Source: Candidatus Auribacterota bacterium (lineage in GTDB: Bacteria > Auribacterota > UBA6266). From it: a stretch of 10,836 nucleotides of DNA. The notes under the pieces were generated by a model that saw nothing but the letters and a program-made list of their open reading frames with translations, searched no databases and had not been told where the DNA came from. A program made the translations under genes and the position numbers. The stretch spans positions 1-10,836 of the forward strand of contig JAGLRQ010000090.1 of NCBI GenBank assembly GCA_023136205.1, written 5' to 3'. Below are positions 1 through 10,836 of the stretch, piece by piece. Position 1 is the first letter of the stretch. Each line of letters begins with the position of its first letter.

Positions 1-1408
1 TGGCAGCATCACACCACTGGAGATCATCTATAAAAAGTGTCAAAGGATTTTCTTCTCCAGCCAGACAGGTTAAAAATTTACTAAAAAAGCTGTTAAAGCG
101 GTTTTTTGATTCTACCGGCGGCAGCTGCTTGATTTCCGGCTGAGGCCCAATTAATATCTCCAGTTCCGGAATAACATCTGTTATTACTTTCCCGTTAGTT
201 CCGACAGCTTCGAGTATTTTCTGTTTCCAGGCTTTAACCCTTTCATCACTTTCTGTCAAAAATGTCCTGATTAAGTTCCGTAAACTCTGGATCAAGGCAC
301 TGTAAGGAATATTCTTCTGGTAAAGATCGAATTTCCCTGAAGTAAAATATCCCTTGTGTTCCACAATTGGTTTCTGAAGTTCTTGAATCAGGCGGGTCTT
401 ACCAATACCGGGAAGCCCGGAAATAAACGAAGTGCGGAAAGAACCATTAGCTGCTTGACTACATTCATTCAAAATTGTCTTTGTCTCATCATCACGCCCA
501 ACCATTTTTGAAACAAAGGTAACTCTATGGGTATAGTCATACCTGCCCAAAGGAAACTCTGAGACACCCTCTCCGGCTGAATATTCATTACTGCATTGCG
601 AAATATCAGCAAGCAGTCCGGCTCCGCTCTGGTAACGTTTTTCAGGCTGTTTAAGAATCAGCATGGCAACCATCTTACTAACCATTCCGGGAATTTCATG
701 ATTTAATTTACTAACCTCTACGGCCTCTTCCGCCAGATGAAAATGTATTAGTTCCAGAGGATCGAGAGAAAAAAAGGGAAGTTTCCCGGTTAACAATTCA
801 TAAAAAACAATCCCCAAAGAATAGAGGTCGGAAGAAAAACCGACTCTGTGATTTATGCGCCCGGTCTGTTCCGGAGAGGTATATGCCAAAGTCCCCTCAA
901 CAAAAGAATGCTCGTAGATAAAATGGCTTACTTCCCTAACATCAAGGCTGGTTATAAAATCAATTAAACGAATAGTAAGACTTTCAGGATGAATCAATAT
1001 ATTGTGAGGCTTAACGCCCCCATGAATAATTCCGGCTTCGTGAACTTGATGCAGTGCCCGCGCTAATAAAGAACTAATAGTAAAAAAATTATCAAGAGAA
1101 ATTTTCGTTTGGCCGGCGGCCCATTCATTTAGAGGAATACCTTCAAAATAGTCCCTGGCAATAAACTGGATATTTCCTTTTTCCTCAAAAAACAAAGGGG
1201 TTATAAGCAAAGGATTATTTAAAATTTTCAGCTGTTCGACTTTTTGCTGGAAATGCAGTTTTTGATGTTCAGAAAGATATCCTGCTTTTAAAACTTTTAC
1301 AACCAAAGGTTTCTTGGGATGTTTGTTATGAAATGCTTTATAGACAACTGCCTGGGGACTCTCACCAAGCTTTTGGATAACTTGATAATTAGTTAGTTCC
1401 TCAAGCAT
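1..1408 (-). CDS. Ser/Thr protein-kinase-like domain fused to an AAA_16/STAND-type P-loop ATPase. Only the N-terminal ~469 aa are present; the C-terminus runs off the left edge.
   Basis: This ORF is absent from the track because it is open at the window edge. I translated the minus strand by hand from the ATG at 1408. A GGAGGAGG RBS sits at 1416-1423, 7 nt upstream. The reading frame stays open to position 1. Translation: MLEELTNYQVIQKLGESPQAVVYKAFHNKHPKKPLVVKVLK...AGIIHGGVKPHNILI...IRLIDFITS...GTLAYTSPEQTGR...FISGLPGIGKTRLIQELQKP...GKFDLYQKNIPYSALIQSLRNLI...NPLTLFIDDLQWCDAA. This gives a kinase fold (VAIK-like K, SPEQ) followed by Walker A (GLPGIGKT) and Walker B (LFIDDLQW). That arrangement is typical of the large kinase/AAA/GAF/HK-type multidomain sensors. 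Confidence 0.85.
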   Translation of the reverse strand, partial: MLEELTNYQVIQKLGESPQAVVYKAFHNKHPKKPLVVKVLKAGYLSEHQKLHFQQKVEQLKILNNPLLITPLFFEEKGNIQFIARDYFEGIPLNEWAAGQTKISLDNFFTISSLLARALHQVHEAGIIHGGVKPHNILIHPESLTIRLIDFITSLDVREVSHFIYEHSFVEGTLAYTSPEQTGRINHRVGFSSDLYSLGIVFYELLTGKLPFFSLDPLELIHFHLAEEAVEVSKLNHEIPGMVSKMVAMLILKQPEKRYQSGAGLLADISQCSNEYSAGEGVSEFPLGRYDYTHRVTFVSKMVGRDDETKTILNECSQAANGSFRTSFISGLPGIGKTRLIQELQKPIVEHKGYFTSGKFDLYQKNIPYSALIQSLRNLIRTFLTESDERVKAWKQKILEAVGTNGKVITDVIPELEILIGPQPEIKQLPPVESKNRFNSFFSKFLTCLAGEENPLTLFIDDLQWCDAA

Positions 1409-1488
1409 ATTCGTTCCTCCTCCCCCGCGAAACACTTAACGCATCATAACATAAAACCATACAAAAAGAAACACATAGAACCTGACAC

Positions 1489-2841
1489 CTAACTGTTATA
1501 AACAAAAACCTGATTCCTACCCCCTCTCTTAGCGCTATAAAGAGCTTTATCCGCTAAGGCAATCAAGCCTTCCGCGTCTTCGGCATCGTCAGGAGATGAA
1601 GCAACTCCAATACTTATAGTAAGGTCCATTTTCCCCTGCTGGACTAAAAAATCATGTTTCATCATTCTTCTTCTCATACGTTCGGCTGTTTTATAAGCGC
1701 TATCCTTGGAAGTATCAGGAAGCGCGACACAAAATTCCTCCCCCCCATAACGCCCAAGGAGGTCCCCCTGCCTTGCCCTGTCCTTCAAGACAGACGCCAG
1801 TTCCTTCAGTAAAATGTCTCCTACGAGATGCCCATATGTATCGTTGTATCTCTTGAAATGGTCTATGTCAACCATAAGAAAAGAAAGAGGAAGCCCTGTT
1901 TTTTTAGTTCTTAGCAATTCTGAATCTAATCTTTTCATAAAATATCTTCTCAGGTAAAGCCCTGTAAGCCCATCTATAATCGAAAGCTCTTTTATCTTTT
2001 CATAAAGGGATGCCTTTCTTATCTCCAAGCTGGCATCAGCAATAAGAATTTTTACATTATTAAGGGCTTCAAACTCCACATCCCTGAATAAAAGGCCGCC
2101 AAGGACATCTCTTTTATCCACAATAGGAATTGCAATAAGGTTTTTTCCACCTACAATCTCTTCGGGTTCACCGCTCTTAAATGTTCCTTCAGCATCCTCA
2201 TATACTACATCTTTTTGCTTTTTCATAACATCAAGGATACGTTTTTCGTTCTCTTCAAGCTGTTTATCTGCCGCGTTTCCGCTCTTAAGGTCTATTAATT
2301 CAGGGCCGTCCGAATCTTTCATATCTTTATATATAATCATCTTACCGGAGCTAAAATCCGCTATATTTCCTATTGTTCGCGCGCACTCGGTAAAAGTCTG
2401 TTTGCTATCCAGGGTGGAGCTCATAGCTATTAAGCCTGTATAAAGCTTTTTAACTTTATTAACTTCCTCTCTTTTCTTTTCATTTTCAAATTTTTTTACC
2501 CTATAATCAGCTGACATTGCTTCGTACTTTTCACGCGCCTCTCTGTAATCAGAAAAATTAGTTTTTGCCTTCAGCAAATACTTATTCTTATAAAAATACA
2601 GGATAACAATAAGCATTATAAAATAACACATTGTAAGGCCTATAAACCACGGAGCCTCTGTATAAAATACCTCATCATCAAACATCTTGAACATTAAGAA
2701 TATAATCACATGAGAGGAAGCTATGAACGTAATAAGAGATGCCCACCGGAAGCTGTAGAACAACCCTATAGCCATTATTAAAACAGTATAAAAAGGTATT
2801 GCAAAAAACAGATTCAGGCTTAAAGATATTTCCTGATTCAT
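1489..2841 (-). CDS. Membrane-bound diguanylate cyclase (N-terminal TM helices, coiled coil, GAF-like region, GGDEF domain with a GGEEF active site and an RxxD I-site).
   Basis: The track ORF is 1489..2868, but its first codon is TTG. The in-frame ATG at 2841 (MNQEISLSL...) is preceded by GGAG with 5-nt spacing, so I prefer 2841. GGDEF hallmarks are DGLTGLYLRRYF, MVDIDHFKRYNDTYGHLVGD and RYGGEEFCVALP. RQGD lies exactly 5 residues upstream of GGEEF, the canonical inhibitory I-site position. Hydrophobic N-terminal segments are present (LFFAIPFYTVLIMAIGLFY, LITFIASSHVIIFLMF, WFIGLTMCYFIMLIVILYF). Confidence 0.9.
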   Translation of the reverse strand: MNQEISLSLNLFFAIPFYTVLIMAIGLFYSFRWASLITFIASSHVIIFLMFKMFDDEVFYTEAPWFIGLTMCYFIMLIVILYFYKNKYLLKAKTNFSDYREAREKYEAMSADYRVKKFENEKKREEVNKVKKLYTGLIAMSSTLDSKQTFTECARTIGNIADFSSGKMIIYKDMKDSDGPELIDLKSGNAADKQLEENEKRILDVMKKQKDVVYEDAEGTFKSGEPEEIVGGKNLIAIPIVDKRDVLGGLLFRDVEFEALNNVKILIADASLEIRKASLYEKIKELSIIDGLTGLYLRRYFMKRLDSELLRTKKTGLPLSFLMVDIDHFKRYNDTYGHLVGDILLKELASVLKDRARQGDLLGRYGGEEFCVALPDTSKDSAYKTAERMRRRMMKHDFLVQQGKMDLTISIGVASSPDDAEDAEGLIALADKALYSAKRGGRNQVFVYNS

Positions 2842-2934
2842 CTTATCTCCGTATTTCTTATCTGGCAAAAAACAGTATCTCGTCCCCTCCGGGGAGGCTA
2901 CGCTACGCTCCGCACCATCTCGTAGAAAAAGATA

Positions 2935-2955
2935 GTAAAAAACACAGTTTTTTAC
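2935..2955. repeat. Perfect 9-bp inverted repeat GTAAAAAAC-N3-GTTTTTTAC in the spacer between the two diguanylate cyclase genes. It may be a weak intrinsic terminator on the minus strand or a protein-binding palindrome.
   Basis: Read directly at 2935-2943 and 2947-2955. On the minus strand the hairpin is followed by TATCTTTTTCT (2934 down to 2924). The stem is AU-rich, so its stability is low. The existence of the repeat is certain; its function is not. Confidence 0.55.
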
Positions 2956-2996
2956 CCGTGTTAATCTGCGGCCCTTTTTACTTTATTCTTCTTTCA

Positions 2997-4442
2997 TCAC
3001 TGCTTACTTTTGTACAAAATCGACCTGTTTTTCCCCATATCCTTTGCCTTGTAAAGGCTGTCATCTGCCGCTTTAATAAGGCCCTCAGAAGTTTTTAACG
3101 AAGGCGTGTTCTCCGCGACACCCGCGCTGACGGTAACCTTTATGTTTTCCTCTCTTATTAATTCTTCAGAGGACGCAATCGTCCGGCAAATATTTGATAT
3201 GAGCTCCTGTGAGGTTTCACCATCAGAGCCCGGTAAAACTACGGAAAACTCTTCCCCTCCATACCTTGCAACCAATCCCTTAGTGCCTATTAATCTTTGC
3301 AGTTGGGAAGACACATTTTTAAGAATAATGTCTCCCACAATATGTCCATGCTTATCATTAAACAGTTTAAAGTCGTCTATATCCAGCATAATAAGCGAAA
3401 GCGGAACTTTTTTCGTATAGCAATCATCTATAATTTCAGGAAGTTTCGCCCTGAAAAAACCCGCCGTATATAATCCCGTTAATCCATCTCTTATAGCCAG
3501 TTGGGTAGTCGTTTCATAAAGATGGGAGTTATAAAAAGCAAGAGCAGAGAGGTTCGCGATAATAGCCAGAATCCTCAAATCATCAACTGAATAGATATCC
3601 GGGTCTTCATTGCTTATTTTTAATATTCCCATAATCCTGTTACCGGTTATAAGCGGCGAAGCAATAAGGCTCCTTGCGGCACTCTCATATTTCCTCCCGA
3701 ATCTAAAATCCCGATGAAGATCAGCAATGTGAACTGACTGGCGGCTCCTAAATACCCATTGGTTTAACTTATCTTCTTCTAAATAAGTAAACTCTGCCGT
3801 TTTTGCCCTGTGGACATTCATACCACGGAGCTCAAGACGTTTCATATCTTCTCCAAGTAAATATAATTGATACATACCAGGTTTCTGGATAATCTGTATT
3901 GTATTCTTGGTAACTTTTTTAATCAGTTCTTCGTTGTTCAGCGACACACCGATATCTTTTGAAATTTCCCTCAGCTTGGATATTCTTAAAATTTTTCTAT
4001 CAAGAGATTCTTCTAAAACTTTCTCTCTGTTAAATTCTTCAATAAGTGTATTTGTTGACTCATTAATATCATCCGTTTTCATTTTTACCGCGTACTCTTC
4101 AACATGCTCCTTATTCCAGAACTTACACAATAGCCCCCCTATAAATATAAATGCTATTCCGTTAGCCAGAAAGCTCCAATCATGAAATACAAACAACGTA
4201 AACACCGCGACAAGAAAAGCTATTCCTAAAAAGATGCCTCCGACAATATTACCCATAAATAACCATGCGGCACAAATAATAAGCATATAAAAAACCACGG
4301 CAAAATACGCATAGTAATAGTATCCGGCTTTTGTAACTTCGGGGTTATTAAAATAAGCTACTGAAATTGAAAATACAATATAGGTAAGGGCCAGCGCGGA
4401 AATTACAGCAACAACTTTCAAATATCTCTCTTTTAATGCCAC
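2997..4442 (-). CDS. Membrane-bound diguanylate cyclase (multi-TM N-terminus, coiled coil, GAF domain, GGDEF domain with GGEEF, no RxxD I-site).
   Basis: 481-aa ORF with a GTG start at 4442, preceded by GGAGG with 7-nt spacing. GGDEF hallmarks are RDGLTGLYTAGFF, MLDIDDFKLFNDKHGHIVGD and RYGGEEFSVVLP. The I-site position reads GTKG, not RxxD. The N-terminal ~110 aa are strongly hydrophobic (about 4 TM segments). The central region (LYLLGED...IASPLITGNRIMGILKISNEDP) looks GAF-like. The architecture matches the downstream paralog at 1489..2841. Confidence 0.9.
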   Translation of the reverse strand: MALKERYLKVVAVISALALTYIVFSISVAYFNNPEVTKAGYYYYAYFAVVFYMLIICAAWLFMGNIVGGIFLGIAFLVAVFTLFVFHDWSFLANGIAFIFIGGLLCKFWNKEHVEEYAVKMKTDDINESTNTLIEEFNREKVLEESLDRKILRISKLREISKDIGVSLNNEELIKKVTKNTIQIIQKPGMYQLYLLGEDMKRLELRGMNVHRAKTAEFTYLEEDKLNQWVFRSRQSVHIADLHRDFRFGRKYESAARSLIASPLITGNRIMGILKISNEDPDIYSVDDLRILAIIANLSALAFYNSHLYETTTQLAIRDGLTGLYTAGFFRAKLPEIIDDCYTKKVPLSLIMLDIDDFKLFNDKHGHIVGDIILKNVSSQLQRLIGTKGLVARYGGEEFSVVLPGSDGETSQELISNICRTIASSEELIREENIKVTVSAGVAENTPSLKTSEGLIKAADDSLYKAKDMGKNRSILYKSKQ

Positions 4443-4457
4443 CAGCCTTCCTCCATT

Positions 4458-4488
4458 AAAAAAAAGCGAGTGTATTTAATCCACTCGC
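4458..4488 (-). terminator. Rho-independent terminator downstream of the ABC ATPase gene.
   Basis: The minus strand reads GCGAGTG-GATTAAATA-CACTCGC followed by TTTTTTTT. The stem is at 4482-4488/4466-4472 and the U-tract at 4458-4465. It has 7 perfect base pairs, a 9-nt loop and an 8-U tail, and lies 32 nt after the TAA stop at 4520. Confidence 0.85.
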
Positions 4489-4519
4489 GCATATCATTTT
4501 CTTTTAGGATTTTTTGATA

Positions 4520-5623
4520 TTATACAATTGTGTTCTCTGTATCAATATCAAAAAAATGGGCGCCATTCATGTTTAACACAAGTTCCAAATCCTGATTAAC
4601 CTCAGCTTTTTCGTGTGAATTAACCCTTGCTATAAATGGATTTGTTCCGGTATTAAGATAGAGATATACTTCCGAACCCATAGGCTCAATCACCTCAACG
4701 GTAGCGGTAATCGTAGCCTCAGGATCCGCACTTCCCATAAAAAGCTTATCAAATATGTCTTCCGGCCTTATCCCGAAAGTAATCTTTTTACCGGCATAAC
4801 CTGCCAGTTTTGGTGTCATATCATTCACTATTCTCACCTTAAAATTACCCTCATCAAAATAAAGGCCGCCTTTTTCAGCAATAATTGTTCCCGTCATAAA
4901 ATTCATTGGCGGGCTCCCAATAAATCCCGCGACAAATTTGTTCTGCGGATGTTCGTAAAGAGTAATGGGATCCGCTACCTGTTGGATAAAACCGTCTTTC
5001 ATTACTACTATGCGGTTACCCATAGTCATAGCTTCCACCTGGTCATGAGTAACATATATCATTGTAGACTGAAGCCTTGTATGAAGTTTTGAAATTTCAG
5101 TCCTCATCTGAATTCTTAACTTAGCATCCAGATTTGACAGGGGTTCATCGAAAAGGAATGCTTTCGGTTTTCTGACTATCGCGCGGCCTACAGCAACTCT
5201 CTGCCGCTGTCCGCCGGAAAGGGCCCTGGGTTTCCTGTCAAGCAAGGTATTTATGCCAAGAATTTCCGATGCTTCCCGTACCCTCTTCTCTATTTCATCC
5301 TTCGAATACTTTCTAAGCTTTAGCCCGAATGCCATGTTCTTATATACTGTCATATGAGGATAGAGAGCATAGTTTTGAAAAACCATCGCTATATTTCTAT
5401 CCTTGGGGGGAATATTATTAACAATCTGGTTATCAATAGTAATTGAACCCGAGGTAATATCTTCAAGCCCCGCTATCATTCTTAACGTAGTGGATTTCCC
5501 ACATCCGGAAGGCCCGACAAGCACTAAAAAGTCCTTATCAGCAATTTCCAGGTTAGCTTCTTGAACAGCAACTACGTTGCCGGGATAAACTTTTTTTACA
5601 TTTTTAATGACAACCCTTGCCAT
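4520..5623 (-). CDS. ABC transporter ATP-binding protein, carbohydrate-importer type (MalK/UgpC/MsmX family), with a C-terminal regulatory (TOBE-like) domain.
   Basis: 367-aa ORF with an ATG at 5623 preceded by AGGAGG. Motifs present: Walker A GPSGCGKST, Q-loop VFQNYALYPH, signature LSGGQRQR, Walker B AFLFDEPLSNLD, H-loop IYVTHD. The family-typical FIGSPPMNF precedes the C-terminal beta-rich domain. No permease or solute-binding gene is adjacent in this window. Confidence 0.93.
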   Translation of the reverse strand: MARVVIKNVKKVYPGNVVAVQEANLEIADKDFLVLVGPSGCGKSTTLRMIAGLEDITSGSITIDNQIVNNIPPKDRNIAMVFQNYALYPHMTVYKNMAFGLKLRKYSKDEIEKRVREASEILGINTLLDRKPRALSGGQRQRVAVGRAIVRKPKAFLFDEPLSNLDAKLRIQMRTEISKLHTRLQSTMIYVTHDQVEAMTMGNRIVVMKDGFIQQVADPITLYEHPQNKFVAGFIGSPPMNFMTGTIIAEKGGLYFDEGNFKVRIVNDMTPKLAGYAGKKITFGIRPEDIFDKLFMGSADPEATITATVEVIEPMGSEVYLYLNTGTNPFIARVNSHEKAEVNQDLELVLNMNGAHFFDIDTENTIV

Positions 5624-5689
5624 CAGGTTCCTCCTTTAATAAATACAGCGGGCAGACACATTGCCCTTTTACTTCTATCGTCAACACGG

Positions 5690-5742
5690 ATTATAGCACC
5701 TGCAAAACTGAAATGGTAGCACTATTTCTCGCGGATTGTCAA
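5690..5742 (-). promoter_or_regulatory. Candidate sigma70-type promoter(s) for the ABC ATPase gene.
   Basis: The minus strand carries TTGACA (5737-5742), an 18-nt spacer and TACCAT (5713-5718). Downstream there is an extended -10, TGcTATAAT (TATAAT at 5690-5695, TG at 5697-5698), with a poor -35. Motif match only; there is no experimental support. Confidence 0.3.
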
Positions 5743-5861
5743 AGCAATACCGTTTGTACTGCTTGTATATTGTATTTAGTATCCGGTACATAAGGAATTA
5801 AGCTTTTATGTATATCCCCCCGCCATAAATGGCAAGGCTTTCTAACGGAGTAAAAAACCAC

Positions 5862-6797
5862 TTATCTGATCCCTACAGTTTCATCTACAGTACAGCGGCT
5901 GGTTTCCGCGGCCTGCCATTCCTTATATGCTTCTTTCAAATATTTCTTCTGAGTACTGGTGGTGGGAGACTTTTTTGATTTTATATAAAAGTCCAGGGCA
6001 TGGAAATACGCTTTAAGGCAAACATAATATCCCCTGCTTAATTTCTTGCTTATCTGCAACAGCTTATTCCCTAAAACTTCCACATCTTTTATGTTTTTGA
6101 AAGGAGGATTTTCGGGATTATCCCAAACAAGCTCATCCAGTAACTTTGCAAGATATTCGCTGCTTTCCCGCGGAGAAAGCTGTTTCTGGGATCTTTCAAT
6201 TTCTCTAATTCTATCTGCCTTTAACTCTGCTTTTCTTTTAATCATTTCAGCCATTCTATTTCTTCTTTCTTCCCTGGCCATCCACCGGCCTTTATATTTA
6301 ACCAAACCTCTGTTTTTTTGCTGCTCTTCAAATCTTTTCACCAGCTCAGTTTTTTTCTGAAACAATATTTCAAGATTCTTTTTATTTTTCTCAGACATCG
6401 GAATTATTTCATTGATTTTCTCCTGCCTAAACTTCAAAAGGCCGGAACCGGACAAAAATTTCACGTCTTCACCAGTTTCCTCAAGAATTCTGCCGTCAAA
6501 CTCAATACCGTTTTTCATAACAATTTTATCCCGCGCAATACTTTCAGAAATCTCCTTTATCTTTGTAAGAATCAAACGATATTCCGTTGTGGTTATTTCA
6601 CCCTCCGGAATTTCTACCAGCAAATTCTTTTTCTCTGTTTCTTCTTTGATTCCTGTCTTTTCTTTTTCTGCCGGTTTTCTCTCAGGACCCTGCCCCGCCG
6701 CTGACTCTCCGCAAATAGACAACCAACACATAAATACAATACAAAGCAAAAACCCAAATTTTAAGCTGATTTTTTTGTTTCCAGACACAATAAACAT
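5862..6797 (-). CDS. Hypothetical secreted or lipid-anchored protein, K/E-rich with predicted coiled-coil segments.
   Basis: 311-aa ORF. The N-terminus KKISLKFGFLLCIVFMCWLSICGESAAG looks like a signal peptide with a non-canonical lipobox-like LSIC. The rest is highly charged (EKEKTGIKEETEKK, RRNRMAEMIKRKAELKADRIREIERSQ). I recognise no catalytic motif. The start is uncertain: the ATG at 6797 has AAGG directly abutting it, and the GTG three codons in has better spacing. Confidence 0.65.
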   Translation of the reverse strand: MFIVSGNKKISLKFGFLLCIVFMCWLSICGESAAGQGPERKPAEKEKTGIKEETEKKNLLVEIPEGEITTTEYRLILTKIKEISESIARDKIVMKNGIEFDGRILEETGEDVKFLSGSGLLKFRQEKINEIIPMSEKNKKNLEILFQKKTELVKRFEEQQKNRGLVKYKGRWMAREERRNRMAEMIKRKAELKADRIREIERSQKQLSPRESSEYLAKLLDELVWDNPENPPFKNIKDVEVLGNKLLQISKKLSRGYYVCLKAYFHALDFYIKSKKSPTTSTQKKYLKEAYKEWQAAETSRCTVDETVGIR

Positions 6798-6964
6798 CCT
6801 TGGTTATATGGATTATTTAATTCATTTATCTTCTACCACAAATTGGGCGTTTTTGCCATAACTTTCACCCAAAATTCGCGTTAGAAAACAATACTTATCA
6901 AAACACTCTGTAAATATCGCCCTTAGCTAAAAAGTAATGTGACAAAGAAAGGCCGAATGTATAA

Positions 6965-7468
6965 TTACTCCTGGCCTACATACTGGGGAAGTTCGATAAA
7001 ATCCACTGATTTCAAATGCGCGGAATTACATTGAGGACATCGGATTTCCGCACAGAAATTCGCTGTCCTCAAATCCATGGGATCAATTATTTCTCCGGAA
7101 AGAGTCATTATCTTCCATTTCTCTGTATGCTTTCTTTTGTTATAAGAGAGTATTATCTTATAGCCTTCAAACTCTGTTCCGCATTCCAAACACTTGAAGA
7201 ATGCCGTTATATAAAACGCCTTCTTTTTACACTTTGGACATTCTCTGGGAGATGTATTAAAGTCGTCCTCCATCAGAAACTGACACAATTTGCATTCCCA
7301 TATCACAGGCGCTTTAAGTTTTTTCCTTTCCAATAGAACAGGTTTTGCCATCGAGAAAAGAATTGCCAGGCTAACAATCATTATGGCGGTAAGCACCGAC
7401 AAAGGATTAACTTTCTGCTTATTCGTTTTTTGTTTCCGCTTATCTTGCGACTGGGATAATGTTGTCAT
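6965..7468 (-). CDS. Small single-pass membrane protein with two predicted zinc-ribbon modules (four CxxC knuckles).
   Basis: The track ORF is 6965..7525, but it starts on GTG deep inside the upstream gene. I prefer the ATG at 7468 (MTTLSQSQDKRKQKTNKQK...), which overlaps the pseudopilin stop (7440) by 29 nt. No convincing RBS precedes any candidate start, so the start is uncertain. Features are a basic N-terminus, the TM helix LSVLTAIMIVSLAILFSMA, then CKLC-x14-CPKC and CLEC-x42-C-x4-CPQC. Confidence 0.6.
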   Translation of the reverse strand: MTTLSQSQDKRKQKTNKQKVNPLSVLTAIMIVSLAILFSMAKPVLLERKKLKAPVIWECKLCQFLMEDDFNTSPRECPKCKKKAFYITAFFKCLECGTEFEGYKIILSYNKRKHTEKWKIMTLSGEIIDPMDLRTANFCAEIRCPQCNSAHLKSVDFIELPQYVGQE

Positions 7469-8135
7469 CGTTAATGTCAGGTTTCCATTCAACATGAAAA
7501 TCAGCAAATAGATGGTTCGCGCCACCGTTGTGCCGGCGTTCTATTATATTCTCGTAAAAATCAGGGTTGGATTTCCATGCCCCCTGATGAACTACCTCTG
7601 TTTCAGCATCAAAGAGAACTACTATCTCAGAAGGATGGGCAAGGTCATAATAAGCAACCTCTTCTGTATACAGCATCAGATTATACGAATAAGAGATCTC
7701 TACCTTAAACGGCTCATTTGGCGGCGGGTTATCAGCATCCACATTTATGATCATAGGGGTCTTGTCTGAAGGACACACATACAAATCTTCATCTGACAGA
7801 CTGGGAATCAACGTAGCACCCATAGGTTTTGGAACTACAAGAATAACCCATTTGCCGGCTTTTCCGGGGGTAAACGTATATAAATAAGGAGGCCAGGCTC
7901 CATCATGTTCCGTTACGTACATCCCAAAGCCGTATCCAAGCTGTTTTAGATTATTCATGCAAACAGCTCGATTTGCCTTTTCCCTCGCGCCCCGAAAAGA
8001 AGGAATTAGAAATGACGCCAATATAATAATAATTGAGATTGCCACAAGCATCTCAACCAGAGTAAAACCACGCCTCGCGTTACGCGACATGGATAACAAA
8101 TAATAAGTAAAGTTTTTATTTTTGGCTTTTCGCAT
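7440..8135 (-). CDS. Prepilin-type N-terminal cleavage/methylation domain protein of the H-X9-DG pseudopilin family (here H-X9-DF).
   Basis: 231-aa ORF. The class III signal ...NARRG|FTLVEMLVAISIIIILASFLIPS carries the G-F-T-L-x-E motif and a hydrophobic helix. The C-terminal RHNGGANHLFADFHVEW matches the H-x9-D[G] signature of the large PVC-type paralog family (TIGR04294/DUF1559-like). A shorter start at the ATG at 8090 (MSRNARRGFTLVEM) would give a typical 8-residue leader and may be the true start. Confidence 0.9.
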   Translation of the reverse strand: MRKAKNKNFTYYLLSMSRNARRGFTLVEMLVAISIIIILASFLIPSFRGAREKANRAVCMNNLKQLGYGFGMYVTEHDGAWPPYLYTFTPGKAGKWVILVVPKPMGATLIPSLSDEDLYVCPSDKTPMIINVDADNPPPNEPFKVEISYSYNLMLYTEEVAYYDLAHPSEIVVLFDAETEVVHQGAWKSNPDFYENIIERRHNGGANHLFADFHVEWKPDINDDNIIPVAR

Positions 8136-8215
8136 ATGCTGTTAACAAAAACTTCCCGGGGTTCTCCTGTATCTGTTTTTTTCAATACAAACAGGGGCAA
8201 ATGTATTTCCCGATT

Positions 8216-8749
8216 CTATTTTTCACAGGGAAACAGCCTTTTCAGTTCAGCCAATTTTTTCAGCGTCTTCTTTTTATTAAATTCCGCGTCCAGCATTATC
8301 TTCTCAAGCTCATCCACTCCGGACTTGACCTCGTATAAATGCCTAAGCATCTTATTAAAAGACTCTCCTATTTCAGGAACAGCATCATCATCTCTGAACT
8401 GTATTTTATCGGGAAGGTTTCCTTCAGACATCTGATCAAGATACATCTCTATCCTGAAAAGGGCCCCGGCAACCCTGTGGGAAATCATAATGCTCAGAAG
8501 AAAACAAACCAAACACGCCACAATAGCGGGAGCAATAAGATACTTGATTAAGGTAAGATTAAGGCCTTCTATCGATTCACTGGATATTACACCCTCATCC
8601 TGAGCTGTCGTTATGAGGTAATTTATACACGTGTTGTAAACTATAAGCGCGGTAACGAGCATCGATACAATTACAATCCACATCACAAATATGGAGTATT
8701 TGTACTGAAAGCTCTTTAAAAAATAATTTTTAAATTTGCGCTTTTGCAT
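8216..8749 (-). CDS. Stand-alone HAMP-domain membrane protein (two TM helices, a short external loop, HAMP, and a short coiled-coil tail with no output domain).
   Basis: The track ORF 8216..8842 begins at a TTG and would read through the riboswitch and its terminator, so I reject that extension. The ATG at 8749 gives MQKRKFKNYFLKSFQYKYSIFVMWIVIVSMLVTALIVY (TM1). After about 25 aa comes LIAPAIVACLVCFLLSIMI (TM2). The HAMP-like region is SHRVAGALFRIEMYLDQMSEGNLPDKIQFRDDDAVPEIGESFNKMLRHL. Confidence 0.8.
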   Translation of the reverse strand: MQKRKFKNYFLKSFQYKYSIFVMWIVIVSMLVTALIVYNTCINYLITTAQDEGVISSESIEGLNLTLIKYLIAPAIVACLVCFLLSIMISHRVAGALFRIEMYLDQMSEGNLPDKIQFRDDDAVPEIGESFNKMLRHLYEVKSGVDELEKIMLDAEFNKKKTLKKLAELKRLFPCEK

Positions 8750-8776
8750 GTTGTTCCGGATTATACCATATAACTC

Positions 8777-8810
8777 AAAAATTAACCCATTCTTTCCCCG
8801 GAAGAATGGG
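8777..8810 (-). terminator. Intrinsic terminator forming the expression platform of the c-di-GMP-I riboswitch.
   Basis: The minus strand reads CCCATTCTT-CCGGGGA-AAGAATGGG followed by TTAATTTTT. It is a perfect 9-bp stem (8802-8810 with 8786-8794), a 7-nt loop and a U-rich tail at 8777-8785. It lies between the aptamer and the ATG at 8749. Confidence 0.8.
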
Positions 8811-8824
8811 CACGCCCAGACGCC

Positions 8825-8910
8825 ACCCCAGCAACCAGACAACCCTATCTTCCCAGACTTAGGCTCCCGGCTTTGCGTCCTACCCTTTCGGAGTAGTTTG
8901 CCTTTTTCCG
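8825..8910 (-). promoter_or_regulatory. c-di-GMP-I (GEMM-I, type 1) riboswitch aptamer.
   Basis: The minus-strand RNA reads AAAAAGGCAAACUACUCCGAAAGGGUAGGACGCAAAGCCGGGAGCCUAAGUCUGGGAAGAUAGGGUUGUCUGGUUGCUGGGG. It shares the GEMM-I signature GGCAAAC...CGAAAG...GGACGCAAAGCC...GCCUAA with the Vibrio cholerae Vc2 aptamer, as I recall that sequence. Hand fold: a basal helix GGCAA/UUGCU; a P1 hairpin CUAC(U)CC-GAAA-GGGUAG with a GNRA tetraloop; and a P2 of CCGGGAGCC/GGUU(G)UCUGG enclosing CCUAAG/UAGGG. That last element is one nucleotide off the 11-nt GAAA tetraloop receptor CCUAAG/UAUGG. P2 is capped by GUCU-GGGA-AGAU. The core spans 8830-8902. Confidence 0.82.
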
Positions 8911-8941
8911 CATTAACTACTTTCTAACTCCCTACACCTGT

Positions 8942-8970
8942 ATTATACCATAGATTACGGTATAATTTAA
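8942..8970 (-). promoter_or_regulatory. Candidate promoter of the riboswitch-led transcript (extended -10 TGgTATAAT).
   Basis: On the minus strand, TATAAT is at 8942-8947 with TG at 8949-8950. A weak -35 TTAAAT lies at 8965-8970 with a 17-nt spacer. The predicted TSS is about 30-35 nt upstream of the aptamer GGCAAAC. Motif match only. Confidence 0.4.
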
Positions 8971-9069
8971 GGGCCCCTACATACTTTTTGTTCTTAGATA
9001 AGCTGCTGCGGTATCGATAGTTAGATTTTTTAAACCAATTATCACAAAGTCGTTAATGTTAAAAAACAT

Positions 9070-10017
9070 TCATTTACCGGTTTTGGGCATTCTGCGTTTT
9101 GGTATAGTAAAACAAAATGTACTCCCCTTTTTTATTTTAGATTCAGCCCAAATCCTGCCGCCATGCAGCTCAACAATTTTTTTGCTGATTGAAAGGCCTA
9201 AACCTGTACCTTTTTCTCCAGGGCCGTGTACTCTGTCAAACTGCTGGAATTTATTGAACAGTTTGGACACGTCACCTCCGGACATACCCACACCCGTATC
9301 CGAAACGGATATCATTACTGAACCATCCGCGTCGTCATCCGCCCTTACCGTTATTTTTCCGTTTACCGGTGTAAACTTAAGGGAATTGCTAACCAGATTT
9401 GTTAATATCTGAATAAGTTTATCACTGTCCGCGTATATGCGGGATACCTTTTTGGATAAACTTGTCTCAAGAACAATCTTTTTTTCTTTTGCTTTTGATT
9501 GAAAATCTTCAACTATTTTTTTAATAAATTTAGCTGTATCAACAGAAGATCTTTTAAGTTCCATCTCTCCGGCTTCCAGTTTAGATATATCCAAAAGACC
9601 ATCAATAATCCTGGTTAAACGAGCAATATTTTCAAGCACTTGAGAAAGAATGCTAACCTGTTTCTCATTAACATCCCCCAATATTCTATCACTAATAAGC
9701 GCGACGCCTTCCTGTATAATGGTAAGAGGCGTGCGTAATTCATGCGACACCGTAGCGACAAAATCTGATTTTAGGTCGTCAAGCCTCTGAAGTTCTCTAT
9801 TTTTAGTTTCCAGCTCTTTATAAAGCAGCTTAATATTCTCGTTGGTTTTTTTTAGGCCCCAGGTTTGTGTTTTCAGCGCATCCTTAACTTTTTTAAGTTC
9901 TGCTTTCAGTTTTTTAACACTGGCCCGCGATTCTTTAAGTTGCGCGATCCGAGTATTTAGAACCTTTATTTCTTCTATAAACTGCTCTCTGGTTTTTCCT
10001 CTGGCAATCACTTTCAA
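9070..10017 (-). CDS. Cytoplasmic sensor histidine kinase (N-terminal coiled coil, HisKA, HATPase_c; no TM segment or recognisable sensor domain).
   Basis: 315-aa ORF. Motifs: H-box FVATVSHELRTPLT, N-box ILTNLVSNSLKFT, G1 VSDTGVGM, G2 GTGLGLSISKKIV. The N-terminal ~75 aa are heptad-rich (IEEIKVLNTRIAQLKESRASVKKLKAELKKVKDALK). The track start at 10017 is TTG directly abutting GGGAG. The GTG at 10011 has 6-nt spacing from that RBS and is the more likely start. Confidence 0.9.
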   Translation of the reverse strand: MKVIARGKTREQFIEEIKVLNTRIAQLKESRASVKKLKAELKKVKDALKTQTWGLKKTNENIKLLYKELETKNRELQRLDDLKSDFVATVSHELRTPLTIIQEGVALISDRILGDVNEKQVSILSQVLENIARLTRIIDGLLDISKLEAGEMELKRSSVDTAKFIKKIVEDFQSKAKEKKIVLETSLSKKVSRIYADSDKLIQILTNLVSNSLKFTPVNGKITVRADDDADGSVMISVSDTGVGMSGGDVSKLFNKFQQFDRVHGPGEKGTGLGLSISKKIVELHGGRIWAESKIKKGSTFCFTIPKRRMPKTGK

Positions 10018-10031
10018 CTCCCTTCTTAATT

Positions 10032-10391
10032 TTATATAAGCCTCTTAATTGCTTCAATCAATGATTTGTAGTCCATAGTCTTTACAGTAAAATCATCCGC
10101 GCCTGATTTTTTGACCTTTAAAGCATCAACAGCATCAACCTTGCTTGTAACCACAATAATTGGTATCTTAATGTTTTTAGTACTTTTTAGAATTCGGCAC
10201 ACCTGGTGGCCATCCATATCCGGAAGCATAATATCTAAAACAATTAAATCCGGCTTATTCTGATATGCCTGTTTTATACCGGAACTTCCATCAATCGCGG
10301 TTATAACATCATACCCCTCATACACAAGCCTGTCTCTCAGTGTGGCTAAAATGTTGGGTTCATCATCAATAATAAGAACCTTCTTTGGCAT
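10032..10391 (-). CDS. Single-domain response regulator (CheY-like receiver only).
   Basis: 119-aa ORF with an ATG at 10391 preceded by GAGGAG. Receiver hallmarks: acidic pair IIDDE, phospho-acceptor LIVLDIMLPDMDG, VVTSK, and the conserved Lys in FTVK. There is no output domain. The stop lies 14-20 nt from the kinase start. Confidence 0.9.
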   Translation of the reverse strand: MPKKVLIIDDEPNILATLRDRLVYEGYDVITAIDGSSGIKQAYQNKPDLIVLDIMLPDMDGHQVCRILKSTKNIKIPIIVVTSKVDAVDALKVKKSGADDFTVKTMDYKSLIEAIKRLI

Positions 10392-10403
10392 TGTTATCTC
10401 CTC

Positions 10404-10836
10404 TCACAAATGTTCAACAACTGTTTCCTGTCTATAAACCTCCGAAGCTTTTTCAATTAATTCTTTCGGCGACATAGCTTCATCCGGATATGCCGCGGCA
10501 CCAAAGGTTATTTTCACGGACTCCGGAATTTTTTTGGCTTTAACCAGATCCAAAAACCTGCTGATAACTGCTTTCGTTAATCTATCCACCAGCATCTTTA
10601 CATCTTCTCTGCCGGCACCGTTCAGGGAAAATGCGATTTTATTTTCTTTATATCTCACTGCCAGATCCGTCCTGCCGCGCAGTATTTTTCCTGCCGCCTC
10701 TTCTAATTCAGATAAAATATCTTCAGTCTTGCCGGCCCCAAACAATTTCTTAATCTCATTAAAATTAAGTATGTCTATTAAAATAAGCAACATGGTAGAT
10801 TGTGTGTCTTTGGCCTTTTGCAGGCTGTCATCCAGG
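10404..10836 (-). CDS. Degenerate (catalytically inactive) GGDEF-domain protein. Only the C-terminal portion is present; the N-terminus runs off the right edge.
   Basis: The track gives 10404..10793 from an internal ATG, but the frame stays open upstream to the window edge (...LDDSLQKAKDTQSTMLLILIDILNF...). It aligns by eye to the GGDEF fold. LLILIDILNFNEIKKLFG corresponds to llliDiDhFKxiNDxyG. AVRYKENKIAFSL corresponds to vaRyGGDEFavll, with GGDEF replaced by KENKI. ITFGAAAYPDEAMSPKELIEKA corresponds to vtvSiGvAxyp...ellxxAD. The I-site position reads GRTD, not RxxD. Confidence 0.7.
   Translation of the reverse strand, partial: LDDSLQKAKDTQSTMLLILIDILNFNEIKKLFGAGKTEDILSELEEAAGKILRGRTDLAVRYKENKIAFSLNGAGREDVKMLVDRLTKAVISRFLDLVKAKKIPESVKITFGAAAYPDEAMSPKELIEKASEVYRQETVVEHL

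Follow-up and report, generated by a model that had tools for sequence, protein, structure and literature searches.

The three genes that follow a c-di-GMP-I riboswitch in the window, i.e., the whole stretch of 10,836 nt analyzed here, form a conserved syntenic unit in Candidatus Auribacterota. They encode a HAMP-like membrane protein (gene 1), a DUF1559 pseudopilin (gene 2), and a Cys-rich membrane protein (gene 3, hereafter ZnR). We give an even chance to the explanation that we prefer, namely that the locus is an accessory operon of a T4P/T2SS-like type IV filament system, with its own promoter (P2) and, in one sub-clade, a c-di-GMP-I OFF riboswitch. The features on which this reading is built are as follows.

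8942..8950, minus strand: P1, extended -10 motif TGGTATAAT, upstream of the aptamer (motif only).
8827..8912, minus strand: c-di-GMP-I (GEMM-I) aptamer, full-length RF01051 match (66.4 bits, gathering score 35, E = 1.4e-11).
8796..8857, minus strand: predicted antiterminator, a 24-bp helix that pairs the 3' half of aptamer P3 (8857-8830) with the linker/terminator 5' arm (8824-8796).
8775..8811, minus strand: intrinsic terminator from a pattern scan, with a 10-bp stem (GCCCAUUCUU/AAGAAUGGGU), a 7-nt loop, and a U-tract.
8760..8768, minus strand: P2, extended -10 motif TGGTATAAT, between the terminator and the gene 1 ATG, ending 10 nt before the latter.
8216..8749, minus strand: gene 1, 177 aa: two TM helices, HAMP-like segment at about residues 89-138, helix at the C-terminus.
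7440..8135, minus strand: gene 2, 231 aa, prepilin-type DUF1559/H-X9-D pseudopilin with predicted cleavage between G23 and F24 and Glu at +5.
6965..7468, minus strand: gene 3 (ZnR), 167 aa, single-pass membrane protein with an eight-Cys (four CxxC) beta-rich domain.
5862..6788, minus strand: gene 4, 308 aa, with a lipoprotein-like N-terminus and charged coiled-coil regions.

The anatomy described in an earlier note on this DNA is real, while its interpretation is partly supported. The aptamer, the terminator, and three co-oriented ORFs behind them are all present, and the ORFs at 8216-8749, 7440-8135, and 6965-7468 (minus strand) received the same calls on eight public contigs. The overlap of genes 2 and 3 is 29 nt, as had been proposed, and is also kept in all type A relatives. 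The suggested gene-neighborhood check showed that the triad does recur: it is syntenic in all Auribacterota relatives recovered, with at least 8 loci of type A, and occurs in a second, unrelated context (type B), namely after a GH9 gene; there, gene 3 has 41-48% identity to that of the window. The closest relatives of gene 1 in a word-indexed search, as well as the type A loci, belong to Auribacterota; type B orthologs of gene 1 come from MAGs labeled only 'bacterium'. In agreement with the claim that the triad is undescribed, no account of it was found in the literature.

The RF01051 match spans model positions 1-87 of 87, and scores of 66-70 bits were obtained in loci L001, L012, L014, and L016. 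In the cmscan alignment, AAAAAGGCAAAC, the GAAA loop, and GACGCAAAG all agree with the consensus. The aptamer also passed a test of conserved nucleotides, comprising the GNRA tetraloop, its receptor, the junction, and a G (not A) 5' of the GC in GGCAAAC; the G immediately 5' of this GC separates c-di-GMP from cGAMP aptamers. Ligand-contacting positions were assigned according to the Vc2 structures. Downstream of the aptamer, the terminator-like hairpin (8811-8785, minus strand; -12.3 kcal/mol) is followed by TAATTTTT, and its stem is retained in relatives via one U-A to U-G change and one extra pair. The expression platform is mutually exclusive with the aptamer, as it combines this terminator with the 24-bp antiterminator, which uses the 3' half of P3. 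The antiterminator hairpin reaches -29.7 kcal/mol compared to -18.3 +/- 2.5 kcal/mol for shuffled sequences (0 of 2000 as low), and its fold lies at most 1.2 kcal/mol from the MFE while the terminator 3' arm is still unmade. Within the alignment, 94.4% of cells are paired, compared to 37-60% with the partners slid; the pairing survives five one-sided changes, and no two-sided covariation was found among the only three distinct riboswitch sequences. Furthermore, the inner antiterminator helix is part of the MFE structure in L012 and L016.

Because the antiterminator shares the 3' half of the aptamer, the riboswitch is predicted to be an OFF switch for c-di-GMP. In the unconstrained MFE of the full leader, the terminator is present with or without the aptamer formed, and thermodynamics alone therefore does not decide between ON and OFF. 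Moreover, the terminator fold is favored even without ligand (-53.1 vs. -47.5 kcal/mol), so that the OFF logic rests on a kinetic, co-transcriptional argument. A classical P1 helix flanking the aptamer was sought and not found, and neither was a terminator that shares the 3' end of the aptamer, as expected of an ON design.

The earlier reading of the locus does not include the P2 box. In the 20.7-kb locus L001, only three matches to TGNTATAAT exist, all of which are intergenic and lie on the coding strand shortly before a feature. The P1 box is invariant in four riboswitch-bearing loci and is the presumed start of the riboswitch transcript, with transcription assumed to begin near 8935. At P2, all type A loci share the box TTTTTGAGTTATATGGTAYAAT, even the riboswitch-less L009 and L011, and in the type B locus L027, the sole TGNTATAAT within 20.5 kb is TGATATAAT, located 8 nt before the gene 1 ATG and accompanied by a TTGATA -35 element at 16 nt. 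Judged by these motifs, P2 is likely the native promoter of the triad, and the mRNA is likely leaderless or near-leaderless. With the P2 box of every lineage positioned past the terminator and before the gene 1 start codon, the riboswitch would be able to gate only those transcripts that start at P1.

The distribution of the riboswitch is narrow. Matches to RF01051 are limited to loci in which gene 3 has 92% or more identity to that of the window. None was obtained, even at E<=1, in the type A relatives with 80% and 73% gene 3 identity, and none at E<=0.1 in the only two loci scanned from other contexts (type B L020, and L018). The aptamer thus precedes the triad, as the note had asked, in the sub-clade of the window only and is missing from the distant type A and the scanned type B loci. 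Calling the cassette riboswitch-gated was an overstatement, given this restriction to the closest relatives and the conserved promoter-like box downstream of the riboswitch terminator. We consider it rather unlikely that the riboswitch is nevertheless the principal gate, with TGGTATAAT before gene 1 being part of the 5' UTR or of translation initiation and the triad being expressed only by read-through from P1. While riboswitch, terminator, and triad are contiguous and co-oriented, with only about 25 nt from the U-tract to the ATG in the window and L012, the P2 box also precedes gene 1 in L009, L011, and type B, which would then need another promoter. In addition, TGNTATAAT is rare and found upstream of features only, and the motif at P2 is identical to that of the presumed P1.

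The juxtaposition of riboswitch and triad came about by deletions: between the terminator and the P2 box, L016 retains about 75 nt of the 3' end of ZnR2, the remnant of a gene since lost. In the window and L012, this remnant is gone too, via a deletion between two TTTTTGAG repeats. The deletion intermediates visible in relatives provide a record of a riboswitch arriving before a new operon. L011 harbors a second cassette consisting of a CBM-like gene, a gene for a 331-aa pseudopilin, and ZnR2, with a 26-nt overlap. Less probable still than a principal gate is, in our estimate, that the riboswitch is a leftover, which once controlled the lost upstream cassette (CBM-like, pseudopilin 2, and ZnR2) and whose transcripts now mainly end at the terminator as a short RNA, leaving the triad largely or entirely unaffected. 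The scar in L016, its loss by repeat deletion in the window and L012, and the persistence of the cassette in L011 would fit such a history. However, three diverged lineages have kept aptamer, antiterminator, and terminator intact, and the observed substitutions turn wobble into Watson-Crick pairs, which suggests purifying selection; L011, moreover, has the cassette without a riboswitch, so that the ancestral link is unproven.

According to the preferred explanation of an accessory filament operon, transcription would proceed from the conserved P2, probably yielding a leaderless mRNA, and the sub-clade of the window would carry the c-di-GMP-I riboswitch, with its own P1 and terminator, directly upstream. 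At low c-di-GMP, the aptamer 3' half would pair with the terminator 5' arm, forming the antiterminator and allowing P1 read-through into the operon; with c-di-GMP bound, the aptamer would fold, the terminator would form, and P1 transcripts would end. As P2 is independent of the riboswitch and the OFF switch acts on P1, c-di-GMP would lower expression of the operon and not abolish it.

Neither the riboswitch as such nor, in general, the regulation of pilin-like genes by c-di-GMP is new. In Clostridioides difficile, a riboswitch with a terminator likewise precedes a pilin-family gene or a surface operon (class II Cdi-2-4/pilA1 and class I Cd1/flgB), and all seven functional class I c-di-GMP riboswitches are OFF switches (PMC6366702), as is predicted for the one described here. 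In contrast, the pilA1 switch of C. difficile belongs to class II, acts as an ON switch, and precedes the gene of a major pilin, whereas the present locus combines a class I riboswitch, predicted to be OFF, with a DUF1559 pseudopilin. The locus further differs from those of C. difficile by the second promoter downstream of the terminator and by the confinement of the riboswitch to one sub-clade. A complete promoter-aptamer-terminator unit upstream of a second conserved promoter represents a less common riboswitch layout.

Gene 2 had been assigned to the H-X9-DG pseudopilins, and this holds for the family but not for the exact motif. N_methyl (PF07963; 31.5 bits, cut-off 21.2), TIGR02532 (25 bits, cut-off 16.3), and PF07596 (DUF1559, SBP_bac_10; 28.3 bits, cut-off 23.3, only model positions 3-55 aligned) all match above their cut-offs, whereas the H-X9-DG domain TIGR04294 does not (16.4 bits, cut-off 19). 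In the clade of gene 2, the Gly of H-X9-DG is replaced by Phe, giving H-X9-DF. The class III signal peptide (RRG/FTLVEMLV, with the slash marking the cleavage site) shows a basic leader, the residues G, F, and E at -1, +1, and +5, respectively, and a hydrophobic alpha1-N helix; in alignments with PDB pilins, their residue 1 falls on F24. Of the 476 homologs, the distant members, many of them PF07596 proteins, can be aligned along 85% of the length with an identity of about 30%. Residues E28, C59, N62, Q65, C121, R201, H202, and D212 are invariant. These features identify gene 2 as a true DUF1559/H-X9-D relative with a variant motif.

Gene 2 resembles the DUF1559/H-X9-DG family of Planctomycetota and other PVC bacteria (PF07596, TIGR04294) in its class III signal peptide, CxNNLKQ motif, conserved Cys pair, and C-terminal RH-X9-D motif. 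It differs by its short length (231 aa), D-F in place of D-G, and the TIGR04294 score below cut-off, and, compared to the many scattered paralogs of that family, by a fixed ZnR partner and an adjoining HAMP-like gene. As a point against the preferred explanation, an L018 pseudopilin relative (46% identity) has neither a ZnR nor a HAMP-like neighbor. DUF1559/H-X9-DG pseudopilins are among the largest paralog families of PVC-group bacteria; in Planctopirus limnophila, there are 68 paralogs, two of which are essential, and no function has been assigned (PMC10632474).

The description of gene 3 as a Cys-rich membrane protein was correct, as it has one TM helix and four CxxC motifs, the cysteines of which are invariant. 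AF2 predicts the TM helix at residues 22-40 followed by the beta-rich domain (pLDDT 79). A whole-domain match was not found in the PDB, while local matches of rubredoxin-knuckle type to rubrerythrin cover 36 residues (rmsd 2.3-2.7). No Pfam or NCBIfam model, zinc-ribbon models included, scored above its cut-off, and only 15 relatives were found among 1.84 billion representatives; gene 3 hence defines a rare, unannotated family with a putative zinc ribbon. The positive-inside rule favored no side of the membrane for ZnR, the flank charges being about equal, so that any contact with the pseudopilin in the periplasm would be hypothetical.

ZnR members adjoin prepilin-type genes in three phylum-level groups, i.e., Auribacterota, Armatimonadota, and an unclassified high-GC lineage. 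For distant ZnR, the genomic context is available in only three lineages (contigs P0130 and P0132 are too short). Besides the second cassette of L011, the pseudopilin/ZnR pair recurs independently in two loci: in L033, a ZnR gene is followed by two H-X9-DG pseudopilin genes, and the gene row in the Armatimonadota locus L031 reads PilM-like, Secretin_N, ZnR, ZnR, pilin. These distant ZnR/pseudopilin pairs lack the HAMP-like gene and adjoin PilM and secretin genes. Scans for further loci relied on closer alignments, since the alignment of 20 ZnR sequences was too diverse for this purpose, and they yielded two genome loci and one short metagenome locus. Taken together, gene order points to the pseudopilin/ZnR pair as the evolutionary core of the arrangement, and its function can be inferred only. 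The two genes would be translationally coupled through the 29-nt overlap, and in Auribacterota, the gene for the small two-TM HAMP-like protein would have been placed ahead of the pair. ZnR may serve as a dedicated membrane partner of the pseudopilin, either as a chaperone or as an adaptor.

More tentatively, we suggest the possibility, on balance doubtful, that ZnR is an unrecognized multi-phylum partner family dedicated to DUF1559/H-X9-DG pseudopilins and that the pair constitutes a self-contained type IV filament unit, sometimes located beside secreted carbohydrate-active genes (GH9, CBM4/9-like). A fixed, translationally coupled ZnR partner recurring across phyla is a concrete, testable hypothesis and, if true, would make the very large DUF1559 family accessible to experiments for the first time. 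ZnR can be likened to the pilin-accessory proteins TfpY/TfpZ/FimB of Pseudomonas and Dichelobacter, small membrane proteins whose genes come directly after a pilin gene and are expressed together with it. To our knowledge, there is no sequence relationship between these proteins and ZnR, which differs from them by its eight-Cys beta-rich domain without a similar whole domain among solved structures.

For gene 1, the proposed HAMP assignment goes no further than a HAMP-like segment, as it fails at the Pfam threshold: PF00672, aligned at model positions 2-51 of 53, reaches 16 bits where 25 would be required (E = 0.015), and only 1 of 6 gene 1 orthologs matches HAMP at E<=1. NCBIfam models of sensor kinases and MCPs align to gene 1 at their TM2-HAMP region, the best being WalK (E = 9e-6), with WalK, MtrB, CtpM, AdeS, and PmrB all far below their cut-offs. 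As in the HAMP of sensor kinases and chemoreceptors, the segment contains G-N-L and E-I-G...F-N-x-M motifs; it is tentatively placed directly after TM2, with a predicted order of helix, connector of roughly 15 residues, and helix. It differs in that EIG and FN stand about three residues closer together than in the consensus, in the score below the Pfam cut-off, and in the lack of an output domain. The AF2 model places helices at residues 57-108 and 125-155 with a loop at 109-124; at a pLDDT of 56, it was too poor to be used in a fold search. A profile search of the PDB with the gene 1 orthologs revealed no HAMP-containing chain, only a chance bromodomain match.

The absence of a secretin and other assembly machinery from the vicinity, as noted earlier, is limited to the 10.8-kb window. 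The parent scaffold of 55.9 kb encodes PilM, PilO, and the PilQ secretin on the same strand about 5.5 to 9.2 kb upstream of the triad, with PilM and PilQ above their NCBIfam cut-offs; together with an ExeA-like ATPase, also on this strand, they lie about 3.3 to 9.2 kb upstream of the aptamer. The stand-alone framing is thus wrong at contig scale, with T4P-type assembly genes close by. A prepilin peptidase, an assembly ATPase, and a platform gene were not seen in 20.7 kb of the contig. Auribacterota MAGs have been reported to encode T4P (PMC9324843). The pseudopilin could accordingly be cleaved by a prepilin peptidase encoded elsewhere and handled by the nearby PilM/PilO/PilQ machinery.

The window is also rich in GGDEF, GAF, and PAS genes. 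We hold it to be improbable, to a degree similar to the leftover riboswitch, that the triad is a sensory module in which the membrane-anchored DUF1559 domain binds a periplasmic ligand and the HAMP-like protein passes the signal to the soluble kinase, the response regulator, and the GGDEF proteins encoded nearby: the two TM helices, HAMP-like segment, C-terminal helix, and missing output domain of gene 1, the adjacent 313-aa histidine kinase without TM or sensor domain, the GGDEF/GAF/PAS-dense window, and the name SBP_bac_10 for PF07596 would suit it, but in type B, the triad occurs where neither the soluble kinase nor the response regulator is encoded, the HAMP score of gene 1 misses the threshold, and the distant ZnR/pseudopilin pairs lie beside PilM/secretin genes without a HAMP-like gene. 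A defense-system reading was dropped after PADLOC gave no matches, as was a link between the triad and ABC ATPases (a MalK-like gene in the window and an ABC ATPase gene in L033), which belong to different families and are missing from some contexts.

Within the accessory operon that we favor, gene 4 deserves mention as well. In every type A locus, it is the next gene after gene 3; the type B loci lack it. It matches no Pfam or NCBIfam family, and a pattern scan found no terminator in the 176-nt gap between genes 3 and 4. Gene 4 may be a fourth member of the operon in context A only.

The anatomy proposed in the earlier note, a riboswitch followed by three genes (the triad), was borne out by the Rfam scan and the ORF calls, with a terminator-like hairpin between the riboswitch and the genes and all features of the locus lying on the minus strand:

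8827-8912, minus strand: c-di-GMP-I aptamer (RF01051), full-length, 66.4 bits against a gathering score of 35
8811-8785, minus strand: terminator-like hairpin with T-tract, 3' of the aptamer
8216-8749, minus strand: gene 1, ORF of 177 aa
7440-8135, minus strand: gene 2, ORF of 231 aa
6965-7468, minus strand: gene 3, ORF of 167 aa

The DNA belongs to a MAG of Candidatus Auribacterota/Aureabacteria (GCA_030639325.1). The aptamer is the sole element matched in the Rfam scan of the window, genes 1-3 were called identically by gene callers on eight public contigs, and genes 2 and 3 overlap by 29 nt. On one strain-level variant contig (L003, 3844-4734), the gene 3 call differs (139 aa, shifted), and the HMM of the family of four-CxxC membrane proteins containing gene 3 (ZnR) matches only a truncated ORF; this could reflect a frameshift or an assembly error.

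The triad was found to be conserved and syntenic in two genomic contexts. Context A reads PilM, PilO, an unnamed gene, PilQ, an ExeA-like ATPase, a 216-aa gene, PAS-HK-GGDEF, RR, HK, genes 1-2-3, a 308-aa gene, an ABC ATPase, and two GGDEF genes; relatives with a gene 3 of 73-93% identity to that of the window keep this order. In context B (gene 3 41-48% and gene 2 69% identical to the window), SufC and SufD genes are followed by a GH9 glycoside hydrolase gene directly upstream of genes 1-2-3, which are closely spaced or overlap. Its occurrence in this second setting shows the triad to move as a unit.

The supposed lack of secretion machinery nearby proved to be an artifact of window size, since PilM (TIGR01175) and PilQ (TIGR02515), both above NCBIfam cut-offs, are encoded approximately 5.5 to 9.2 kb upstream of the triad, adjoined by ExeA/PEP-CTERM-type ATPase and T2SSB-like proteins. 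Auribacterota MAGs have been reported to encode type IV pili (PMC9324843). Within L001, the 20.7-kb locus matching the window and its flanks, the region 85-5999 also holds sub-threshold matches to the Akkermansia pilus families Amuc_1101 (PilM-like) and Amuc_1098 (outer-membrane), an AAA_22 ATPase near TIGR03015 (PEP-CTERM/ExeA-like), and two small proteins with T2SSB/CdsD_C-like C-termini. Furthermore, c-di-GMP and two-component genes are very dense on one strand (window 1-4442 and 9070-10836; L001 6104-9066 and 13694-20696), including a PAS-HK-GGDEF hybrid, a stand-alone response regulator, a sensor-less soluble histidine kinase, GAF-GGDEF and TM-GGDEF proteins, and a 1755-aa protein combining Ser/Thr kinase, AAA, GAF, and HK. 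The 308-aa protein (5862-6788, minus strand), encoded 3' of the triad in all context A loci, has a lipoprotein-like N-terminus and long charged helices and matched no family; in L009, its gene is followed by an AsmA/DUF748 gene.

Beyond the triad, prepilin-type genes adjoin the genes of distant ZnR members in every case where the contig is long enough to provide context. In L033 and L034, a ZnR gene precedes two H-X9-DG pseudopilin genes, and L031 (Armatimonadota) encodes, in this order, a PilM-like protein, a 312-aa protein, a Secretin_N protein, two ZnR proteins, and a pilin. L011 (Auribacterota) carries a second cassette upstream of its triad (1287-3661), encoding a secreted CBM4/9-like protein, a DUF1559 pseudopilin of 331 aa with an acidic insert of EEDGEG repeats, and ZnR2; the cassette includes a 26-nt overlap. 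What recurs as the core is thus the pseudopilin/ZnR pair, a result that supports and sharpens the earlier idea of a module. The HAMP-like gene was seen only within the triad, in type A Auribacterota loci and type B loci, and L018, which encodes a pseudopilin relative (46% identity), has neither a ZnR nor a HAMP-like partner. A literature search revealed no account of this gene pairing. Any function of the triad module is inferred. The CBM4/9-like gene of L011 and the GH9 gene beside type B triads could point to a connection with polysaccharide degradation.

Gene 2 is a prepilin-type protein, scoring above the cut-offs for N_methyl, TIGR02532, and PF07596 (DUF1559), with the cleavage motif G|FTLVE and the first residue of solved pilins aligning to F24. 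Its assignment to the H-X9-DG pseudopilins holds for the H-X9-D core, while TIGR04294 stays below its cut-off (16.4 versus 19) because Phe replaces the subsequent Gly in this clade. Among its homologs (n = 476), distant members share approximately 30% identity over 85% of the length, and C59, N62, Q65, C121, R201, H202, and D212 are invariant in a 24-sequence alignment. No functional description of DUF1559/H-X9-DG proteins was turned up by a literature search.

The HAMP assignment of gene 1 fared less well: the Pfam HAMP model scores 16 bits, below the threshold of 25, and matches only 1 of 6 orthologs. The protein contains two TM helices along with a HAMP-like segment; its alignments to several NCBIfam kinase and chemoreceptor models involve the TM2-HAMP regions of those models, and its AF2 model has the expected helix-loop-helix pattern with a pLDDT of only 56. 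We rate it as HAMP-like rather than as an established HAMP protein.

Gene 3 combines a basic N-terminal tail, a single TM helix, and four invariant CxxC motifs, and no curated family model reaches its cut-off. Its AF2 model contains a confident beta-rich domain (pLDDT 79), for which Foldseek against the PDB gave local rubredoxin-knuckle matches only. An exhaustive HMM search of 1.84 billion representatives recovered just 15 relatives, sharing a (K)QNP motif, a TM helix, CxxC-x14-CPxC-x12-CxxC, approximately 45 residues, and CPxC. The charges on the flanks are balanced across the family, favoring neither topology; P0135, a ZnR-family lipoprotein from a Phycisphaerales MAG with two tandem eight-Cys domain copies, hints at a periplasmic location of the domain. 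P0133 and P0134 carry an additional N-terminal zinc ribbon ahead of the TM helix. The HypA and RpoP labels that family members carry in source databases look like annotations transferred spuriously from generic zinc-ribbon models.

The description of the triad as riboswitch-gated has to be downgraded. The only loci with an RF01051 match are L001, L012, L014, and L016, all having a gene 3 with 92% or higher identity to that of the window; no match was detected in L009 and L011, even at E ≤ 1, or in the type B locus L020 and L018. All type A loci, riboswitch-bearing or not, have a box, TTTTTGAGTTATATGGTAYAAT, directly 5' of the gene 1 ATG, and this box includes an extended -10 motif. The motif TGNTATAAT occurs just 3 times in the 20.7 kb of L001, always intergenic and on the coding strand: one occurrence precedes the aptamer (P1), another the gene 1 ATG by 10 nt (P2), and the third the ABC ATPase gene. 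The type B locus L027 has a single motif of this kind in its 20.5 kb, 8 nt 5' of the gene 1 ATG and accompanied by a TTGATA -35 element. Judged from sequence, the conserved box, the rarity of the motif, and the L027 motif make it very likely that the triad is served by a promoter of its own, located downstream of the terminator of the riboswitch. The first 24 codons of gene 1 differ between contexts A and B at 8, 5, and 15 first, second, and third positions, respectively; since these differences are mostly third-position, the annotated ATG is probably real and the mRNA probably leaderless.

In L016, approximately 110 nt separate the terminator from P2, including a scar of approximately 75 nt matching the 3' end of the L011 ZnR2 gene. 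Neither the window nor L012 has this stretch, and their junction lies between two TTTTTGAG repeats. The scar and the repeat-flanked junction therefore indicate that deletions brought the riboswitch against the triad. It may once have stood upstream of a lost cassette, yet L011 has the cassette without a riboswitch.

As to the switch itself, a 24-bp helix of -29.7 kcal/mol (shuffles -18.3 ± 2.5; 0 of 2000 as low) is predicted between the 3' half of aptamer stem P3 (8857-8830) and a complementary stretch made up of the linker and terminator 5' arm (8824-8796). Before the terminator 3' arm is made, the antiterminator fold lies within 1.2 kcal/mol of the MFE, and the aptamer fold is approximately 10 kcal/mol worse, with ligand energy left out; the full-length MFE has the terminator in both states. 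On the alignment, 94% of cells pair, compared to 37-60% in slid controls, and five one-sided substitutions across three distinct sequences preserve pairing; two-sided covariation is absent because there are only these three riboswitch sequences. The inner helix is within the MFE of L012 and L016. This predicted arrangement is typical of transcriptional OFF switches, matching the OFF behavior of class I switches in C. difficile (PMC6366702). Upstream of the aptamer, the leader element AGUAGUU (8915-8921, minus strand) is complementary to AACUACU (8892-8898), the 5' strand of the first aptamer hairpin. All unconstrained folds, those of L012 and L016 among them, predict this pairing, and AGUAGUU could act as an anti-aptamer element tuning ligand sensitivity.

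Follow-up and report, generated by a model that had tools for sequence, protein, structure and literature searches.

A c-di-GMP-I riboswitch, predicted to act as a transcriptional OFF switch, upstream of a likely pseudopilin operon in Candidatus Auribacterota

The region between a histidine kinase gene and a gene for a small HAMP-like membrane protein in a member of Candidatus Auribacterota, an uncultivated candidate phylum of the PVC group, contains a genuine c-di-GMP-I (GEMM-I) riboswitch aptamer of the tetraloop-plus-receptor kind. We consider it fairly probable, for the explanation as a whole, that this aptamer belongs to a kinetically controlled transcriptional OFF switch placed before a small operon and that a proximal promoter allows part of the transcription to bypass it. 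The window (the whole stretch of 10,836 nucleotides that was analysed) is contained without any difference in a 55.9-kb ENA contig, here called L124. In itself, the riboswitch is ordinary, since any routine Rfam annotation would find it well above threshold, and knowledge of the riboswitch class is unchanged. It provides Candidatus Auribacterota, for which the genomics study that we searched mentions neither riboswitches nor c-di-GMP, with a well-supported c-di-GMP-I riboswitch, and it connects c-di-GMP signalling with a pilin-like operon adjoining genes for pilus or type II secretion assembly and several GGDEF proteins, a testable regulatory link in organisms known from metagenomes only. Three results deserve to be retained: the OFF direction predicted for the switch, the putative bypass promoter, and the occurrence of the module in some strains but not in others.

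Identity and anatomy of the aptamer

When the whole window was scanned against all 4227 Rfam families, RF01051 (c-di-GMP-I) was the sole family above its gathering score, matching the minus strand at positions 8912-8827 over the full model (positions 1-87 of 87) with 66.4 bits, compared with a gathering score of 35 bits, and an E-value of 1.4e-11. A permissive Rfam scan of positions 8600-9100 (E <= 1, two weaker overlapping matches from the same clan being suppressed) also listed only RF01051, and RF01786 was absent from its matches. The initial annotation, made from the letters alone, had called a GEMM-I aptamer here and proposed a search of the minus strand with RF01051, using RF01786 as a negative control; the call is upheld by this outcome. 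The aptamer has the following parts:

8912-8827, minus strand: c-di-GMP-I (GEMM-I) aptamer, covariance-model match to RF01051
8902-8896, minus strand: GGCAAAC core, read from the sequence
8896-8880, minus strand: P1 hairpin (C8896-G8880) with a GAAA loop at 8889-8886 and one bulged nucleotide, U8892, read from the sequence
8880-8869, minus strand: segment GGACGCAAAGCC, read from the sequence
8872-8833, minus strand: P2, containing the receptor CCUAAG (8863-8858) / UAGGG (8847-8843)

Both the sequence and the cmscan alignment present P1 and P2 hairpins with AAA between them and the conserved cores GGCAAA and GACGCAAAGCC, and all mapped aptamer pairs are canonical. The GGCAAAC core, the GAAA-capped P1, and GGACGCAAAGCC are thus all found on the minus strand where the initial annotation had read them, and it was equally right that the P2 receptor is one base off the canonical 11-nt motif, CCUAAG/UAUGG, the 3' half being UAGGG instead of UAUGG. 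This variant is not exceptional: in a crude regex tally over a panel of 120 natural GEMM-I aptamers, which was assembled by a length-matched pattern search and served as a reference only, UAGGG occurred in 9 and the canonical UAUGG in 23. The original GEMM description noted that when P1 has a GAAA loop, P2 usually contains a tetraloop receptor, which is often the 11-nt motif. Here, the GAAA tetraloop on P1 and the GNRA-tetraloop receptor in P2 are both present, which supports the substance of the earlier 'type 1' label, although the terms 'type 1' and 'type 2' themselves do not appear in that description. Across 119 distinct aptamers (118 from the panel plus that of the window), each P1 position displays four to six canonical pair types and is canonical in 87-100% of cases, so that the window sequence fits a covarying family.

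The resemblance to Vc2 of Vibrio cholerae and to RF01051 in general extends to the GGCAAA and GACGCAAAGCC cores, the GAAA tetraloop with its P2 receptor, and the equivalents of G20, A47, C92, C44, and G83. In contrast with Vc2, the receptor CCUAAG/UAGGG is neither the canonical 11-nt motif nor the Vc2 receptor, the P1 hairpin carries a one-nucleotide bulge, and an outer closing helix P1a is not clearly recognisable. For this helix, which is not part of the Rfam model and whose Vc2 counterpart is G14-C93 and onward, at best a G8908.U8830 pair can be drawn (G-C in the strain variant L004 described below), and in a crude search of the panel real flanks behaved like shuffled ones. Another difference is that Vc2 has been reported to be insufficient for transcription termination in vitro, whereas a classical terminator follows the aptamer in the window.

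The minimum-free-energy fold of the whole leader did not recover the aptamer (z -1.42, not significant alone), so that thermodynamic folding alone would have missed this element. In the nearest-neighbour model, whose energies do not include ligand and tertiary contributions, non-aptamer folds lie 8-12 kcal/mol below the Rfam aptamer fold. A broader pattern search for such aptamers returned at least 119 stretches, from Bacillota, Proteobacteria, and others, with no Auribacterota among the 80 records listed, and scans for the exact pattern of this lineage's aptamer (GGCAAACTACNNNGAAANNNGTAGGACGCAAAGCC) found nothing in JGI metagenome contigs or GTDB genome contigs.

Predicted ligand

Based on the model alignment and Vc2 numbering, the bases equivalent to the ligand contacts of Vc2 are G8902 (G20), A8874 (A47), and C8831 (C92), and the inter-helix pair C44-G83 is present as C8877-G8840; the numbering was cross-checked with A33 in the GAAA loop, the C44-G83 pair itself, A62 in the receptor, and G14 beside the C92-ligand pair. 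In the Vc2 crystal structures, A47 intercalates between the two guanines. G20 has been described to read G-alpha and C92 to pair with G-beta of c-di-GMP, whereas the cGAMP-sensing GEMM-Ib RNAs have an A at position 20, some natural ones binding both ligands. Given a G at position 20, where GEMM-Ib RNAs carry adenine, and a C at position 92, the predicted ligand is c-di-GMP and not cGAMP. It is very improbable that the RNA resembles GEMM-Ib and other GEMM-I variants in responding to a different ligand (3',3'-cGAMP or some other dinucleotide). The Rfam clan does contain variants of altered specificity, the two lower-scoring clan matches overlap that of RF01051, and dual-ligand binding exists among natural GEMM-Ib RNAs, but the bases at positions 20 and 92 correspond to the c-di-GMP configuration, RF01051 is the best clan member, and the locus encodes two GGDEF proteins whose GGEEF motifs are intact.

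A terminator and a competing antiterminator

Beyond the aptamer, two alternative hairpins can be drawn that share sequence and for which we computed stabilities:

8811-8776, minus strand: intrinsic terminator, stem 8811-8802 / 8794-8785 with loop 8801-8795, from the terminator scan
8857-8796, minus strand: antiterminator hairpin of 24 pairs and 62 nt

The terminator stem, GCCCAUUCUU/AAGAAUGGGU (8811-8785), has nine Watson-Crick pairs and one G.U with a 7-nt loop, is followed by the U-rich tract UUAAUUUUU (8784-8776), and has an energy of -12.3 kcal/mol (z -2.7 with respect to shuffled sequences). It had been announced as a perfect 9-bp terminator following the aptamer immediately; the nine Watson-Crick pairs and the U-tract hold, with the G.U pair in addition, but 15 nt separate it from the aptamer end, the terminator starting 16 nt after the aptamer. 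Since it lies outside the aptamer, both structures can coexist: when the Rfam aptamer structure was enforced by constrained folding, the terminator still formed with an ensemble probability of 0.97.

The 5' strand of the antiterminator (8857-8830) consists of the 3' half of aptamer P2 and the tail, including the C92 equivalent, and its 3' strand (8824-8796) of the linker followed by the terminator 5' arm and loop. With -29.7 kcal/mol (z -3.78), it was not equalled in stability by any of 200 dinucleotide shuffles. It surfaces in folds from which the terminator 3' arm is withheld; in ligand-free transcripts of 146-152 nt, in which the 5' arm has emerged and the 3' arm has not, its probability is 0.86-0.87, and it drops to 0 when the aptamer is locked. 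At equilibrium, however, the terminator of the full-length leader reaches a probability of at least 0.95 with or without a locked aptamer. Since the terminator wins in both states, any regulation must be kinetic, relying on the persistence of the antiterminator.

Direction of regulation

In the mechanism that we propose, transcription would start at the distal extended -10 promoter (8950-8942; see below) or enter by read-through out of the upstream kinase operon. With c-di-GMP bound, the aptamer (8912-8827) would stay folded, the terminator 5' arm would remain available for its own hairpin (8811-8785, followed by the U-tract), and this terminator would end the transcript near 8777. In the ligand-free state, the P2 3' half of the aptamer and the tail would pair with the linker and the terminator 5' arm (8857-8796), and the polymerase, with this antiterminator in place, would read on into the operon. 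We infer the OFF direction, that is, termination near 8777 in response to c-di-GMP, from the position of the terminator outside the aptamer and from a competing antiterminator that is incompatible with the folded aptamer, a layout like that of Cd1. The aptamer, promoter, and terminator of the 'complete transcriptional switch' announced by the initial annotation are thus retained, whereas the antiterminator, the direction of regulation, and a proximal promoter-like block (8773-8760) had been overlooked.

Class I c-di-GMP riboswitches of C. difficile have been reported to be mainly OFF switches. In Cd1, in the flgB leader of Clostridioides difficile, the folded aptamer is compatible with the terminator, and an antiterminator involving the aptamer 3' strand competes with each of them; the same two traits appear here in silico, with a terminator located outside the aptamer and an antiterminator made of the aptamer 3' strand and the terminator 5' arm. 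The Cd1 antiterminator persists only for a while before it refolds into the terminator, which is also what our folding predicts for the present platform. The two systems differ in that Cd1 belongs to another organism and precedes flagellar genes instead of those for a HAMP-like protein and a pseudopilin, that the behaviour of the RNA described here is a prediction, and that a promoter-like element follows its terminator. Translational control was considered and discarded, as in the full-leader fold nothing linked to the aptamer sequesters the weak Shine-Dalgarno-like sequence and the AUG.

The regulated operon and its neighbours

The first two genes of the likely operon downstream of the riboswitch are the following:

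8216-8749, minus strand: first regulated gene, start ATG 8749; product of 177 aa, two transmembrane helices, HAMP-like domain
7440-8135, minus strand: prepilin-type pseudopilin with an N-terminal methylation motif and DUF1559, second gene of the likely operon

Substitutions between the window and the related locus L001 are mostly synonymous in the first 17 codons after ATG 8749, which identifies this codon as the true start, not TTG 8842. The TTG-initiated extension of the HAMP ORF had been judged spurious from the outset, and rightly so. The 227-bp gap given along with it was, by contrast, the distance to that same extended ORF; with the downstream gene starting at ATG 8749, the intergenic gap measures 320 bp (9069-8750).

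In the 177-aa protein, a HAMP-like segment comes after two long hydrophobic helices. Its designation as a HAMP protein finds support in NCBIfam partial matches to the TM2-HAMP regions of WalK, MtrB, CtpM, and AdeS (kinases and a chemoreceptor) and in the motif EGNLPDKI...DAVPEIGESFNKML (EGNLPDKI...PEIGESFNKML), but the Pfam HAMP family (PF00672) is matched with 16 bits (E 0.015; profile positions 2-51 of 53, right after TM2), below its gathering score of 25. A single-sequence AF2 model of low confidence (pLDDT 68, pTM 0.40) contains a helix at residues 57-108, a connector, and a second helix at 125-172. It is plausible, judging from these traits, that the protein is HAMP-like and works in the manner of a HAMP module while falling below the curated family cut-off. 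The pseudopilin is recognised by Pfam N_methyl (31.5 bits) and SBP_bac_10/DUF1559 (28.3 bits) and, above cut-off, by NCBIfam IV_pilin_GFxxxE, and its C-terminus resembles pre_pil_HX9DG (H-X9-DG) at a sub-threshold 16.4 bits compared with 19. Downstream of it come genes for a small membrane protein of zinc-ribbon-like type and for a protein of 311 aa without assigned function, and these two unnamed genes probably complete the operon formed by the HAMP-like and pseudopilin genes. The gene for an ABC ATPase that lies further on carries a TGCTATAAT of its own.

On the same strand of contig L124, upstream, we detected PilM, PilO (weak), a secretin, and faint T2SSK matches. What had been described as a degenerate GGDEF protein turned out to be the C-terminal GGDEF domain, remaining inside the window, of a 542-aa PAS-HisKA-HATPase-GGDEF gene product cut by the window edge.

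Distribution among related strains

Among 5.8 billion proteins, only four cluster-level homologs of the downstream 177-aa protein were recovered, one of them labelled Candidatus Auribacterota. The riboswitch is present in every locus encoding the identical protein (L124-L127) and in L004 (99% identical protein), whose aptamer scores 69.4 bits with RF01051. Three more divergent loci, L001, L002, and L003 (proteins 87-92% identical), lack it, not even a degenerate aptamer being found at E <= 1. The riboswitch therefore seems, as far as these loci tell, confined to the closest strains. This pattern of presence and absence among strains with proteins 87-99% identical, together with a conserved promoter-like block after the terminator, makes the locus a small case study of how riboswitch modules come and go around a pre-existing promoter.

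Two riboswitch sequence variants, the window type (L124-L127) and L004, can be compared. They differ within the switch by eight substitutions, all in 8853-8783 and none in 8854-9060, and the gene for the 177-aa protein is 98.7% identical between them. The three substitutions inside the L004 aptamer (8853, 8841, and 8830) are all at positions unpaired there. In the inner antiterminator helix, those at 8841, 8830, and 8821 turn U.G into Watson-Crick pairs, while outer antiterminator pairs are broken at 8853 and 8798 and one is weakened at 8801. The terminator stem of L004 is lengthened to 12 bp (-16.0 kcal/mol); its antiterminator is kept, with -27.1 kcal/mol (z -2.7) compared with -29.7 in the window, and is less populated, with probabilities of 0.28-0.39 at 146-152 nt. 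These changes are compatible with both hairpins being functional, the covariation in the platform being anecdotal as it comes from two sequences.

Two putative promoters

Two promoter-like elements flank the riboswitch and share their extended -10 sequence:

8970-8942, minus strand: distal promoter, with a -35-like TTAAAT (8970-8965), a 17-nt spacer, and the extended -10 TGGTATAAT (8950-8942)
8773-8760, minus strand: proximal promoter-like block TTATATGGTATAAT, between the terminator and the ATG, with the extended -10 TGGTATAAT at 8768-8760

The distal element is the promoter already recognised by the initial annotation, and transcription from it would start near 8935; a generic promoter scan missed it because its -35 hexamer matches the consensus at only three of six positions. 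TGNTATAAT occurs three times in the window (0.71 expected), always in intergenic regions, on the coding strand, and upstream of genes, the third copy lying ~65 nt upstream of the ABC ATPase gene. The upstream kinase operon has no evident terminator of its own in the terminator scan.

An 11-mer of the proximal block, TATGGTATAAT, is identical to the copy in the distal promoter (8952-8942). An origin of the two promoters by duplication was discarded, their flanks being no closer than expected by chance (P 0.56 upstream and 0.97 downstream), and the shared 11-mer is therefore best read as a promoter consensus. The window, L002, L003, and L004 share the 14-nt proximal block without any difference and L001 has one change (TACAAT), whereas identity between the window and L001-L003 is only 79-84% at fourfold-degenerate sites of the adjacent gene and the 10-nt spacer between the block and the ATG is scrambled among relatives. 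Such a contrast denotes focal constraint, as for a -10 element that travels with the gene. The leader homology common to the five loci begins just upstream of this block, at a short T-run; further upstream the loci diverge: the window and L004 carry the riboswitch module, L001 and L003 share another element, and L002 has a different gene as neighbour.

We infer from this conservation that the proximal block is probably a promoter, active downstream of the terminator. Transcription from it would start around 8755-8752 and produce a leader of 3-6 nt that skips the riboswitch, providing basal, riboswitch-independent expression. The switch would then control only those transcripts that begin at the distal promoter or arrive from the kinase operon by read-through, and part of the transcription of the gene probably escapes it. 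Against this proposal, the start would fall inside or just after the weak Shine-Dalgarno-like GGAA, an awkward arrangement for translation, and other genes of the organism have clear Shine-Dalgarno sequences. A precedent exists in tfoY of V. cholerae, which has four promoters (P1-P4) around Vc2: promoters upstream of Vc2, comparable to the distal promoter here, yield riboswitch-containing transcripts and two others, P3 and P4, located within and just 3' of Vc2, yield Vc2-independent ones. The downstream tfoY promoters are induced by c-di-GMP via VpsR, whereas the proximal promoter of the window is deduced from conservation and consensus.

Alternative explanations

The high equilibrium probability of the terminator (at least 0.95 whether or not the aptamer is locked) would also suit an unlikely alternative, in which a near-constitutive terminator insulates the kinase operon from the HAMP/pilin operon, the proximal promoter drives the latter, and c-di-GMP has a small effect; the short terminated aptamer RNA might then be a by-product or have a role of its own. 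The still stronger terminator and weaker antiterminator of L004, the conservation of the proximal block across relatives, three of which dispense with the riboswitch module, and the lack of a detectable terminator after the kinase gene all fit such an insulator. What it leaves unexplained is a 62-nt antiterminator with a z of -3.78 that overlaps exactly the P2 3' strand and the terminator 5' arm, which is unexpected if no switching takes place, and the absence of substitutions in the aptamer core between strain variants compared with eight in the platform, which fits selection on ligand binding. The opposite direction of control seems to us quite improbable. An ON switch would require the ligand to stabilise a long-range helix between the aptamer 5' flank or leader and the terminator 5' arm, blocking the terminator and increasing expression of the pilin-like operon. 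The required complementarities do exist, as CGGAA (8910-8906) or GGGAG (8932-8928) can pair with UUCCG (8803-8799) or CUUCC (8804-8800). c-di-GMP commonly promotes surface attachment functions, with which increased pilin expression would agree. The original GEMM description also proposed that, in many representatives with a terminator overlapping P2, the ligand turns expression up. However, the terminator of the window has no overlap with the aptamer and forms with a probability of 0.97 even when the latter is locked, helices of 5 bp over long range cannot compete with a local 10-bp hairpin, and the real competitor of the terminator is an antiterminator incompatible with the folded aptamer.

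A further possibility, rather unlikely in our view, adds an evolutionary component to the OFF switch with its bypass promoter: the riboswitch module would be a recent strain-specific gain (or have been lost repeatedly) in front of an older promoter, and c-di-GMP would choose between two mRNA forms. If so, low c-di-GMP would yield a form with a long leader and the Shine-Dalgarno-like sequence, a nearly leaderless form would be produced constantly, and high c-di-GMP would, in addition, release a terminated RNA of ~160 nt carrying the ligand-bound aptamer that could act in trans. In that sense, it may be comparable to small RNAs of V. cholerae that contain Vc2; tfoY likewise gives rise to short RNAs that end at the riboswitch and accumulate, as a result of stability control and not of termination.

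Variation and folding of the riboswitch leader

All eight substitutions that distinguish the window riboswitch from the variant carried by the relative locus L004 fall within a 71-nt stretch (window 8783-8853, equivalent to L004 3329-3399) that is part of the expression platform, and none occurs in the 207 nt upstream of 8853, which comprise the promoter, the leader, and the P1 and core of the aptamer. The HAMP-like genes of the two loci are 98.7% identical. This clustering of platform substitutions could be due to rapid tuning of the switch or to a small recombination patch. On the minus strand, the leader sequence GUAGUU (8916-8921) is complementary to AACUAC (8893-8898), which takes in the 5' side of hairpin P1, and their pairing leads to a non-aptamer fold favoured by the nearest-neighbour model. 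This modelled fold might represent a folding trap or a component of the ligand-free state.

Promoter-like elements, and rearrangements in relatives

The conserved promoter block downstream of the terminator (window 8760-8773, minus strand) is a near-palindrome, TTATA-TGG-TATAA, whose symmetry is destroyed by the sole change found in the riboswitch-less relative L001 (TACAAT). This sequence could also serve to bind a dimeric regulator at a position that overlaps the -10. A further promoter-like element lies elsewhere in the window:

5690-5698, minus strand: TGCTATAAT, the third exact match to the extended -10, preceding the MalK-like ABC ATPase gene by about 65 nt

The ABC ATPase gene carries a strong Shine-Dalgarno (AGGAGG). 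The presence of the element here points to TGNTATAAT as the form that promoters usually take in this organism.

Two riboswitch-less relatives, L001 (about 2990-3060) and L003 (about 3770-3840), have in common an upstream element of another kind, about 100 nt long, which includes segments resembling inverted repeats (GAGACACAAAGCC ... GTGCCTTTGTGTGAG) and has no Rfam match at E <= 1. The organisation of the locus differs among close relatives (rearranged parts: L003 1287-3661 and L001 5963-7111): three additional genes separate the histidine kinase from the HAMP-like gene in L003, an additional AsmA/DUF748 gene precedes the ABC ATPase in L001, and a different small gene adjoins the promoter block in L002.

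Neighbouring genes

The positions of two neighbouring genes are:

10404-10836 (partial), minus strand; L004 150-1778; L124 (55.9-kb contig containing the window) 6718-8346: PAS-HisKA-HATPase-GGDEF gene
6965-7525, minus strand: GTG-initiated ORF, 186 aa as listed, overlapping the pseudopilin gene by 86 nt

The "degenerate GGDEF protein" of the initial annotation, a 129-aa ORF whose frame stays open up to the window edge, corresponds only to the C-terminal domain of a longer PAS-HisKA-HATPase-GGDEF protein (542 aa). YKENKIAF occupies the GGDEF signature position, and the cyclase domain is therefore probably inactive. Upstream of the window's end, L124 (1-5114) encodes PilM_2, PilO (weak), secretin, and faint T2SSK domains, on the same strand as the two-component genes and the riboswitch and a few kb upstream of both. 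A 1755-aa Ser/Thr-kinase-AAA-GAF-histidine-kinase protein is encoded downstream of the two cyclases.

Because relatives call a 167-aa product with a shorter overlap with the pseudopilin gene (about 29 nt), the true start of the 186-aa ORF is probably later than the listed GTG. Its product has a single hydrophobic helix, together with two Cys-X2-Cys pairs in a zinc-ribbon-like arrangement.
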